Shown one piece after another: positions 1-64,000 of a stretch of DNA of 64,000 nucleotides. The notes below the pieces were generated by a model. The model had not been told where the DNA came from and made no database searches. It saw nothing but the letters and a program-made list of their open reading frames with translations. Where the stretch lies: the IMG/VR virus record IMGVR_UViG_2706795740_000001, positions 62,342-126,341 of that record; one strand, 5' to 3'. The translations under genes were made by a program, and so were the position numbers. The stretch's first letter is position 1. Each line of letters opens with the position of its first letter. Source of the stretch: a virus. Its lineage: Duplodnaviria > Caudoviricetes.

Positions 1-30
1 CTTAAACGTTTGCTTTTGAAGCTGATATTT

Positions 31-462
31 TTAGCCTTCTTCCTCTAGCAATGGGTTATATTGTTGACCCTCTTTCTTTCTATTCAGGAGTATATTCCAT
101 TTATCTCCTTCCTTCACTGTCGTAAAAGCGACTTTATTTATGATGTTCTTATCATTAGCGCCCTCACGGCTCCTAAATTTTATTTCAGTGATTACCTCAC
201 ATTTCCCTTCATCTACACATTCACTACTAATTACTTTGAAATATTCCATTGGTGCTTTGACATTAGAGGTTACAAACGCTTCCTTGGTAGGTGGATTATC
301 AGCACTTACCATGCCGTATGCTTCTTCTTCTTTATAATCTTTCAAAGCTTGTAAGTAATTAGATACTAGTGCTTCCTGTGGGGAAGGCTCTTTAGAAGCA
401 CAGCCAGTTAAAGCTAAAGACGCCACTAAGATGGCACTGAAAATACTTTTACAATTTTCCAT
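31..462 (-). CDS. Lipoprotein (moron)
   Basis: Signal peptide with lipobox LTGC; GAGG RBS upstream. Confidence 0.75.
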   Translation of the reverse strand: MENCKSIFSAILVASLALTGCASKEPSPQEALVSNYLQALKDYKEEEAYGMVSADNPPTKEAFVTSNVKAPMEYFKVISSECVDEGKCEVITEIKFRSREGANDKNIINKVAFTTVKEGDKWNILLNRKKEGQQYNPLLEEEG

Positions 463-550
463 TTTTTCACCTCAAAATACTTTTTTTGTAAAAATTGGTA
501 TGGTATAATAATAGTGTATCACACAATAGAAAAATAGAGGTGGGATTTTT

Positions 551-1111
551 ATGAAAAAGGGTATCATGAAAAAGGGTATTGTATCAACAGTTTTAACACT
601 TAGCTTATTAGCTCCGGCGACAGGGGCGTTTGCAGAAGAAAGTCGCAGTAACTATGATTACAACATCGAAGAGAGCTTAAAACTACGAGAGTCTGAAGAT
701 TCTGAAGAAGATGCACTCTTAGATTTAAGAGTGCCATCTGAAAGCAGAGGAATATCTGCACAAGGAATTGATATCTTGTCAGCCTACGGTAAAGTTCTTT
801 TTGAAGCTGATTTTAAAGTCAAAAAGAACTTTCAATTACCTTACACTGTACGTATAAAAGATAGCGATAACGATTCCATACGAATTATGACTGACACAGA
901 GAGATATACCAGTAGTAATGACGAGTTCACAGTCCTATTAGAAGCATATAATGATCGTTCTGAATCTTGGTATATAGTAGACCGTGTAACTTGCAAAGTC
1001 GGTCAAAAAATGTACGAACATTTCTACGACCTCAAAACATATGAAGAGTATCGCTTGACAATAAAAGGTAATGTCCAAGGTACTATCACTGTTTTCCAAC
1101 AAACTAGATAA
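551..1111 (+). CDS. Secreted hypothetical protein (moron)
   Basis: MKK... hydrophobic stretch, AFA cleavage site; GAGGTGG RBS; divergent from the lipoprotein. Confidence 0.75.
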   Translation: MKKGIMKKGIVSTVLTLSLLAPATGAFAEESRSNYDYNIEESLKLRESEDSEEDALLDLRVPSESRGISAQGIDILSAYGKVLFEADFKVKKNFQLPYTVRIKDSDNDSIRIMTDTERYTSSNDEFTVLLEAYNDRSESWYIVDRVTCKVGQKMYEHFYDLKTYEEYRLTIKGNVQGTITVFQQTR

Positions 1112-1118
1112 ATGTAAT

Positions 1119-1148
1119 AGACCGCCAGACAGGGCGGTCTTTATTATT
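1119..1148. terminator. Bidirectional intrinsic terminator
   Basis: AGACCGCC/GGCGGTCT stem between convergent genes, T-rich flank. Confidence 0.75.
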
Positions 1149-1154
1149 CAATGT

Positions 1155-1748
1155 TTAGTTAACTAATTTAACAAGAATTTCTTTGAAAGAAGAGTATTCA
1201 GTTAAGCTATAAGCATCCGCATCTTTGTAAAAGTAGTTTAAACTTAAATCATCAATACTATTCAATCTATTTCTAAGTCCTTGAAGCTCTTCTTCCTTCC
1301 GATTAACTTCAATTCTTATTTTTTCAGCCTCATCATCAGGGATAGAGTAGCAAGTGAAAGAAGCTCTCGGAGACTTACCACTTTGATTGATAAGAATAAC
1401 ATACTCATTATCTTCATCTCTACGAGGGTCATCGTAAAGAAATAATGTTGATAGGCTTCCAAAAAAAGGGTAAGAAGCTTCATATGTAACTAGAGAATAG
1501 GATAAATTATGGTACGTAGCTTCAATAATTTTTTTCTTATATCTAACACCGTCAGAAACTTCTACTTCATTTTTAGTAGAAGTCGAAAATCCTAAAGAGT
1601 GAAAGTATTCCTCAAACTCTTTGTTTGCCATTTCAATACTTTTTTCAATTTTCGGAAGCCTTTTCTTTGAAATTTCTGCGTATGCGTCCTCAATTTGTTT
1701 CTTTAAGTCTTCCAATTCCATTTTCAATTTTAACATAATCTCGACCAC
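1155..1748 (-). CDS. Hypothetical coiled-coil protein
   Basis: 197-aa ORF, no recognised motif. Confidence 0.6.
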   Translation of the reverse strand: MVEIMLKLKMELEDLKKQIEDAYAEISKKRLPKIEKSIEMANKEFEEYFHSLGFSTSTKNEVEVSDGVRYKKKIIEATYHNLSYSLVTYEASYPFFGSLSTLFLYDDPRRDEDNEYVILINQSGKSPRASFTCYSIPDDEAEKIRIEVNRKEEELQGLRNRLNSIDDLSLNYFYKDADAYSLTEYSSFKEILVKLVN

Positions 1749-1900
1749 CTTCTATATATTGTTGTTAGAGTCTAAGTAGACACTACATATTGATTTAAGT
1801 GTATCATATATTCCAAAGTATGTAAACTTTATTGATATAATATTTGTATTTGTTTACATAATTAATATTATGTACATTGACCGTGTGCTTTACTTTTATA

Positions 1901-1928
1901 AGTTTACATAATCTTTATTATCGGACTC
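1901..1928 (-). other. dif-like Xer recombination site
   Basis: Minus strand GAGTCCGATAA-TAAAGA-TTATGTAAACT; 11-6-11 layout with right arm identical to the Bacillus dif TTATGTAAACT arm. Confidence 0.7.
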
Positions 1929-2048
1929 ATCGAAATGTTCACTAAAAAAAGAAATAGACCACATAGCTGTGGTCTACTCTTTAGGTGTTTTCGCTTTGTT
2001 GATTGGTTACTTTTAGTTTAGCACAATATCCTTTATAAAGCTATCAAA

Positions 2049-2849
2049 TTACTCATCGAGGGCTTTCAATGCCAAAATAGCTGTTTCTATTTGCCTATCA
2101 TCAGGCTCGGCGGTTGAAATGTACTTTTGAACAAAGCCGCCCAAGGCTAAGAATGGTTTTGAAATAATATTACCCTCAAGCCTAAAAATCTCATAACTTA
2201 ATGATAAACTCAATAACAGATTCAAAAGTGGCATGTATGGAAACAAAATCATTAATATGATTAATACGACTACTGCCATAGCTATGAGGTTAGTGCCACA
2301 ATTATCGGATACTCGACTCATCTTCCTTACATTATCAACTGTTAAATCTACACCGGCACTAAAAGCGTTATACGCCATATGCTCTGCCCCATGATACCTA
2401 GACAGCTTGCTAAATCTTATTACCGCCAAGCCAACAAATAATACAATGAATAGACTTAATATAATGAAATAGACAATATAGTTAAGGGAAATGGGAATCA
2501 TTATTTTAATTTCTGGATGGGTTTCTGGAAACCATTTACCTATGATAAATATATAAGCCCACATGCAGGCGACAATACTATAGAATATTCGTATTTTTCT
2601 TTCTGCCAGTATTAACTGCCCCATGACAGCTAGCCCCATGACAGCTAGCCCTCTAATAAAAGGGATTCTTTCAAAGAAACTTAAAAAGTGTACTCTTTGT
2701 TCGATTCTCTTTTTACGTTTCACTTCTATTGCACCGCTTGAGGATAGTGTAGCTTTTGAAACATAGTGGTCACTAAAAAACATGACACCGTTCAAGCTTG
2801 CTCTGCCCCCGTTTATGTCTGTTGGTAATAGCATTCTATCAAACCTCAC
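2049..2849 (-). CDS. DUF1385/YqhQ-like membrane protein
   Basis: GG.A..NGVM start, IPFIRG, YHGAEH, SRV...CGTN, TAEPDDRQIE motifs; several TM helices. Confidence 0.85.
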   Translation of the reverse strand: MRFDRMLLPTDINGGRASLNGVMFFSDHYVSKATLSSSGAIEVKRKKRIEQRVHFLSFFERIPFIRGLAVMGLAVMGQLILAERKIRIFYSIVACMWAYIFIIGKWFPETHPEIKIMIPISLNYIVYFIILSLFIVLFVGLAVIRFSKLSRYHGAEHMAYNAFSAGVDLTVDNVRKMSRVSDNCGTNLIAMAVVVLIILMILFPYMPLLNLLLSLSLSYEIFRLEGNIISKPFLALGGFVQKYISTAEPDDRQIETAILALKALDE

Positions 2850-3002
2850 TCTTATTATGAATAATACAGTATAAATGGAACGATCACTGTAATTGTACCA
2901 AAGGTATTATACTATATAGTATACCATTAATTCCCACAGAAAAGAGCTTTTCATAGGCACTCTGTGATATAATTTAGAAAGAAAAACTTGGGAGTTGAAC
3001 AT

Positions 3003-3557
3003 ATGCCGCCTATATGGAAAAGAAGCCCTGTTAATGAAAATCCGTTGGGTTACCGTAAGCACGAAGTACCCGCTGAACGCATTGACCAAATTCAAGAATA
3101 TTTAATCAGTAACACTTTAAGAGTTTACTGTGACACCTCTTACAGACAAAATGAAGGAATATATGGGGTGGCAAGTTCATTTGTTGGATTCAACTCGGTG
3201 ATTGTACATGATGATAAAATCTATTCAAAGTTGGTTGCTCACTCCATCTTTGGGGAACTTTGTGCTTTGAAGCTCGCACTTCTGAAACTACCGAAACATG
3301 TTACAAATATACAACGGCCGGATGGGGTAATTCTATTTTCTGACCACGATAAGATTCAATACATCTTAGAAAACAGTGTACGTAAGTATAAAGTGATAAT
3401 AGACCCGATTATCACTGAAATCAATTCTCTCCTGCACCAATTAAAGGTGTCACTTAATGTAGATATAGAGATTCGATACCTTGGGGCGGATAAAAGGCAC
3501 AATCCGTTTTACAAGTCGGCACATAATGCTTCCAGAAAAGCTATCGGAATATTATAG
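3003..3557 (+). CDS. RNase H-like protein
   Basis: VYCDTS...GELCAL...LFSDH gives a D-E-D triad; ATG 3003 follows GGGAG RBS. Confidence 0.65.
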   Translation: MPPIWKRSPVNENPLGYRKHEVPAERIDQIQEYLISNTLRVYCDTSYRQNEGIYGVASSFVGFNSVIVHDDKIYSKLVAHSIFGELCALKLALLKLPKHVTNIQRPDGVILFSDHDKIQYILENSVRKYKVIIDPIITEINSLLHQLKVSLNVDIEIRYLGADKRHNPFYKSAHNASRKAIGIL

Positions 3558-3640
3558 CTACCACTAATTCAAAATTAATGGCATTTGTAATACCAAATAT
3601 GGATGGATATAATAGAGTGGGTTGTAGGTGAATTACAAAT

Positions 3641-3688
3641 AAGAATAAGACCTTCCTTAGTCTGCAAATTAGGGAAGGTCTTATTCTT
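3641..3688. terminator. Bidirectional terminator hairpin
   Basis: AAGAATAAGACCTTCC...GGAAGGTCTTATTCTT inverted repeat between convergent genes. Confidence 0.8.
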
Positions 3689-3759
3689 TAATACTCATGT
3701 TTGGCATGTTCATTTTAGTTCTGTTTAGACCTCCCTTGAGCTGACAACCTGGGGGAAGT

Positions 3760-4284
3760 CTATTTCTTCAGCAAGTCTTTTTTGAGCCGCCCCTTGGCTA
3801 CGTATTGAGATTCTCCATGTAATCTAGCATATTTGATCATGGTGTTGTAAATAGTTAATCTTACTTCACTGCTTTCAAAAGTTCCAGCAATTTCTATCAA
3901 GTTCTGCAACAACTCGTTGGTACTTTTTTTGGAGTTTTCAAGAAATTTCATTGCTACTTTTTCTATCAGCGAGAGATTTGAAAACTCAGCAACCTCAGTC
4001 AAGAAGTCGTTTAGAATTGCATTTCGATGCTCAAGTTCAATATAGCATTCGATGACTTCCTCATAAGGCATCCCTAGCACATCTGCGATAGGTTTTATAT
4101 ACTTCATTCTAGGGCTTTTTATCTCACCTGTTTCTATTTTCGATATAGTGCTTTTAGGGACTCCAGAGATTCTCCCTAATTCCGATAAGCCGACCTCCTT
4201 CTCTTCCCTTTTCTTTCTTATCAGTTCGCCTATTGTTGTGTAGTTTAGGTTGTGATCCATGCCGATCTCCTTTCGAATCTTCAC
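3760..4284 (-). CDS. XRE/HTH_3 transcriptional regulator, probably C-terminally truncated
   Basis: IGELIRKKRE...LSELGRISGVPKSTISKIETG HTH; ends abruptly after YVAKG. Confidence 0.75.
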   Translation of the reverse strand: MKIRKEIGMDHNLNYTTIGELIRKKREEKEVGLSELGRISGVPKSTISKIETGEIKSPRMKYIKPIADVLGMPYEEVIECYIELEHRNAILNDFLTEVAEFSNLSLIEKVAMKFLENSKKSTNELLQNLIEIAGTFESSEVRLTIYNTMIKYARLHGESQYVAKGRLKKDLLKK

Positions 4285-4484
4285 ATATTTCTTTGTAATC
4301 TTTTATCAAGCTTAACTTTATATTGACATTAATGTATAATTATGTAAATGTCAATAAAAATTAATAGATTGATTTACTTTTCTTTATTTAAACCTAATTA
4401 ATATATTAATATACAAATACCGCATTATCATATATGCCCTTAAATATAAAAGAGACTACCTTCTTCAAGGTAGCCTTCTCCATC

Positions 4485-4622
4485 TTACTGTTCGCCGTAG
4501 AAACATTGTCGGCAGAAATATTCAATATCTCCTTTAGCATCTAGGGTTTCTTGGATATCTACCTCATCTTCATGGTTTCCGCATTGAATGCAGACGATGG
4601 TTTTAATAGTTCTATACGGCAT
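4485..4622 (-). CDS. Small Zn-ribbon protein (45 aa, not in ORF track)
   Basis: MPYRTIKTIVCIQCGNH...FCRQCFYGEQ; two CxxC; GGAGG RBS. Confidence 0.6.
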   Translation of the reverse strand: MPYRTIKTIVCIQCGNHEDEVDIQETLDAKGDIEYFCRQCFYGEQ

Positions 4623-4633
4623 ATAGTTACCTC

Positions 4634-5248
4634 CTAGTATCGTGTTACGGTAGCGTAGGCGGGGATAAATTTGAGCGGTCGTTCTGTGCTTTCGATAGCA
4701 TGATTACGGTAAGAAAGGTTTCTTTCTTCGGCAATAGGTATAAACTTAGCCAGTAACTTGCGTGTCATCTCCACATCCTTGGTCGCTTTATGATGGCCTT
4801 CTGCGTCATAGAAACCATGACGCTTTGCTACGTCCTCTAAAGAAGCCTTTTCATTTGGCTCAACTAGCCTACTCAGTACCCGCGTACAAATAAACTTATG
4901 TGGGTACAGGCCATAGTTGTGTAAGAAGCCGAAGTCAAATGGCGTGTGGTGGGATACAACAATCGGCTCAAGCTCATTATCGTTGTTGTTGTAAATGAAC
5001 TCCCACAAGCCTTTAATGGCATGTCCCTCAGATATGCCGTTCCTATTCAAGAACTCATCAGTAAGGCCAGTTAGATTTTTAACTAATGTCGATAGTGATC
5101 GGCCATTTTCTAATTGTACATAAGCATGATATGAGCCTATAACATTGAAATCAGGGCTAACTCGGATAGCCGCAATCTCTGTTACTTGCTCTATATCATA
5201 ATCTAATCCTGTAGTTTCAAAGTCGATAATGACGTAGTTGGGTCTCAT
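4634..5248 (-). CDS. DEDDh 3'-5' exonuclease (DnaQ/PolC-exo-like)
   Basis: IDFETTG, H..PFDFGFL, HKATKDV motifs. Confidence 0.9.
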   Translation of the reverse strand: MRPNYVIIDFETTGLDYDIEQVTEIAAIRVSPDFNVIGSYHAYVQLENGRSLSTLVKNLTGLTDEFLNRNGISEGHAIKGLWEFIYNNNDNELEPIVVSHHTPFDFGFLHNYGLYPHKFICTRVLSRLVEPNEKASLEDVAKRHGFYDAEGHHKATKDVEMTRKLLAKFIPIAEERNLSYRNHAIESTERPLKFIPAYATVTRY

Positions 5249-5249
5249 G

Positions 5250-5549
5250 CTATACCTCCATTAGATAGGTTTTAATGTAATCTTCAAGTTGATCAAGCCA
5301 GCTATCTATCGCTTTCTTCGCTAGAGCACTGCTGAAGCGTCCCAATTCTTTTTCGTCATACATGACCACTACCGTAGGAATGAACTTGATTTCAGAACTA
5401 AGGGAAGGTGCATGCTCAATCTTCTCGACCTTGACATGGCATCTCTCTTTGGCAATCTTGTCGATTGTCTTATCAATCCTACGGCAGTGGCCGCACGACT
5501 TGCTGTAGTAAAGCTTAAGTGTTAAGGGCTTGGTCAACATGGGCGGCAA
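5250..5549 (-). CDS. Thioredoxin-like protein
   Basis: CGHC and IPT motifs. Confidence 0.8.
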   Translation of the reverse strand: MPPMLTKPLTLKLYYSKSCGHCRRIDKTIDKIAKERCHVKVEKIEHAPSLSSEIKFIPTVVVMYDEKELGRFSSALAKKAIDSWLDQLEDYIKTYLMEV

Positions 5550-5775
5550 TGACAGCTTCAGGCTGATCGCCTACAAAGCGGCCAACCTCCACCTCAGCCT
5601 TTACCAGCACTACTGTGGGGACGCTCATTACACTATGCTTCTCTGCAAGGCTAGGGTTCTGCTCAATATCAATTTCCTCGATAGTAAGACCACGTGCTTC
5701 AGCGATTTTTTCCAGCTTTAGAGTAAGTTGCTTGCATGGACTGCACCGCGTATCCAAAAAATTCAAGACTTGCAT
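5515..5775 (-). CDS. Thioredoxin
   Basis: CSPC active site, VMSVPT cis-Pro motif. Confidence 0.85.
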   Translation of the reverse strand: MQVLNFLDTRCSPCKQLTLKLEKIAEARGLTIEEIDIEQNPSLAEKHSVMSVPTVVLVKAEVEVGRFVGDQPEAVIAAHVDQALNT

Positions 5776-5821
5776 TTGATAGTACCTCCGATTGGTAAAA
5801 TAAAAGGGGCAATTTGCCCCT

Positions 5822-6088
5822 TTAAAAATTGTTGAAAGCGTCTGTGAATGCTTGAAGGTCTGTAAGTTCAGACTCTTTCACATCTATTCGAACTTTGTTC
5901 GTACTTGTCGGGGCGAAGATTTCAACAGTGTATGTGATGATGTCTGTTCCGGCTTCGTCTATATCAGGTACAATATGCTTAATAGAGACAATTTTCACGA
6001 TATAGAACACCTTACGACTGCTTGTCTCATTTGATACAATCGCCTTATCTCCTACACTGAACTTAGTGCTTACAATAATGTCGGCCAT
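5822..6088 (-). CDS. Hypothetical SH3/KOW-like protein
   Basis: KFSVGDK start; coupled to upstream gene. Confidence 0.55.
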   Translation of the reverse strand: MADIIVSTKFSVGDKAIVSNETSSRKVFYIVKIVSIKHIVPDIDEAGTDIITYTVEIFAPTSTNKVRIDVKESELTDLQAFTDAFNNF

Positions 6089-6432
6089 TACTTGGATGCC
6101 TCCTCCATATCTTGAGTAGCTGTATGCAAGTTGTCTACTAGTTTCAATGCAGTGTTAACTTGGTTGACTTGGCCTGCAAACTCATTGCGGCGGGCTTTAG
6201 CTTTAGCAAGAATGCTTTCGTGAACCCGAATGATTTCTTCAGCATCAGCTTCAATATCTTCCATAGTTGCCACACCGTTTTGAAGGCGATACTGCAACCC
6301 CAACAGTGCGTCCTTTGTATCAGCAACTTCAACTTCAGCCCAATGTAGTTTTTCGACCAACTCAGCCATTGTCAAACTCTCGATGACCACTTTCTTACTA
6401 AAGACACCCCTAAAAACATTTGCAATTTTCAT
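6088..6432 (-). CDS. Hypothetical coiled-coil protein
   Basis: ATG 6432 with GGGGG RBS, downstream of the phage promoter at 6473. Confidence 0.6.
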   Translation of the reverse strand: MKIANVFRGVFSKKVVIESLTMAELVEKLHWAEVEVADTKDALLGLQYRLQNGVATMEDIEADAEEIIRVHESILAKAKARRNEFAGQVNQVNTALKLVDNLHTATQDMEEASK

Positions 6433-6519
6433 TAAATAATCCCCCGTTCTGGTTAGTTTATCCCTCATTTTTTATGGTCGAACTAACATATTGATAAGTT
6501 GCACCTGCTGTGGTACGCT

Positions 6520-7476
6520 CTACATACTGGATTGTTGAATCGCTTTCTGTCGAATGTAGTACAAGACTCTTGTAGTGTACTGGCTAGTGGCATAGCCGCA
6601 CACTTCAAGTAACTCAACAATGTCTTCAATACACATGAGTTCATTGCGCTCTTTTGTCTCCTGAGCAATGAGATTGATCTCTTTCTCATACTTGGAAGCG
6701 ATTCTTCCTTTGTCTTCACTAGTATTAGTTTCCTTGGCCACCAGCTTATTGCGAATACGGGCCAAGGTTCTATTGACTGTCATTGGATAGACCTTAAGGC
6801 GTTCGGCTATTTGTGTGTTGTTAGCTTCATCCATGACAAGCCGCATGACTTGCCTCTCAAAGTCTGTGAACATAGGGTCAGCCAAGAGTTGTTGGATGTA
6901 TACCCTATTAGTTACATCTTCTTCTATGTTCTTGTCTGGGGTATCGACAATGTCAAAGTTTACAATAGCGTCAAAGTGTTCTAATTCATCACTAAATCGG
7001 GCTATCTCTCTGTAACGTTCAACAGAAATCTTTAGTAGCTCTGACATCTCATCCTCGTTGGGGCGATATCCCAAAGTGTCCTCAATCTCCACCATTCTCT
7101 TGATGAGTTCAACAGCACCGCGACTTAATCGAACTGTTCTTGAGTCGCTGTAAAGAAGCTGATTGATTTCCCATAGGATTGGTCGCACAACAAATGTCGT
7201 GAACTTAATGCCCCTATTAAAGTCGAATTCCTGAAGGGCAGTTAGGATACCGATGTAAGCATGTTGCAAAAGCTCATCCTCTGATACCCTGAATTTTGCT
7301 TTCAGTTCTTCTATGCTTCCTTTGAAGTGCATGATAATAGAGAAGACAAAGTCTTTGTTCTCTTTTAAAAACTCACCAAGCAACTCCTTATCGGCTTTAC
7401 ATGCCCTGATAAGTTCCATGTTGTGCATATCAGGTATTTCTTCTTTTCTGAGTTGCAGGTAGTTGTTACTTAGCAC
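6520..7476 (-). CDS. RNA polymerase sigma factor (SigB/F/G-like) with C-terminal extension
   Basis: ELLQHAYIGIL..FDFNRGIKFTTF..ILWEI region 2, region 3 LGYRP, region 4 HTH. Confidence 0.85.
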   Translation of the reverse strand: MLSNNYLQLRKEEIPDMHNMELIRACKADKELLGEFLKENKDFVFSIIMHFKGSIEELKAKFRVSEDELLQHAYIGILTALQEFDFNRGIKFTTFVVRPILWEINQLLYSDSRTVRLSRGAVELIKRMVEIEDTLGYRPNEDEMSELLKISVERYREIARFSDELEHFDAIVNFDIVDTPDKNIEEDVTNRVYIQQLLADPMFTDFERQVMRLVMDEANNTQIAERLKVYPMTVNRTLARIRNKLVAKETNTSEDKGRIASKYEKEINLIAQETKERNELMCIEDIVELLEVCGYATSQYTTRVLYYIRQKAIQQSSM

Positions 7477-7478
7477 AC

Positions 7479-8075
7479 TTACTTCACCTCGAACTTTCTG
7501 TCTTGTCTGACTACCTTCAGAAAGTCCACAACCTCCCCATTCTGAGTAACTACAGCACCGTCACCAGTCACAGTCAAAGTCTTCTTGAAGTCTCCCCACT
7601 TTAGCTTAGGTTCTTGGGGTTCTACAAAACCACTGGCTTCCATGAACGCTTTATAGTTTGCTTCGTCTTTAATCTCAAAGCTTACTTGCGGTTGTGTAGA
7701 TTTAAGAGTCACGCCATAAGGGAGTTTAATAGAATTGAGTTTCTTTTGAGCTTTTTCATTAGGTGCGCTGTTGTATTCAGAGACATGGAAAGCCTTGAGC
7801 AATCCTGACATGTATTCAACTTTGGACTCAAGCGGACTCATCAAGGAATCGCGCCATTCTTCTACCTGCCGTATCTTGGCAGACCATTTCTCAATCTCCT
7901 GTTGAGCCAACCTACTAATCTCTTCAATTTCCTTTCTGGTCTCAGACAGCCCATAGGCGTAGCGAACCGCATCCTCCATTGTTTCGATTTTTCGTTGCAC
8001 GCCTTGAGCTAGATCATGCTCAATTTCCTGAGATAATGTGTCATCCTCAAGTACAGGAGTACTAACAATACTCAT
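7479..8075 (-). CDS. Mu Gam-like host-nuclease inhibitor
   Basis: Long coiled coil followed by SIKLPYGV.LK and KLKWGDFKK motifs. Confidence 0.7.
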   Translation of the reverse strand: MSIVSTPVLEDDTLSQEIEHDLAQGVQRKIETMEDAVRYAYGLSETRKEIEEISRLAQQEIEKWSAKIRQVEEWRDSLMSPLESKVEYMSGLLKAFHVSEYNSAPNEKAQKKLNSIKLPYGVTLKSTQPQVSFEIKDEANYKAFMEASGFVEPQEPKLKWGDFKKTLTVTGDGAVVTQNGEVVDFLKVVRQDRKFEVK

Positions 8076-8190
8076 TAAGTCAATCCCCTTTCCGTCTACA
8101 GTTTAATTCCTTACACTATCTATGGTCGGAGCATGGTGAACTAGAGTTGCGTGAGCAAAATAAAGACCCCTATCACAAGGGGCCATTCGA

Positions 8191-8532
8191 TTACTTGAGC
8201 GGATATTTAATGAGGCCTTCCTTAAGGCGCTCCTTTGCCGAGTTAGAAGGTTTAATTGTTACAGCGCGATAAGGCTCGATGGTCATAGGCTCTCCCGATT
8301 GTGGGTTTTTCACGTGCTTTGCCTTATAATCGCGTGGCTCGAAGTTAAAGTTGTTAATTAAGTAGACTTTATTGCCTTTAACAAGATTATCAAGAATACT
8401 ATCCAAACCTTTTCGCATAACACGCTCCACATCGTTAAGATGTATCTCGTTTAGTGCAGAGTTCTGGCATGCTTCCTCCTTTAGGGCTTCGGTTGTCTCA
8501 CGAACGATATCTTTAAGAAATTTTTTATTCAT
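8191..8532 (-). CDS. HU/IHF-like DNA-binding protein
   Basis: G.KV.L..F.F...KNPQSGEPMTI...IKPS pattern. Confidence 0.85.
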   Translation of the reverse strand: MNKKFLKDIVRETTEALKEEACQNSALNEIHLNDVERVMRKGLDSILDNLVKGNKVYLINNFNFEPRDYKAKHVKNPQSGEPMTIEPYRAVTIKPSNSAKERLKEGLIKYPLK

Positions 8533-8607
8533 AACCAGTACTTCCTTTCCTTAATGTGCTATACCCAATATAAGGAAGCGTCTTGGTTTCTTAACAGTAT
8601 TGTGTAA

Positions 8608-9240
8608 TTATCTGTCGATTGTCGCTAATGCTTTCTTCACTAACGTTAAATACCTTGTGTTGTATGTTCCCCTAGACACGTTACCCTCTCCTTGGTTATA
8701 AGCAACAATGCCCAAGTCCTTCCCGAAACGCTTCTGATTGTAGGCTAGGTACTTACAACCAATCTCTATGCTAACTCTTGGATTTTTCCGATCTCCCTTG
8801 ATTCCCATGTACTCTTGGGTCTTGGGGCGGACTTGCAACAAACCTACATCATTGGCCCTTCCTACCAAGTTAGGGTTGAATGTTCTACCTGTTTCGACTT
8901 GAATCATAGCCAAGATAGTATACGGGTCAACCCCGTAGGCTTCGCTGTACTTCAGGATAAAAGAAGCCCACTCTTTTGCAGTACCCTTAGCTACTTTGTG
9001 TTTGACTAAATGATTGGCAATATTCTGTTCAATGGCGGGTATTTGCTTTACAGGCGCAGGTTTTGGCTGAACCACTGCCTCTTGAATAGCCTTCGGGCTT
9101 TCCTTTTCATTCCCCCTAGAAACTAGCGGCCCTACCTTGAGTACACTTTTTGTCGCCGTAGCCTGAGGTTTGACCTCTTCTTGCGGGGAGCAAGCAGTAA
9201 TTGTCATGGCAATAGCCACTGTCGTCATTAATTTTTTCAT
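8608..9240 (-). CDS. Lytic transglycosylase (SLT) lipoprotein
   Basis: Lipobox ITAC; AMIQVET catalytic Glu, GLLQV, AYNQG. Confidence 0.9.
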   Translation of the reverse strand: MKKLMTTVAIAMTITACSPQEEVKPQATATKSVLKVGPLVSRGNEKESPKAIQEAVVQPKPAPVKQIPAIEQNIANHLVKHKVAKGTAKEWASFILKYSEAYGVDPYTILAMIQVETGRTFNPNLVGRANDVGLLQVRPKTQEYMGIKGDRKNPRVSIEIGCKYLAYNQKRFGKDLGIVAYNQGEGNVSRGTYNTRYLTLVKKALATIDR

Positions 9241-9243
9241 TTA

Positions 9244-10029
9244 TTACCATCCTTTTTTAGCAACTAAAACTTCTCCAATGAACCTTCTTATATCAGAATC
9301 AAATTTGTCGTCATAGTTGTTTACTAGAACGTAATCGACTTCATAAGTCCCTGCGTTACGCTCCGTCTCGTCCTTAAGCAGTTTCTCGTTCAGGTCAGCA
9401 TATCCATCCAGTTCCGCAATCTTAGCAAGTCGCTTTTCTTCGTCAGGTGAAATACCTACAATGGTAGCCCCTAGATTCCGAAAGAATGAATACTCATTAG
9501 GTTGGCGAAGGTCTTGGCAGATGAACTTTTCTGTTCTGCCCTTCAGAAACGATTCGATATTTCTACGTAACCACGTTTTTATCCAAATATTTGGGTCTTT
9601 CTCACGTAGGCCCTGCCCGACCATGATAAGCAATTCGCGATTCTTGCCTTTTACGCCACCTGAGATTGCTCTGGCGATCTCGTAAATCGGTTCAGCAAGT
9701 GGCCGGATAATACTTGAGGTCAGAAACTGCATGCGAATAACGTCAGCAATATGGTCTTTTCCTGACCTCGCTTTAGCTGTGATTGCTACTGTGCCTTTTG
9801 CTAATGCGTTACGGACAGCAATCATAGTACCTACGACAAGTTGCTCATCCTCAGGTATCTCAGATAAGTCCACTGATAACATGGGCGCTGTTTGTTGGTA
9901 CTCGCCTACCTGCAAAGTGGTCAAGTTGTACCCTACATGGGTCGGATACTTGTTGTTATTTGTAATCTGAGAGAATACGTAGATGTGCTCACCTTTGCCA
10001 TTACGGACGATATAGCCTGACTTTTTCAT
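9244..10029 (-). CDS. Deoxynucleoside monophosphate kinase-like protein with N-terminal extension
   Basis: AKARSGKD P-loop, RELLIMVGQGLR, DLRQPNE. Confidence 0.8.
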   Translation of the reverse strand: MKKSGYIVRNGKGEHIYVFSQITNNNKYPTHVGYNLTTLQVGEYQQTAPMLSVDLSEIPEDEQLVVGTMIAVRNALAKGTVAITAKARSGKDHIADVIRMQFLTSSIIRPLAEPIYEIARAISGGVKGKNRELLIMVGQGLREKDPNIWIKTWLRRNIESFLKGRTEKFICQDLRQPNEYSFFRNLGATIVGISPDEEKRLAKIAELDGYADLNEKLLKDETERNAGTYEVDYVLVNNYDDKFDSDIRRFIGEVLVAKKGW

Positions 10030-10061
10030 CTTTGCCCCTTCCCTTCTATGAGTTTTTCCTT

Positions 10062-10102
10062 CTCACTGTTGATGGTCGTTGTATGGGAGTGAAGAGTTGC
10101 GA
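10062..10102. repeat. 41-bp identical direct repeat (second copy 43223-43263): promoter
   Basis: Base-by-base match. Confidence 0.9.
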
Positions 10103-10128
10103 CAAAGAAAAAAGTAGGCTTATTTAGC

Positions 10129-10452
10129 CTACTTAGCAGTTTTCATCCTTTGGTAGATATCCTCGCACCACTCGTAATCTCGCATCCACAAAGCGATATC
10201 CATGAGTGCATAGAGTCCTATTTTATCGAGACTATTTAGTTCCCATTGGGAAGCCTTTCGGGCCATGATAGCATGTGCCCTAGAGCCTACCTTAGCTTTT
10301 ATACGAACATTCTGTGGAGCTACGGTGGTCTCCCTACCATAGAGACTTACGACCACCTTATCAGAATAAGTGCTAACTACCTTACCAATAAGACCATGGC
10401 AAGAATGCCCTTCACTATCTACTTCAATAAAATCATTTTCTTCAGGAAACAT
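10129..10452 (-). CDS. Hypothetical protein (SH3-like plus IDEAL-like tail)
   Basis: C-terminal LMDIALWMRDYEWC resembles the IDEAL motif. Confidence 0.55.
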   Translation of the reverse strand: MFPEENDFIEVDSEGHSCHGLIGKVVSTYSDKVVVSLYGRETTVAPQNVRIKAKVGSRAHAIMARKASQWELNSLDKIGLYALMDIALWMRDYEWCEDIYQRMKTAK

Positions 10453-10464
10453 CGTATCACTCCT

Positions 10465-11187
10465 TTAATGTCTGCTAAAGCCTTTTATCCGACCAAATCT
10501 TTCAGCCTTCTTTTCTATTTTTGTTAAGATTCGACTGATTTGTGCCTGCGATACGCCAAAATATTTGGATAAAGTAGTCTGCTTGATCCCATCACGGTGA
10601 TATCTAAACCATACCCTCTTTTCCGTGTCCGTCAAGGTAGCTAGGAACTCTCTGAGGACTAACCTATTCACAGAGTCGCCCTCAAAGGGTTCATCGTAAA
10701 TAGTCTCTTCAAGGGTCACAGCCTCACTGTATCTCTCATAACAGAACATGGCCTCGCTCATTGACCGGAATGTCGGATTATAATTAAGAACCAGCTTGGC
10801 GTTTTTAAGGCTTATATCAAACAGGGCCGCCACGGATTCAGGTGACGGGTCTTCCAGATCTAATTGCTTTATTTTGCTGTGCAATTCCTTTACCATGCGT
10901 GGAGTCTTAACCATGTCGTTATCTCTCAAGAAACACTTAATCTCTCCAACTATCATGTGAAAAGCATACGTAGACAGCTTCACCCCGTAGTCAGGACTGA
11001 ATCTCTCCTTGGCCTTTAAAAGACCAATCATGCCAATTTGGTAGAGGTCATCGTAGTTTGCTCCAGTAGTATGTTCGATAGCCCTCATTAAAGGGACATA
11101 ACGGCGACATGCTTTATGGACAAGGCCTTCATTCTTGGCAATGAACTCAGATACTGTCATATCGGTATTATTGAAAGTCAGATTCAC
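10465..11187 (-). CDS. RNA polymerase sigma factor (SigF/SigG-like)
   Basis: DDLYQIGMIGLLKA.ERF...GVKLSTYA...IVGEI..FLRD; GVSQAQISR; probable GTG start at 11187 after GGAGTG RBS. Confidence 0.9.
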   Translation of the reverse strand: MNLTFNNTDMTVSEFIAKNEGLVHKACRRYVPLMRAIEHTTGANYDDLYQIGMIGLLKAKERFSPDYGVKLSTYAFHMIVGEIKCFLRDNDMVKTPRMVKELHSKIKQLDLEDPSPESVAALFDISLKNAKLVLNYNPTFRSMSEAMFCYERYSEAVTLEETIYDEPFEGDSVNRLVLREFLATLTDTEKRVWFRYHRDGIKQTTLSKYFGVSQAQISRILTKIEKKAERFGRIKGFSRH

Positions 11188-11282
11188 TAGATTCACTCCT
11201 TCCATGTCTCTCAAGATTTATGGTGGAGTTATGTCTGAAGATAGTTGCGAAAAACAAAAAGGCGGGGCTTTGCCCCACCGGA

Positions 11283-13562
11283 TTAATGACATTCCTTAAT
11301 TAAACTGCCATTATCATCAAAAGAGATTGAGCAAGATCGAGTATCCGACATTAGGTCTTGCTCATCTTCTTCTATCTCTACCACTTTCTCGAATGTGTTG
11401 TGTTCAGCCCGAACAGACAATACTTGCGTGTCACGGCTACCGTCTACATATACAGTAGTTCCTTTGCAACCCAACGCATATGCAAGTTCGTACAGCTTCT
11501 TATTATCCTCTACTGTAAATGTGGAGGGAGCATTAGCTGTCTTGGATAGAGAGCTGTCTACCCATTTTTGAATTACTGCTTGAACATGAATATGGGCTTC
11601 AGGGGAGATGTCTTGCGCAGATACAAAGTAATCAGGAAGCGCAGTAGCTTCTGGGTGAACGTCAAAAAACTCCTGAGCAAGAGGCACACGAACCTCTATG
11701 AACTCTCCTAACCTGCCACTGCGATAGAACACAAAAGCAAAGAAAGGCTCTAAGCCCTGTGCTACCCCAGCCATAGTACCAGTAGAGCCTGTAGGAGCAA
11801 CCGTCAGTGAGCAGACGTTACGTATTCCCTTCTTACGAATTGCTACCTCTACTTCAGGATGGGAGGCAATCAATCGTCGCATGAAACCTGAAGACAAGTA
11901 CCCTTCTACTTCAAATAGTGGGAACGAACCCTTTTCTTCAGCAATATTAGCAGATGCCAAATAAGACTCCACTGCCATAAACTCGGCCAACTCTTCAATT
12001 ATCACCAAGGATTCCTTACTACCGTAGGGGATTTTTAACTTGATGAGCAGGTCGGCAAGGCCCATCCATCCCTTTCCAATACGTCTTTCCCCTTTAGCCA
12101 TTTTCTCGTTCTCTTCTAAGAAATAGAAGCTGTGGTCGATGATATTATCGCCAAAACGTTGAGAAACATGAAGGATTTCACGATATAGCTCCCAATCAAT
12201 GCCTTGTGTTTCTTCGTTATATATCTTCTCCAAGTTTACCGCATTCAGGTTACATACAGCGAATCCCGGTAGACCTTGTTCTCCGCATGGGTTTGTAACC
12301 ACAGTTGGGGCATAGTACGAACAATTTGCTTCCTTAGTGTAGTGGTCAATAAAAATAATGCCCGGCTCTGCTGAATATCGGGCGGCAGTGTTGATAAAGT
12401 CCCACATATCCTGTGCAGGGATGGTAGTATAGATTTTAACAGGAAGACCTTCAGCTTCCCACTTACGTACATCGCCCATCAAGTGCCAATTTTCATCATA
12501 GAAAGTCTTCTGTTCAGGAGTAAGAGCGTCAATGTCAGGGAAGCGTAATTCCCAATCTAGTCCCTTTTCTACCCTGTCCATAAAGTCGTCCGAAATAAGC
12601 ACAGAAATATTTGCCCCTGTCATGAAGTTAACGTCTTTGACTCCCACGGGCTTACCTGCTTCATCGCGTAAAAGATACTTCTCAGCAAGTTCACGAATAA
12701 TAGGATGCTTTGTTTCTTTTGATATCTTATCAAGTAGATATGGGTTCTGAATCTTACACAAAATGAACTCTAGTACATCTGGATGCCAGTCGGCCAACCC
12801 TATCATCTGCGCTCCCCGCCTCGTACCGCCTTGGATAATGAGGTGGGTTAATTGAGAGAGGTAGTTAGCCCAAGAGATAGAGCCGGACGAGAACCCGTTG
12901 ACCCCGTGTACAGTTGCCTTTGTGGGGCGAAGAGTAGAGATGTTTGAGCCTACGCCGCCCCCACGAGACATGGTTTCTGTAGCAAGCCCAATATGTTCAA
13001 TAATCCCACCACGACTGTCCTTAATAAAAGGGAGCACAAAGCAATTAAAGAGTGTTACATCTACCCCACTGCCTGCACCATAAAGGATGCGGCCGCCCGG
13101 AATATTGTACATATTAGCAAGCAACCAGTAGAATTTCTCGAACCAATATGCTTTTAGCCTATCCGTCTTCTCAACCGAAGCGACGCCCTTGGCTACACGA
13201 TAGGCAATTTGCTCCCAGTACAACTCAAGAGGTTTGATGATATCTACTAAATCACGGACGATTGTACCAATACCCTCAGGATATTCCACATCAACCGTGA
13301 CATATGCGCCATCAACTTTTACTACCTTACCGTACCCTTGTGTGGGATACTTTGAGTGATGTTTTACGATTACTAAAACAATATCGTCCTCTTTCAGTGT
13401 AGTGAGCAGGTTGTCTCGAAAGGAGTAACGGTCAAGCATGATTAGCTTCTGAAGGCCTTCAAATTGAGATAGCGGCCCTCTTTCTTTGTATAGCTCGGTG
13501 GGGTCTTTCACATAAGGAAAAAGCCCCTCCTCTTCGCTTCGTAGCTGTTTCAAGATTTTCAT
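11283..13562 (-). CDS. nrdJ: Class II (adenosylcobalamin-dependent) ribonucleotide reductase
   Basis: PGGRIL, NCFV, GGGVG, QGGTRRGAQM, EPG, TNPCGEQ, VAPTG, KGTTVY; single chain, no beta subunit nearby. Confidence 0.9.
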   Translation of the reverse strand: MKILKQLRSEEEGLFPYVKDPTELYKERGPLSQFEGLQKLIMLDRYSFRDNLLTTLKEDDIVLVIVKHHSKYPTQGYGKVVKVDGAYVTVDVEYPEGIGTIVRDLVDIIKPLELYWEQIAYRVAKGVASVEKTDRLKAYWFEKFYWLLANMYNIPGGRILYGAGSGVDVTLFNCFVLPFIKDSRGGIIEHIGLATETMSRGGGVGSNISTLRPTKATVHGVNGFSSGSISWANYLSQLTHLIIQGGTRRGAQMIGLADWHPDVLEFILCKIQNPYLLDKISKETKHPIIRELAEKYLLRDEAGKPVGVKDVNFMTGANISVLISDDFMDRVEKGLDWELRFPDIDALTPEQKTFYDENWHLMGDVRKWEAEGLPVKIYTTIPAQDMWDFINTAARYSAEPGIIFIDHYTKEANCSYYAPTVVTNPCGEQGLPGFAVCNLNAVNLEKIYNEETQGIDWELYREILHVSQRFGDNIIDHSFYFLEENEKMAKGERRIGKGWMGLADLLIKLKIPYGSKESLVIIEELAEFMAVESYLASANIAEEKGSFPLFEVEGYLSSGFMRRLIASHPEVEVAIRKKGIRNVCSLTVAPTGSTGTMAGVAQGLEPFFAFVFYRSGRLGEFIEVRVPLAQEFFDVHPEATALPDYFVSAQDISPEAHIHVQAVIQKWVDSSLSKTANAPSTFTVEDNKKLYELAYALGCKGTTVYVDGSRDTQVLSVRAEHNTFEKVVEIEEDEQDLMSDTRSCSISFDDNGSLIKECH

Positions 13563-13629
13563 AGATTGTGCAGTCCTCCTACCAAATTTGAGTTAGGGTT
13601 TTATGGGCACGTCTTGCTAGTTTGCAGTC

Positions 13630-13872
13630 TCAGTACACATCGAGACAGGCAATACACCTGTCGATTTTGCGGCGAATTTCCTCGATATCTTCTTTCATTT
13701 TCACGTCAGCGTTGTACAGATCAAGGTAGCTTTCACGTAGCCTGTCTTGCTCATCGGTAAGGATACACTTGCCCTCTCCGTCAAGTACATTGTCTACATC
13801 AAGGCCCATGTCTGTGATAGCTTGACGAGTCTCTTTGACTGCCCCGTAGAGGTCACGGAATTTGAATCTCAT
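13630..13872 (-). CDS. Hypothetical protein
   Basis: ATG 13872 overlaps the previous stop; GAGGGG RBS. Confidence 0.55.
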   Translation of the reverse strand: MRFKFRDLYGAVKETRQAITDMGLDVDNVLDGEGKCILTDEQDRLRESYLDLYNADVKMKEDIEEIRRKIDRCIACLDVY

Positions 13873-14165
13873 TGATATCCCCTCGTCCTTTCTATGTGAC
13901 CTGATTTGTTCGTGTAGATTACCGTGAAACAATCTTGCAAGCAGGCTTTATGCCCAATCAGTAGGTTCTGCAAGCTGAGATTTGAGGTCACGTCAGCATC
14001 CATGATTCGCTCTAATACTTGCTCAAGCTGAACCTTGTTGCGACGCAATACCTCAACTGCGGCCGGGGACACATGATGCATAGTCTGTTCGATATTTCTG
14101 ATAGCTTCCTCAATACGGCCCACTTCTTCGACCACTACACCTAACGTATAAACATATGTTGCCAC
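13869..14165 (-). CDS. Hypothetical protein
   Basis: GTG 14165 after GGAG RBS, downstream of promoter 14227. Confidence 0.55.
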   Translation of the reverse strand: MATYVYTLGVVVEEVGRIEEAIRNIEQTMHHVSPAAVEVLRRNKVQLEQVLERIMDADVTSNLSLQNLLIGHKACLQDCFTVIYTNKSGHIERTRGYQ

Positions 14166-14380
14166 CCTAACACTCCTTTCTAATTCTAGGTCGTCCTTAG
14201 CCAAGCCGGACACCTCCGACACTCTTTATGGTCGGTTCATGGCTGACGATAGTTGCTTATGAAAAAGAGGGCTTTCGCCCTCAATCTTCTTCAAAGAAAC
14301 CTACGATTATGATGGCGGCGACACAATATCCAAACGCCAGAAATAAATACCCAAACACCAGTAAAAAGCCCACAGCGCCC

Positions 14381-14971
14381 CTACTCTCTCATTTGACGTT
14401 CAATTTCGGCCTGTAATTTATCCTCAGGTGCTTCCCATCCTTCTGGCTTGATAATCTTGTTGTTACGGTCAGCATCGTAACGTGGTTTACCATCAGGAAA
14501 TAGCTTTGACATGTTGGCATTCTGTACAATTTCAAACAAAGCTTGCGGTCGGACACCGATCTCCACAAGATTGCCCAAGATAAAGTATAGAGCATCAATA
14601 TTAGCATCAACTTGTGCCACTACGTCTTCAGCGTCAATCAGTTCTTGCAACTCTTCCTGAATCCACTTCACACGAGCCAACACACGCTCTTTGTCCATAA
14701 AGGTAGGCTTGTCAGCTACAGGGTGGTTAAAAGCTTTTTGAAATTCTCGAACATCATTCCAAGCCTTGTCGAGACCTGTGTTACCGATGACATAGGAGTC
14801 CTCTATGATGCATAAACTCATGGCATTGTCTACCAATTCAGCGGTAATAACCATTTCTGCCTCAGTATCGTAAGCGGCGACGCCATGTCCATTCTTGACA
14901 GCAATGGTTATGTCTGGATTTTGTTTGCATAGTTTTTCCCAATTTTCAATTAGTTTTGTGATTACGTCCAT
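14381..14971 (-). CDS. MazG-like NTP pyrophosphohydrolase (all-alpha dUTPase-like)
   Basis: VREFQKAF, EELQEL...DA.ID, ANMSKL, KIIKPEGW. Confidence 0.8.
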   Translation of the reverse strand: MDVITKLIENWEKLCKQNPDITIAVKNGHGVAAYDTEAEMVITAELVDNAMSLCIIEDSYVIGNTGLDKAWNDVREFQKAFNHPVADKPTFMDKERVLARVKWIQEELQELIDAEDVVAQVDANIDALYFILGNLVEIGVRPQALFEIVQNANMSKLFPDGKPRYDADRNNKIIKPEGWEAPEDKLQAEIERQMRE

Positions 14972-14998
14972 GCTTAATTTTTCCCCCTGTTATTTGAA

Positions 14999-15481
14999 TT
15001 AATCGCAAGAACTGCTATATGAACTACTAGAATCATAAGAGCCACTGTCGTAGGAAGAGCTGTGGTGTCCATCATCATTGCAAGCATGGCTTGAGTAGCT
15101 AGAGTGACTACGACGGTTATCGTCATCGTTATGGTACGAAGTAGTATACATAGCAGATACCGGATTAATCGGGCTTAGTGGATTTATAGAGTTCAACAAG
15201 GAGTCTTCATCATCGAGCCTACTGTTTGAAGTCGAGCCATGACTGTGAATAGTTGCTGTACGTACGCTATTTTTCTTCTTAACGTCAAGCTTTTGGCGCA
15301 TCTGTGGCTTATCTACAGACATTTTCATATCAACCACCTTCGTATTCTTTACGGCTTTTATCCTGCGACAGATTCGTTCTTTCAGAGGCTTTATCCAGAT
15401 CATGTAGATAGTGCCTAAAATCAAACCAATGACAGAACCAGTGACAACCCCAAGTAGAATATCTGCAATTATTGACAACAT
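14999..15481 (-). CDS. Membrane-anchored protein with Ser/Asp-rich tail
   Basis: N-terminal TM helix; low-complexity SSYDSGS...SSSCD end. Confidence 0.6.
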   Translation of the reverse strand: MLSIIADILLGVVTGSVIGLILGTIYMIWIKPLKERICRRIKAVKNTKVVDMKMSVDKPQMRQKLDVKKKNSVRTATIHSHGSTSNSRLDDEDSLLNSINPLSPINPVSAMYTTSYHNDDDNRRSHSSYSSHACNDDGHHSSSYDSGSYDSSSSYSSSCD

Positions 15482-15599
15482 ATTAGATCAACCTCCAAGA
15501 CTCTAGTACCTGCATGACTTTCGGGTATTTAACCCACAACCAAGCGTATAGCGTTAGTAGCTTATGCTTCATTGAGCAGTGACACCTCCAAATTATTCG

Positions 15600-15782
15600 T
15601 CAATTCCGACTTCTGTTTTTAAGGTGCTTCTGGGTACGCTTGGCTTCCTTTATTGCGGCACGGCGGGTAGCTCGGTTGTACTGCATGAAAGGAACAGACT
15701 TGTTCAAGTCCGTGTCATCTGGTAGGCTAACAAGATCACTCCCTTGTATCATTGCGTTGAATGTTTTGTTGATTGGTTGCAT
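15600..15782 (-). CDS. Hypothetical protein
   Basis: GGAGG RBS; basic NRATRR tail. Confidence 0.5.
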   Translation of the reverse strand: MQPINKTFNAMIQGSDLVSLPDDTDLNKSVPFMQYNRATRRAAIKEAKRTQKHLKNRSRN

Positions 15783-15867
15783 ATAGCATCCTCCTTAGAA
15801 TCATTTCCAGTCACTGCAAACAAGACTACAAAAATGGTTACTGTCCAGAAAAATATCCCGAAAATCA

Positions 15868-16140
15868 TTATTTGCTCTCCTTAAAGATTACCGTTCCTTC
15901 CAGAATCCCTAGCGTAGTGTCCTCTTGAAAGAAGAATGTCTCTGGTGTCTCTCCTTCACGCATTGGACGGGTAATGTACCAAATACTATCTTTGTCTTTC
16001 CAAGTAGCATTAACGAACTTTTGGCCTTTTGGTACATCCACTGTAATAGTCCCACCGAATGAGCGTGCGACAGGATTGCAACCTACCAGCGTCACCGACA
16101 ACATAACCATTGCCGCCAGCCCAAGAACTGCTTTCTTCAT
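15868..16140 (-). CDS. Phage lipoprotein
   Basis: Lipobox LVGC, ARSFGG motif. Confidence 0.7.
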   Translation of the reverse strand: MKKAVLGLAAMVMLSVTLVGCNPVARSFGGTITVDVPKGQKFVNATWKDKDSIWYITRPMREGETPETFFFQEDTTLGILEGTVIFKESK

Positions 16141-16142
16141 GC

Positions 16143-16219
16143 CCATCTCTCCCATATCTCATTTGCCTTACACTATCTATGGTGGAGTTATCTATTAAAA
16201 TAGTTGCGAAAAATAAAAA
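16143..16219. repeat. 77-bp identical direct repeat (second copy 31650-31726): promoter, leader and RBS
   Basis: Base-by-base match. Confidence 0.9.
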
Positions 16220-16233
16220 AGGTAGCCTATCGG

Positions 16234-16431
16234 CTACCACATGAAATACCCACGCTCTTTTATCTTCTCCCAATTCTGCACTGATTCGATTACCTCTCGC
16301 TCTTCAGTGACGCCGTAACAGTCCGTTATGACATTGATTTTGACAAACTCCTTATCGAACCTTTTTGTCCACTCTTCTGTGCAAGGTTCTACGCTTTTAA
16401 CCTCTACGATGTAATGCTCCAAAGAATTCAT
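16234..16431 (-). CDS. Hypothetical protein
   Basis: AGGAG RBS, coupled ORF. Confidence 0.6.
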   Translation of the reverse strand: MNSLEHYIVEVKSVEPCTEEWTKRFDKEFVKINVITDCYGVTEEREVIESVQNWEKIKERGYFMW

Positions 16432-16637
16432 TCGACTATTCTCCTTATGAACTTGATGTTATGGCTGACCCAATCAGACTTGCAGTCTTCATGTATTTGC
16501 TCTCCGTTCTCACACTCAAGAAAGTCCTCCCCGACACGGACAGACTCACCGCATTCATCGCAGTAGAAAGCAGTCTTGTAGTCGGTCGGCTCAAGCCAAC
16601 GGGCGTGTAGACGGGCAAGGATAGCGTCATTATTCAT
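16428..16637 (-). CDS. Small Zn-finger protein
   Basis: CDECG...HEDC; ATG 16637 overlaps the upstream stop. Confidence 0.55.
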   Translation of the reverse strand: MNNDAILARLHARWLEPTDYKTAFYCDECGESVRVGEDFLECENGEQIHEDCKSDWVSHNIKFIRRIVE

Positions 16638-16836
16638 TGCGGGCAATAGAAGCGTTAGCCCAAAACATAGCTTGCTCAATGTTACGCAAAGCAAGGGTAC
16701 GCTCCGCACTGTTTGGGCATAACCCTAAGACAATGTTGGCCAGTTTCTTGGCTTCAGCTCGGAGTTCAGTGTACTTCTCTGGTTGGCCTTCCTTTGGCGG
16801 GTGATACGTAAAGATATTGTCAACATCGTACTTCAC
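16630..16836 (-). CDS. Acb2/Tad1-hairpin-like small protein (candidate nucleotide-signal sponge)
   Basis: FTYHPP...YTELRAEAK...CPNSAERTLALRNIEQAMFWANASIAR; GTG 16836 after GGAGG. Confidence 0.6.
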   Translation of the reverse strand: MKYDVDNIFTYHPPKEGQPEKYTELRAEAKKLANIVLGLCPNSAERTLALRNIEQAMFWANASIARNE

Positions 16837-16858
16837 ACTAAAACCTCCATTTCTTTTA

Positions 16859-17143
16859 TTATTTAGGAAACTTGTATGCTCCAAATAAGGTCTTCCTAAC
16901 AAGCACAGGCTGTCCGCCTTTAAACAGCGGGGTAACGGCTATGTTTTTTGAGATAAAGTCATCAGGAATACCTGCGCCATCCTCGCCTTTGGTATGGTAC
17001 ATGAGGCGATTTCCTAGCTCAGTCTTGATAGCGAACTGTTTATCATAGAGTCCCGTTACCACCCCATAAACCCAGAAGCCTTCATTACTTATAGTTGGTT
17101 TGTAACTGACTTCAACTAGCTGGCCTACGTCTACTGTGCACAT
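16859..17143 (-). CDS. Hypothetical protein
   Basis: GGGGAG RBS. Confidence 0.5.
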   Translation of the reverse strand: MCTVDVGQLVEVSYKPTISNEGFWVYGVVTGLYDKQFAIKTELGNRLMYHTKGEDGAGIPDDFISKNIAVTPLFKGGQPVLVRKTLFGAYKFPK

Positions 17144-17539
17144 AAAATCACTCCCCTTAAATTTCTAGCGGGCGATAATTAAGACTCGATCCAAGTGTGC
17201 CCTCTTACCTATAGTCTCCCGGCATAATATTCAGCCCAACGCTCTGCCCAATATTCTTCTTCCTCTTCATGGCACTCTTTACACAGACAATTGAAGTTCA
17301 TGAAATCGTCCTCATATGCTGTCGCACCTTTCTTAGTTACACAGATATTCAGCATACTATCTCCCCGTTCGGGAGAGATTAAACTTTTTATCAGTGTCTA
17401 AAACATGAAGGTGTTTTACGCCGTCAACCTCAATTATCTTACCGTCCCAAGCTCCGTTTATTACGTTGAACTCTGTCCCTACAGCGAGCTTAGATACATC
17501 AGTCCACATTATTGCTCACCAAAAGCACTAATGGCTTAT

Positions 17540-17794
17540 TCATTTTCCCGACGCCTTGTAAGGTGCAGTGAGGGCCACAAGAACAAGGGATGAACCTATC
17601 ATCGGTACATAGATAGGAAACGAGAACAACAAAAACAGAAATAGGAATATTAACAAACTCGCTGTAAGGTCGGCATAATAGGCGATTATGCCCATCAGAT
17701 AACAAATAGCAATTAACGGCACAGAAAACCCCAACAAGTACGCCAGCAATGCACCAATGCTTCCAAAAACAGCGCCTCCGATATAGCTGTGCAT
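17540..17794 (-). CDS. Small membrane protein
   Basis: Several hydrophobic helices; GGAGG RBS. Confidence 0.45.
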   Translation of the reverse strand: MHSYIGGAVFGSIGALLAYLLGFSVPLIAICYLMGIIAYYADLTASLLIFLFLFLLFSFPIYVPMIGSSLVLVALTAPYKASGK

Positions 17795-17796
17795 GA

Positions 17797-18069
17797 TTAT
17801 TCCTCCCCGACTACTTTTAGTTCAAAGGTACGCTCAATAATATTTGCGGCTTCTGATTGGCTCTTAATGGCATAAGTTCCTTTTGTGAGATTCATAGCCT
17901 TCACGTCAGAAGCATAAACGCCGCCACCTGAAGCACGTCCCGCATGTCGCATAGTCATGCTAAACTGAACCTTGTCCCCTACTTCAACGTCCTCAAAGAA
18001 CCTTGCACGTGTTTTCTTCTTTATTCCTATTACTTCATATAAAGGACTTTTCATTATGATGTCTCTCAC
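17797..18069 (-). CDS. Hypothetical protein
   Basis: Coupled ORF. Confidence 0.55.
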   Translation of the reverse strand: MRDIIMKSPLYEVIGIKKKTRARFFEDVEVGDKVQFSMTMRHAGRASGGGVYASDVKAMNLTKGTYAIKSQSEAANIIERTFELKVVGEE

Positions 18070-18458
18070 CCTTTACCCTCCTTTAATTCATTTAGCTCTT
18101 TCTCAGCAGTCAGCATCCGGTCAACAATTGCGTAAAAGTCCCTGTCCCGTAAGATCATGAAATCATCCCCGTCACCGAACCCTACAGCATACACAGGAAT
18201 TTTACCGCCTTCGTACAAAGCTTCTTCAGCAATCTTATCAAATATCGCACGATAGATTGTCCGTTGCTTGCTTGGCTTTGCCCTGTCCTTCCCCTCAAAC
18301 AGAAACATATCAGAGTAAACATCGCCCTTAGCCATCCAGTGGCTACCTGAACCAGAAACTCGACGGGCGCTCATGCCCGCCTGTTCCTTCAAGTTCTTAG
18401 CAATTCGATTCGATTGAACAACATCAATCTCTCGAAAGTTCCTACGTTTTGGAATCAT
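18066..18458 (-). CDS. Hjc-like PD-(D/E)XK Holliday junction resolvase
   Basis: SGSG...KGDV...LFEGK; downstream of recA. Confidence 0.7.
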   Translation of the reverse strand: MIPKRRNFREIDVVQSNRIAKNLKEQAGMSARRVSGSGSHWMAKGDVYSDMFLFEGKDRAKPSKQRTIYRAIFDKIAEEALYEGGKIPVYAVGFGDGDDFMILRDRDFYAIVDRMLTAEKELNELKEGKG

Positions 18459-18775
18459 AGTTCGCTCTTCGCCTTTAACCCTGACGCGATGGGTGATGTT
18501 TTCCTTACATACTCAGCAATTTTAAGTAGCTCTTTTCGGTCATCGTGCGGCATTATATCGAACACTACAGTTACAGGTTTAACGATAATACCTTCAGAGG
18601 TCAGTCGAGGCTTGAGAGCTGTGCCGCCCAACGACATGAGGTGAGTATTAGCATAATCTAGCAGGCGCACCACATCTTCGTGGCCACGGTCATCGTCCCA
18701 CTCAACCCAAGCCACACCCTTCGGCTTATTGCTCATCTTCGCCACTTCCTTCAGGGCTAAGGTGTTCACTTGCAT
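18455..18775 (-). CDS. Hypothetical protein
   Basis: Coupled ORF; real start probably MSNKPK. Confidence 0.5.
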   Translation of the reverse strand: MQVNTLALKEVAKMSNKPKGVAWVEWDDDRGHEDVVRLLDYANTHLMSLGGTALKPRLTSEGIIVKPVTVVFDIMPHDDRKELLKIAEYVRKTSPIASGLKAKSEL

Positions 18776-19931
18776 CCCACTCAGATAAGTCGATATCTAC
18801 GCCCTTCATTTTGGCGTAAACCATGTGGTAAATCTTAGCCCACAATACTTCATCTTTCTGAAGTGCGTCACGCCATTGCCTTGCCCCCTGATACTTGGCA
18901 ATCTGCTCACCAGTGACAGGGTCAATTAGTGTCATCCACCCAGAACCCTGAAGAAGCCCAAGGTACTGAGCCATGTTCAGAATGTTAGTGTAGTAATCCA
19001 AACCAAAGCCATAATAGAAATCCACTGCCGCTGTAGCTGACTGCTTGCCGCCGACCTTGTTCTTGACAACCTTGAACTTAATACGCTGACCAATAAACCT
19101 TGGCTCTAGCGGATTACTTTCCTCGAAATTAGGGTTTCCGAAGTCCTTGGTAGTTTGCGACTTAGCGACCTCAATACGTTGAGCGCAAGCGTGCTTAAGT
19201 CGGTTTCCGCCCGGAGTACGATACGGATTCCATTGGTCTCCGATATTGTCCCGAACTTGGTTAAGGTTTATAATATGAGCACCAGATTCATACACAAGTC
19301 CACTGTCAATGCACTGTTCTACATAGCGTGTGACGGCACTAGAGATGCCCCCAACACGTGCGTTGCTCTCCCACTTCTTATCTTGCTCATAAGAAGCCTT
19401 GGAGACCAATGACCCGATAGAGTCAAGTAGAACAATACCCAAACGGTTACGGTATTTCGGATTCCTGAACAAGTCCTCGATACGTTGGAACATGTCTTCC
19501 GCATATGCTGGCTTGCCTTCAGGTTTTCCGATATACAGTATTTTCGAGAAATCTACGCCCATCTGCTCGGCATGTGCTTTCGAGTGATAGGAAGAGTTCT
19601 CAGGGTCGATGATTACATTCAGTCGGTCAGGGTGCGCTTGTTGGGTGGCGGCAATGGTAGAATAACCGATTGTAGACTTACCCGCAGATGGCTCACCGAA
19701 CACCTCAGAAGCACGTCCGCCTGCAAACCCACCACCCAAAGCGTAGTCCAGTGTGGCTACTCCTGTTGGATACCAAATGTCCACTTCGTCTTGCTTGTAG
19801 TTCTCAAACGCCGCAACAGAACCGTCTTTATATCGTTTCTTAAAGTCGCCCTCGATTTCTGAAAGCAAGTCTTCCACAGATATATTTTCTACTGCTTCAT
19901 TCAACTCTTCTACTTTTGTCTTCTTTGCCAA
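18726..19931 (-). CDS. recA: RecA-family recombinase
   Basis: TG...LD.ALGGG, GEPSAGKST Walker A, LDSIGSL, NQVR, TPGG..LKH, KVVKNKV. Confidence 0.95.
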   Translation of the reverse strand: MAKKTKVEELNEAVENISVEDLLSEIEGDFKKRYKDGSVAAFENYKQDEVDIWYPTGVATLDYALGGGFAGGRASEVFGEPSAGKSTIGYSTIAATQQAHPDRLNVIIDPENSSYHSKAHAEQMGVDFSKILYIGKPEGKPAYAEDMFQRIEDLFRNPKYRNRLGIVLLDSIGSLVSKASYEQDKKWESNARVGGISSAVTRYVEQCIDSGLVYESGAHIINLNQVRDNIGDQWNPYRTPGGNRLKHACAQRIEVAKSQTTKDFGNPNFEESNPLEPRFIGQRIKFKVVKNKVGGKQSATAAVDFYYGFGLDYYTNILNMAQYLGLLQGSGWMTLIDPVTGEQIAKYQGARQWRDALQKDEVLWAKIYHMVYAKMKGVDIDLSEWDASEHLSPEGSGEDEQ

Positions 19932-19992
19932 ATGACTTCACTCCTTGATGTAGTTATGGTCATGGATGCCCTCTACAAAGGGCGGGGGTGAG

Positions 19993-20577
19993 CTATTGGC
20001 GGCAATGTAATCGAGGGTCTCCAAGACCAGCAAGGGCGATGTACACCGCACCTTCTTCACTACAATCGCAGTCAGGAAAGGCGCACTCGGCTTCTACATC
20101 CTCGATGTGTTCAAAGAAGTCTTTAGCAACAACTGTTACAATCTTGTCGCCATCATGCATGCGAATAACAGCCGCGTTACCAGTAGAGGCGTAATGGAAC
20201 TCGCCTTCCTGAAGATCAAATTCTGCGGCTTCAATGACGATATCCTGAATTTCGTCATCGGACACTGGCTCGCCACCACAATATTCAAAGTCTTCAGGAA
20301 ATAAAGGAGCGTATTCAAAATCTTCAGATGAGATAGCATCAGACAACTTATCACCCAAGACTTTGATTTCCTCGCGAAGTTTAGCGTTCTCTTCAACAAG
20401 ACGTTCAGCTTCCTTTGCTTTTGCGATCAACCCAATAAGACTTAACCCATCGCTCGCGGAGAGTGGGTTAGATGAAGTAATACCGCCCTCAGGGTCAATC
20501 ACGATAATCCCACCGAACGGGCTTGCAATACCGCCTACGGGAGTGAAGCCACCAATGAAAGAGTTGAATTGTTTCAT
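19993..20577 (-). CDS. Hypothetical acidic protein
   Basis: GGAGG RBS, directly downstream of phage promoter 20620. Confidence 0.65.
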   Translation of the reverse strand: MKQFNSFIGGFTPVGGIASPFGGIIVIDPEGGITSSNPLSASDGLSLIGLIAKAKEAERLVEENAKLREEIKVLGDKLSDAISSEDFEYAPLFPEDFEYCGGEPVSDDEIQDIVIEAAEFDLQEGEFHYASTGNAAVIRMHDGDKIVTVVAKDFFEHIEDVEAECAFPDCDCSEEGAVYIALAGLGDPRLHCRQ

Positions 20578-20633
20578 ACTAGAAATACCTCCAATGTTAT
20601 ATTTAAGCCTTACACTTTTTATGGTCGCTGTTT

Positions 20634-20909
20634 CTATTGGGATAGTTGCGGCGTCTCTGCGGGAGTTTCTTCACGATCAGTAGTCATTACATAGTCGCCG
20701 TTCTCATCGCGGTTAAACATAAAGATAGAATCTACTACCTTCATGCCAAAGTCTTTAGGAATGACCAGTTTGCCGCCTTGCTGTTCTGTAATATAGGACA
20801 GCATTTTGAATATAGCTTCGTTCTGCCCTTTCAGGAACATGATTTCTTTCTGCATCTGAGTAATGGTCGCTGATTGTCGAATGTCAATTAGGCCGTTAGT
20901 GTCTTTCAT
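20634..20909 (-). CDS. Hypothetical protein
   Basis: GGAGG RBS. Confidence 0.6.
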   Translation of the reverse strand: MKDTNGLIDIRQSATITQMQKEIMFLKGQNEAIFKMLSYITEQQGGKLVIPKDFGMKVVDSIFMFNRDENGDYVMTTDREETPAETPQLSQ

Positions 20910-20923
20910 TTATGAACCCTCCA

Positions 20924-21436
20924 TTAGCGTTGTCTGTTTGTGATTGCACGAGAGATAGCGAACTCGATTTTCTCCCAACGCTCAATCTTGCCCTCAAGCA
21001 TGTTTAACGGACGTTTGGCTTCATTCAGTTTGTCCAGCACATATAATGTTACATCGTGCGAACCTGCTTCAGCCCCGCGCAACTCACGCCCTCCGTCTAC
21101 TTCCTTAAAAATGTAGTCTTTGACATATTGCAGAGCACGCTCAAGAGTGTCCACCCTATCGCGCCACACACCGCGTAGCCAGTAGGCATAACCAAGAAGA
21201 CGTGTCCACTTCTCAAGGTAGTCCTCAAGCTGGAAGTTCTGGAGTCTAGTAATCCCTCCGGCGTTATCCATGAGAGCATCCCATTCATCCGGCAATGTCT
21301 CATAAATTTTGGGCGGGGCCACAGGAAAAACAATTCCCGCGTCTAGCAACTTCGAAGGAGCTTGAGCGTTACCGTCATCGAACCAACGTTCTACTATCTG
21401 ATAAAGGCGTTGCTCTTGTTCGTAGCCGAGAGACAT
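20924..21436 (-). CDS. Hypothetical helical protein (possible recombination mediator)
   Basis: Helical with C-terminal ISRAITNR; lies upstream of recA. Confidence 0.55.
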   Translation of the reverse strand: MSLGYEQEQRLYQIVERWFDDGNAQAPSKLLDAGIVFPVAPPKIYETLPDEWDALMDNAGGITRLQNFQLEDYLEKWTRLLGYAYWLRGVWRDRVDTLERALQYVKDYIFKEVDGGRELRGAEAGSHDVTLYVLDKLNEAKRPLNMLEGKIERWEKIEFAISRAITNRQR

Positions 21437-21446
21437 AAGTTACCTC

Positions 21447-21944
21447 CTACTTTTTATTCTTCTTGCCTTTTGCTTTCACTCGGCGTACGGATACGCTTTC
21501 TGTGGTGTTGTTAAAGATGTAATCTAAGAAGCGTTGGTACGACAGTTTTCTATCCTCTACAGCTTTCAGCAAGAATTTAGTATTAATGGAAGTAACAGAC
21601 GCGCCCAAGTCCTTAGCTAACTCCTCCTTGTCCACTTTCTTGGTTGTACGCTCTGCCAATTTGACCTTCAATTCATGTAGGTCAGTCCCGTCCAATGGTA
21701 CAGTTAATTCGTACACAAGGCTGTTCTTCATCTCCTCTGCGATGTTGTACTTGACTTGTTCGAGACGCTCCACTAGTTTTTTGATATGCTCTTGAATAAC
21801 AAATGCTTCACGGACGTAATTTTCCAAGTAAGTGGGAGAATCACCATGGCGCTCACGAGACACTTCTACGCCGTCCTTGTAGCGGATAGTTTCGGATGGC
21901 TGTAGTTCTTGGCCATTGAAGGTGATTTTCGGCATGTTTTCCAT
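21447..21944 (-). CDS. Hypothetical protein
   Basis: GGGGG RBS, basic tail. Confidence 0.6.
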   Translation of the reverse strand: MENMPKITFNGQELQPSETIRYKDGVEVSRERHGDSPTYLENYVREAFVIQEHIKKLVERLEQVKYNIAEEMKNSLVYELTVPLDGTDLHELKVKLAERTTKKVDKEELAKDLGASVTSINTKFLLKAVEDRKLSYQRFLDYIFNNTTESVSVRRVKAKGKKNKK

Positions 21945-21963
21945 TATTTATTTCCCCCTAGAG

Positions 21964-22200
21964 TTATTTAGATGGTTTGCAAGTGATATCCGTTTTGGTA
22001 ATGGCTACACTGCTTCCGTTGTTTCGTTCAACAAGGATGTAGTCACACCCGTCAACACTCATTCGGTAAACTGTCATGAAGCGTTTTTTGGCAATTACAT
22101 GTAATTTTTCTAAGCCCTCTTCTTTAACTGTTTCACTTTCTTCTGCGCACCCCGTCAACATGAGGGCGGCTAAGATGAGCGGCACTAGCAGTTTTCTCAT
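21964..22200 (-). CDS. Lipoprotein
   Basis: Lipobox LTGC. Confidence 0.7.
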   Translation of the reverse strand: MRKLLVPLILAALMLTGCAEESETVKEEGLEKLHVIAKKRFMTVYRMSVDGCDYILVERNNGSSVAITKTDITCKPSK

Positions 22201-22718
22201 AGGAAGTCCTCCTTAAGAAAGTGGTTGATATAGCCTGCGTACCCTACAGCCACAGCATCAGACTCGTTATCGTTATTCCACTCATTCGGTAATCCCAATA
22301 TTTCAGCAATTCCTTCCTGCACTTCTATCTTCTCGGCCCTTCCGTTTCCAGTAGCAACTTTCTTGACAGTAGTCACTGCAATTTCGATTAACTCCATACC
22401 GACAAGTTCTGACTCCATCGCTCCGCGAGCCTTGAATACCCCGTGATTCGATCTATTCTGCTTACCCTTTGTGAAACCCATCTCTGAGAAGACCTTGTTG
22501 TAGAGAGGTTGATATTTAGCGCGTAGTTCCTTTACCTTTGCTTGAATCAGGGCAAGCTTTACGCTGTGGGGCGCGTCTCCCCAAGTGGCGTTTCGACCGG
22601 ACACCATGCCCTTCTCCGCAAGACGGGGATTCTTGTATCGCACGTCTAGGACGGCGTACCCGAACCCGTCAAGCGATGGGTCAAAGGAAAGGATGAACTG
22701 CGGCTTAGGAGTTGACAA
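22197..22718 (-). CDS. ruvC: RuvC-like Holliday junction resolvase
   Basis: ILSFDPSL..FGYAVL, SE, VKK.ATGNGRAEK, NESDAVAV; probable TTG start at 22718. Confidence 0.85.
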   Translation of the reverse strand: MSTPKPQFILSFDPSLDGFGYAVLDVRYKNPRLAEKGMVSGRNATWGDAPHSVKLALIQAKVKELRAKYQPLYNKVFSEMGFTKGKQNRSNHGVFKARGAMESELVGMELIEIAVTTVKKVATGNGRAEKIEVQEGIAEILGLPNEWNNDNESDAVAVGYAGYINHFLKEDFL

Positions 22719-23097
22719 GTCGAGTGTAGTCCGACAGAAGTTTTGCAAACTCAGGGTCGCTCTGAGCAAGCATGTTGTATACGATGCTGTCTTCCAGTTG
22801 TTGACGGCGTTCTTCAAGACGTGCCTTCAGCTTCTTTGCTTCTTTCTCACGGAACTTGCGGCGATTGTGAGTAGTCATATCAATCTTCTGGATAACCCAA
22901 GCTGTAGCTCTCTCGTAAGTCTCACCGATAGCAAGGCGAATCACCGTCTTTACGGTGGCGATTTGCAGACCGTGGCGGGTCTCGACAACAACCTTATCCC
23001 CGATTCCGATATCAATTACTTCGCACTCATACTTGAAGTCGTATTCCTTGCTATATGAGCAGTCATCAAACTTAACTCCGATAATGTAATTCACCAT
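22705..23097 (-). CDS. Hypothetical protein (PSP1-N-like SH3 plus coiled coil)
   Basis: KEYDF...GDKVVVET motif. Confidence 0.6.
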   Translation of the reverse strand: MVNYIIGVKFDDCSYSKEYDFKYECEVIDIGIGDKVVVETRHGLQIATVKTVIRLAIGETYERATAWVIQKIDMTTHNRRKFREKEAKKLKARLEERRQQLEDSIVYNMLAQSDPEFAKLLSDYTRLVNS

Positions 23098-23268
23098 TCC
23101 TACCCCTCCACTGGAACAAGTCTTGTAAAAATGTCGATATAGTCTGCTTTGTTCATCTCCATAAGCATTTCTAACTTCTCCTGCTCTGGTTCAATGTCTA
23201 CCACCATTTCAATAGGCGATTTAGTGGCGGACAAGAAGCCGATACGGAGAACAACCTTACGTTCTAAC

Positions 23269-24180
23269 TTAGGCAATACTCTCACGCTCCTTGATGATCT
23301 CCTTAACAAGTGGGGCGACAGTCTTACCCAAGTACCTTAAGGCTACCTTGTCATTGAAAGGCTCTACTTCGCAGTAGTACATGCCTTCCTCTGCCATGAT
23401 GTCATCCAAGATATTGAGGTTTTTCAGAATAGTCCCCATTTCTTCGACCCCGAAATTCGGGGAAACTACTCCTGCATCTATCAGTTTCAGGAGTAGTTTT
23501 TCTACCCGTGCTTTTGTCACATAATTGCTTAAGAACAAGGCTTCGGGTGGCTGTTTCACAGGGTCGCGCGGTAGCTTTTGTGGCTGGACTTCAGCAAATG
23601 CTTCAGAAACAAGTTTTACAAACATTTGCTCTTTATCCCCGAATGGTGTACGATAAGAATAATTTTTAACTACGATACCCTCTCCGCCTGTTGGGTTATC
23701 AGCCAAAGCTGAACGTCCTACAAAGCGCATGAGGTGGTCAAACCCTTGATAAAGCCCTGCGTACAACACGGGGGCGAGTTGAAGATTTAGCTCAAAAGCT
23801 TCGATAACTACCATCGGGAAATCCATGTACACATCGGACTTTTCTTGGTAAACATCGAACAAATAAAATTGATTTTTATTGACTCCATATTGCACCTTGT
23901 GCTGAACTAACCACTCGCCAAAGTAGATTCGGTTCGGCATAAGGTCATCGGGGTCAATGTTTTTGTGTGCCCATTGATAGAAGCCGCGGAGGTTGTTACT
24001 CTCATCCAGTTTGGTATTCCGACTAAAGCACTCAAGTGCGCCGCCCGCACCTCTTTTGAAGCTGGCGTTCGCGCCATCAAGTTTTTCAAATACTACGACA
24101 TAGTCTCCATCTTGCAGTACACCCTCGGTGGAGCGGTGTCCAAAACGTGTGATGGACATATATTTCTTTTGGTTAGACAT
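23269..24180 (-). CDS. RNA ligase, Rnl2-like family
   Basis: EKLDGAN motif I, FGEW, FYLFD, GEGIVVK, VKLVS; ATG 24180 with AGGGG RBS. Confidence 0.85.
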   Translation of the reverse strand: MSNQKKYMSITRFGHRSTEGVLQDGDYVVVFEKLDGANASFKRGAGGALECFSRNTKLDESNNLRGFYQWAHKNIDPDDLMPNRIYFGEWLVQHKVQYGVNKNQFYLFDVYQEKSDVYMDFPMVVIEAFELNLQLAPVLYAGLYQGFDHLMRFVGRSALADNPTGGEGIVVKNYSYRTPFGDKEQMFVKLVSEAFAEVQPQKLPRDPVKQPPEALFLSNYVTKARVEKLLLKLIDAGVVSPNFGVEEMGTILKNLNILDDIMAEEGMYYCEVEPFNDKVALRYLGKTVAPLVKEIIKERESIA

Positions 24181-24568
24181 GTAAGAAGTCCCCCTTAATC
24201 TCTCTGATAATGTCGATCTTACTGTCATACTGTGACCAGTCCAGCGTGGCGTGGCAGTCATGGCTGTAGTTCCGATAAGTAGTGATGACATTCTGAGTGT
24301 CAGGTTCAAACACCGCACACACTTCACAATTTCTACCAACTAGAAAGTGCCCTCGGTAAAGAATCCGATGCTTCCCGTCTACTTGGTGATACTCTACAAT
24401 TGAGCCTTCAGTAAGAACACGTAAGGCATCCACTTTCGTTACCATACGCCCTCTGACTCTCTTGAAAGAATACAAAGTAAAGCTCCAATTGCTTACTTTG
24501 CCAACATATTGGTTAAGAAACTCTAATTCCTTACTGCTCATCTGAGTGTGATGTTTTCTCATCTTCAT
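24173..24568 (-). CDS. DUF4258-like (BECR-fold) protein
   Basis: G.IVEYH, R.L.RG, VITTY.N...D.H.TL pattern. Confidence 0.5.
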   Translation of the reverse strand: MKMRKHHTQMSSKELEFLNQYVGKVSNWSFTLYSFKRVRGRMVTKVDALRVLTEGSIVEYHQVDGKHRILYRGHFLVGRNCEVCAVFEPDTQNVITTYRNYSHDCHATLDWSQYDSKIDIIREIKGDFLHV

Positions 24569-24731
24569 GTACCTCCCTACTCTTTATGGTCGAACCATGT
24601 CATTGATTAGTTGTGGTCAGCGTTTCATCATTTGCCTTACAACTTTTATGTGGTGAGATAGGAGGATACAGTTGAGAATCCATAAAAAGCCCTTCAAGAA
24701 AGGCAACTTCTTGAAGGGTCTAGGGAATTTT

Positions 24732-25595
24732 CTAGGAATTGTATGCTTGAAATGTCGGGCATAGTCGGCTATAGCCACAGAAATTCTTACAATAAAACTC
24801 TTGGTACTGTGCTGGAAAATTACCAGAATTGCGATAGTGAAGCATCTTCATAAACTGAAAATGTATGGTATTCTTCACTCTAGTCAAGTCTTCAAGGGGA
24901 ATAGATACCTCGGCTATTTTATTAAATCTAGTAAAATGGTATCGGTACGTATGAGGAATCTCTCCAAACAGAAAATAACAAGCCATCCCATACTTTTGCA
25001 ATTGAGACTTCTGCATGATTGCGTTCTTACTGTATGGCTTGGACGTTTTATAGTCAGTTACAATAAGACCATTCTCGTCTCGTTCTACTTTATCAATAAA
25101 CCCAATGAGTGGGGGCAAGCCTGCAATCAAGTCAATCTTGAAAGCTGTCTCAATACCAACAACCTTAGACCAATCCATGTCTGGCAAAGAAAAAATAAAC
25201 GTCAATCCTTGACTATAGTATTCGTTCTTTTTTTCAGGGGTTGGGAACTCGATCATAGGGAATAGTTCTTCATAGATAGCAAGCATCTCTTTGAGAGTAA
25301 GTCCTTGCTCCCGCTCCATAAGACGGTTTCCGTAGGAATCCATATAAGAATGAATATTCTCTTTATTGTTTTCCCTAGAAACCGTAAAAGGAATATCCCT
25401 ATAAAAGTTAGTTCTTGGGTAATACTCTGCAAAAAAGTGCATAAGAGAGCCATATTGAGCGTAAAAGTTGACTACTCCCTCCTGCTTAGGCTTATCGGGG
25501 TTCATGTACCTGTGATAGTAGGTAAGAGGACACGCTTCGAACCTATCCAAGCTACTATTTGATAACTGGGTTATCGGTAGGCTTTGCAACATCAT
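24732..25595 (-). CDS. PD-(D/E)XK RecB/Cas4-like nuclease
   Basis: SNSSL...CP, G...H, GFIDKV, DYKT, QL.KY, C-terminal C...C...C. Confidence 0.85.
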   Translation of the reverse strand: MMLQSLPITQLSNSSLDRFEACPLTYYHRYMNPDKPKQEGVVNFYAQYGSLMHFFAEYYPRTNFYRDIPFTVSRENNKENIHSYMDSYGNRLMEREQGLTLKEMLAIYEELFPMIEFPTPEKKNEYYSQGLTFIFSLPDMDWSKVVGIETAFKIDLIAGLPPLIGFIDKVERDENGLIVTDYKTSKPYSKNAIMQKSQLQKYGMACYFLFGEIPHTYRYHFTRFNKIAEVSIPLEDLTRVKNTIHFQFMKMLHYRNSGNFPAQYQEFYCKNFCGYSRLCPTFQAYNS

Positions 25596-25887
25596 CCTTC
25601 ACCTCTTCTGCTTTAATACTCCAATGTGTCACCTTAGAAAAAAGAACCCCTGTTACCTCTCCCTTGATGTTCTCCACCGCAAAAATCTCGTTCTCGCGAT
25701 GGTACTTACTAAACACCTGCTTGTATCCTTTTAGTACATCCTTGACATTCTTGAGAACAATCTCTACAGGCTTCGCTTCCCCGTCTTTCCCGGCTATCCC
25801 TACCATCTTAGCGTCACCCACAAGCCACTCGACCCGTCTGGTTTTTCCATTGTCAAGGAAGAATATGGCAGTCATCTTCACCTTCAT
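25555..25887 (-). CDS. Hypothetical protein
   Basis: Coupled ORF. Confidence 0.55.
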   Translation of the reverse strand: MKVKMTAIFFLDNGKTRRVEWLVGDAKMVGIAGKDGEAKPVEIVLKNVKDVLKGYKQVFSKYHRENEIFAVENIKGEVTGVLFSKVTHWSIKAEEVKDDVAKPTDNPVIK

Positions 25888-26222
25888 TCCTTCTCACCTT
25901 CTTCCGTTGACGTGTAGCGGTAGTCCCTGAAGTCCTTAATATGAATTTCAATATCTTTCATCCATCCAGACTCTTCATTTAACATCTTCTCGACTATTTC
26001 AAGGTCTGTAAGATTCTTCTTACTGACCGGAGGTATAATAGATTCTTCTCCTAACTCATACCGTTTCCACCAGCGGCGCAGAGTCTCAAGAGTTAAGGTC
26101 TGATTCAAGAAATTTCCGCAGTGGTTGCACCAAAGAACCAATGACTTATCGCACTCCATCTCTTCCGGTGTAAAGGAAGATTTGCCCCCGCAGTGGGGGC
26201 ATTGATTTGTAAAGCCTATCAT
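25884..26222 (-). CDS. Zn-ribbon protein
   Basis: CPHC and CNHC. Confidence 0.6.
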   Translation of the reverse strand: MIGFTNQCPHCGGKSSFTPEEMECDKSLVLWCNHCGNFLNQTLTLETLRRWWKRYELGEESIIPPVSKKNLTDLEIVEKMLNEESGWMKDIEIHIKDFRDYRYTSTEEGEKE

Positions 26223-26461
26223 TCTTCCTCACCTTCGTCCTCAACATCTGATTCAACAATATCGAAAGTAATGTCCATGTGGTCATCAGCTATGTGCCGT
26301 TCTTCACCGTCAAACGTTACGATGAAGTATGCTCGTTGCATTCTATTTGGAGCGGAAATAAAGCCAGTGATTTTACCTACTGCACCTTTTGGTACTAGAA
26401 CGGTATGTCCTGCTTTTATATCTTCCTTTGCCTTAATTACCTGACCAACTTCATATGTCAT
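26219..26461 (-). CDS. Hypothetical SH3-like protein
   Basis: YEVGQVI start, GAGG RBS. Confidence 0.55.
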   Translation of the reverse strand: MTYEVGQVIKAKEDIKAGHTVLVPKGAVGKITGFISAPNRMQRAYFIVTFDGEERHIADDHMDITFDIVESDVEDEGEEE

Positions 26462-26495
26462 TTATTTCACCTCAAGGTTTGTGGTTGGACTGGAA

Positions 26496-26870
26496 TTACT
26501 TCGAGTTACGTAGGTTGTTGCGTAGTTTGCTCCATTGATTCTTTACTTTGTCTGTACCTTTTTGAAGTTCAGTGACATCGTTATTCTCTGTTACAGGGCG
26601 AATGAAGGAGGAAATAAGAGACAGGCCTGCAAACACAGAAGGAAGCATAGATACTGTGATGGTAGTATGAAAGATTGTGGATAACGCCCCTGCTACGAAA
26701 CTGCCTGCCACAAACGCCACACCGTGACCAATTACCCAACCAATCAATATTGCCAGCAGAGGCTTTAGGATGAGTAACAAAGCCACTAGAGAAAGACCCG
26801 CCGCGCCAATACCTGCGCTAATTGCTGTTACTCCCAAGCCCACTAAGATTGCGTCCATAATCTTTTTCAT
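26496..26870 (-). CDS. Membrane protein
   Basis: Long hydrophobic segments. Confidence 0.6.
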   Translation of the reverse strand: MKKIMDAILVGLGVTAISAGIGAAGLSLVALLLILKPLLAILIGWVIGHGVAFVAGSFVAGALSTIFHTTITVSMLPSVFAGLSLISSFIRPVTENNDVTELQKGTDKVKNQWSKLRNNLRNSK

Positions 26871-27085
26871 TGTCTTGTTTCCCCCTTGAAATATTTAAAA
26901 TAATCATAATTTTCACTAACAGGCTCGTACTGAATGTCGTTGTCAGCGTGATACGGCTCTGTATGAATCACCTTTAATTCTTGAATGTCCCTCGGAATGC
27001 CGTTAGGATACGCCATGCAAGTCATGGCCGCCCTGTCGTCCCTATTAAAGTGCTTGCAGAATATGCAAGGTACTGTAATATCCAT
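26867..27085 (-). CDS. Small Cys/His-rich protein of the type found beside phage polymorphic effectors
   Basis: C..CKHF...C.AYP.GIP..I....H..P...DNDIQYE. Confidence 0.6.
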   Translation of the reverse strand: MDITVPCIFCKHFNRDDRAAMTCMAYPNGIPRDIQELKVIHTEPYHADNDIQYEPVSENYDYFKYFKGETRQ

Positions 27086-27097
27086 ACAAACCCTCCC

Positions 27098-27307
27098 CTA
27101 GAAGTCGTACTCCTGTTCTTCAGGTTCTTTCAAATCCATTCCTAGAATGCAACCAATCTCATAGAGGACATGAGACTCCCCGCAGTTACAACCGTCTTCA
27201 AAAACGTCTGTACTGTTACCCATAGACCTCTCTTCTGTGTACCCGCAAGCCACGGCGCTGTACCTAGTTTCGATAAGTTCTTTAATCTTCAAGATTTTGT
27301 CGTCCAT
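27098..27307 (-). CDS. Hypothetical protein
   Basis: GGAGG RBS. Confidence 0.6.
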   Translation of the reverse strand: MDDKILKIKELIETRYSAVACGYTEERSMGNSTDVFEDGCNCGESHVLYEIGCILGMDLKEPEEQEYDF

Positions 27308-27328
27308 GCTTACCTCCTGAATTTTTTA

Positions 27329-28450
27329 TTACCAACCAGAGCACTTATAACCGCCGTACTGTTCATACCACTCCCATATCTTAGGGTCGATATGGACTCC
27401 AGTTATCTTGGCAGTGAATGTCTCAGGCATTAACTCGATAGGAAACCACTTTGTCGCATAGTTGCATAAGTTATTTGCAATGTACGTTGCGTCAGCATTG
27501 TTTAGGATTGTCTTAGCTCCGTAGTTATCAGGGTCTAGCTCTGAAATCTTATAAAACTGCTTCTCCCCTACATTATGGAAGTGCAACCAGTGACCGATTT
27601 CATGGATGGCCGTTCGCAACTTGTTTGGCGAAGACTTTTGCCCTGAGTCGTACTCTGCTTGAGCAATCTGTGCGGCGTTCTTAAAGTCGTATTTATTGTG
27701 TATCACGACCTCGCCTGTAGGTGGATTGAAATAGCCATTTGCGCCGTTTGCGTTCTTGATGTTAATGGTCAGCTTGTGCTTCTGAATCATGTCAGCAAAG
27801 CCGCCACATGTATTCAATAGAAAAGCCAATGCTTCAGTCACGTAGTTTGCGGCATCTAGCTTCTTTGCAAAGTTAACATCAACACCCAAGTCATTAGCCC
27901 ATTTCTCAGCTTCATCAACAGAAGTGAACGGTTGCCACGTGATAGGGAGCTGAATACCTCCGCCAGCGGGTGGGGCTGGAGGTTCTTGATTGTCAGGCAG
28001 TTCTGGCGGCGGGTCAGGATAAGTCCCCAAGTCTGTTGTACCTGTCAGTTCCAAATCGACTTCAGGGTCAGTCAAGAAGTGATACATAAGTTCAATTTTC
28101 TTGCTGTCTCCATGTGGTGTGCGGAACTCGAACACGAACTCTTTTCCTGCTTTGACGGGGTGGGCCACCATAAATGGCAGTCCTTCTTCCCAATTCTTAC
28201 AGTGGATGTTCTTTGCTACTTGTTTACCATCGACTGTAAGATTCCAATAGTCTTCTGGACTCGGCATACTAGAACGGATAGATACAGCGTAGAACTCAAG
28301 GTCATGGGACATGTAGAACACGTCCTTTATTGCCCTATCGCCTTGAGCCTTGCTTGGAATCTCAATTGACCTGCCGACAAAATGCGGAGAAGTTTTAGTA
28401 GGATAATAGGGAGGGTCTAGCCTACCGCCGACAATGTACCTTGAAAACAC
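27329..28450 (-). CDS. Two-domain protein: beta-rich N-domain, Pro-rich linker, C-terminal zincin metallopeptidase
   Basis: HEIGHWLH HExxH plus downstream YA....E...E.F; linker PDPPPELPDNQEPPAPP. Confidence 0.7.
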   Translation of the reverse strand: MFSRYIVGGRLDPPYYPTKTSPHFVGRSIEIPSKAQGDRAIKDVFYMSHDLEFYAVSIRSSMPSPEDYWNLTVDGKQVAKNIHCKNWEEGLPFMVAHPVKAGKEFVFEFRTPHGDSKKIELMYHFLTDPEVDLELTGTTDLGTYPDPPPELPDNQEPPAPPAGGGIQLPITWQPFTSVDEAEKWANDLGVDVNFAKKLDAANYVTEALAFLLNTCGGFADMIQKHKLTINIKNANGANGYFNPPTGEVVIHNKYDFKNAAQIAQAEYDSGQKSSPNKLRTAIHEIGHWLHFHNVGEKQFYKISELDPDNYGAKTILNNADATYIANNLCNYATKWFPIELMPETFTAKITGVHIDPKIWEWYEQYGGYKCSGW

Positions 28451-28662
28451 TACCTGTACCTCCCTAATAATTTGTTAATAAGTACAGACAGTCGAGACTT
28501 TGCCTTATGTGGTTTCCTTGATTTCTCTAGTTCCCTTACCTTCTGGTACAGGGCTTCTTTGCGAGTCACAGCTTGCTGATAGCTATAGTCTTGCTGTTTA
28601 GCCCTAAAGCCGTTGTCCCTGATTAGAACAATTTGGCGGGCTAATTTAGCTCCCATGCTCAT
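28450..28662 (-). CDS. Hypothetical basic protein
   Basis: Coupled ORF. Confidence 0.5.
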   Translation of the reverse strand: MSMGAKLARQIVLIRDNGFRAKQQDYSYQQAVTRKEALYQKVRELEKSRKPHKAKSRLSVLINKLLGRYR

Positions 28663-29865
28663 CTAATCAACTCCTACGATGCAGTCTTTAGCATTTTTGT
28701 CGTCACGGAATCGAGAGAATTGAGGATGACGGTAAAATCCATCTTTAGTGACTTCCATCGCACCAATTTCTATGACTTTTCCGATATATTTACTTGGATT
28801 TATGGACATGTCTTTCCTCAATTCTTCTGAAATTCCAGAGCAGTCGCCCACTTCGACCAACTCTCCGTCAGCGTTATACTGACTGAAGATGATAGAACCA
28901 ATCCACTTCATAGCGTAGAACTTAGTCACTGCCGCAAGTGGGTGTCCTACTTCCTTGCCCACACGTTCAGCTTCTTCCTCCCCACTCAGTTGCCAGATAT
29001 CGCCATTGATTCCTTCCCACCATTGGTGCGTAGCCCTTTCATCGCCCTTGTAGTCACGCTTGGCGGGCTTGAATCCTGTAATAATCACGTCAGCCGTGAT
29101 ATGCTTCTTAACCTTAACCCAATTCCATGCAGGCTTCTTGTCAGGATGATAAGTACCGTTGACGTGTTTGAGCATTACACCCTCGCCGTCACGTGCCATG
29201 ATTTCCTTGTAGAAGTCACGCTTGTTGTAAACAACGACTCGTGACACGTCAATCTTGTCGAAGAAGTTGCTATTGTACTTAATTAGGTCTAGCTTGATTT
29301 GGCCAACAACCTGTTCCAAGATGATGCGGCGTTCCTTCCAAGGCTTGTCCATGAGCCAGTTACCGTCAAAGTCACGAAGGATATCGAACACCACATAGTC
29401 AAGCGGTTCGGTCGGAGCAAGAATGTCGTCCATCTCTCTCTTTTTGACTTCAGCCCACTCGTCCTCTTCCCACATGCGCCAGAACAGCTTCTTCTTGTCA
29501 TCGCTGTGCTTCATGTCGCCAAAGCCTTGACGCATGCACGCCTTTCTAGGTGTCGCCCCCATGATTTTCGTGACCTCGTTGGAAGTCATTCCGTTACGGT
29601 AAACTTCTCCATCGAGAATCAGCAAAGGATACCTTTTTAAGAAGTTCAGGTGAGGGACGTTCTCTGTCTTCTCTACAGGGAAGTTCGTCTTCACGCTCAA
29701 CTTGCGGGAGAAGAACCTGCCACCTACGGAGACATAGCGACTGCCGTCATACTTTTCTTCTGCCACGTAGTTCGGGTTGTCCCACAAGGCATCCATCTTC
29801 TCTTCATCTTTCACTGCATTGCCGCCCATTGGTAAGAGAATCTCATCTAATGGATAATTACTCAC
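28663..29865 (-). CDS. ATP-dependent DNA ligase
   Basis: EEKYDGSR motif I, LDGEV, VFDIL, EGVMLK, WVKVK, RHPQFSRFRDDK. Confidence 0.95.
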   Translation of the reverse strand: MSNYPLDEILLPMGGNAVKDEEKMDALWDNPNYVAEEKYDGSRYVSVGGRFFSRKLSVKTNFPVEKTENVPHLNFLKRYPLLILDGEVYRNGMTSNEVTKIMGATPRKACMRQGFGDMKHSDDKKKLFWRMWEEDEWAEVKKREMDDILAPTEPLDYVVFDILRDFDGNWLMDKPWKERRIILEQVVGQIKLDLIKYNSNFFDKIDVSRVVVYNKRDFYKEIMARDGEGVMLKHVNGTYHPDKKPAWNWVKVKKHITADVIITGFKPAKRDYKGDERATHQWWEGINGDIWQLSGEEEAERVGKEVGHPLAAVTKFYAMKWIGSIIFSQYNADGELVEVGDCSGISEELRKDMSINPSKYIGKVIEIGAMEVTKDGFYRHPQFSRFRDDKNAKDCIVGVD

Positions 29866-30152
29866 TAGGCTTCAACCCTCTCAAGAAAATAGATTGTATT
29901 TAAGGTTTTGACTTGGATTTGCTCTCCGTTTGTAACTTCTGTGATACGGGTTGTAAGGAAAGCATGTATTTCATCTTCTGGGTCATATACAATGAGGCGG
30001 CGACCTTCTGTCAGGTCAGCAATACTTTGAATATCACCTACAATAAGTCCAATCCTTTTCGTAACACCTGTTTGATTGGCCTGTTCCTGTAGGTCAGAGT
30101 CCTTAATTGTTATACCGTCCAGTTCAGTTGCTTTGACTACCTTGAAGTACAT
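29865..30152 (-). CDS. Hypothetical protein
   Basis: C-terminal TLNTIY; GGAGG RBS. Confidence 0.55.
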   Translation of the reverse strand: MYFKVVKATELDGITIKDSDLQEQANQTGVTKRIGLIVGDIQSIADLTEGRRLIVYDPEDEIHAFLTTRITEVTNGEQIQVKTLNTIYFLERVEA

Positions 30153-30167
30153 TTTCTTTCCCTCCCC

Positions 30168-30395
30168 CTAATGCAAAATTTTTTGAAATCCGTCAGGGTG
30201 AGCAAGGGCTGTTCCGTTGATACTTGCCACTGTTTGGTGAATACCGTATAATTCTTCTGATACAGCGACAAGTAATGCTGAAGAAAAATCGAGTTCATTA
30301 ATGTCCCGGTTCTCTTCCTTAGCAAGTCTCTCAGCGATATCCACCACCCTAAGAGCGAAACTTTCAGTGTAATCTTCACAAGTCATAGGCTTCAT
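30168..30395 (-). CDS. Hypothetical protein
   Basis: AGGAG RBS directly after phage promoter 30418. Confidence 0.55.
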   Translation of the reverse strand: MKPMTCEDYTESFALRVVDIAERLAKEENRDINELDFSSALLVAVSEELYGIHQTVASINGTALAHPDGFQKILH

Positions 30396-30416
30396 ATTGT
30401 CAGCTCCTTACGCTCT

Positions 30417-30998
30417 TTATGGTCGCTCCATGTGCTTCTTGAGTTGCGGTACAGAGCACCAAGGCAATAATCCTTTTACCTCAAGTTGCTCTATCAGTTT
30501 TAGGAACTCCATAAAATTGGTGACACGATAGTCCAAATCACGACCTTTCTCTAAGTGCTTATTGTGTGGGGCATCCATACAAACTCTAATTGGCAAAAAA
30601 TTCGGATTAAATTCAGGGGAATCATCCAGTAACAGATCACCACGAATCAGGTACTTATCAAATGTCGTAATAACATTCTTCTGGCCAATCCACGGAAAGT
30701 GTCTGTCTACCCACATTTTCTTCTCCATTGCAGAAGAAGGTGTCGGAGCGGCAGTGACAAAGAAAATTCTATGGTTCACGCTTAGATCACGAAGCACCGT
30801 TTGAGAGTCTTTTGTTACATCTAACTTCCAGTAGATGCCCTCACGTTTAAAGTAAGTTCCTAGAACTTCTCTGTTCTTGTTCCAATCTGTTAAAGTCTTT
30901 GGGTCTAGTCTCTCTCCCGTCTCGACTTCATGCAGATGGATAACATAACCCAGAAGGTCAGCCACTACTTCATCCATGTCTACAAGTAAAATTGCCAT
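30417..30998 (-). CDS. 5'(3')-deoxyribonucleotidase (HAD, NT5C-like)
   Basis: DMDEVVAD, FVTA, EK..W, LLDDSP, PHN. Confidence 0.9.
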   Translation of the reverse strand: MAILLVDMDEVVADLLGYVIHLHEVETGERLDPKTLTDWNKNREVLGTYFKREGIYWKLDVTKDSQTVLRDLSVNHRIFFVTAAPTPSSAMEKKMWVDRHFPWIGQKNVITTFDKYLIRGDLLLDDSPEFNPNFLPIRVCMDAPHNKHLEKGRDLDYRVTNFMEFLKLIEQLEVKGLLPWCSVPQLKKHMERP

Positions 30999-31000
30999 AA

Positions 31001-31237
31001 TTATCGCCCCATGCTTTCAGGGTTTTGTATCCAACCATATTCTATAGAACGCTCATGCTCTTGTTTCATTTCCTTAAGACAAGCTTTCTTGAACTCTTCT
31101 TCTATCCCATAACTCAACGCTTGTACTGGAACTGTCACTCTCAGGTCTTTTGCTATTTCATAGACAAACGGGTCTAAGGATTTCTTCACATCCTTAGCTT
31201 CGAGTTGTATCCCTCCATTACGCTTGTACATGGGCAC
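31001..31237 (-). CDS. Hypothetical protein
   Basis: GGGAGG RBS. Confidence 0.5.
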   Translation of the reverse strand: MPMYKRNGGIQLEAKDVKKSLDPFVYEIAKDLRVTVPVQALSYGIEEEFKKACLKEMKQEHERSIEYGWIQNPESMGR

Positions 31238-31271
31238 GCCCTCCCTCTATTACAAACCATTCCTTTTATTT

Positions 31272-31646
31272 TTACTTAAAAGAGCCTGCCTTACGTCCCA
31301 CCTGAAGGCCGTTGCTTGCTAAGATGTGAAGCAATTGTGCTGTTGTTACCGTTCCACCGAACTTGCCTTCGATCTCACGTGTGAGAATTGTCTGTGCCCG
31401 TACAGGCCTTGGCGCTATTGTTTCAGGCTCATGCACAAGAACATAGTTATAGACTCCGTCCCCCAAGTTCTCAAGGGCAACTTTATAGCCTTGCATGTAC
31501 AATTCTTGAAGACGCGCTTGCCAACGAAGACTAATTTCTTGAAGCTCTACGTTGGTGATTCCTTTCTCGCCCGCCTGACGCAATGCAGTCAGAACACGTT
31601 GGCGTTGGGATGGAACAGGTTTCAAAGTATTATTGTAAGTGGCCAT
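31272..31646 (-). CDS. Winged-helix DNA-binding protein
   Basis: QRQRVLTAL..AG.KGIT..EL...ARLQEL...GY. Confidence 0.65.
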   Translation of the reverse strand: MATYNNTLKPVPSQRQRVLTALRQAGEKGITNVELQEISLRWQARLQELYMQGYKVALENLGDGVYNYVLVHEPETIAPRPVRAQTILTREIEGKFGGTVTTAQLLHILASNGLQVGRKAGSFK

Positions 31647-31811
31647 TTACCATCTCTCCCATATCTCATTTGCCTTACACTATCTATGGTGGAGTTATCT
31701 ATTAAAATAGTTGCGAAAAATAAAAAGCTAGGTAATCCCTAGCCTTAAATCACTGAAAATAGTTTGCTAAATTACTTTGGGATACTGACTCTCCCCGTTG
31801 TTTCCTCATGC

Positions 31812-31994
31812 TTATCCAAAATACATTTGATATTGTTTGTCACATCCGTCACACTCGATAATGTATGTCTTACCGAAATTATCTACATCTAATTCCTGTT
31901 GCTCCTGTCCGCAGTAAGGACATTTCACATTCGTATACATCGCATACAAGCTAGCTACTTCTGTATCTTCATAAGTACGGAATATTATTCCCAT
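31812..31994 (-). CDS. Small Zn-ribbon protein (cassette)
   Basis: CPYC/CDGC. Confidence 0.6.
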   Translation of the reverse strand: MGIIFRTYEDTEVASLYAMYTNVKCPYCGQEQQELDVDNFGKTYIIECDGCDKQYQMYFG

Positions 31995-32033
31995 CCCGTC
32001 TCCTCCCTTATCACAAGTAATGTTAAGTTAAAT

Positions 32034-32228
32034 TCACCATGTTCTGAACTCGATCATCTGACCGCACTTGCAATCAATATTTACTTCAATACTTGAGCAT
32101 CCCGTCCAACTGTCATCATGGCGTGTATATATTTCAATTGGATAATCTCGTTTGTAATCGGTGGTGATTGTTATTTCACTACCGCATGCTTGACATATCA
32201 CCTTGAAACCAATTTTCTGTTCTTGCAT
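32034..32228 (-). CDS. Small Zn-ribbon protein (cassette)
   Basis: CQAC/CKC. Confidence 0.6.
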   Translation of the reverse strand: MQEQKIGFKVICQACGSEITITTDYKRDYPIEIYTRHDDSWTGCSSIEVNIDCKCGQMIEFRTW

Positions 32229-32258
32229 TTCATCACCCCATTTACAAATCGTGTGTTG

Positions 32259-32615
32259 TTAAATTAGCTTTTCATCAAGTAACCCCAATTTATAAGCAAC
32301 CTGTGCAGTTTCATGATCTACAAGTTTGCCATTAACCGTATTTGCATAAGGAGAAACTTTCTTGCTTTTAGGATCGTACCACCCTGTCTCAATCTCCTTT
32401 TCAGAGAAAGGGTGTCCCTCCTTCCAGATCGCTTTATCCTTCTCAAAGTCGTAGGCATACCATTTCTTTATCTCCGGCCCTATCTCACTTGCATGGCAAT
32501 TTTCACAATGGAATGGTCCACATTGAACCAGACCTACGCCAACATCCACCCAATCAGCTTCACACTCAGTTCCACAATAAGGGCACTTTTCTGTCCGTGT
32601 ATCATAAGCTCCCAT
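32259..32615 (-). CDS. Zn-ribbon protein (cassette)
   Basis: CPYC..ADWVDVGVG.VQCGPFHCENC; ATG 32615 after GGAGG. Confidence 0.7.
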   Translation of the reverse strand: MGAYDTRTEKCPYCGTECEADWVDVGVGLVQCGPFHCENCHASEIGPEIKKWYAYDFEKDKAIWKEGHPFSEKEIETGWYDPKSKKVSPYANTVNGKLVDHETAQVAYKLGLLDEKLI

Positions 32616-32651
32616 TTTAAATTCCTCCCTTATCACAAGTGATTGTTTTGC

Positions 32652-32852
32652 CTACACATCCTCCTGCTCAGAGTGCTTCCCTTTGTTCCAAAGTTCAAGA
32701 TAGAATTCAGCATCGTCCAAAGTGCATTCAATATCACTGATCAGTTCTTGCAATTCGACAATCTTTGCCTTTCCTTTCTGGATAAGCTCCTCTAAGCAAG
32801 GTTTACATTTCAAATCAGTGAAAGGTCTGCCTCCGCAAGTGCATGTATTCAT
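32652..32852 (-). CDS. Small Cys-rich coiled-coil protein
   Basis: CTCGG...CKPC; ATG 32852 after GGGAGG. Confidence 0.5.
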   Translation of the reverse strand: MNTCTCGGRPFTDLKCKPCLEELIQKGKAKIVELQELISDIECTLDDAEFYLELWNKGKHSEQEDV

Positions 32853-32886
32853 ATCTAACCCCCCCCTCCCTTTCAGCAATGGTTTG

Positions 32887-33093
32887 TTAAATATAAACTT
32901 CCCTTGGCGCACTTCCACGGTACGGAGAAACTAATCCCTCTTTCTCCATGCGATCTACAATTCTTGCCGCATAGACGTAGCCAACTCTAATTTTTCTTTG
33001 CAACATGGTAACTGAGCATTACTTCGTTTCCTTCACGATCTGTACTGCCTCTTGATAACGCTCTTCAAAATCTGAATACAAATTACTACCCAT
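32887..33093 (-). pseudogene. Stand-alone FtsK gamma domain with in-frame stop
   Basis: MGSNLYSDFEERYQEAVQIVKETK*CSVTMLQRKIRVGYVYAARIVDRMEKEGLVSPYRGSAPREVYI; TAA at 33019-33021. Confidence 0.8.
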
Positions 33094-33128
33094 GTCAGAT
33101 TCCTCCATTTACAAAGCATGTATTGTGT

Positions 33129-33581
33129 TCAATGAATTACTTCCCAAGAGCCAACATTAAATTTCTCTTGAGCTTCCTCTTGACTTATAGCCCTTTGTGA
33201 TCCGTCAGCATAAACAACAAGGATTTTACCTGTTGGATAACCGTCAAAGTCTTTGTCAAATGAAACCAGCATTTTTCCAACGTCACGACTTTTTACAAAT
33301 TCGCAACCGTCGATATCCTCAATTCGAAAGTTATTTAATCCCGCAAAAATAAGTTTTCCATTGCTATAACTATCTGCATATCCTTCACTAAATGCTAAGG
33401 CGAGTATGCAAAATGTCTCTTTATCTCCGTATCTATAGATAACGTCATCGGGAACTCCAACTTCATTGAGCTTTCTAAGGTTTTTCTTACTACTAGCAAC
33501 AAGGATGTACGCATCGTCTCCGCCGTTCGTATCTACTGCCTTTAAGCTATTTAATACATCCAAAACTGCTTGTCTATTCAT
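33129..33581 (-). CDS. Hypothetical protein (cassette)
   Basis: 150-aa ORF with GGAG RBS. Confidence 0.6.
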   Translation of the reverse strand: MNRQAVLDVLNSLKAVDTNGGDDAYILVASSKKNLRKLNEVGVPDDVIYRYGDKETFCILALAFSEGYADSYSNGKLIFAGLNNFRIEDIDGCEFVKSRDVGKMLVSFDKDFDGYPTGKILVVYADGSQRAISQEEAQEKFNVGSWEVIH

Positions 33582-33584
33582 TAT

Positions 33585-33923
33585 TCATCTCTCCTTCTCT
33601 CTGCCCTTAATCACCTTTATAGCAACTATACATATGGCTTCTTGTGCAGTCTTTGCAAAGACTTCAATCTTCCGACCAATCGGCCTATCATCAAAGACAG
33701 CCAAATACTTCATATCTTCTGGTAGATTTCCAGCTTGAGGTATCAATGCAATACATAGCTTATCCATCACTTGAAAAGCATCAGCTATATTACGAAGTGG
33801 ATTCCAACCACTTCTAAACTCGTCAGGTGAATGCCAGCCCCACAAATCCAATTCAACATGATATATCCATCTCCACCCCATCACCGCAGTTGCCAGTGTT
33901 TTAATGATCTGTTGTTCGGTCAT
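33585..33923 (-). CDS. BC1872-like phage ABA-sandwich protein
   Basis: LA..VMGW...WNPL.NIADAF.V..KL...A.TA.EAIC..A. Confidence 0.7.
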   Translation of the reverse strand: MTEQQIIKTLATAVMGWRWIYHVELDLWGWHSPDEFRSGWNPLRNIADAFQVMDKLCIALIPQAGNLPEDMKYLAVFDDRPIGRKIEVFAKTAQEAICIVAIKVIKGREKER

Positions 33924-33964
33924 AATATCCTCCCATTTTACAAAGCGTGTGCCGTGTTAATAAT

Positions 33965-34224
33965 TAGAAACCGCCATGTACTATGACCTCTCCTGTGAGT
34001 TTGTTTATTTCTACATACACATAGTTTTCAGACAAAGTTTGCACTGTTTCATACGTAATTTCTTCATTACAATGAGGGCATTTTTTCAAACGGAAATCTG
34101 TAACTTCTCATCCAACCCATTTCTTTTTCTCGATTTGTTCATCAAACTCATAAAAAACGCCATTGCACAGCCTGCATTGCATCTCTTTAGCTGATAAAGA
34201 AAGAGTTCCTCCTATGTCTTTCAT
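33965..34224 (-). pseudogene. Decayed Zn-ribbon cassette gene
   Basis: ATG after GGGGA RBS, then frameshift; frame QCRLC...VG*EVTDF...CPHC contains a TGA. Confidence 0.5.
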
Positions 34225-34264
34225 TGTTTATCCCCCAGTTGTTCGGTCATTGTGCTTCCTCTCC

Positions 34265-34660
34265 TCACAGCAACGATATTGAAATCATAGGTTCGAGGCA
34301 GATTCCTTTTGCTTTACGATAGTATCGCTGTCCATCAGCCACAATAGACGTTGGTTTTGCATTGCCGTATAAATTTGAATAAGAATCAACTTGACTCTTC
34401 GGGATTAACTCCCATACCTTAATGTCATCCATGCAACCATCAAGGTCGTCGCATTCCCAATGGCCCCAATCGTAAAACTTTTTTTGTAACCAGTCGGTCA
34501 ATTCTGTATCAGAAAGGAAAATGTATGCTTCTTCCGCGTTGTCTTCACGGTAAACATAAAAGTATTCGTCAAGCAGACTACTTTGTTTTTCGATTACAGC
34601 TTTTAATGCACGCCAATTTGATACTGAGCTTCCAACTAAATCTATCTGGTATTTACTCAT
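34265..34660 (-). CDS. Hypothetical protein
   Basis: GGAGG RBS downstream of promoter 34722. Confidence 0.65.
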   Translation of the reverse strand: MSKYQIDLVGSSVSNWRALKAVIEKQSSLLDEYFYVYREDNAEEAYIFLSDTELTDWLQKKFYDWGHWECDDLDGCMDDIKVWELIPKSQVDSYSNLYGNAKPTSIVADGQRYYRKAKGICLEPMISISLL

Positions 34661-34767
34661 AATTGCCTCCTATTTTTGTCCTAAATGATCTGTTATTTGT
34701 TCGAATTTGCTTTACACTATCTATGGTCGATGTATGGTGTAAAAAAGTGGCAAAAGAAAAAGAAGCC

Positions 34768-37700
34768 TTAAGCGGCCTCTTCTCCTTCTTCCTCATCTGC
34801 ATCAGCCTCAATAAACGTGCCGATTTTGTACTCAATACCAAACTTAGATAGCTTTTTCTTTACTTCTTCCTCAAAGACTTCTCTCCAATCAAGAGTACCA
34901 TCGTTCATCATGCGGATTTGCTCAGTAGAGAAGTTCCCGCCCCAATACGGGCTTACTTCTATGTCACTTTTAAAGCGAACGCCAACATCATTCGGGATAA
35001 CGTTTGCCATTGTTTCTGTGATGGCCTTCAGGGCGGCAGGGTCAACATCAGCAGGAGCGTCAAAAATTAACTCATCGTGTACCTGCAACACAAGATGAAT
35101 GTCATCCTTCTCAAGCTGTGATACATATCCCTCACGCAACCACTCCTCACGGTCAAAACAAAGAGTGCCATCAGGCCGTCGTGGGTAGAACAACGCCACC
35201 ATTGCCGCCTTAGATTGGTCTGCCGAACTTCCCTGAATCTTGGCGTTACCTCCTTGGCGTTTGCATTTCTCGATCTTCCAGTGCCATCCAGACTTCTTCC
35301 AAGAGTCTTCTTGTTTAGCTTCAGCGATAGTCTCGCCGAATCTACGCTTACGACCAAGAACAGTCTCGATGTAACCTTTCTCCATAACCTCTTTATGTGT
35401 TTGTGCTTCCCACAACAGATAGTTAGGGAGGCCCGCCTTAAACCCATCAATAAGAGACTTGGCCTCTTCCTTGGAAGATTCAATTTGGTCAGCAAGACCG
35501 ATTTCAGTTATGCCGTATACAACACCGAATACCCATTCGGTTTCCCATGTTACCATGAGCGTGGACTATACCTTGATAATGCTATCTAGGAATATCTGCA
35601 ATCCCTAGAAAACTTATCCCTCCCGTTAAATAGGTTCGATTGATTTACGCACTCATTATAAGGAAACTAAATCCGTACAATAGCACTAAGTGCGTAGGCG
35701 ACCTATTATAAGTCTCTACACCGTCATCCCTAAGCTACTAGGGGTTTTGGCTCGGTATTGCCCAGTTGGGTTTCACCGATATGAGAGAGGTTTATAGTCG
35801 GCAGTATGGTGTTTACCGACTTGGTCTTCTTACGTAGCAACTCAAAGAAAGAAGCAAGGCGTTCGATGGTCGGGCGGGTAATGTCACTCAAGCAAGCATT
35901 TGCACCTTGTTCCTTACTGTTAAGGTAAGTAATAGCATAGGCCAATTCTTGCGAACTAGAATATTTAACAATTGCTTCATTAACATTAGCCGCCGTTTCT
36001 TCTTCAGACTCTCCCTTATACCCACGAATCATTTCGAACATGTCATAATCAAACCCATGAATCTGGCATGTCACTTTACTGTGCATGTCCAAACCGTGCT
36101 CGAAAATATCAATGAGTGTTTGCTCACGGGTAAAGATCGCCAGCCAGCGAAGCTCCTGTTGCTTAATCTACATACTTTCGTAAGAGCCTGACTATACCTT
36201 CAAGGGGCAACTTCATAGCAACTAAGCCCCTGCTCACCGTATATACGTGTTCGATTGATTTTACCGCTTTGCGGTATTACGACACGTAATAAGTCGATAC
36301 ACTCCCTGCTATTGAGAGCACGGGATTGGCATATGAGTCACAAACACATCTTGCTTTCTGTCCATTGCTAGACAGTTGTCATAGTAGATATTCTCATAGA
36401 ACTTCTTTGCTAATCGGTTCGAATGGAATCCGACAACATAATTTCCTGCTCCGCGCTTATCGAACTTGATTTTTACATCATGTTCGAGCATATCACTAAG
36501 GATTTCAGCTAACCTTTTAGCGAATTTCTCCGCCCCTAAAGTGAACCTTACTGCCAGTTGTTTTGAATAGCACCCCACTGTCCCATCCCCATCAAAGTAT
36601 CCCCTTATGAAGTCTCTCAAGTACTCTTTAGGAATTTCAGGGAAGGTCATTGATCTGGACTTATTAGGTGTTACACCTAACGCAATCAGTCGGGCGGCTA
36701 CGTCACGGCGAGAAGCAGATATGCCGTAGGACTCTTTACCGTACTTCTTATCTGTGCGTGTAAAGATGTAGCTTCTATCCATACCTAACGTGTCAGCTAA
36801 CTTTTCAATGTGGTCAAGGTCTTTTATCTGAATACGGAAACGGTTATTCGACAGATTACCGTCAGCGTAAATAAAACCTAATACATAAGCCATTTCAGGA
36901 GACCACTCATTAAAGAAGTTCTCGTTGAACGGGATACCGATTTTCATAGCCTGTGCTGTCCCTGAATCTCTACGTTCAATTTCAAACTCTTTCATCTTAC
37001 CCATCACATAACATTGAGAACGACTTATGAGTTTTGCAATCTCCTTAGTGGACTTTTGCTCCACATTGTACAGTCTATCTAGTTCTTCTATGGTTAGTTC
37101 ATGTCCTTTGCTCCGAAGAGGGATGCCAAACGATATTACTTTCCTCCTAACCCAAGAGTGCTCCCACCCTGTTTCTTGGGCGATCTCTTTGAAGTTAAGT
37201 GCTCTATTAACATACAGTTCGGTAAGAAGTTCTTTAGTAAGTTCTACTTTCATGGCTTCAACACTCCTTAAAATGATTGTACTACCATTATAAGGATGCT
37301 GTAAACCATTCTAACTCTTGATGTGTAAGTAACGCACTTAGCGTTCCCCGTTTTGAGTGAGTTTAGATTAACGACTTCAGCCAACAATTAGGCTATTTGG
37401 CGTAAACTGAAGTCGGCAGATACTAGTAGACGCCCTGCCGCCGCACGGAACGCATAGCGGATAAGGTCAAATTTCGATGGAATCTGCTGTAGATTTGGAT
37501 TTGAGCAACTAACGCGTCCAGTCCTAACAAGCTGATTGTAGGCACAATGTATGATACCATCCACGGTATCTTGTGGTAATTTATTGCAGAATGCGTCAAT
37601 AAGCTTAGACAGTCCACGGTATTCAAGAATCAACTCAATTACCTTGTGCTTCTTCTTATTGCGTGTGAGAACTTTCTTGCTTGTGGACTTCTTGGGCACT

Positions 37701-38866
37701 TTCTTTTTAAGTGTCATGTCATAGGTCATTTCAGGCTCAAGAATCTTGTGCTCGACATAAAGCTTCTGGGCCAACTGCGCAGGAGCACCTAAATTCAGTT
37801 CCTCAACGACTTCATATTCTTCCTTAAACTTAATGCCTTCCCGTTGACGCAGGCGCGTACGGGTCAAGGTAATAGTTTCACCTAATACGTCGAAAATTTC
37901 TTTCTTAAGGTCTTTAAGCTTCTCAGAAAGAACTTTACCTATAACATTAGTGAGGAACTTAGAGTCAAGCTCTACCCCACGGCGTTCTGCCACAGCGAAC
38001 ACTGCAAGTAGAGGCATTTCCACTTCCCTGAATAGCTTGTACACCCCACCCAAGCCGTACGTAGGATTCTCCACTATCTGCTTTTGATATTGGAAAACCC
38101 AGCGGGTCATAAAAACATCGTGACATGCGTAATAGTTAGCCAAGCGATGGGGTATACTGTCAAATGGGGTCTTATCGAACATGCTTCCAAACTTAAATGT
38201 GGGTCGGTTTAACTCATCAGGTGACATTTTTCTTTGGTCAATGAGCCAAGGTAATGCGTAGGTGTTGTACCACTCCTTAAGGCCCTTCGGCTTGTTTTCG
38301 TTCAATAAACCACCCATTACCATAGTGTCCCAATGAATATTGAACGTAATGTCAATGTCAGCCCAATTTTTCAACACATGAATGTCGAACTTAGCATTCG
38401 CCATTACAATGAGCTTGTCAGCTTCAAGGAGCGGGCGAAGCCTATCAGCAACTACATCGAAAGGAAGCGTAGGAACATCCTTAGACATTTCATGTAGAAA
38501 AGGCTTCATTGGAATATTGAAATACTGCTCGCTCATAAAACCTATAGAAATTGAAATTAACCCGTCTTTCCAGTTGTTCAGGCCATATGTCTCAGTATCT
38601 AGGAATACATAAGCATCTCCTTGATACATAGTCTTGTATGCCTTGTAATAATTAACTAAGCGCTCAAGGAGTTCAGGCGTATTAATAAGTACATAGTTGT
38701 CAGGCATAACAATTGAAGCCTCTACATCTAAGATTTGTTGCTCTTTTTTTGTGAGTTTTTTAGGTTTCTTAGGCTTCTCCGTATTCTTAGTCCGAGTTCT
38801 ACCCTTGGCCGCCTTTTGTTCATTTTTTTCTAGTATGTCAATAATTTCATTGCCTGTATCGGACAC
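34768..38866 (-). CDS. polA: Family A DNA polymerase, three exons (37406-38866, 35815-36161, 34768-35533), 857 aa when spliced
   Basis: Exo I FLDTETYG, TGRVSCSNPNLQQIP; splicing restores motif A ADFS|QQELR and motif B RKKTKSV|VFGVVYG; motif C QVHDEL. Confidence 0.92.
35534..35814 (-). ncRNA. Group I intron 2 (281 nt, no ORF) in polA motif B
   Basis: Exon AGUCGGU pairs IGS GCCGACU with U.G; P10 AUACU with GGUAU; AGAGACU and AAGGUAUAGUC P7 elements; terminal G at 35534. Confidence 0.88.
36162..37405 (-). ncRNA. Group I intron 1 (1244 nt) in polA motif A, carrying a homing endonuclease
   Basis: Exon GACUUCAGU pairs IGS GCUGAAGUC with U.G; P10 UUGUUG with CAACAG; AAGGUAUAGUC element; terminal G at 36162. 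Confidence 0.9.
36309..37253 (-). CDS. Intron-encoded LAGLIDADG homing endonuclease with N-terminal HTH repeats
   Basis: YVLGFIYADG and FIRGYFDGDG motifs; AGGAG RBS. Confidence 0.9.
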   Translation of the reverse strand: MKVELTKELLTELYVNRALNFKEIAQETGWEHSWVRRKVISFGIPLRSKGHELTIEELDRLYNVEQKSTKEIAKLISRSQCYVMGKMKEFEIERRDSGTAQAMKIGIPFNENFFNEWSPEMAYVLGFIYADGNLSNNRFRIQIKDLDHIEKLADTLGMDRSYIFTRTDKKYGKESYGISASRRDVAARLIALGVTPNKSRSMTFPEIPKEYLRDFIRGYFDGDGTVGCYSKQLAVRFTLGAEKFAKRLAEILSDMLEHDVKIKFDKRGAGNYVVGFHSNRLAKKFYENIYYDNCLAMDRKQDVFVTHMPIPCSQ

Positions 38867-39018
38867 TCTAAGCCCTCCCTATTAGCTTTTTCACAACCTT
38901 TACACATGTTTTACACATGTTTCAGTTAACTAGTGATTGAAATGCAGGCAACACATGTGTATACTTGACCTGTAATAAGATAAAGAGGGGCATTGCCCCT
39001 CAATATCCATTAATTGAC

Positions 39019-39786
39019 TTAGAACGGTAACTGACGTTGGTGTGTAGGTGCGCCTTGTGGTGGGGTAGTAGGCTGTTGAAAGCCTTGTGGCACTTGCTCA
39101 TAGCCTCCTTGCGGTACATAGCCAAAACCTTGTGCGGCTTGTTCAAGGCCTTGTTGTGGTACGTACCCTCCTTGCGGCGGCATGTAACCTTGCGGTGCTT
39201 GATTAAAACCACCTTGCTGTCCCTGCTCTGCTGTCATGCCACTCACCAGCGCTTGCATGAATCCTGCAATTTCATCAGGGGTATGCGGTGTTACTTGCGG
39301 TGTGATATCTGGCATTTCAATAGCGTCAAAGTCAGGTAAAGCAAGGTCAGGTTTATTCATTGCAGGGTTAGCTACATAGCGGCGGGCAGAGTAAGAAGTA
39401 TCACTCGCTCCTTTGCCAGTCCGGTAAATAGTGACGTATTGCTTAGTCGGGTCTACTTCATCCAAGTTAAATTCAGAAGAAAGTTTTTGAACATGCGACT
39501 TTGCAAGGCTAACAAATTTGATTTTGTTGTCCGTAGGGTCGTATGCACGGAATTTAATTCGTAACGCAGGATACTTAGATGGGTTGGCTTTACACAATGG
39601 GCAAGTTGCTTTACCGGGGCAACGAACATATTTTGGATTCAAAGCTTTCTCATAGTGCTCACGAATACCAATCAAGTCCTCATTCCAGTCAATAAAGAGA
39701 AGTGTCATAGGCTTGCCTTCTTCGAATGTAATGAAATCGACGCCTCCGCTAAGAATGTTGTTGAGTCCTTTAACTACTGTTGTCAT
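39019..39786 (-). CDS. Phage single-stranded DNA-binding protein
   Basis: H...C....CPLC Zn site, RTGKG..T.Y, Gln/Gly/Pro tail ending LPF; adjacent to polA. Confidence 0.7.
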   Translation of the reverse strand: MTTVVKGLNNILSGGVDFITFEEGKPMTLLFIDWNEDLIGIREHYEKALNPKYVRCPGKATCPLCKANPSKYPALRIKFRAYDPTDNKIKFVSLAKSHVQKLSSEFNLDEVDPTKQYVTIYRTGKGASDTSYSARRYVANPAMNKPDLALPDFDAIEMPDITPQVTPHTPDEIAGFMQALVSGMTAEQGQQGGFNQAPQGYMPPQGGYVPQQGLEQAAQGFGYVPQGGYEQVPQGFQQPTTPPQGAPTHQRQLPF

Positions 39787-40024
39787 AATGCGTTTCCTCC
39801 TAATGAACATAATTTTGAGGTGCAGTGACCTCTCAATCTTTATGGTCGAGCCATACCATTAATTAGTTGCGCCAATAAAGCTGACGTTTGCTCAGAACAA
39901 CAGACCGAAAAGCCTGAAAATTATTGACATGGAAAAGTCTTTACATGTTAAAATTACCATAGGTAAAAACTACCTACGGCTCTATTAGTAACTAGTATGT
40001 TATAATAAATACAGGAGTCAGGGG

Positions 40025-40549
40025 CTAGCCCTGACATACCTGCTTGAGCATCTTCATTGCGCGAGACGCATGAGACTTATCCAATCCTAAGAGGTTAGAT
40101 ATTTCAGTAGGCCTCATGTCCATCCCCTCTTCGGTGAAGAGCATGAAGTCGATAACGCGACGTTGCTGTGGAGTGAATTTAGAGATATTGTTAAGATAGT
40201 CATTTTTTACTTCAGACAACTCATATCCCATTTCTACTGACTCATGAGAGAACGTATCAATTGTTGAACCCTTCTCTTCGTCTGCGCCGTCACTGTAGTT
40301 GACTAATACGCTATTTTGCACAATCATTCGATTTTTCTTACGGTAATAGTCAAATACAGTACGCTGAATAACAGTACGTAAACAGTTAAACAAGTTTTTT
40401 TTGATAACCCCCTTGTTAATCACTGTTAAAACACGTACAATAGCGTCTTGTTTAACATCTTCACGATCACGTCTGTTAATGTCTTTTAGGCAGAGATTGA
40501 GAATAGGGTTGAGAGAGTTAATGTCAAAAGTAGCTACTGTAGTTTGCAT
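40025..40549 (-). CDS. ECF-like sigma factor (regions 2 and 4 only)
   Basis: REDVKQDA, DYYRKK, FTPQQRRV...PTEISNLLGL..S.ASR. Confidence 0.8.
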   Translation of the reverse strand: MQTTVATFDINSLNPILNLCLKDINRRDREDVKQDAIVRVLTVINKGVIKKNLFNCLRTVIQRTVFDYYRKKNRMIVQNSVLVNYSDGADEEKGSTIDTFSHESVEMGYELSEVKNDYLNNISKFTPQQRRVIDFMLFTEEGMDMRPTEISNLLGLDKSHASRAMKMLKQVCQG

Positions 40550-40635
40550 ATATAATACCTCCAATGTATTATGTGTAATGTTTTGCCTTCTACTATTTGT
40601 GGTCGTTCTATCTAATAGAAAAGGTGCGAAGCTTT

Positions 40636-41724
40636 CTATCTAAATAGTCCGCCAATGAAATTGACATTTACGATATCTAACTTGTCGAGCAATCCTGCTT
40701 GGAGCAATGCATTCGAATCTTTGAAGTCAGGGAACTTGGGATAAACCACGTGGTTAACAATGAACCCCGCCTTATCCAGCATTTTTGTAGCGTCTTCTGT
40801 TCCCTTCTTCCCTGCCGTGTCGTTATCAAGCATCAGGTCTACTTCTGTAATACCTGCTAACTGAAGCTCACGTACTTGATTGAAAAATAAAATACGTCCA
40901 TTGATGGAGACAGCAGGGATTCCAACCTGATAATTTGACATGCAGTCGGTAGGAGACTCTACTATTCTCACTCTAGTGATCCGGCTAGGTGTGGTTCTAA
41001 GTTTATTAATGAGATGAAGGCCAAAGACGATGTCCTTTTTAACAGCACTGCCCTCGTTGATAAACTTAGCACCATGATAGCTACTACCAATTTTTCGTTT
41101 TTGCACAAAACGTAACTGTCCTGTTCTAGTTCTTTGAGGAAACACAATCGTCTCCGTGGTAGTATCCACGCAAATTTCGTAGGTCGCTAGAGTACGGTCA
41201 TCGAAGCCACGTTGCTTCATGTACGCCATAGCTGTTTGATAAAGCCGCTCGTTCTTGCATCGAGAGTCTTTCATTTCTTGCAAGACGGCTTCATCTAAGC
41301 ATGGAATCTCATAGCTGTTCCTGCGATTTTCGATGTATGCCACCATGTCAAACGTTTTTCGTTTTTCCTCAACAATGTAAGTAGACAGGAGTACCTTTAT
41401 CCCCTCCCCTTCTTCTAAGTCCAAGGCACTCTCTATCATCTGATCTACTGTGCCTAGATAGCCGCAGAAGAAGCAGTTGCAATGATAAGGAGCATCCTTG
41501 CTTATGCCGAAGGATGGGTGGGTCTCAGGGTGATTAGGACAACAACTCATAACCCAATCTCCTGTGTCGTTTAAGCGTGCAAAAGCATTTGGGTTTATGT
41601 GGGCTTTCTGTAGGTGCTGGTAGGAAAAGCGTAATTCATCTAGCAACTCTTCAGGGTCTATGTGCAGTGATTCAAGGAGTTCAATGTTTGGATTCTTCTC
41701 TTTATTGAGATTGAACTTAATCAT
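40636..41724 (-). CDS. dnaG: DNA primase (CHC2 Zn finger plus TOPRIM)
   Basis: CPNH...PSF...CFFC, VES..D, LDNDTAG, KDSN. Confidence 0.9.
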   Translation of the reverse strand: MIKFNLNKEKNPNIELLESLHIDPEELLDELRFSYQHLQKAHINPNAFARLNDTGDWVMSCCPNHPETHPSFGISKDAPYHCNCFFCGYLGTVDQMIESALDLEEGEGIKVLLSTYIVEEKRKTFDMVAYIENRRNSYEIPCLDEAVLQEMKDSRCKNERLYQTAMAYMKQRGFDDRTLATYEICVDTTTETIVFPQRTRTGQLRFVQKRKIGSSYHGAKFINEGSAVKKDIVFGLHLINKLRTTPSRITRVRIVESPTDCMSNYQVGIPAVSINGRILFFNQVRELQLAGITEVDLMLDNDTAGKKGTEDATKMLDKAGFIVNHVVYPKFPDFKDSNALLQAGLLDKLDIVNVNFIGGLFR

Positions 41725-41903
41725 TTGCCCTTCACCGTCACTGTCCCGTCCGAGCCGATCTCTACTAAATCGTTCTCATGAACATCTATGTGGAGTGTAG
41801 CGTCTTCAGGTTTCTTCGGTGAGTCTTTAGTCCACCCAAGAAAGTCCAAGCCCCTACGGTACGCTTTGACGCCTTGTATGGTCGTGTAAAGATGAATTCT
41901 CAT
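41721..41903 (-). CDS. Hypothetical protein
   Basis: GGAGG RBS, coupled to primase. Confidence 0.55.
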   Translation of the reverse strand: MRIHLYTTIQGVKAYRRGLDFLGWTKDSPKKPEDATLHIDVHENDLVEIGSDGTVTVKGK

Positions 41904-41916
41904 AGCTTGCCCTCCC

Positions 41917-43209
41917 CTAGAAATACTGTTCGCCTATACTATCATCAAGAACAGAGACCAACCCAGTCTCAAAGTCATAGCGAACAAGAAACGACTGACC
42001 ACTTGCATTGTTGCGATTTTTAATGACCAAAATTCTGAATGTGTTATCGCTCACCTTAACAATGGATACGCCTTTGGAAGCATCCTGTACGATGGAAAAT
42101 GCTTCACCGATATCTGTTGCGTCCACGTTTTCGGTTGCGTCCTTCTTAATACGCCGTAGGGCGTCACGATTGGCTTGAGCAACTACCATTGCTGGCTTTT
42201 TCGTGTCAAGAATGATTTCCCGAACTCCTGCGGACACATCAAAGAGTCGTTGTCTTAGGTCTCCACTGCCACGTGAAGTAAGACGAACTTTAGAAAGCTG
42301 GTCAAGAGTCCAACGATTGTGACCTTCTCGTTCGAGTATGCGGTGTATTTCGTCAAGCGTGTAAGGCTTGCCGCCGTTACTATCAAGGTCATAAATTACC
42401 ATGTCTTTTTTCTTTTGCTTAAGACGGTCAAGGAAGTCAATGTACAAATCCTTAGACTCATCAGACATTGTCCCACGGGTCAATGCTAAACGGGATACTC
42501 TCGCCAAAGTGTTATCCCAGTTTAAAGCGATTTCTGAAGCCCTCTGCTCTAGGGCAAAGTACGCTGGATAGTCGTCTGCCAAACTACTATTCCACGCTGA
42601 TGCCATCATGAAGGATGAAATGAGCGTTTTTCCCATGTTTGTTGGAGCAAACACCAAGAAAAAATCAACTGCCCCCTCTTGAAATTCCAGCCCATTGGTT
42701 GCCAAGTCAAGGGGCTTAAATCCAGTAGTAAGTCCTATGATTTCATCCTTTGCCCGGCCATGAATCTTCAAGTAATCTGCTTTACGTTGTTCAGCATTCC
42801 CAATATACGAATACCCTTGACCCCTTAAGCCAATGGATTTCAGGAAACGCCCTGAGTCCATTTGAAGCTGTTGGATGGCCGCCGTTGTTTCCCTACTAGC
42901 AAACGTATTCGATGCAGATACGAGAATTGGCTTGAACTGCCTGTACAGGTACTCTTCTCTAATGGCCTTAACTACATGGTCAACATTTTCCAACTCTACT
43001 AATTCAAAAGTGTTGAATTTGTTCATTACAGTTTCTATTGTTGGAAGATGACCATTCTCCTTTTTGAACCGCCTAACATACTCAAAAGTATCCTTGTGTA
43101 CCTGAAAGTGGTTTTCACCAAAACCTGCATCTTCCACCACTTCCCAATCTTTCTTTTCCAGCACATGGTTCAAAAGCTGTAACTCTTCAATTGCCCCCAC
43201 GTTCATCAC
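41917..43209 (-). CDS. dnaB: DnaB-like replicative helicase
   Basis: TGF..LD..T.G, APTNMGKT, ALE, QANR, IVQDA, KNR. Confidence 0.9.
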   Translation of the reverse strand: MMNVGAIEELQLLNHVLEKKDWEVVEDAGFGENHFQVHKDTFEYVRRFKKENGHLPTIETVMNKFNTFELVELENVDHVVKAIREEYLYRQFKPILVSASNTFASRETTAAIQQLQMDSGRFLKSIGLRGQGYSYIGNAEQRKADYLKIHGRAKDEIIGLTTGFKPLDLATNGLEFQEGAVDFFLVFAPTNMGKTLISSFMMASAWNSSLADDYPAYFALEQRASEIALNWDNTLARVSRLALTRGTMSDESKDLYIDFLDRLKQKKKDMVIYDLDSNGGKPYTLDEIHRILEREGHNRWTLDQLSKVRLTSRGSGDLRQRLFDVSAGVREIILDTKKPAMVVAQANRDALRRIKKDATENVDATDIGEAFSIVQDASKGVSIVKVSDNTFRILVIKNRNNASGQSFLVRYDFETGLVSVLDDSIGEQYF

Positions 43210-43334
43210 TCCCTTTTACCTACTCACTGTTGATGGTCGTTGTATGGGAGTGAAGAGTTGCGAAGTAGTCGCCTACATAATGATGAAAAATTCTTTCAAA
43301 AATCCCTGCCATTAGCAAACTACTCACATAAATG

Positions 43335-43348
43335 CGAACCTTTGTTCG
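43335..43348. promoter_or_regulatory. LexA (SOS/Cheo) box upstream of the helicase-primase-sigma operon
   Basis: CGAACCTTTGTTCG just downstream of a minus-strand TTGACG...TG.TAATAT promoter. Confidence 0.7.
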
Positions 43349-43447
43349 GTTTTTTAATATTACCATATTACCCCATAATCCGTCAAACAATGTTAATTGT
43401 CTGACTTATTATGAGCATAAAAACCGTGGGTGATAATCCCGCCATAG

Positions 43448-44488
43448 TTAGACGGGAATACCTACGCCACGGAAAGCCGTGAGCAATGCTTGTGCGTCCT
43501 GTTGCTTCTCATTTTGTGCGTGAACATCGTCCCTCAGCTTAAAAAAGTGTCTCCACTGCCTCAATGGGCGAGTGTCGATGTACGTAGAGTGAGTTGCATT
43601 AGGCAGAACAGACCTTGCCAGTTCTTTAGCCCTTAGCTTGTTGTGGCCATTCGCCTCCGCCCACTCTCTGATCTTATCGTAGGAGAGAGCAATAGTATCC
43701 ATAATATCTCGATACTTGACTTGAAGTAGACCGTCAGCTTCAGTGTAAATTACTGTTTCATTTTCCAAACCAGTTGGAGTCCTATACTGGAAATTAGACA
43801 TTGTGACATAACGTTGGGAAATTTCGGAGCGGCCCATCATATCAGTGTGACGGGCGTCCTGTAGGGACATTGCTCTGTCGGAAACGATCTCAACGGTAAG
43901 GGTCGTATGCATATCCAGTTCGTAATCCGTCAAGCCGATTTCCTTCAATGCAATATAATCAGATGACATGACCGTTGGCTTGAGTAGGTCAGTATCACGG
44001 TTTAAGTAAGGGTTTTCACCGCCATCAATGTGGAATTGGTCGTCAGCAAACCAACGCAAGGCGGGAACGTTGAAGATTGAATTTGTCAAGGATTTGAACA
44101 ATTCTCCCTCTTTCGCTTTAGTAAAATGAGGGAAAGATTTAGAATTGGTCTTTAATCCGAAAAAGATGTCAAGATAGGTGAGAATATTAAATGAAACTAC
44201 TATATCCCACTGACTGCGGTGGTCTCTCGACCAACGGATATAGTTGTTAATTTCCTTAAATGTTACCAGTGATTCTAGTATATCATGGCGGTCATCCTTG
44301 TCAACGAATTTTAAACCGAAGACGATATTGCCGTGTCCTGCTATTGACAGATGGCCTTTTTTCATAATTCCACGAATAAACTTATGACTTTCTTCTCCGC
44401 ATTTGTCGAAACTTTCATAACACCGTCTAGCGGCAAACTCTACCAATTTATGATACTGTGGAGTAGAATATAACAATGTAACGTGCAT
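43448..44488 (-). CDS. thyX: FAD-dependent thymidylate synthase
   Basis: GHLSI..H, RH...SQRYV, ELARSVLP, WRHFFKLR...AQ.E. Confidence 0.85.
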   Translation of the reverse strand: MHVTLLYSTPQYHKLVEFAARRCYESFDKCGEESHKFIRGIMKKGHLSIAGHGNIVFGLKFVDKDDRHDILESLVTFKEINNYIRWSRDHRSQWDIVVSFNILTYLDIFFGLKTNSKSFPHFTKAKEGELFKSLTNSIFNVPALRWFADDQFHIDGGENPYLNRDTDLLKPTVMSSDYIALKEIGLTDYELDMHTTLTVEIVSDRAMSLQDARHTDMMGRSEISQRYVTMSNFQYRTPTGLENETVIYTEADGLLQVKYRDIMDTIALSYDKIREWAEANGHNKLRAKELARSVLPNATHSTYIDTRPLRQWRHFFKLRDDVHAQNEKQQDAQALLTAFRGVGIPV

Positions 44489-44498
44489 TGTAACCCCC

Positions 44499-45263
44499 CT
44501 AGTAGTTGTAAATATTGCCTGCTCTTCTATCTCTACCGCCTAATGGAATGACCATAGTATTATACAACATTCTGGACACCACCATTTCCCCCAACATATC
44601 TTCATTTTTCAACAAAGAATCGGGGTAGTTTGACGTGAAAATTGTTGATTTTTGTTCCTCTTTGCGATAGTCAATCACATCATAGATGAGGTCACGAATA
44701 ATAGGAGTAATACGTCCCGATCCGATATCGTCCAGTACGAGCAATGGAACGTCCTTCATTTGATTGAGTTCTTTATGCGCCTCATACGTGAACTGTTCAT
44801 CATTACGTGTGTAAATATCCCGTTGCCTATTCGCCCATGCTCCAAACTTTACGTAAAGAGCGACCGGATTCTCAAAATCGAACCACTCAGGGTCACGGCA
44901 TGTCTTGTAGATGAACTCGTTCAGAACAGCAGTGGCAGTCCATGACTTGCCTGTCCCTTTTCCTTTGTTGATTAACGCAAGATTCGTACCGGAAGTAACA
45001 AACCCTACAGGGTTTGTTAATAATTTTTTGATTATATCTGCAAATTCCATGTTATCAGAATCGGTAACATAGTGGAACAGATTGGCAGTCCTATATTCCT
45101 TGGGAATCCTTGCTAATTCTAGCGCCTTTGTCAGCTTCTCATAGCCCACGCAAAACGATTGTATATAATCAGACGGAAGTTTTATCTCTCCCTTCCTTAG
45201 TTTACACCACTCTTTTACGACACAGCTCCCGCACGTACTAAATAACTCTGCCTTATCGGTCAT
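44499..45263 (-). CDS. DnaC/IstB-like helicase loader ATPase
   Basis: GKGTGKS Walker A, LVLDDIG, TIFTSN, SR, DRR. Confidence 0.88.
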   Translation of the reverse strand: MTDKAELFSTCGSCVVKEWCKLRKGEIKLPSDYIQSFCVGYEKLTKALELARIPKEYRTANLFHYVTDSDNMEFADIIKKLLTNPVGFVTSGTNLALINKGKGTGKSWTATAVLNEFIYKTCRDPEWFDFENPVALYVKFGAWANRQRDIYTRNDEQFTYEAHKELNQMKDVPLLVLDDIGSGRITPIIRDLIYDVIDYRKEEQKSTIFTSNYPDSLLKNEDMLGEMVVSRMLYNTMVIPLGGRDRRAGNIYNY

Positions 45264-45272
45264 AATACCCTC

Positions 45273-46322
45273 CTACTCCTGCATGATTCGTTTCAGAAAC
45301 GCCTCAGCAGACATCCCTTTATTCTCCTGTTCAGCAGTCTCCACCATCTCTTTCTTCTCTTTTGCCTGAAGATAGTAAGGCTTCTTCCCTTCAGACAGAT
45401 AGGTTTCGATCTCAGTCATCCTGCCCGTAGTACTAAAAATTTCGATGGAGGGAGATTCATAGCCCATTTGAAAGAATGTATCAATATACTGCCTAGCTTT
45501 GGTCTTACTATCAGACAGATTCCTGATAACTCTGCCAAGCATTCCTCTGTGTTTAGCACGAGCCTCCTCATGCGGTTTACCTACAAGAGATAGATATCGC
45601 CTGTAGAAATAAGTGACAAAATGGTTATTTGTCCATCTATCAACATCGTCCGGGAGTAAGAACTTGCCCTTTCCGTTTAGTGCATCGTCGCCTAATACAT
45701 TTTCAATTGTATCTGGTAGCTTCTTTCCCCTATTGGGTAGATTTAGCATAGGTCTGCTCCCCTCCTTCACGTCATCAAGCAGTCGCTTCTGAAGCCCTGC
45801 CTCCATCTCGCTGTTGACAGGTAAGCGCTTGAACTCTATCCCTTCTTTCCTCATGATACAATCCAAGAGTTCATCGAACTTGTCATCTAGGTCGTCATAA
45901 AATTTAGGCTCTAGTTCCTTTTTTACCTCATTAAAGACCCTCCAAAACATTTCCGAAACATGCAAGTGCTCGATCTTATCAGCATCTACGATGTAGTAGG
46001 TGTTTGTCCTGCCATTCCCGTTTCGCTCTCGTATAATGAACCCTTTGTCAACCAGTTCATCAATGTACTTGGTAGCGGTCTTTGGTGTAACACCACAAGC
46101 CCGTGCAATACGCTTCATCGAAGGGAAAGCGGATTTTCCATGTTCAAACACATAGCCGGAGATAACCCCATAGGCGATCTTTGCAGTGGCCGATAACATA
46201 AGACAGTGTACAATCATACGTGGGAGCTGGACATGCCCCCTATTAACTGAGTCGTGGTAAACAAATTGTTTTTCACTAGATAGCTTCACCTGTCCTTTAT
46301 AGTCATCCATTGTTGTAATCAC
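45273..46322 (-). CDS. Phage replication initiator (N-terminal wHTH)
   Basis: LSATAK..Y, AFPS..RIA...GV...T....EL...GFI...TNTY; upstream of the DnaC-like gene. Confidence 0.8.
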   Translation of the reverse strand: MITTMDDYKGQVKLSSEKQFVYHDSVNRGHVQLPRMIVHCLMLSATAKIAYGVISGYVFEHGKSAFPSMKRIARACGVTPKTATKYIDELVDKGFIIRERNGNGRTNTYYIVDADKIEHLHVSEMFWRVFNEVKKELEPKFYDDLDDKFDELLDCIMRKEGIEFKRLPVNSEMEAGLQKRLLDDVKEGSRPMLNLPNRGKKLPDTIENVLGDDALNGKGKFLLPDDVDRWTNNHFVTYFYRRYLSLVGKPHEEARAKHRGMLGRVIRNLSDSKTKARQYIDTFFQMGYESPSIEIFSTTGRMTEIETYLSEGKKPYYLQAKEKKEMVETAEQENKGMSAEAFLKRIMQE

Positions 46323-46378
46323 TCCCTACTCTTTCTGGTCGCGCCAAGTATGTACAAAGTTGCGAGAAAAGATAGTCG

Positions 46379-46392
46379 CGAACACTAGTTCG
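46379..46392. promoter_or_regulatory. LexA (SOS/Cheo) box upstream of the replication initiator
   Basis: CGAACACTAGTTCG. Confidence 0.7.
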
Positions 46393-46869
46393 ATAGGAAG
46401 TGTATAGAAAAGCACGATGTTAAAGAAGACATTTTCGTGGAGTAATTACTTAAATAAATGTCAACTAGGTATCGTGCTGTGATTAGTAGTGCGATGTAGT
46501 GTTGTGTTGTGTCTTAGTGTGTTGTTTTCGTATTTTCATTTTTGGTAAATTAATAATATCACATGTTTATGGGTATTGTCAATACCCCATAAAGGGGCTA
46601 AAGACGGACATAGCTGTCCGTCATGCTACTATTCTGCTATTTCCTTTGTCCACTGGCTGGATAATCGTCTACTTATGCGTATTCTAGCTGATCGCAGAAA
46701 ACTGCATGTTTTTATACTGGACACTCAGCAATTCACTCTCTGTAAATCCACCATCTTCCAAAGGGTAGATTCCTACAATCTCATCTTCGCTGTCAATATA
46801 CCATGTAACTAAATAGACTTTACTCCTCCTTTTGTTTAAGAAAATATCTCTGATTTGCTTCATTGCCCA

Positions 46870-47181
46870 TTAACTTAAATGGATAGTGCCAATTGCTTCA
46901 ATTTCTTTCTCAGTTGCTTCTTGATTATCTTCTACAGCTATCCATCCCGTACCAAAGTTCTCATTCTTCCCTAATTTCTCAGCTAGTTCAAACACATCTA
47001 ATCCAATTTCCTCTTCAATTTTTTCTTTAGCCAATTTGATAATTATGTTTTCATCAATATTTACACTAGATGTAAGTACAGTTGTATGTAATGTTGTATA
47101 AGGCTTAAGCATGAAAAATACTGTCCAACTATTAGCTTTCATAGTGACATTCCTTTCAAAATCAATTCTCTTTTGATACAT
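46870..47181 (-). CDS. Hypothetical protein
   Basis: AT-rich ORF; real start probably MKANSW. Confidence 0.5.
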   Translation of the reverse strand: MYQKRIDFERNVTMKANSWTVFFMLKPYTTLHTTVLTSSVNIDENIIIKLAKEKIEEEIGLDVFELAEKLGKNENFGTGWIAVEDNQEATEKEIEAIGTIHLS

Positions 47182-47353
47182 TAAATTCTACAGGCTTTTC
47201 TTTGGCACATTTATGACATCTTCTTCTTTCAGGGTAATACAAACCAATAATATCAGAGGGAGTAGGCAGAATGTGACCGCACTCCAAATAGTCTTCTAAA
47301 TATTCTCTATAAAGGACTTTCTTAAGTGGGTATTTTCTTCTATCTGGACGCAC
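47162..47353 (-). CDS. Small Cys-containing protein
   Basis: LECGH...RRCHKC. Confidence 0.55.
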   Translation of the reverse strand: MRPDRRKYPLKKVLYREYLEDYLECGHILPTPSDIIGLYYPERRRCHKCAKEKPVEFNVSKEN

Positions 47354-47386
47354 TTACTTTCACCTACTTTCATATTCATTATACCT

Positions 47387-47617
47387 CTAATACTCATTAC
47401 CTTTCATGCCCTCAAAATCTTGTGACTCTAAAAAATCAGTGAAGGAATCAGGGGAGTTGGTCATTTCACAGCTATCAATTAAATAGTCAATCACACAACC
47501 ATTATGTATATTATTTTTAATCAACCAGTCTCTAATGATATCATCATTCTGTCTAGCAATACTACTATGCTTTGCTTTCTTTTTAATTGCATCTTTAATG
47601 TATTTTGGGACTTTCAT
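47387..47617 (-). CDS. Hypothetical protein
   Basis: GGAGG RBS, MKVPKYI start. Confidence 0.6.
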   Translation of the reverse strand: MKVPKYIKDAIKKKAKHSSIARQNDDIIRDWLIKNNIHNGCVIDYLIDSCEMTNSPDSFTDFLESQDFEGMKGNEY

Positions 47618-47985
47618 TTTTACTCCTCCACTCTCAATGAAAGTTTTATTTACTCATTCTTTTTAATATCTCATCTTCTGACCACTTAATTAATTTTTCG
47701 ATTTTAGGAGAGAGGTAATTAAGCCTGTCTTTATGTGCTAGAACATGGAACTTTAAAAGAAACTCATTAGACCTTGACTGTACTTGCTTCTTTGTAGTTC
47801 TATCTAGTGTCTGTCTCACAAATTCATTTCACACCTTCCTCTATTTCACTGCAATTCCTTTAGACCTCTATAACAAGTGCCGCTATGTTAAAACTGTCAG
47901 CATAGTGACACTTGCAGTATATCGGCCCTTCTGAATTGCTTCATTACTTATAAGTCATATTTTCTTTAATCCGGGGGCTAATATG

Positions 47986-49413
47986 TCATACTCCTTTAAT
48001 TGCCGCCATCGGTTTGCATTCAGCCACAACGCTTGCCAAGTTAGCCCCTACAACAGAATCAATGATTTGATCGACGTTCTTGTATGCTTGCGGGCATTCA
48101 TCCAGAATAGAATCAAGCACCCGATGATTCACAAGGATTTCATCGTCCTGCCCTACGCGCAACGTCTGTGCAAACTCATCAACTGTCACCAGTTCTTTGG
48201 TCGCACGGCGGGAGCGCAATCGCCCTGCCCCGTGACATATGGAGTAAAAATTCTTAGCCCCTTCCTCTTTACCTACCATGATGAACGAACTTGTGCCCAT
48301 AGAGCCGGGAATTAACGCAGGGTGTCCAGTCCCCTTGTATACTTTTGGGTTCAGGAAATGACCCGGAGGAAGAGCACGTGTAGCTCCTTTACGATGTACA
48401 AGCATGGGCTGGTTGCGGTGGAACTCTTTCAATGCATAGTTGTGCATCAGGTCATAAAGCACCTTTGTTTCGCCTTTACTTCCAAAAGTTTCATTCAACG
48501 CCATAGCAACACCATAACCGACCATATGGCGGTTTACAACCGCAAAGTTAAGGGCGGAGTACATTAGGTTGATATATTCCTGCCCGATTTCTGAGCTAAT
48601 CGGAGCATATACAAGGTTTGGGTCTTTTGACTTGACGCCCCATAACTCCATGTGTTCCTTAAACTTCTTGGTAAGGCTTTGGCCGATCTTTCCGCCCCAC
48701 GCACGACTTCCGGAGTGAATCATTACAACTACCTGACCGTCAAATAGTCCCCACTCCTCTGCTGTCGCCCATTGGCTAGGGTAGTTGAGAAGGTCGATAT
48801 ACTGAATCTCGATGAAATGGTTTCCTCCGCCCAATGTACCAAGCTGTCCTGCCGCACGTTTGAAGATGGCTGTAGGCAAGTCATTCAGGTACTTATGGTC
48901 AAAGTCGAATTTAGGATTTTCCACATAGCAAGTGCTGGTGAGTCCAAACGCATCTTTGTACTTGGCAGGGAGACCAAACAGGCCGTCTGTGATTACTTCA
49001 TCAAGGCAAACATCTTCATAGTTGCTGTTTGTACGCTCGTTGGTTGGAACATACTTCTCGATAGCTTTGATCAGCTTACGCTTCAAGTCTTTATCTTTCA
49101 GATCATCCTTGTGAAGTGTAGTCTTCAGGACACGCATGCCACAACCAATGTCAGAACCCACGATAGAGGGTGAAACGAATCCGTCTTTCATGTTCCAGAC
49201 GGCGGTTGTGCCTATGCACGTCCCCACCCCAACGTGAGCATCTGGCGTATAAGACATGTGTATGTTACGCGGTATTGCAAGGTTGTTATTCGCCATGTCG
49301 AAGACCTTATGCTCCAATGTCTGTAAGACCTCATTATTGGCAAATACATGCAAGTCTCCGTGTTGCAGATTAAATGTGTGGTGGTTGTTGCCGTGGCATT
49401 GGTAGTTATTCAT
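47986..49413 (-). CDS. rtcB: RtcB family RNA ligase
   Basis: PDAH.G, VGSDIGCG, LGTLGGGNHFIE, HSGSR, HN, HRKGAT, PGSMG, HGAGR, AYK. Confidence 0.95.
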   Translation of the reverse strand: MNNYQCHGNNHHTFNLQHGDLHVFANNEVLQTLEHKVFDMANNNLAIPRNIHMSYTPDAHVGVGTCIGTTAVWNMKDGFVSPSIVGSDIGCGMRVLKTTLHKDDLKDKDLKRKLIKAIEKYVPTNERTNSNYEDVCLDEVITDGLFGLPAKYKDAFGLTSTCYVENPKFDFDHKYLNDLPTAIFKRAAGQLGTLGGGNHFIEIQYIDLLNYPSQWATAEEWGLFDGQVVVMIHSGSRAWGGKIGQSLTKKFKEHMELWGVKSKDPNLVYAPISSEIGQEYINLMYSALNFAVVNRHMVGYGVAMALNETFGSKGETKVLYDLMHNYALKEFHRNQPMLVHRKGATRALPPGHFLNPKVYKGTGHPALIPGSMGTSSFIMVGKEEGAKNFYSICHGAGRLRSRRATKELVTVDEFAQTLRVGQDDEILVNHRVLDSILDECPQAYKNVDQIIDSVVGANLASVVAECKPMAAIKGV

Positions 49414-49540
49414 TGCTATCTCTCCCTATTTGTCTTTTCACTATATATGGTGGAGATGTCTTACGATAAAGTTGCAACGTCAGTCGTTGTAGCTGTCAGC
49501 TATCTTCCACGCCATTTGATTCCATCCACTGGCATTGCTA

Positions 49541-49804
49541 TCACTTCTTGCCCTCTTCAGGATTTCGTATCGCCTTAATGGCCCTAGACGGTAGAGTTGA
49601 CAGGACAATCTTCAAAATGCCTTCCTCTAAATCATCCAGTTTCTCCTTGATATTATTAGCACGTCTTTCATCAGGAGCAGAAGAATATTTCTCTTCCTTC
49701 AGACGCTCGATCTCAAGCAGAGCCAAACGGTAGCGAATCTTTTCCCTGCCCAACTCTCTATACAAACCTTCAATTTCAGTAGCCAACCGCTCTTCCTTAA
49801 TCAT
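49541..49804 (-). CDS. Hypothetical coiled-coil protein
   Basis: GGGAGG RBS; own sigma-A promoter and operator. Confidence 0.6.
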   Translation of the reverse strand: MIKEERLATEIEGLYRELGREKIRYRLALLEIERLKEEKYSSAPDERRANNIKEKLDDLEEGILKIVLSTLPSRAIKAIRNPEEGKK

Positions 49805-49887
49805 CGTGTTCCCTCCCGTTGCTTACACCTTATTATTATTATAATACCCGTTTTAGGGTATTGTAAACACCCTACGTAAGAGGGCGG

Positions 49888-51642
49888 CTATGAAGCCTTG
49901 CCGCCCAAAATGTTCAGGATTTCTCCGGTACTCATCGGAGTCTCAACCATCGCATTGATAGTGAATTGTTTGTCGCCAAGCAGTTCCTCTACCTTCTCGT
50001 CAATGGTATCCTTGCTAATCAATGACCAAACGGTGATAGATTGGTGAACCTGCGCCCCGTAACGCCAACAACGCCCGATACATTGTGAGAGGTATGCAGG
50101 AGACCACGGTTTGCTTGTAAAGATGACGTGATTCCCACTTGTACCTGTCCATCCCTCACGGGCGGCGGCTTCACAACAAAGGATGATCTTGCAGGATTCA
50201 TCGTTTTGGAACTTGTCAACCTGTGCCTGCCTATCAGAAACTTCTTGATTCTTGCGGGCTTGGGATGACACATCTCCTGTCATGATTGCAGGGTTATACT
50301 TTTTGAAATAATTCTGCATGATATGAATGAAACGCTTAGAACGGGAGAAGATGACTGCTTTCTCGCCACGTGATACAATTTCTTCCAAAAGAGTTTCCAG
50401 TTCAGCAAGTTTCCCGCTACCCTTCTTGCCCTTCTCCCCTCCGACAATCTCCACGGACTCCGCAATCTGACTGAGACGTGCGAACGAACTAAGCTGTGTC
50501 GGAATGTCATCGAAGTCCAGATCATCGAAGTCAATTCCTTCAAAGTCACCGGATTCAATCTGCTTGTACAGTTTACGTTGAGCGGGTGTCATTTCGCAAT
50601 AGATATACTTATTGACAACAGGCGGCAAGTCCTTCAGCACGTCCTGCTTAAGCCTACGGAGCATGTTAGCTTGGAGCATAACCTTGACTTCCCCTACATT
50701 CTTGTACTTCTCCACCTTACCATAGCCGTTCAAGTCACAATACTTGTTTCTGAATTGGAAGAAGTTCAGTGTTGTAATACCTAACCACGCAAGCAAATTG
50801 TACATGTCGATAATCTCATTGATGATGGGTGTAGCTGTGATAGCGTACCGTTGTCTACTTTCGATTGCATGTATAAGCTTACCGGCTTGCGACTCCAGTG
50901 ATTTCACCTTGTGGAACTCATCACCGTACATAACATCAAAAGGTTTAGACTTATTGAACTGGATGAATTGCTGAATGTCCTGCCTAAACAACTCATAGGA
51001 CACGACAACTAGGTCACAGCAATCAGTGTTTTCCAAGTCAGCATACATCTGCGCTCGTTGCTTTTGTGTACCGGAAATAACCTTCACCCGCAGATTCGTA
51101 AAAACCTTTGCCTGATTCAACACGTCATAGGTCAGGGCCGCCTTGGTCACGTACAGTCCCCATTTGATAAGCCCGTACTGAATCTTGGCCTCATGACTAC
51201 ACAGAATAGGCGGTGTCTTACCAACACCCTCTTGGTCACTGATAACCATTTTATCCCGTGACATAAGAAGGTTAAAGGCTTGTACTTGGTGCGGGCGAAG
51301 AGGTGTCTTGGGTGTAAAAGGGATGCAATACTCTTCCGATATATCGGACGTGTCAATCCCCTTCACCAAAGACCCCATAGAGTCTTCTTCACCTTTCCAC
51401 ACAACCATTTCATTCACGGTCTTGTACTTCAGCTCTTCAGCTTTATAGAAAGGTAGTCCGTATACCATCGGCTCACGGTCATTGAACCAACCCTCGATAG
51501 AGGTAATAATGCCTACCAGTTCAGGACTAAGTGTCCGCACGTAAAGCCGAAGGTATTCCACCCCATCATAAGTGACTTTGGTTACTTCAAGCATTCGCCC
51601 TACCTCCTTTGTAATGGTATCCCTTTTCCCTAAGATACTCAA
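49888..51642 (-). CDS. SNF2-family helicase
   Basis: LRPHQ, DQEGVGKT, DEFH, TATPI.N, MLRRLK, Q..GRCWR.G. Confidence 0.9.
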   Translation of the reverse strand: MSILGKRDTITKEVGRMLEVTKVTYDGVEYLRLYVRTLSPELVGIITSIEGWFNDREPMVYGLPFYKAEELKYKTVNEMVVWKGEEDSMGSLVKGIDTSDISEEYCIPFTPKTPLRPHQVQAFNLLMSRDKMVISDQEGVGKTPPILCSHEAKIQYGLIKWGLYVTKAALTYDVLNQAKVFTNLRVKVISGTQKQRAQMYADLENTDCCDLVVVSYELFRQDIQQFIQFNKSKPFDVMYGDEFHKVKSLESQAGKLIHAIESRQRYAITATPIINEIIDMYNLLAWLGITTLNFFQFRNKYCDLNGYGKVEKYKNVGEVKVMLQANMLRRLKQDVLKDLPPVVNKYIYCEMTPAQRKLYKQIESGDFEGIDFDDLDFDDIPTQLSSFARLSQIAESVEIVGGEKGKKGSGKLAELETLLEEIVSRGEKAVIFSRSKRFIHIMQNYFKKYNPAIMTGDVSSQARKNQEVSDRQAQVDKFQNDESCKIILCCEAAAREGWTGTSGNHVIFTSKPWSPAYLSQCIGRCWRYGAQVHQSITVWSLISKDTIDEKVEELLGDKQFTINAMVETPMSTGEILNILGGKAS

Positions 51643-52120
51643 TGACAGTTAGGTTTCGTTTCCTAGCCTGATAAGCAATAGCCTGATACAGCTTGCTTTT
51701 CCTGCCTAACTCGCCTAATACGCCGTTCTCTGCTCTCTGCTCAACTCTGCTCAATAACTCATCTTCCGTCAGCGTCTTGTCATAGGTGACGGACAATCCC
51801 CATCCGGTCAATATTTCCGCAGGTGTTCCGTATTCACATAGCTTCTTATAGTACGTCCGGTGATTCGCCTTTAAGTCGGACAAGTTAACTGTTGTCCCGA
51901 ACTTCAATTGAAGCCTACGCTTGAACTGCATCTCTTCATCATCTACACAGTAAGGAACAAGTAACTCATACCGACTGCCTATGTTCTTTAAGGACCGCCT
52001 AATGAGTGGTTGCAGTCGAACGTCCTTCACAAGTCGCCTAAGTGCAGGGTCAGTTACCTTGCTTACATGCACAACGCCATTAACAGCGTAAGGAATTAGT
52101 CGCATAGCAGTATGTTTCAT
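51587..52120 (-). CDS. Hypothetical DNA-binding protein
   Basis: Basic helical ORF coupled to the helicase. Confidence 0.55.
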   Translation of the reverse strand: MKHTAMRLIPYAVNGVVHVSKVTDPALRRLVKDVRLQPLIRRSLKNIGSRYELLVPYCVDDEEMQFKRRLQLKFGTTVNLSDLKANHRTYYKKLCEYGTPAEILTGWGLSVTYDKTLTEDELLSRVEQRAENGVLGELGRKSKLYQAIAYQARKRNLTVIEYLREKGYHYKGGRANA

Positions 52121-52407
52121 TATTTAACTTCTGCAAGGTAAATTTCTTTAGAGTGGTTAAGTGCTACTTCAATCATCTGACTGACTTCCGATTCCGTCAT
52201 CCCGTGGCTCTTGAGTGTGGCCATGTAAGCAACAACCGTGTTATGAAGGGCGGCGGTCAAGGTGTTCAAGTCAAACACGCCGATAAGGACATCGTCCACG
52301 TCAACCGAACTATCTTCATTCTCTTGAACGACGAACGAACCAGCGATGCCCTTCCCCTCCATAACCACCGTTTCTTGGCCGTCTGTCTCAATTGTGACTT
52401 TTACCAT
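52120..52407 (-). CDS. Hypothetical acidic protein
   Basis: GGAGTG RBS downstream of promoter 52441. Confidence 0.6.
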   Translation of the reverse strand: MVKVTIETDGQETVVMEGKGIAGSFVVQENEDSSVDVDDVLIGVFDLNTLTAALHNTVVAYMATLKSHGMTESEVSQMIEVALNHSKEIYLAEVK

Positions 52408-52470
52408 TCTGATTTCACTCCTTCCATGTCTCTCAAGATTTATGGTCGTTCCATGTATGTAATAAGTTGC

Positions 52471-52764
52471 TCAGTTACAGAATCCTTCTGATTCCAGAGC
52501 CTGCACTACAGGGTCAGTCATCTCAAACACTATGTAGTAATCAAATTTAACATCGCTTACTTCTTTAACGATCACCTCAGCACCATTACGTTCTGCCCAT
52601 ATACTTAACTTTTCAAAATCATCGTAAATACCGTAATTGGGTCGGTATCTGTTTACACCTACCAGCTTATAGGTGTAAAGACCAGTGCAACGGACATTCT
52701 CTGCAATATCTCTTATGTATTTAGGAATAACAGCCTTCCCGTTAGCCCACAGTTTATTTGCCAT
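52471..52764 (-). CDS. Hypothetical protein
   Basis: GGAG RBS. Confidence 0.6.
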   Translation of the reverse strand: MANKLWANGKAVIPKYIRDIAENVRCTGLYTYKLVGVNRYRPNYGIYDDFEKLSIWAERNGAEVIVKEVSDVKFDYYIVFEMTDPVVQALESEGFCN

Positions 52765-52833
52765 GTACTCCGCCCCCGTTTATGTATTCCCGCCCGAAGG
52801 CGGGGAGATATGTGATTTACGTTTTGTCAAACA

Positions 52834-53220
52834 TTACTCACCCACCACCTTTACGCCTAATGCTTTCAGCCTCTTAATCCACTTTCCATACTCACCTTGC
52901 GTCCAAGTGAATAATTCAATTGCACTCCTGACCTCTTCGTCCGTCATATCCCGTAGATTACCTTCTTCATCAGACACACTTACAACAAAATCACCGGCAA
53001 TGATCTCGTATATCTCATCTTCATTCCAAAGCGGGCGATTGTACGGAAGCCCGATTATCTTTCCTTCTTCATTGCAGATCAGGTAAAATCCTCGGTAGCG
53101 TACAAGCTCTATGTAGCCACCGACAATTGCTTGCAATTTGCTAAGATCATTACTAATAATCTTGACGTATGGTACAAGATTGTCGTGCTCTACCACAACT
53201 ACTCGAATTGTTTTATGCAT
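52834..53220 (-). CDS. DUF3846-family protein
   Basis: LQAIVGGYIE...CNEEGK..GLP.NR...IAGD. Confidence 0.85.
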   Translation of the reverse strand: MHKTIRVVVVEHDNLVPYVKIISNDLSKLQAIVGGYIELVRYRGFYLICNEEGKIIGLPYNRPLWNEDEIYEIIAGDFVVSVSDEEGNLRDMTDEEVRSAIELFTWTQGEYGKWIKRLKALGVKVVGE

Positions 53221-53369
53221 CACATTACATCCTCTCATCCAGCTTTCCTTTACAACACAGATTATATCACATGTTTTGGGGTATTGTAAATACCCTTAAA
53301 AAGAAGCCCGAAGGGCTTATATTTGGTAAAATTTCAACAATAACTTTGTAAATACCCTTATTTCGCCTG

Positions 53370-53654
53370 TTAGATTTTCTTAGCTATCACTTCGGACTTG
53401 CCCTTAGCAATACCGTGGGCCACAGAGTCTATAAGCAGGTTATGTATGTCTTCGAAATTTGCAGATGTGTTCTTGAACAAAAATACCGTAATAGCCTGAG
53501 AAAGCGCTGATACGCATTGTTCAATTTCCTCAGTATCTGGCGATACCGCCATTATAGTGTTGAACTCCTTTTTGTTACCTTCAATCTTCAAAGTGACAGC
53601 TATGAGACCGTCAGTATTTTCGTTAAGCCACTCTTCTGTTTGCTTCTCATTCAT
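53370..53654 (-). CDS. Hypothetical protein
   Basis: Coupled ORF. Confidence 0.55.
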   Translation of the reverse strand: MNEKQTEEWLNENTDGLIAVTLKIEGNKKEFNTIMAVSPDTEEIEQCVSALSQAITVFLFKNTSANFEDIHNLLIDSVAHGIAKGKSEVIAKKI

Positions 53655-54091
53655 TAATCTCGCCCTCCTTGATAATATTCTGTTGGGTCAAGTCCAATAT
53701 CACGTAAGGAGTTCAACTGAATACTGAAGTTATGCTCAAGCCTAGCACCGAACCGCCTAATGAAGTCTTTTATTTCAACTTCACGGCTTGGTGCTTCCTG
53801 TACAACCTCACGTACTGTAGGGTGGGCGGTAGCAGTAGCGAACAGTGAAATGGTCTTTGGTCTTCCCTGTTCGTCACGCTCAGGCATGGGACTTAACATG
53901 AGTTCCATTTCACTGTCCATGCTTTCCAGTACCCTACCTACCCCTTCAGTGCAAAAGTACAGGACGCCTTTTGTTCCTTCAACGATTACCAGTTCATGCT
54001 GAAGGTGAGTAGTTAGTTGTCGTTCATTCTGCTTCAGGTTGGAGTCCTCAACCATCTTACGGATATCGTATGCTTTCAATGTTTTAACCAT
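53654..54091 (-). CDS. Hypothetical protein
   Basis: ATG 54091 after GGGGAGG. Confidence 0.6.
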   Translation of the reverse strand: MVKTLKAYDIRKMVEDSNLKQNERQLTTHLQHELVIVEGTKGVLYFCTEGVGRVLESMDSEMELMLSPMPERDEQGRPKTISLFATATAHPTVREVVQEAPSREVEIKDFIRRFGARLEHNFSIQLNSLRDIGLDPTEYYQGGRD

Positions 54092-54092
54092 C

Positions 54093-54332
54093 TTAAACGT
54101 CCTCCCCTTTAATTTCATTTATGTACAACGTGTGACCATCGAATGTGACGGACATTTTGCCATCCTCACCGTGAACGACTTCGAGCCATGCCGACTTACT
54201 ACCGTCAGCGTACCGGACACTTACTTCATCCTTAAAACTGTTGGGGTCGGAGTAGAGGGAGATACATTCTACCCTCTTTCCATCGACCTCCCAATACCCG
54301 ATAATACGCCTTGCCCCAAAGTTTGTTATCAT
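54093..54332 (-). CDS. Hypothetical protein
   Basis: GAGGTGG RBS. Confidence 0.55.
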   Translation of the reverse strand: MITNFGARRIIGYWEVDGKRVECISLYSDPNSFKDEVSVRYADGSKSAWLEVVHGEDGKMSVTFDGHTLYINEIKGEDV

Positions 54333-54333
54333 A

Positions 54334-54834
54334 TTATACCACCTCGCAAATGGATTTTGGCGTACTTGTGTGCCTAATCATCTTTGCCGCGTTATTTTCA
54401 CATATAGTCGTTGCGATCAGGAAAGTCATGACGGTAGAAGGCGTGGGATTAGTGCCTTTACTTAGACGACGAACTTCCATGTACAACTCGTCTTTGTACA
54501 ACTTTGCATTCGTGATATAATTGTCATTATTGTTCGCCCGCCAGTGCAGTTTCAGGATGTCGCCCACTCTAATAAGTCTTGCTATAGTTTCCCATGTCGC
54601 TTCATAAAGAGCGGCAGAAAGTACATAGTCAGCCCCACGAATTTCTCCTAGACCGTAACGAAAACCTGACACCTTAGTGTAACATTTAATTACATGCTCT
54701 ATTTCATCCTTCATAATCGCTTTGATTTCAGATTGACCGTCAGGTTTCAGAAAAAACACAATATCTTTCCCTTTTCGTAAGGCATTGACATCTCCTTTAG
54801 TGAGTTGATGTCCAATCTTATCATGAATGTCCAT
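54334..54834 (-). CDS. Hypothetical protein
   Basis: GGGAGG RBS; operator and promoter upstream. Confidence 0.65.
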   Translation of the reverse strand: MDIHDKIGHQLTKGDVNALRKGKDIVFFLKPDGQSEIKAIMKDEIEHVIKCYTKVSGFRYGLGEIRGADYVLSAALYEATWETIARLIRVGDILKLHWRANNNDNYITNAKLYKDELYMEVRRLSKGTNPTPSTVMTFLIATTICENNAAKMIRHTSTPKSICEVV

Positions 54835-54929
54835 TATGCATACCCCTCCCTAACCGATATAAACAATTTTATACTATGGTTAGGGGTATTGTCAATACCC
54901 CTAAATGTGATGGGGTACGAATGATACCC

Positions 54930-55229
54930 CTATTTCCCTTTGTATTCAGGATTAGGAACAAGGCGAAATACATCTTCCACTGCCACACCAAGCCACTCAC
55001 ATACCTTAATGGCTGTAGGCAAGGATGGTTGTGTTTTATTGCGCCTCATAAGATTGATTGTATCAGGTTGCACGCTACAGTATTCTGCCAGTTCTGTTTC
55101 AAGGTCTAACAAACTTGGGCGGCTACTACCGTACACATTTGTTACACGCCGCGCCTGTTCCATCATTAAAAAACGTGTTAATTCATTGTTAGTCTTATAC
55201 GGCAACGGAAGCCTTGCCAATCTAAACAA
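54930..55229 (-). CDS. XRE-family HTH regulator
   Basis: ELAEYCSVQPDTIN......QPSL..AIK....LGV.VEDVF. Confidence 0.8.
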   Translation of the reverse strand: MFRLARLPLPYKTNNELTRFLMMEQARRVTNVYGSSRPSLLDLETELAEYCSVQPDTINLMRRNKTQPSLPTAIKVCEWLGVAVEDVFRLVPNPEYKGK

Positions 55230-55235
55230 CCCCTA

Positions 55236-55688
55236 TCAAGTAAAAGTATCATACACCTTACTATTTTGAAATGTTTTGCGGATCACTTCTTCAATTCCCC
55301 ACGAACTACAGTAGGAATAGAAGTGCATTACTTGGTCAATTTGTTTGTCATACATATCAACTGCAAAAGCCGCCTGTAACTCACCGTTCAGGTCAGTACC
55401 AATAATAACTACTTTGTCATTATCTTTTAGCGTGCTAATCAACTCGTCAGTCATTCCCTCAATCGTGCCGCCTAACAAGAAGTAAGCCATCACCTTGTCT
55501 TCCGTATCCTTCAGCACTGTGAGATATAAACCTCCCGGAGTATCGCCGCCAGTCATCGAAACGAACCCAACCTTGACAGGTTGAATGTAGTCACCTCGAT
55601 CATTAGTCCACTCAGGAAAAAAAGCACGTGTACCTTTTATCTTGTGATTAGTAGCCGCCAAAATCGCATTCTGCACAAACTTATTCAT
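55236..55688 (-). CDS. Hypothetical protein
   Basis: ATG 55688 after GAGGAG. Confidence 0.6.
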   Translation of the reverse strand: MNKFVQNAILAATNHKIKGTRAFFPEWTNDRGDYIQPVKVGFVSMTGGDTPGGLYLTVLKDTEDKVMAYFLLGGTIEGMTDELISTLKDNDKVVIIGTDLNGELQAAFAVDMYDKQIDQVMHFYSYCSSWGIEEVIRKTFQNSKVYDTFT

Positions 55689-55752
55689 AAGACCATCTCC
55701 TCTAATATTATAAGCCGCCCGATGGGGTATTGTCAATAACGTCAACCACCCC

Positions 55753-56856
55753 CTATAATTCGATTAATTCCCCCACAATATCGGTATTAATGTTCTTTCT
55801 TGTCTTACTTTTCGACTTTTCTTTAACTAAACTTCCCTCAACTCTTAGTAGTTCTTCCATCAAAGGAAGACCGTTATATTTGAGATAGGCGTTAACCATA
55901 CCATTAAAATCTTCACGTGCCATCCAGATATCTTGTTTAGAATGAGACGCATCCCCTTCTTGATAGATAGAAATGTACCCACAAATATTGGATAACGAAA
56001 TATCCCCATATTCCCTTCCTTCTTGCTGATAAATAAGTTCATCTTCAAAAAATCTGCCGTTGCTCTCAGCGCAATTATATCTTTGTGTAATTTCACCAAA
56101 ATTCTGATAAAATCTGTTGGCCAATGCAAACACCTGAAGAATTAGGTTGATCGTGTCTTGACAATCCTTAATTACTACGAATTCTTTTTCCGTGTGTTCA
56201 TTGTAGTATCCTGCGGATAGATTGACTGAGTGAATACCATTAGAAGAAAAGGTAATAGCATCAGACGTTCCACCGCCCACAACTTTCCAGTCCATGTCCA
56301 AGAGGCCAGAGCAATTCTCAAAGAATTTACCTACAGCCTCAGAGCAGAAATTATAAGGTGCGCCACAACCAGTTACGATATCACGATTACCTCGGCGATC
56401 AACTACAATCGCAAGGTCTACATCCTCATACCAGTTAACATCCATCTTTCTCGAACCTACGCAACCAATTTCTTCAGATACAGTAAATGCTACCTTAATG
56501 TTCCCGTTGAAATCAATTTTGTCAATGTTACGCAGTACACTCATGATGATCGCTATCCCCGCCCTATCATCTGCACCCAGTACACCTTTTGTGCTGAAGA
56601 ATACACCATTTTTCTCAATGACTTTGCGGCCCTTTTGTATATTCTTCACACTATCCATATGAGCAGAAAGCATGACTATCGCGCCGTTGCCATCTCCGCA
56701 TTTCTTTTCTGCAAGAAGGTTGCCTGCCGCGTCTACGTGAATCTTATCAACCAACTCAACCAATTTAGGTTCGAGGTACTTACGGACTTTCGTTTCTTGG
56801 CCAGACGGTGCTTCGATACAAAGTAGTTCGAATAGTTGTTGCTCGAAAGATACCAT
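55753..56856 (-). CDS. M20/M28/M42-family zinc peptidase
   Basis: SG.E, AHMD, GADDRAG, EEIG..GS, DR, EHT. Confidence 0.85.
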   Translation of the reverse strand: MVSFEQQLFELLCIEAPSGQETKVRKYLEPKLVELVDKIHVDAAGNLLAEKKCGDGNGAIVMLSAHMDSVKNIQKGRKVIEKNGVFFSTKGVLGADDRAGIAIIMSVLRNIDKIDFNGNIKVAFTVSEEIGCVGSRKMDVNWYEDVDLAIVVDRRGNRDIVTGCGAPYNFCSEAVGKFFENCSGLLDMDWKVVGGGTSDAITFSSNGIHSVNLSAGYYNEHTEKEFVVIKDCQDTINLILQVFALANRFYQNFGEITQRYNCAESNGRFFEDELIYQQEGREYGDISLSNICGYISIYQEGDASHSKQDIWMAREDFNGMVNAYLKYNGLPLMEELLRVEGSLVKEKSKSKTRKNINTDIVGELIEL

Positions 56857-57035
56857 ATATAATTTCCCCTTGATAATAGATTTTATTTCCCCCGTGAATT
56901 AAATAAATTGTTTAGGGGTATTGTTAATCCTGTTATATGTGATCGAAGAGGCACTTCCTTCTCTGTCGCCTAAATTAAATCATATGCTTAGGCGTATTTA
57001 CAATACTCCTAAAAAATGGGCGAATATACGCCCAT

Positions 57036-57338
57036 TTATAATTCCAGTTCTTCCAATGAACTCTTAATATCACTGACCTCATCAAACGCTTCCTCGATCG
57101 TTTCTAACCTGTCTTGCAGGTCATTTAAAAAATCCCTATGTTCTTCTAGTTTGTCATATTTATCTTGTTGTTTGTCAGTCAATTCATCTTTCTCATCTAA
57201 CTTTTCAATCTCGTCGTCAACTTTATCAAGCAGATCAGAAACTTCTTCCTGCAATTCTTTTAATTCCGCAGTAGCAAACCCATCGTCAATAGTTTCAGCC
57301 AATCGGAGCAATTTCTTTTTATCCTTCACTTTAATCAT
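57036..57338 (-). CDS. Highly acidic coiled-coil protein
   Basis: About 35 D/E in 100 aa; own promoter and terminator. Confidence 0.65.
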   Translation of the reverse strand: MIKVKDKKKLLRLAETIDDGFATAELKELQEEVSDLLDKVDDEIEKLDEKDELTDKQQDKYDKLEEHRDFLNDLQDRLETIEEAFDEVSDIKSSLEELEL

Positions 57339-58453
57339 TACTTACCTTCTCCTTTTCCCAATTCAAATGTACTTGACTAAACAAATTATATAACATGATT
57401 TGGAGTATTGTCAATACCCCGATAAACTAGAATCGACTTATGTTGATATCCGTCATTGCATGCTGACCGTACCGACTGGAGACCAGCAGTAAAAATCGCC
57501 CGGTTTTTTAGAGTCGCCGCCTAATATAGTATTTTCATCTTTATCTATCTCCGGGCCATTCTAGCAATGTCGGGCTTATAACTAATCAGCATATCTGATA
57601 GACTCCTTAGTTAATACCCCTGCCGAGCCACAATTAATAATCAGAGAATTTTTCCTGTGGGCAAGCACTTTCTAACCTAGCGCCATTCCATTTGTCAATA
57701 GTTTATCAAAAAAAATTATTTTTGTCAAATTACCTATTGACAAATAGTTTTGATCACGTTCTAAATTTATTGTCAATATGTTTTTATATTTTCATTTTAT
57801 AATCAATAGGCAACGCCCTTCGAATACACGTTCCCACAAACCTATTCCACGAAAACCCATTCCATACTATTCTTATTTAGATAATCGGATTTCATATATA
57901 AAACTTATTTCAGTTTGTCAAGCGATCATAACATTTCAGTTTTGTCAAAGATCATATAATTTAATTTTGTCAATAAGGATCAATTAAATTTTATTTGTCA
58001 ATAGGGGTTAACTGGTGATTTTAAATTGAGAATCATTATCAAGCATCGCCACACAGGCAAGGAAGCCTCTAAAATCGTTTGTAATTTTTACCCATAACAT
58101 CATACAGGGTATAGCAAGAAATCGTTATACAAGGAGAAAAAATACTCATACTATTTAGAATCTCAAAAACCTTGTCATTACTACACTATTCCGCCCATAC
58201 ATATACAGGGTATATGTATGGTGTGTCCTTTTCTTATAATTGTGTCCAATCTGTTAATGAAAATCGTTTTTAAGGTTTCATTTTTGCATTATATAGAAGG
58301 AACACATTTTTCTACTCCCTGCAAAACGAATACCTTCTATTATAGCGAAAATATGCAATGAAATTTTTCAACTTTTTTTAAATACCCCCTTTACAGGGTA
58401 TTACAATACGTGTATAGTAGTAATCAAATAAAAGAATGACAACAGAGGCACGC

Positions 58454-58510
58454 TAGAAGGCACATATGGTGCGGCGTTCCCCTCCTGTTAGAAGGCACAT
58501 ATGGTGCGGC
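58454..58510 (+). repeat. 22-bp tandem direct repeat TAGAAGGCACATATGGTGCGGC x2
   Basis: Two exact copies 35 bp apart in the leader of the 58573 gene. Confidence 0.85.
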
Positions 58511-58572
58511 AGGGTAAAACAATAATGAAAAGATTAATCCATACAGATTAAACAAAAGGAAGGTAAGTCATT

Positions 58573-59973
58573 ATGAATAAATTGAGTTTAGAGTCTGATG
58601 CTTTCCTCCGTTCTTCTGCTGTTGCTAGTGGTTTCCTAAACGCCAATATTCACTTGAGAGAAGTGTCAGCATATTATCTGTACAATGAACGTTTTGTCGG
58701 TTTTAACGATTTGGGATTGAATGAGAAAGGTTACACTAGTTTTATCCCTTCTGTTAAATTGAACGTAGAAGACGCTTGGCAGAGGATTGTACACAGTAGT
58801 GAATACGATACATATTTTGCCAAGGTGGTTAAATTTGATAATTTTGAAGAACGTCATGCATGGGGTCAGTTATTTTGGATGGTACGCGGCTTGTGTCATA
58901 AGGACATTATTGCCCGCAATGTTACGCCGGAAATTATCAATCACATTCGTAACAAGAAAAAAGAGTTTGAGAGTTTCAGAAAATGCCCTTCATCCCCTAA
59001 ACTAGCCAAGCTTATCGGTTTCTTGTTTGGCGAAAAAGCAGGCGGAGCAATGGACTGGCTTACAACAAAATGTCCACGGGAAGACAAAGCAGGCAAGTTA
59101 GATGAATATCGAATTTTTATAAGTGTATTGCCGCACAACGTGGCAGGAATGTCGTACTACTCTTCTAAAAATCATGGCGGCTCTTCTTGGCAAGGTCACA
59201 ATGGCACAAGCTGTCAAGACCCGTCACGAACACATAGACATGACTTAATCAATCACCTGCCCGCCTCTTTGTCAGAAAATACTTTAGCTATTGCTTGGTT
59301 GGCTAAACGTGAAAATAATGATATTTGGCATCCGGTGTATGAAGCTAGGGCAAATATTCGTTTAATACCTTGCAAAAACAAAAACTTGTTCTTGATTTGC
59401 TCGGCTTATTTCACTAACCCAACCGCAAGTTCAATACTGATTGAAGGGTTGAAAAATCAATATCCTGAAATGATGATTTACGCTCCTGATGTACAGGTTT
59501 ACGGTGTTGATGTCATGGACATTGAGGTAACTATAGATTCCGTAGAATATGAGGGGCAGAACGTTTGTGAGTGCTATGCGTGTAGCGGTACAGGAGAAGT
59601 GGAAATTGACTGCCCTTCATGCAATGGGCTTGGCGATGAATGTCGAGAGTGTGAAGAATGTGGAGGTTACGGTAGCGTGTGCAGTGAAGACGGCGAAGAG
59701 AAAGACACCTGCTCCTATTGTCATGGAGAAGGCGAATTTAATACAGAATGCGGAGACTGTGGAGGCAATAGGTACTTTCAAGTGGAATGCTCTTCATGCG
59801 ATGGGACGGGATACCAAACCGAATTTGATGACATCTATCTACCCTACATTGATGACACCCATGTAATTCTTTGTGAAAGTGAAATGATAATATATACCCT
59901 CCCCATAGATTTGTTGATTGAAATGGGAGCTATAGACGTGGAATGCGAAGAACTAGAGGAATATGAAGCATAG
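58573..59973 (+). CDS. Protein with C-terminal DnaJ-type CxxCxGxG zinc-finger repeats
   Basis: Six CxxCxG repeats; AGGAAGG RBS. Confidence 0.75.
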   Translation: MNKLSLESDAFLRSSAVASGFLNANIHLREVSAYYLYNERFVGFNDLGLNEKGYTSFIPSVKLNVEDAWQRIVHSSEYDTYFAKVVKFDNFEERHAWGQLFWMVRGLCHKDIIARNVTPEIINHIRNKKKEFESFRKCPSSPKLAKLIGFLFGEKAGGAMDWLTTKCPREDKAGKLDEYRIFISVLPHNVAGMSYYSSKNHGGSSWQGHNGTSCQDPSRTHRHDLINHLPASLSENTLAIAWLAKRENNDIWHPVYEARANIRLIPCKNKNLFLICSAYFTNPTASSILIEGLKNQYPEMMIYAPDVQVYGVDVMDIEVTIDSVEYEGQNVCECYACSGTGEVEIDCPSCNGLGDECRECEECGGYGSVCSEDGEEKDTCSYCHGEGEFNTECGDCGGNRYFQVECSSCDGTGYQTEFDDIYLPYIDDTHVILCESEMIIYTLPIDLLIEMGAIDVECEELEEYEA

Positions 59974-60022
59974 TTAAACGGCGGACATACCCGCCCTACT
60001 CTACCGTATAGGAGGAATTTAA

Positions 60023-60208
60023 ATGTCATTAAGTTATGTTATAAGGTCAGGAGAATATCTAGGATTTTGTGAGAAAAAAGGCTATGTTTATAGTGTTTTT
60101 CGTGGTTACTCTCCCGCAGGTGCGAAACGTTTTGCTGTTGTCTCCCTACTTGGTGGGCAAGTTGATACTCTTATGGTATTTGAAGGGGCGGCTAATTGTA
60201 CAGCTTAG
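60023..60208 (+). CDS. Hypothetical protein
   Basis: AGGAGG RBS. Confidence 0.55.
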   Translation: MSLSYVIRSGEYLGFCEKKGYVYSVFRGYSPAGAKRFAVVSLLGGQVDTLMVFEGAANCTA

Positions 60209-60462
60209 TGGGTATTATTTTATACATTTTAAGGGTATTGACAATACTCCTAAACATGGTATACAATTAATTTATAACCAATGAATGATCTGATACTTAC
60301 TGTAATAAAATTCCAGTACAACAAGGTCATGAACCAGACAGAAATCAAAATACATTGGTTATGCGACGTTTGTAGAAATTCTTTTAGGGTATTGTAAATA
60401 CCCCTAAACATGCTATAGAAAGTATTGATAGAATTAAACAACAATCTAGGAGGAATTTTCCA

Positions 60463-60819
60463 ATGACTGAATTTGAAACAATGATTAACGGTGGCAATGA
60501 AATCAAAAACGCCATTAACTGCGTTATTTTTGATCTAGGAAAAGGCGGCACTTTTGACGCTTGGGTTAACGCCGATTCAATTGTTGAGGTTGAAAGAAAA
60601 TTACCATTGGGCTATGAACTTGATAAGATCACTACCCTGCAAAATTACTTTGCTCCTGCTATCGTTGATGAATTTGAAATCGAAATTAGGAATAGTCAAT
60701 ATATTTACTTTGAAAAATTCACTAGATTATATGACGGTGGCTTTTATAGATACATTGACGCAATGAAGTCAGGGGACTACACAGCCACAGTAAGACTAGA
60801 TAGACAGTCTCGACGCTAA
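60463..60819 (+). CDS. Hypothetical protein
   Basis: AGGAGG RBS; operator and promoter upstream. Confidence 0.65.
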   Translation: MTEFETMINGGNEIKNAINCVIFDLGKGGTFDAWVNADSIVEVERKLPLGYELDKITTLQNYFAPAIVDEFEIEIRNSQYIYFEKFTRLYDGGFYRYIDAMKSGDYTATVRLDRQSRR

Positions 60820-60991
60820 AGCAAGGCGAAACCTACTGCCCTACTGGGGCGGCATGGGTCAGATGTGAAGGCAAACAAGCCCTATATAAATAGTGTTGCG
60901 GCACTTACAAGCCCATTAAGCCGCAAGCGTTAGCCCTTCCGGGGCTAGGTTGGGAAACCAAAAATACCATACTTTTAGGAGTTGATATATT

Positions 60992-61390
60992 ATGTCAAAA
61001 ATGATTCGTTTTACCTTTGACCGCATGGCTACACCTTGGGACAATGAGCAAGGTGCGGCGACTTCCTCCCAATTCTGGCACGTAGCCACTGAAAAGGTAG
61101 AATTTATCCTATCGGATGAACTGACCGCCACGCAAGCCCTAGAAAAAGCCCTAGCCGCCAACTATGTAGGCGGTATGGAAATTATGGTTTTTGAGGATGG
61201 GCGGCTAACTGGAAACCGCATTGAAAATGGAGACGGTAAAGAACTAACATCGGAAGACTGCGACAACTATCAAAAAATTGGAAAACCTATGTATCTGGTT
61301 GATTATTCTATCTATGTCAAGATATATGAGGTAACCGAACCGGACACCGCCGCCCTTTGTAAACTATTTCCAGAACTCAAACAATACTAG
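60992..61390 (+). CDS. Hypothetical protein
   Basis: AGGAG RBS. Confidence 0.65.
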   Translation: MSKMIRFTFDRMATPWDNEQGAATSSQFWHVATEKVEFILSDELTATQALEKALAANYVGGMEIMVFEDGRLTGNRIENGDGKELTSEDCDNYQKIGKPMYLVDYSIYVKIYEVTEPDTAALCKLFPELKQY

Positions 61391-61402
61391 GAGGACTAGA
61401 CA

Positions 61403-61598
61403 ATGAGCAGACCGCAAGCATATGACCCACAGTATGGATATATGTACCAAATATTAGTACGAACTCCCTATGCTAGAGCTTATGAGCTATGCCACCGACA
61501 ACGCAGACCTAAGACACCTATTGACAAACTACCGCCAAGCTTACGGCATAGGCTACACATTCAAAACCGAACCCCTACCCCAAAAGTACTGGAAATAG
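61403..61598 (+). pseudogene. Small phage protein, apparently frameshifted
   Basis: MSRPQAYDPQYGYMYQIL...AYE continues in a shifted frame as YATDNADLRHLLTNYRQAYGIGYTFKTEPLPQKYWK*. Confidence 0.5.
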
Positions 61599-61802
61599 GG
61601 GAAGTTTAGGAGGGAATTTGGACATAGTTCAGGGTGATGGGGTACTTTGAAGGGGTATTTTTATAAAGGATACAAGAGAAATTTTCTATTTCAATATAGA
61701 CTATGGTATGATTTTTTTTCATACGACAAAAAAGGGGAAATTGCAAAGAGGAAGAAGCTAAATAGAATACAGCTTAAATTGAGAATGAAAAGGGGTTTTA
61801 GA

Positions 61803-62345
61803 ATGGCAACGATTGTGTATCATGGTTCTGCAATGAAATTTGATAGATTTGATTATGACAAAATAGGTGAAAATGCTACAGCTGAAGGCTTTGGGTTTTA
61901 CTTTACAAGCAAAAAATCTATTGCGGAAAATTATGCCCATAAAGGGTACTTGTATACAGTGGAGTTTATGGGGAAAAAATCTTTATCGAGTACCAAGAAA
62001 ACAATTACAAAAAATCAACTAAAAAAATTCTTAGAGCGTCTGAATGAAACAGGCGAATATCTATCAAATTATGGTGATATAAAGTATGAAGGTTTTAATA
62101 ATGTTCTGCAAAATGCTGTTGAGTTGGAGTGGGAAAATAGCAACAACGATGTAGACCTTATCTGTTCTATCTGCAATGCATATGGTGGGAAAGAGGAAGT
62201 TTTGACAGAATTGTATAATATGTTTGGTTATGACCATATTCAAATTAACGCCGAGTGGGGAAATAGCGAAGACATTGAAAATTGTCTATTTATTGCAACA
62301 GTCAATGGGGCGTTTAAAATAATTAACGTAGAGAAATTTAAATAA
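61803..62345 (+). CDS. Stand-alone ADP-ribosyltransferase-fold protein (ART-PolyVal-like)
   Basis: VYHGS..KFD.F......GFGFYFT.....A..YA and GYD.I; ATG 61803 after AGGGG. Confidence 0.65.
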   Translation: MATIVYHGSAMKFDRFDYDKIGENATAEGFGFYFTSKKSIAENYAHKGYLYTVEFMGKKSLSSTKKTITKNQLKKFLERLNETGEYLSNYGDIKYEGFNNVLQNAVELEWENSNNDVDLICSICNAYGGKEEVLTELYNMFGYDHIQINAEWGNSEDIENCLFIATVNGAFKIINVEKFK

Positions 62346-62381
62346 GATATAAGTTCTATTTAGAATGGAGGATGAACGATA

Positions 62382-62771
62382 ATGTTACAAGTGAAAATTG
62401 AATTAAATGGCAAAACAATGAGCGATATTGAAGATGCTTTGGAGGAGGCTAAGAAAAAAATATTGGAAGGGTACGGTAGTGGATTTGATAGCAATGACTC
62501 TGGAAGCTATAGCTTTCAAGTAGATGGTGAAGAGGATAAGCCAAGGTATGTGATTGGCGATAGAGTTAGGGTTTCCAGTGAAAACGATAACAAAAATTAC
62601 GACAGCTTTAGAGATAAGGTTCTCATTGTTACAGATGTTGCGTCAAGCAGGGAAGAGCACCAAGGCTACGATGATTCGGCGGACGGCATGGCTTTATACA
62701 GCTTTGAAACAGAAGATGGGGAGGAAGTATCTTGCTCCCTGTACGAACACGAATTGGAGGATGCAGAGTAA
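62382..62771 (+). CDS. Acidic two-domain hypothetical protein
   Basis: GGAGG RBS; SH3-like IGDRVRV. Confidence 0.6.
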   Translation: MLQVKIELNGKTMSDIEDALEEAKKKILEGYGSGFDSNDSGSYSFQVDGEEDKPRYVIGDRVRVSSENDNKNYDSFRDKVLIVTDVASSREEHQGYDDSADGMALYSFETEDGEEVSCSLYEHELEDAE

Positions 62772-62807
62772 ATAAAATATGAATTCATTAATGGAGGGCG
62801 GCAAGGT

Positions 62808-62948
62808 ATGAATAATATTCAAGAGGCACTAAATGCAATAGAAAAGGAATTATATGAGTTGGAAATGGAAGGAGAAAGCAACACCCTGCATTACTGGCAA
62901 CTAATGGAGATACAAGCAAAACTAAAACAGTACATAACACAACTATAG
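62808..62948 (+). CDS. Small hypothetical protein (46 aa)
   Basis: MNNIQEALNAIEKELYELE...; RBS upstream. Confidence 0.45.
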   Translation: MNNIQEALNAIEKELYELEMEGESNTLHYWQLMEIQAKLKQYITQL

Positions 62949-62959
62949 GGGGTTGAGGA

Positions 62960-63121
62960 ATGATAGTGGTAGAAAGACTAGGCAATTATAAAGTAGCAAA
63001 AGACGGTACAAGTTACTACAGAGTATTCAGAGGGAGAAAAAGAATAGGCTCTTTCCTTCAATTGGAAGATGCTAGTAAATATATGAACTCAGATCATGCA
63101 AGAACACAAGCCCAAACATAA
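62960..63121 (+). CDS. Small hypothetical protein (53 aa)
   Basis: MIVVERLGNYKV...; followed by a terminator. Confidence 0.45.
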   Translation: MIVVERLGNYKVAKDGTSYYRVFRGRKRIGSFLQLEDASKYMNSDHARTQAQT

Positions 63122-63136
63122 GGGCTTCTTTTTTTT
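63108..63136 (+). terminator. Intrinsic terminator
   Basis: AAGCCC...GGGCTT followed by a T-run. Confidence 0.8.
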
Positions 63137-64000
63137 GTATTGGGCGGCTCTCCCCCACCGAAAGCCTGCTTATAGCCCTGTATCTCCATATACATATATA
63201 ACTCTAATTGTCAATAGTCATCAAACCTCCTAGAATGCCCTGTATTGTATTCTACCTCTCCCCTAGTACATTTACCCTCAGAACTCGCTAGGACAAAAAG
63301 CATACATTCTCCAATAAGTCAACCTATTGACAAAAATAAATCTTTCGTTCTAGCTGGTTGCGGGCGGCATTCCCCAACTGAAGCCATGTATCCAATAGTA
63401 CTAGTATAGATATAGATCATATAGAACCACATACAAATGTATCTATAAATCACCCTTGTACTTAACCCCTCATCTATATACTTACCTCTCTCTCTAATCC
63501 CTTTACAACGTCTTGAATAAGTACCCCTATATTTTAACCTGTATCTCTCTTCCCTATTTGTTTGCTTATCTATTGATAAATACAGTATAGATAATAGTTT
63601 TCATATGTGCAGATGGGTCTGTATTTCAACCTGAAAATATTACCTTCGCTGCCTCTCTTTTTCACCTCATAGAATGGGCGTACACAAACGAAACATATCC
63701 AGTGAATAAGAATATAGGGACAACACGTAAAAGAGCGTTCAAGGGCAATACAGGCGCTCACAGACGCATTACGTACATTCGTTCCCGTATAGATGTCTGC
63801 CATGTACTTACAAGAGTAGTTCTTCTCTCCTCTCCCCTATAAGCGGAACTCGATGTCAAGTACCAGAAACAGGAAAATAATAGCCCACGTGACCCTGTTT
63901 TGGTCACATAATGCTGTATTATGAGACCATAGCGCCTGAACATTTTACAACTACCCCACCCAGTGCCGAATGAATTCATTTTTCAGTCTCAGCGGCGGTT

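Follow-up and report, generated by a model that had tools for sequence, protein, structure and literature searches.

It has long been asked whether the mosaicism of phages comes about by exchange at short conserved boundaries, or by illegitimate joining at random places with subsequent selection. In the modular theory of Susskind and Botstein, conserved boundary 'linker' sequences were reportedly proposed for exchange among lambdoid phages, as in the nin region. Another way of exchanging small genes is found in integrons, whose attC sites measure 57-141 nt, contain paired R and L boxes, fold into a hairpin and carry a GTTRRRY core at the cassette boundary. Short repeats are also known between phage genes. 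The start-associated sequences (SAS) of Cluster K mycobacteriophages are asymmetric, contain a Shine-Dalgarno core and lie a few bases before start codons (Pope et al., 2011, PMC3203893). Their orientation is uniform, they precede genes of many families and are restricted to the non-structural half of the genome, and the upstream stop codon is sometimes included; extended SAS possess added imperfect inverted repeats upstream, and the function is thought to be translational (PMC3203893). The PeSL of T4-type phages combine an early promoter with a terminator stem-loop, and recombination at these elements leads to gene insertion, deletion and replacement, with mini-circles as a possible product (Arbiol et al., 2010, PMC2839356; PMC4122927).

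An array of small genes in phage Jenst

The window, a stretch of 64,000 nt, is the right half of the genome of Brevibacillus phage Jenst (126,341 bp). Jenst is a 126-kb siphovirus, unrelated to the temperate Jimmer/Abouo-type phages of the same host. The array is a single transcription unit consisting of a phage promoter, nine small genes and a terminator (Table 1). Its GC content is 0.38-0.41, versus 0.43-0.49 in the flanks, and two of its genes share 89-94% DNA identity with Davies and Jimmer. In the Jenst-like relatives the same slot contains a single unrelated 145-aa gene instead of the array. A 57-nt promoter cassette is present as a direct repeat, with one copy on each side of the Jenst array; a family of phage promoter motifs has been described for Jenst and SecTim467 (PMC4909266). 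The genes had been predicted to lack promoters of their own and to lie downstream of one phage promoter, and this was confirmed: no sigma-70-like promoter was detected on the coding strand within the array, and the phage motif is situated at 34710-34726. An Rfam search of the array returned no match.

Two of the genes had been recognized as pseudogenes, and each of them carries one in-frame nonsense codon. In gene H, which would encode an 86-aa protein, TGA stands in place of the Trp39 codon, and an intact prophage homologue is 94% identical. In gene E, a TAA at codon 25 breaks an otherwise full-length FtsK-gamma domain. The MTEQ stub does duplicate the start of gene G, as had been noted, being an exact 13-nt direct repeat of it (33911-33923), and a further copy of the MTEQQ gene start, in decayed form, lies in the leader of gene I (34684-34702). 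The stub accompanies gene H in other prophages. We rejected its origin as a fresh target duplication, since the same stub precedes the intact gene H homologue in prophage L029. Gene G shares 94% identity with Davies gp85 and Jimmer2 gp92 over its initial 146 nt, and differs in its C-terminal half. Gene F starts 3 nt past the gene G stop codon, without a linker.

Table 1. Features of the Jenst array in the direction of transcription (positions are those of the window)
Feature	Position	Strand	Description
Terminator-like hairpin	34752..34789	(-)	ends the DNA polymerase gene; immediately precedes the array
Phage promoter cassette	34705..34761	(-)	57 nt, motif CCATAGATAGTGTAAAG at 34710-34726
Gene I	34265..34660	(-)	131 aa, phrog_6475; DNA 89% identical to Davies gp84
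MTEQ stub	34238..34250	(-)	ribosome-binding site plus ATGACCGAACAAC
Gene H	33964..34224	(-)	zinc-ribbon protein, pseudogene
Linker W1	33929..33964	(-)	subtype 1, TTAACACGGCACACGCTTTGTAAAATGGGAGG; gene H stop to gene G ribosome-binding site
Gene G	33585..33923	(-)	112 aa, Phage_ABA_S domain
Gene F	33129..33581	(-)	150 aa
Linker W2	33102..33129	(-)	subtype 1, TGAACACAATACATGCTTTGTAAATGGAGG
Gene E	32887..33093	(-)	stand-alone FtsK-gamma domain, pseudogene
Linker W6	32853..32886	(-)	degenerate subtype 2 copy, TTTAACAAACCATTGCTGAAAGGGAGG; absent from the original prediction
Gene D	32652..32852	(-)	66 aa, Cys-rich; homologues in prophage arrays L026, L030 and L033
Linker W3	32624..32658	(-)	subtype 2, TAGGCAAAACAATCACTTGTGATAAGGGAGG
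Gene C	32259..32615	(-)	118 aa, zinc-ribbon-like; homologue in L030
Linker W4	32235..32265	(-)	subtype 1
Gene B	32034..32228	(-)	64 aa, Cys-rich
Linker W5	32002..32035	(-)	subtype 2, TTAACTTAACATTACTTGTGATAAGGGAGG
Gene A	31812..31994	(-)	60-aa zinc ribbon; homologous to Jimmer2 gp90 and Abouo gp82
Terminator-like hairpin	31724..31746	(-)	closes the array
Promoter cassette, second copy	31668..31724	(-)	57 nt, motif 31673-31689; serves the next conserved gene (31272-31646)

Linkers between the array genes

Five junctions with a common layout had been picked out in the array. They read on the minus strand as originally described, and a pattern search, a repeat finder and nhmmer agree on them. A linker begins with a stop codon, usually the TAA within TTTAACAAA, continues with an A/C/U-rich spacer whose 3' end is TTGTAAAT or TTGTGATAA, and finishes with a strong GGGAGG ribosome-binding site. 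With a length of 33-36 nt, it fills the whole stop-to-start gap between two genes. All linkers stand in direct orientation, with promoterless genes on either side. There are two subtypes, with the cores CACACGATTTGTAAATGGGGAGG (subtype 1) and CCATTACTTGTGATAAGGGAGG (subtype 2), and the TTGT and ACAA region comprises the best-conserved positions in both. The imperfect inverted arms that had been proposed to surround a 6-8 nt core are present, yet they are only weakly inverted, and the distance from the left element TTTAAC to TTGT varies from 10 to 12 nt.

The repeat finder grouped the copies into one family at 32238-32259, 33105-33126 and 33934-33955, and a second at 32002-32025, 32624-32647 and, in degenerate form, 32865-32888. 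The loose pattern TTGTRAWA(0-3)GGRG was matched five times in the window, against 0.32 matches expected, and five matches were reached in none of 100 shuffles. An nhmmer profile built from 22 distinct junctions of 13 arrays gave E<0.01 only at W1-W5 in the whole 126-kb Jenst genome, and matched only two junctions in the whole Davies genome. The motif is confined to the variable array, which supports this part of the original prediction. The degenerate copy W6 had a weak nhmmer score (E=3.4); the same leader stands before the gene D homologue in prophage L030. W4 agrees in 22 of 22 nt with the linker that precedes Davies gp87; the genes flanking the two copies are unrelated, and about 1e-6 such identity islands are expected by chance.

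Folding of the five linkers revealed no structure beyond that of shuffled controls (-1.7 to -4.3 kcal/mol, z-scores -0.7 to +1.2), and no promoter or terminator matches were found inside them. Two promoter-like readings were rejected. With TGTGATAAG as a -10 element, transcription would start downstream of the ribosome-binding site, and the AAC and CG elements of an ECF-sigma promoter would be merely 8-10 nt apart.

Gene exchange at linkers in related arrays

Linkers are also present in temperate Jimmer/Abouo-type Brevibacillus phages and prophages, in the accessory-gene arrays immediately before the late sigma-factor gene. A profile scan of related arrays, an approach that had been suggested with the original prediction, produced 33 matches in 13 arrays, every one of them 0.5-3 kb upstream of the sigma gene and with a modal stop-to-start gap of 33-36 nt. 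These matches border at least 12 upstream and at least 14 downstream protein families, in 18 distinct pairs. The exact subtype 2 core has 13 distinct contexts in IMG/VR, in which the same upstream gene can have any of three or four downstream neighbours; the converse is also seen. Gene order is permuted among arrays as well, for families 22 and 46, and for family 17 relative to families 18 and 3.

Many unrelated gene pairs have the linkers in common, and arrays change over between homologous and unrelated sequence within the linkers. Depending on the pair, homology ends after TAACAAA, CACAC or CACGAT, TTTGNAAA, or GGGAGGA; the switch positions are spread over the left end, the middle and the ribosome-binding site, and one switch falls inside the MTEQQ coding start. 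Hybrids of subtypes 1 and 2 also exist (L036). Judged from these sequence comparisons, genes appear to be swapped at the linkers without Xer/dif or integron sites being involved.

Gene content had been expected to change precisely at the sites. This was borne out in that flanking genes and their order vary, but breakpoints are no denser there than at ordinary junctions. Nearly all adjacencies in the arrays are variable, motif or no motif, and a 2x2 test of motif against adjacency was therefore uninformative; counts of alignment end-points were used in its place. These amounted to 1.67 breakpoints per motif junction versus 1.38 per ordinary junction, which is about equal, indicating that the linkers are not demonstrably hotter than other boundaries. 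Per nucleotide, breakpoints are about five times denser at gene junctions than within genes, whether the motif is present or absent. In two orthologous pairs only, divergence was 0.106 for linkers, 0.158 for third-codon positions and 0.050 for first and second positions; linker divergence in these two pairs equals that of ordinary junctions. Other, unrelated linker sequences in the same arrays show the same switching behaviour.

Comparison with described systems

The linkers resemble the SAS in being an asymmetric motif with a Shine-Dalgarno sequence 3-8 nt before the starts of unrelated genes, and in occurring in one orientation in a non-structural region. They differ in sequence (SAS consensus GGGATAGGAGCCC versus TTGTAAAT or TTGTGATAA plus GGGAGG) and in host phylum. 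The Brevibacillus linkers also fill the whole stop-to-start gap and come in two subtypes, are limited to one short array instead of half a genome, and are shared by unrelated phage groups. The linkers thus appear to work like SAS, yet they fall outside the Cluster K SAS family. With PeSL they have in common that they are short direct repeats between small non-essential genes in a hyperplastic region: the repeats separate small ORFan genes, the slot is wholly different in the Jenst-like relatives, and flanking genes vary in the 13 arrays. Unlike PeSL, the Jenst linkers have neither promoter nor stem-loop and lie inside one operon, and the 57-nt promoter repeats bracketing the array are a closer structural counterpart of PeSL than the linkers themselves.

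The array had also been put forward as an integron-like cassette system. In support of this, promoterless genes in one orientation lie behind a common promoter (34710-34726) and end in a terminator (31724-31746), with a boundary repeat and with variable content and order. What sets the array apart is that it has no attI and no IntI-type tyrosine recombinase beside it, that the linkers do not fold like attC, that the GTTRRRY core is absent from the linker alignment, and that the crossover is not fixed. The boundaries proposed for lambdoid phages are similar in being short conserved gene-boundary sequences, in a mosaic small-gene region extending from replication genes to a late-gene activator, and in having been proposed as guides of homologous exchange. 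The Brevibacillus linker differs in being one recognizable family of about 35 nt, reused many times per array.

A model for linker function and its alternatives

We propose that the junctions are portable translation-initiation linkers, which also provide short homology for recombinational gene shuffling, and we give this reading a probability of about 0.6. In Jenst, a hypervariable slot behind the polymerase gene would have taken up about 3 kb of these cassettes, which the phage would express from one of its own promoter cassettes. Each linker provides the stop codon of the preceding gene, an unstructured spacer and, for the gene that follows, a strong Shine-Dalgarno sequence. Since the linker RNAs are unstructured, with z-scores near 0, initiation should be favoured, and any incoming small ORF could be translated independently. 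Because the same 20-35 nt recur in direct orientation between different genes, the linkers may in addition act as short homology, at which general recombination could swap, insert, delete and reorder genes. Recombinases of the phage or the host may be responsible, or else joining by microhomology in the Shine-Dalgarno sequence, and a dedicated site-specific recombinase would be unnecessary.

The original prediction saw in the junctions Xer/dif-like sites for the capture and excision of cassettes by a tyrosine recombinase. The linkers would then be Xer/dif- or attC-like, and either the Jenst Xer-like protein or host XerC/XerD would excise and capture the cassettes as circles. Such a system would agree with the direct orientation of linkers between promoterless genes, with the change of gene content and order at linkers, and with the weak ACAA...TTGT symmetry. 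As in Xer/dif, IMEX and pdif sites, the right arm of the linker is A/T-rich, recalling the XerD half-site TTATGTAAA, and in subtype 1 it agrees with the XerD arm of a candidate host dif at 7 of 11 positions. This candidate Brevibacillus dif, GAGTCCGATAA-TATATA-TTATGTAAACA, was located with a looser pattern and used as the reference; the B. subtilis dif sequence had no match at up to three mismatches in two Brevibacillus genomes. The overall similarity of the linkers to the candidate is, however, 10-12 of 22 arm positions at the best register. Since about 60 registers were tried per site and about 1.4% of all Jenst 28-mers match at least 11 arm positions, this is chance level. The linkers do not form an 11-6-11 site with arms like those of the host dif, their arm spacing is not fixed, and crossovers are spread along the linker, not confined to a 6-8-bp central region. 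A true dif-like site of Jenst, with 21 of 22 matches to the candidate, is found at 1901-1928 of the window; the dif-like sites, at 1851-1928, lie about 30 kb from the array and are unrelated to the linkers in sequence, and none was found in five Jenst-like relatives. A tyrosine recombinase had been expected elsewhere in the phage, and a 292-aa XerC/D-like protein, the only PF00589 protein in Jenst, is indeed encoded about 36 kb away from the array. It is not of the IntI type, scoring 133.8 bits with the integron-integrase model TIGR02249 (cut-off 265). Moreover, the complete genomes of Jimmer2 and Osiris carry linkers but no PF00589 recombinase. The linkers form no hairpin and are shorter than attC sites (33-36 versus 57-141 nt), the gene H insertion relative to Davies is bounded by the coding-start repeat and not by two linkers, and unrelated linker sequences of the same arrays behave alike. 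We consider site-specific recombination of this kind very unlikely. The original prediction is partly supported: the array and the gene change at the motif stand, the mechanism and the site family do not. It is also highly improbable that the linkers serve a dedicated cassette-mobilising or -regulating system, neither Xer nor integron, as its recognition sites; in such a system, for example, a phage protein on the ACAA...TTGT element by the ribosome-binding site would promote excision and capture of single-gene cassettes.

The linkers could also be regulatory. A phage protein setting accessory gene expression would have its operator in the conserved 15-20 nt in front of the Shine-Dalgarno sequence and would act either as a translational repressor on RNA, for which T4 RegA is the model, or as a roadblock on DNA, as modelled by the stoperators of Cluster A mycobacteriophages, and shuffling would be a by-product. 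This would account for the position of the motif next to the ribosome-binding site in all copies, its constant orientation relative to transcription, the strong conservation of the TTGT and ACAA region across both subtypes, and the near-palindrome AT(C/T)ACTTGTGAT in several subtype 2 copies. The SAS of Cluster K phages offer a precedent (PMC3203893). We nevertheless regard a regulatory role as rather unlikely: when the Davies and Jenst genomes were scanned in full for operator-like copies, nothing convincing emerged, and the Davies immunity/operator regions are free of the motif save for one loose ACAA-N8-TTGT match. The position of the left half-site moves by 1-2 nt from copy to copy, and the linkers are not accompanied by any candidate binding protein. 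In Jenst the linkers work in a foreign genome, for which the tests made showed no regulator in common with the Jimmer-type phages. Finally, the linkers may be passive relics whose sole function is to carry the ribosome-binding site, left behind by tandem duplication long ago or by a small number of recent block transfers. Breakpoints would then appear at junctions since selection removes recombinants that cut genes. The enrichment of breakpoints at all junctions, motif or not, and a linker divergence like that of other junctions are consistent with this notion, and the 22-nt identity with Davies is compatible with about 90% DNA identity (0.9^22, or about 0.1). On the other hand, the same core lies between at least 18 gene pairs with unrelated coding sequences; duplication and divergence are therefore insufficient without linker conservation or repeated linker recombination. 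The two subtypes also persist together and form hybrids, and we judge a purely passive origin unlikely. The weak ACAA-N8-TTGT symmetry is not accounted for by the reading of the junctions as translation linkers.

Implications for phage mosaicism

With one family of about 35 nt, at least 18 gene pairs and visible hybrid linkers, the array is a compact and testable case of the question of how phage mosaicism arises. The linker family has moved between phage lineages that share one host and are not related. Should the linkers be portable initiation units and preferred crossovers, this would explain how small accessory genes are traded and immediately expressed. These genes are probably host-takeover or anti-defence genes. 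As portable initiation units, the linkers would also be useful standard intercistronic parts for Bacillales. Should a dedicated system turn out to be true, it would represent an integron-like gene-capture platform of Gram-positive phages, in temperate myoviruses as well as in a 126-kb siphovirus. A dif-like look of A/T-rich junctions does not count as evidence that Xer is involved; in Jenst, the actual Xer module lies elsewhere. As for general recombination, the 20-25-nt linker cores are near the lower limit for RecA-type recombination, which speaks against a role as homology. In favour of general recombination, the Jenst genome includes a gene for a RecA-like protein, and the Jimmer-type phages have an annotated RecU.

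The small-gene array of phage Jenst

Jenst, a Brevibacillus laterosporus siphovirus and near-twin of SecTim467 (both in Berg et al., 2016; PMC4909266), is represented by a virus record that is 126,341 bp long and carries direct terminal repeats. The window covers bases 62,342-126,341 of the record, and nearly all genes in it are encoded on the minus strand. The array forms a transcription unit of its own, in which nine genes stand between a phage promoter motif and a terminator (see table), and a search for sigma-70-like promoters on the coding strand within it found none. The nine products are all small proteins without assigned function, often rich in Cys; those that can be recognised are zinc ribbons, one Phage_ABA_S domain and one FtsK-gamma domain. 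The GC content is 0.38-0.41, compared to 0.43-0.49 in the flanks. A 57-nt direct repeat of the promoter cassette (77% identity) brackets the whole 3-kb array and could explain its entry into this slot, or its exit. About a dozen minus-strand copies of the motif CCATARAWAGTGTAAGG lie 5' of genes in the window, often with CGA just before (13 matches versus 1.45 expected). This promoter-like motif of Jenst and SecTim467 was already described in a comparison of Brevibacillus phages, in which no motif reached significance for Osiris or Powder and the linkers described here are not mentioned (PMC4909266).

Positions of features of the array, its linkers and related elements (window coordinates unless stated)
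Feature	Position	Remark
Terminator ending polymerase gene	34752-34789	
Promoter motif, start of array	34710-34726	
Nine array genes		downstream order I, H, G, F, E, D, C, B, A
Gene H pseudogene (zinc ribbon)	33964-34224	TGA in place of Trp39 of a 94%-identical intact prophage homologue
Gene E pseudogene (FtsK-gamma)	32887-33093	TAA; reading through gives a complete FtsK-gamma domain
Terminator closing array	31724-31746	
Next promoter motif past array	31673-31689	
Promoter-cassette repeat	31668-31724, 34705-34761	57 nt
Subtype 1 linker copies	32238-32259, 33105-33126, 33934-33955	repeat finder
Subtype 2 linker copies	32002-32025, 32624-32647, 32865-32888	repeat finder; last is the degenerate sixth copy
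CCATARAWAGTGTAAGG motif copies	8109, 16166, 20608, 30406, 31673, 34710 and others	minus strand
Dif-like site GAGTCCGATAA-TAAAGA-TTATGTAAACT	1901-1928	minus strand
Dif-like site AATGTACATAA-TATTAA-TTATGTAAACA	1851-1878	minus strand
XerC/D-like recombinase	58150-58644 (Jenst genome record G000); 1447-2325 (locus L007)	

Both pseudogenes of the original prediction, H and E, proved to carry a single in-frame nonsense codon each and to be otherwise intact; in PHROGs, the halves of both broken genes form separate tiny families. The MTEQ stub upstream of gene H, proposed to duplicate a gene start, matches the start of gene G exactly over 13 nt.

A conserved linker between unrelated genes

Five junctions had been read as sharing a layout, and the sequence agrees. 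A loose pattern (right arm and ribosome-binding site) gave 5 matches versus 0.32 expected, and a repeat finder independently returned two linker families with three copies each. The aligned copies follow one common plan. The upstream stop codon is usually TAA within TTTAACAAA, alternatively TAG or TGA directly 5' of (A)CAAA; an A/C/U-rich spacer has the core CACACGATTTGTAAAT in subtype 1 and CCATTACTTGTGATAA in subtype 2, and on its 3' side GGGAGG is followed after 5-8 nt by ATG. The linker constitutes the whole intergenic gap, mostly 33-36 nt. The homology of the two subtypes is clear, and hybrid linkers combining them occur (locus L036). A profile of 22 distinct junctions from 13 arrays, applied with a cut-off of E<0.01, matched exactly these five junctions and no other place in the entire Jenst genome, and two junctions only in the complete genome of the temperate Brevibacillus phage Davies.

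The linkers are conserved, and they are promiscuous in the genes they join. The linker at 32235-32265 is identical at 22 of 22 positions to that upstream of Davies gp87, with unrelated genes on either side (chance expectation about 1e-6). Across the 13 arrays, linkers occur in 18 distinct pairings of protein families, with at least 12 families upstream and at least 14 downstream, and gene order is permuted from array to array. The exact 17-nt subtype 2 core was found in 13 distinct contexts in IMG/VR, where it follows a gene ending ...IVQAI and precedes three different genes; after a gene ending ...EQMDV it precedes four, Jenst included, and a gene starting MKSRQRKK is preceded, via the same core, by three different sequences. 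Gene content in related arrays does change at the motif, as had been set as a test, and the cassette idea survives this step. Since other junctions, unrelated in sequence to the linkers, are likewise common to different gene pairs (TGAGCAAACGGAGGGAGAGC, TTAACAAAATAGTTAGGGAGGAAGCACA and GGGACAAAAATAGGAGG in loci L025-L036), early regions of the Jimmer/Abouo type seem to reuse standard linkers quite generally.

Evidence against the linkers as Xer/dif or integron sites

The original prediction took the array for a candidate integron-like system acting on Xer/dif-like sites. The predicted cassette-like behaviour at the junctions stands, while the mechanism fails with respect to dif similarity, folding, recombinase, switch points and breakpoints. 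A conserved 38-nt sequence common to two Brevibacillus genomes contains GAGTCCGATAA-TATATA-TTATGTAAACA, a credible candidate for the Brevibacillus chromosomal dif. In the best of about 60 registers tried per site, the junctions match its arms at 10-12 of 22 positions; since 1.4% of Jenst 28-mers score at least 11, this similarity is at chance level. Folding of the linkers gave no structure, even the shortest attC sites are more than one and a half times as long, and the linkers' arm spacing varies from 10 to 12 nt. The tyrosine recombinase sought elsewhere in the phage has one XerC/D-like counterpart in Jenst, and none was found in the complete Jimmer2 and Osiris genomes, though linkers are present there.

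The switch points are scattered. In arrays sharing one flank only, homology stops after TAACAAA, CACAC/CACGAT, TTTGNAAA or GGGAGGA, depending on the pair, and for the gene H insertion it stops within the first 13 nt of coding sequence. Between partners with an identical linker subtype the crossover is unplaceable inside the shared stretch; even allowing for this, at least three zones are used for homology switching, more than a single cleavage core would allow. Per nucleotide, about five times as many alignment end points fall at gene junctions as within genes, and their density is equal at motif and ordinary junctions (1.67 versus 1.38 per junction).

Jenst carries two dif-like sites, tandem and intergenic, to which the linkers bear no resemblance. 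One matches the candidate dif at 21 of 22 arm positions and the other has a perfect XerD arm; the gene for the 292-aa XerC/D-like recombinase lies about 5.6 kb from these sites, just beyond the edge of the window. No such sites were found in five Jenst-like relatives. The sites and the recombinase suggest that Jenst integrates at dif or resolves dimers as a plasmid-like prophage. Jenst is not regarded as temperate in PMC4909266. IMG/VR classes three Jenst-like relatives (records behind L008, L011 and L015) as proviruses, which suggests a capacity for lysogeny in the Jenst-like group.

Foreign origin of the array

The array is of foreign origin. Jenst-like relatives, retrieved via the polymerase C-terminus, share 67-74% DNA identity in the polymerase, and in three of them the conserved gene at 31272-31646 also aligns (68-71%). 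Between these two genes the closest relatives hold a single unrelated gene of 145-152 aa and no linkers, so the slot is hypervariable and its Jenst content foreign to the lineage. Among sequenced phages, the array DNA matches only the temperate myoviruses Davies, Abouo, Jimmer, Osiris and Powder (gene I, 89% identity; first 146 nt of gene G, 94%). There, and in 22 related prophage contigs, the homologues lie within a mosaic run of small genes, with replication, dUTPase and methylase genes on one side and a sigma-24-like late regulator on the other, a position equivalent to that of the nin region in lambdoid phages. Twelve prophage and phage arrays yield 28 linker matches, every one of them 0.5-3 kb upstream of the sigma gene; homologues of six of the nine Jenst genes are present in these arrays, in different order. 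Jenst probably acquired its array from Jimmer/Abouo-type prophages during growth in lysogens, the receiving slot being flanked by promoter repeats of Jenst itself.

A possible role of the linkers

By mode of working, the linkers are nearest to the start-associated sequences of Cluster K mycobacteriophages (PMC3203893) and the PeSL cassettes of T4-type phages (PMC2839356), and are members of neither: consensus and host differ from the former, and in contrast to the latter they contain no promoter or terminator. The promoter repeats around the whole Jenst array do form a PeSL-like arrangement.

We propose that the linker is a portable stop-spacer-Shine-Dalgarno unit, which would let the following small ORF be translated independently from a polycistronic message. 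This role is the most likely one, and it fits because the linkers are unstructured and their Shine-Dalgarno sequence is strong and extended. Alternatively, the spacer could be a regulatory binding site adjoining the ribosome-binding site. Divergence is 0.106 in the linkers, compared to 0.158 at third and 0.050 at first and second codon positions; this comparison rests on two pairs and is underpowered as a test of spacer selection, hence the binding site stays a real alternative. As for the exchange of genes, directly oriented copies of the same 20-35 nt separate unrelated genes and are also found in co-resident prophages; they therefore offer short stretches of homology, or at the very least microhomology at GGGAGG. 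General recombination, most likely the pathway involved, could use this homology to exchange, insert, delete and reorder genes. Recombination genes are present in both phage groups: a RecA-like protein in Jenst and an annotated RecU in Jimmer-type phages.

Other observations in the window

The DNA polymerase I gene (34768-38866) is split, its reading frame being broken by a 314-aa ORF (36309-37253) and by a second gap, which is non-coding. Palindromic sequences of the type AGGGTATTGTAAATACCCT, at about 49861, 53284, 57003 and 60392, overlap sigma-A-like early promoters and look like putative operators of an immunity repressor.
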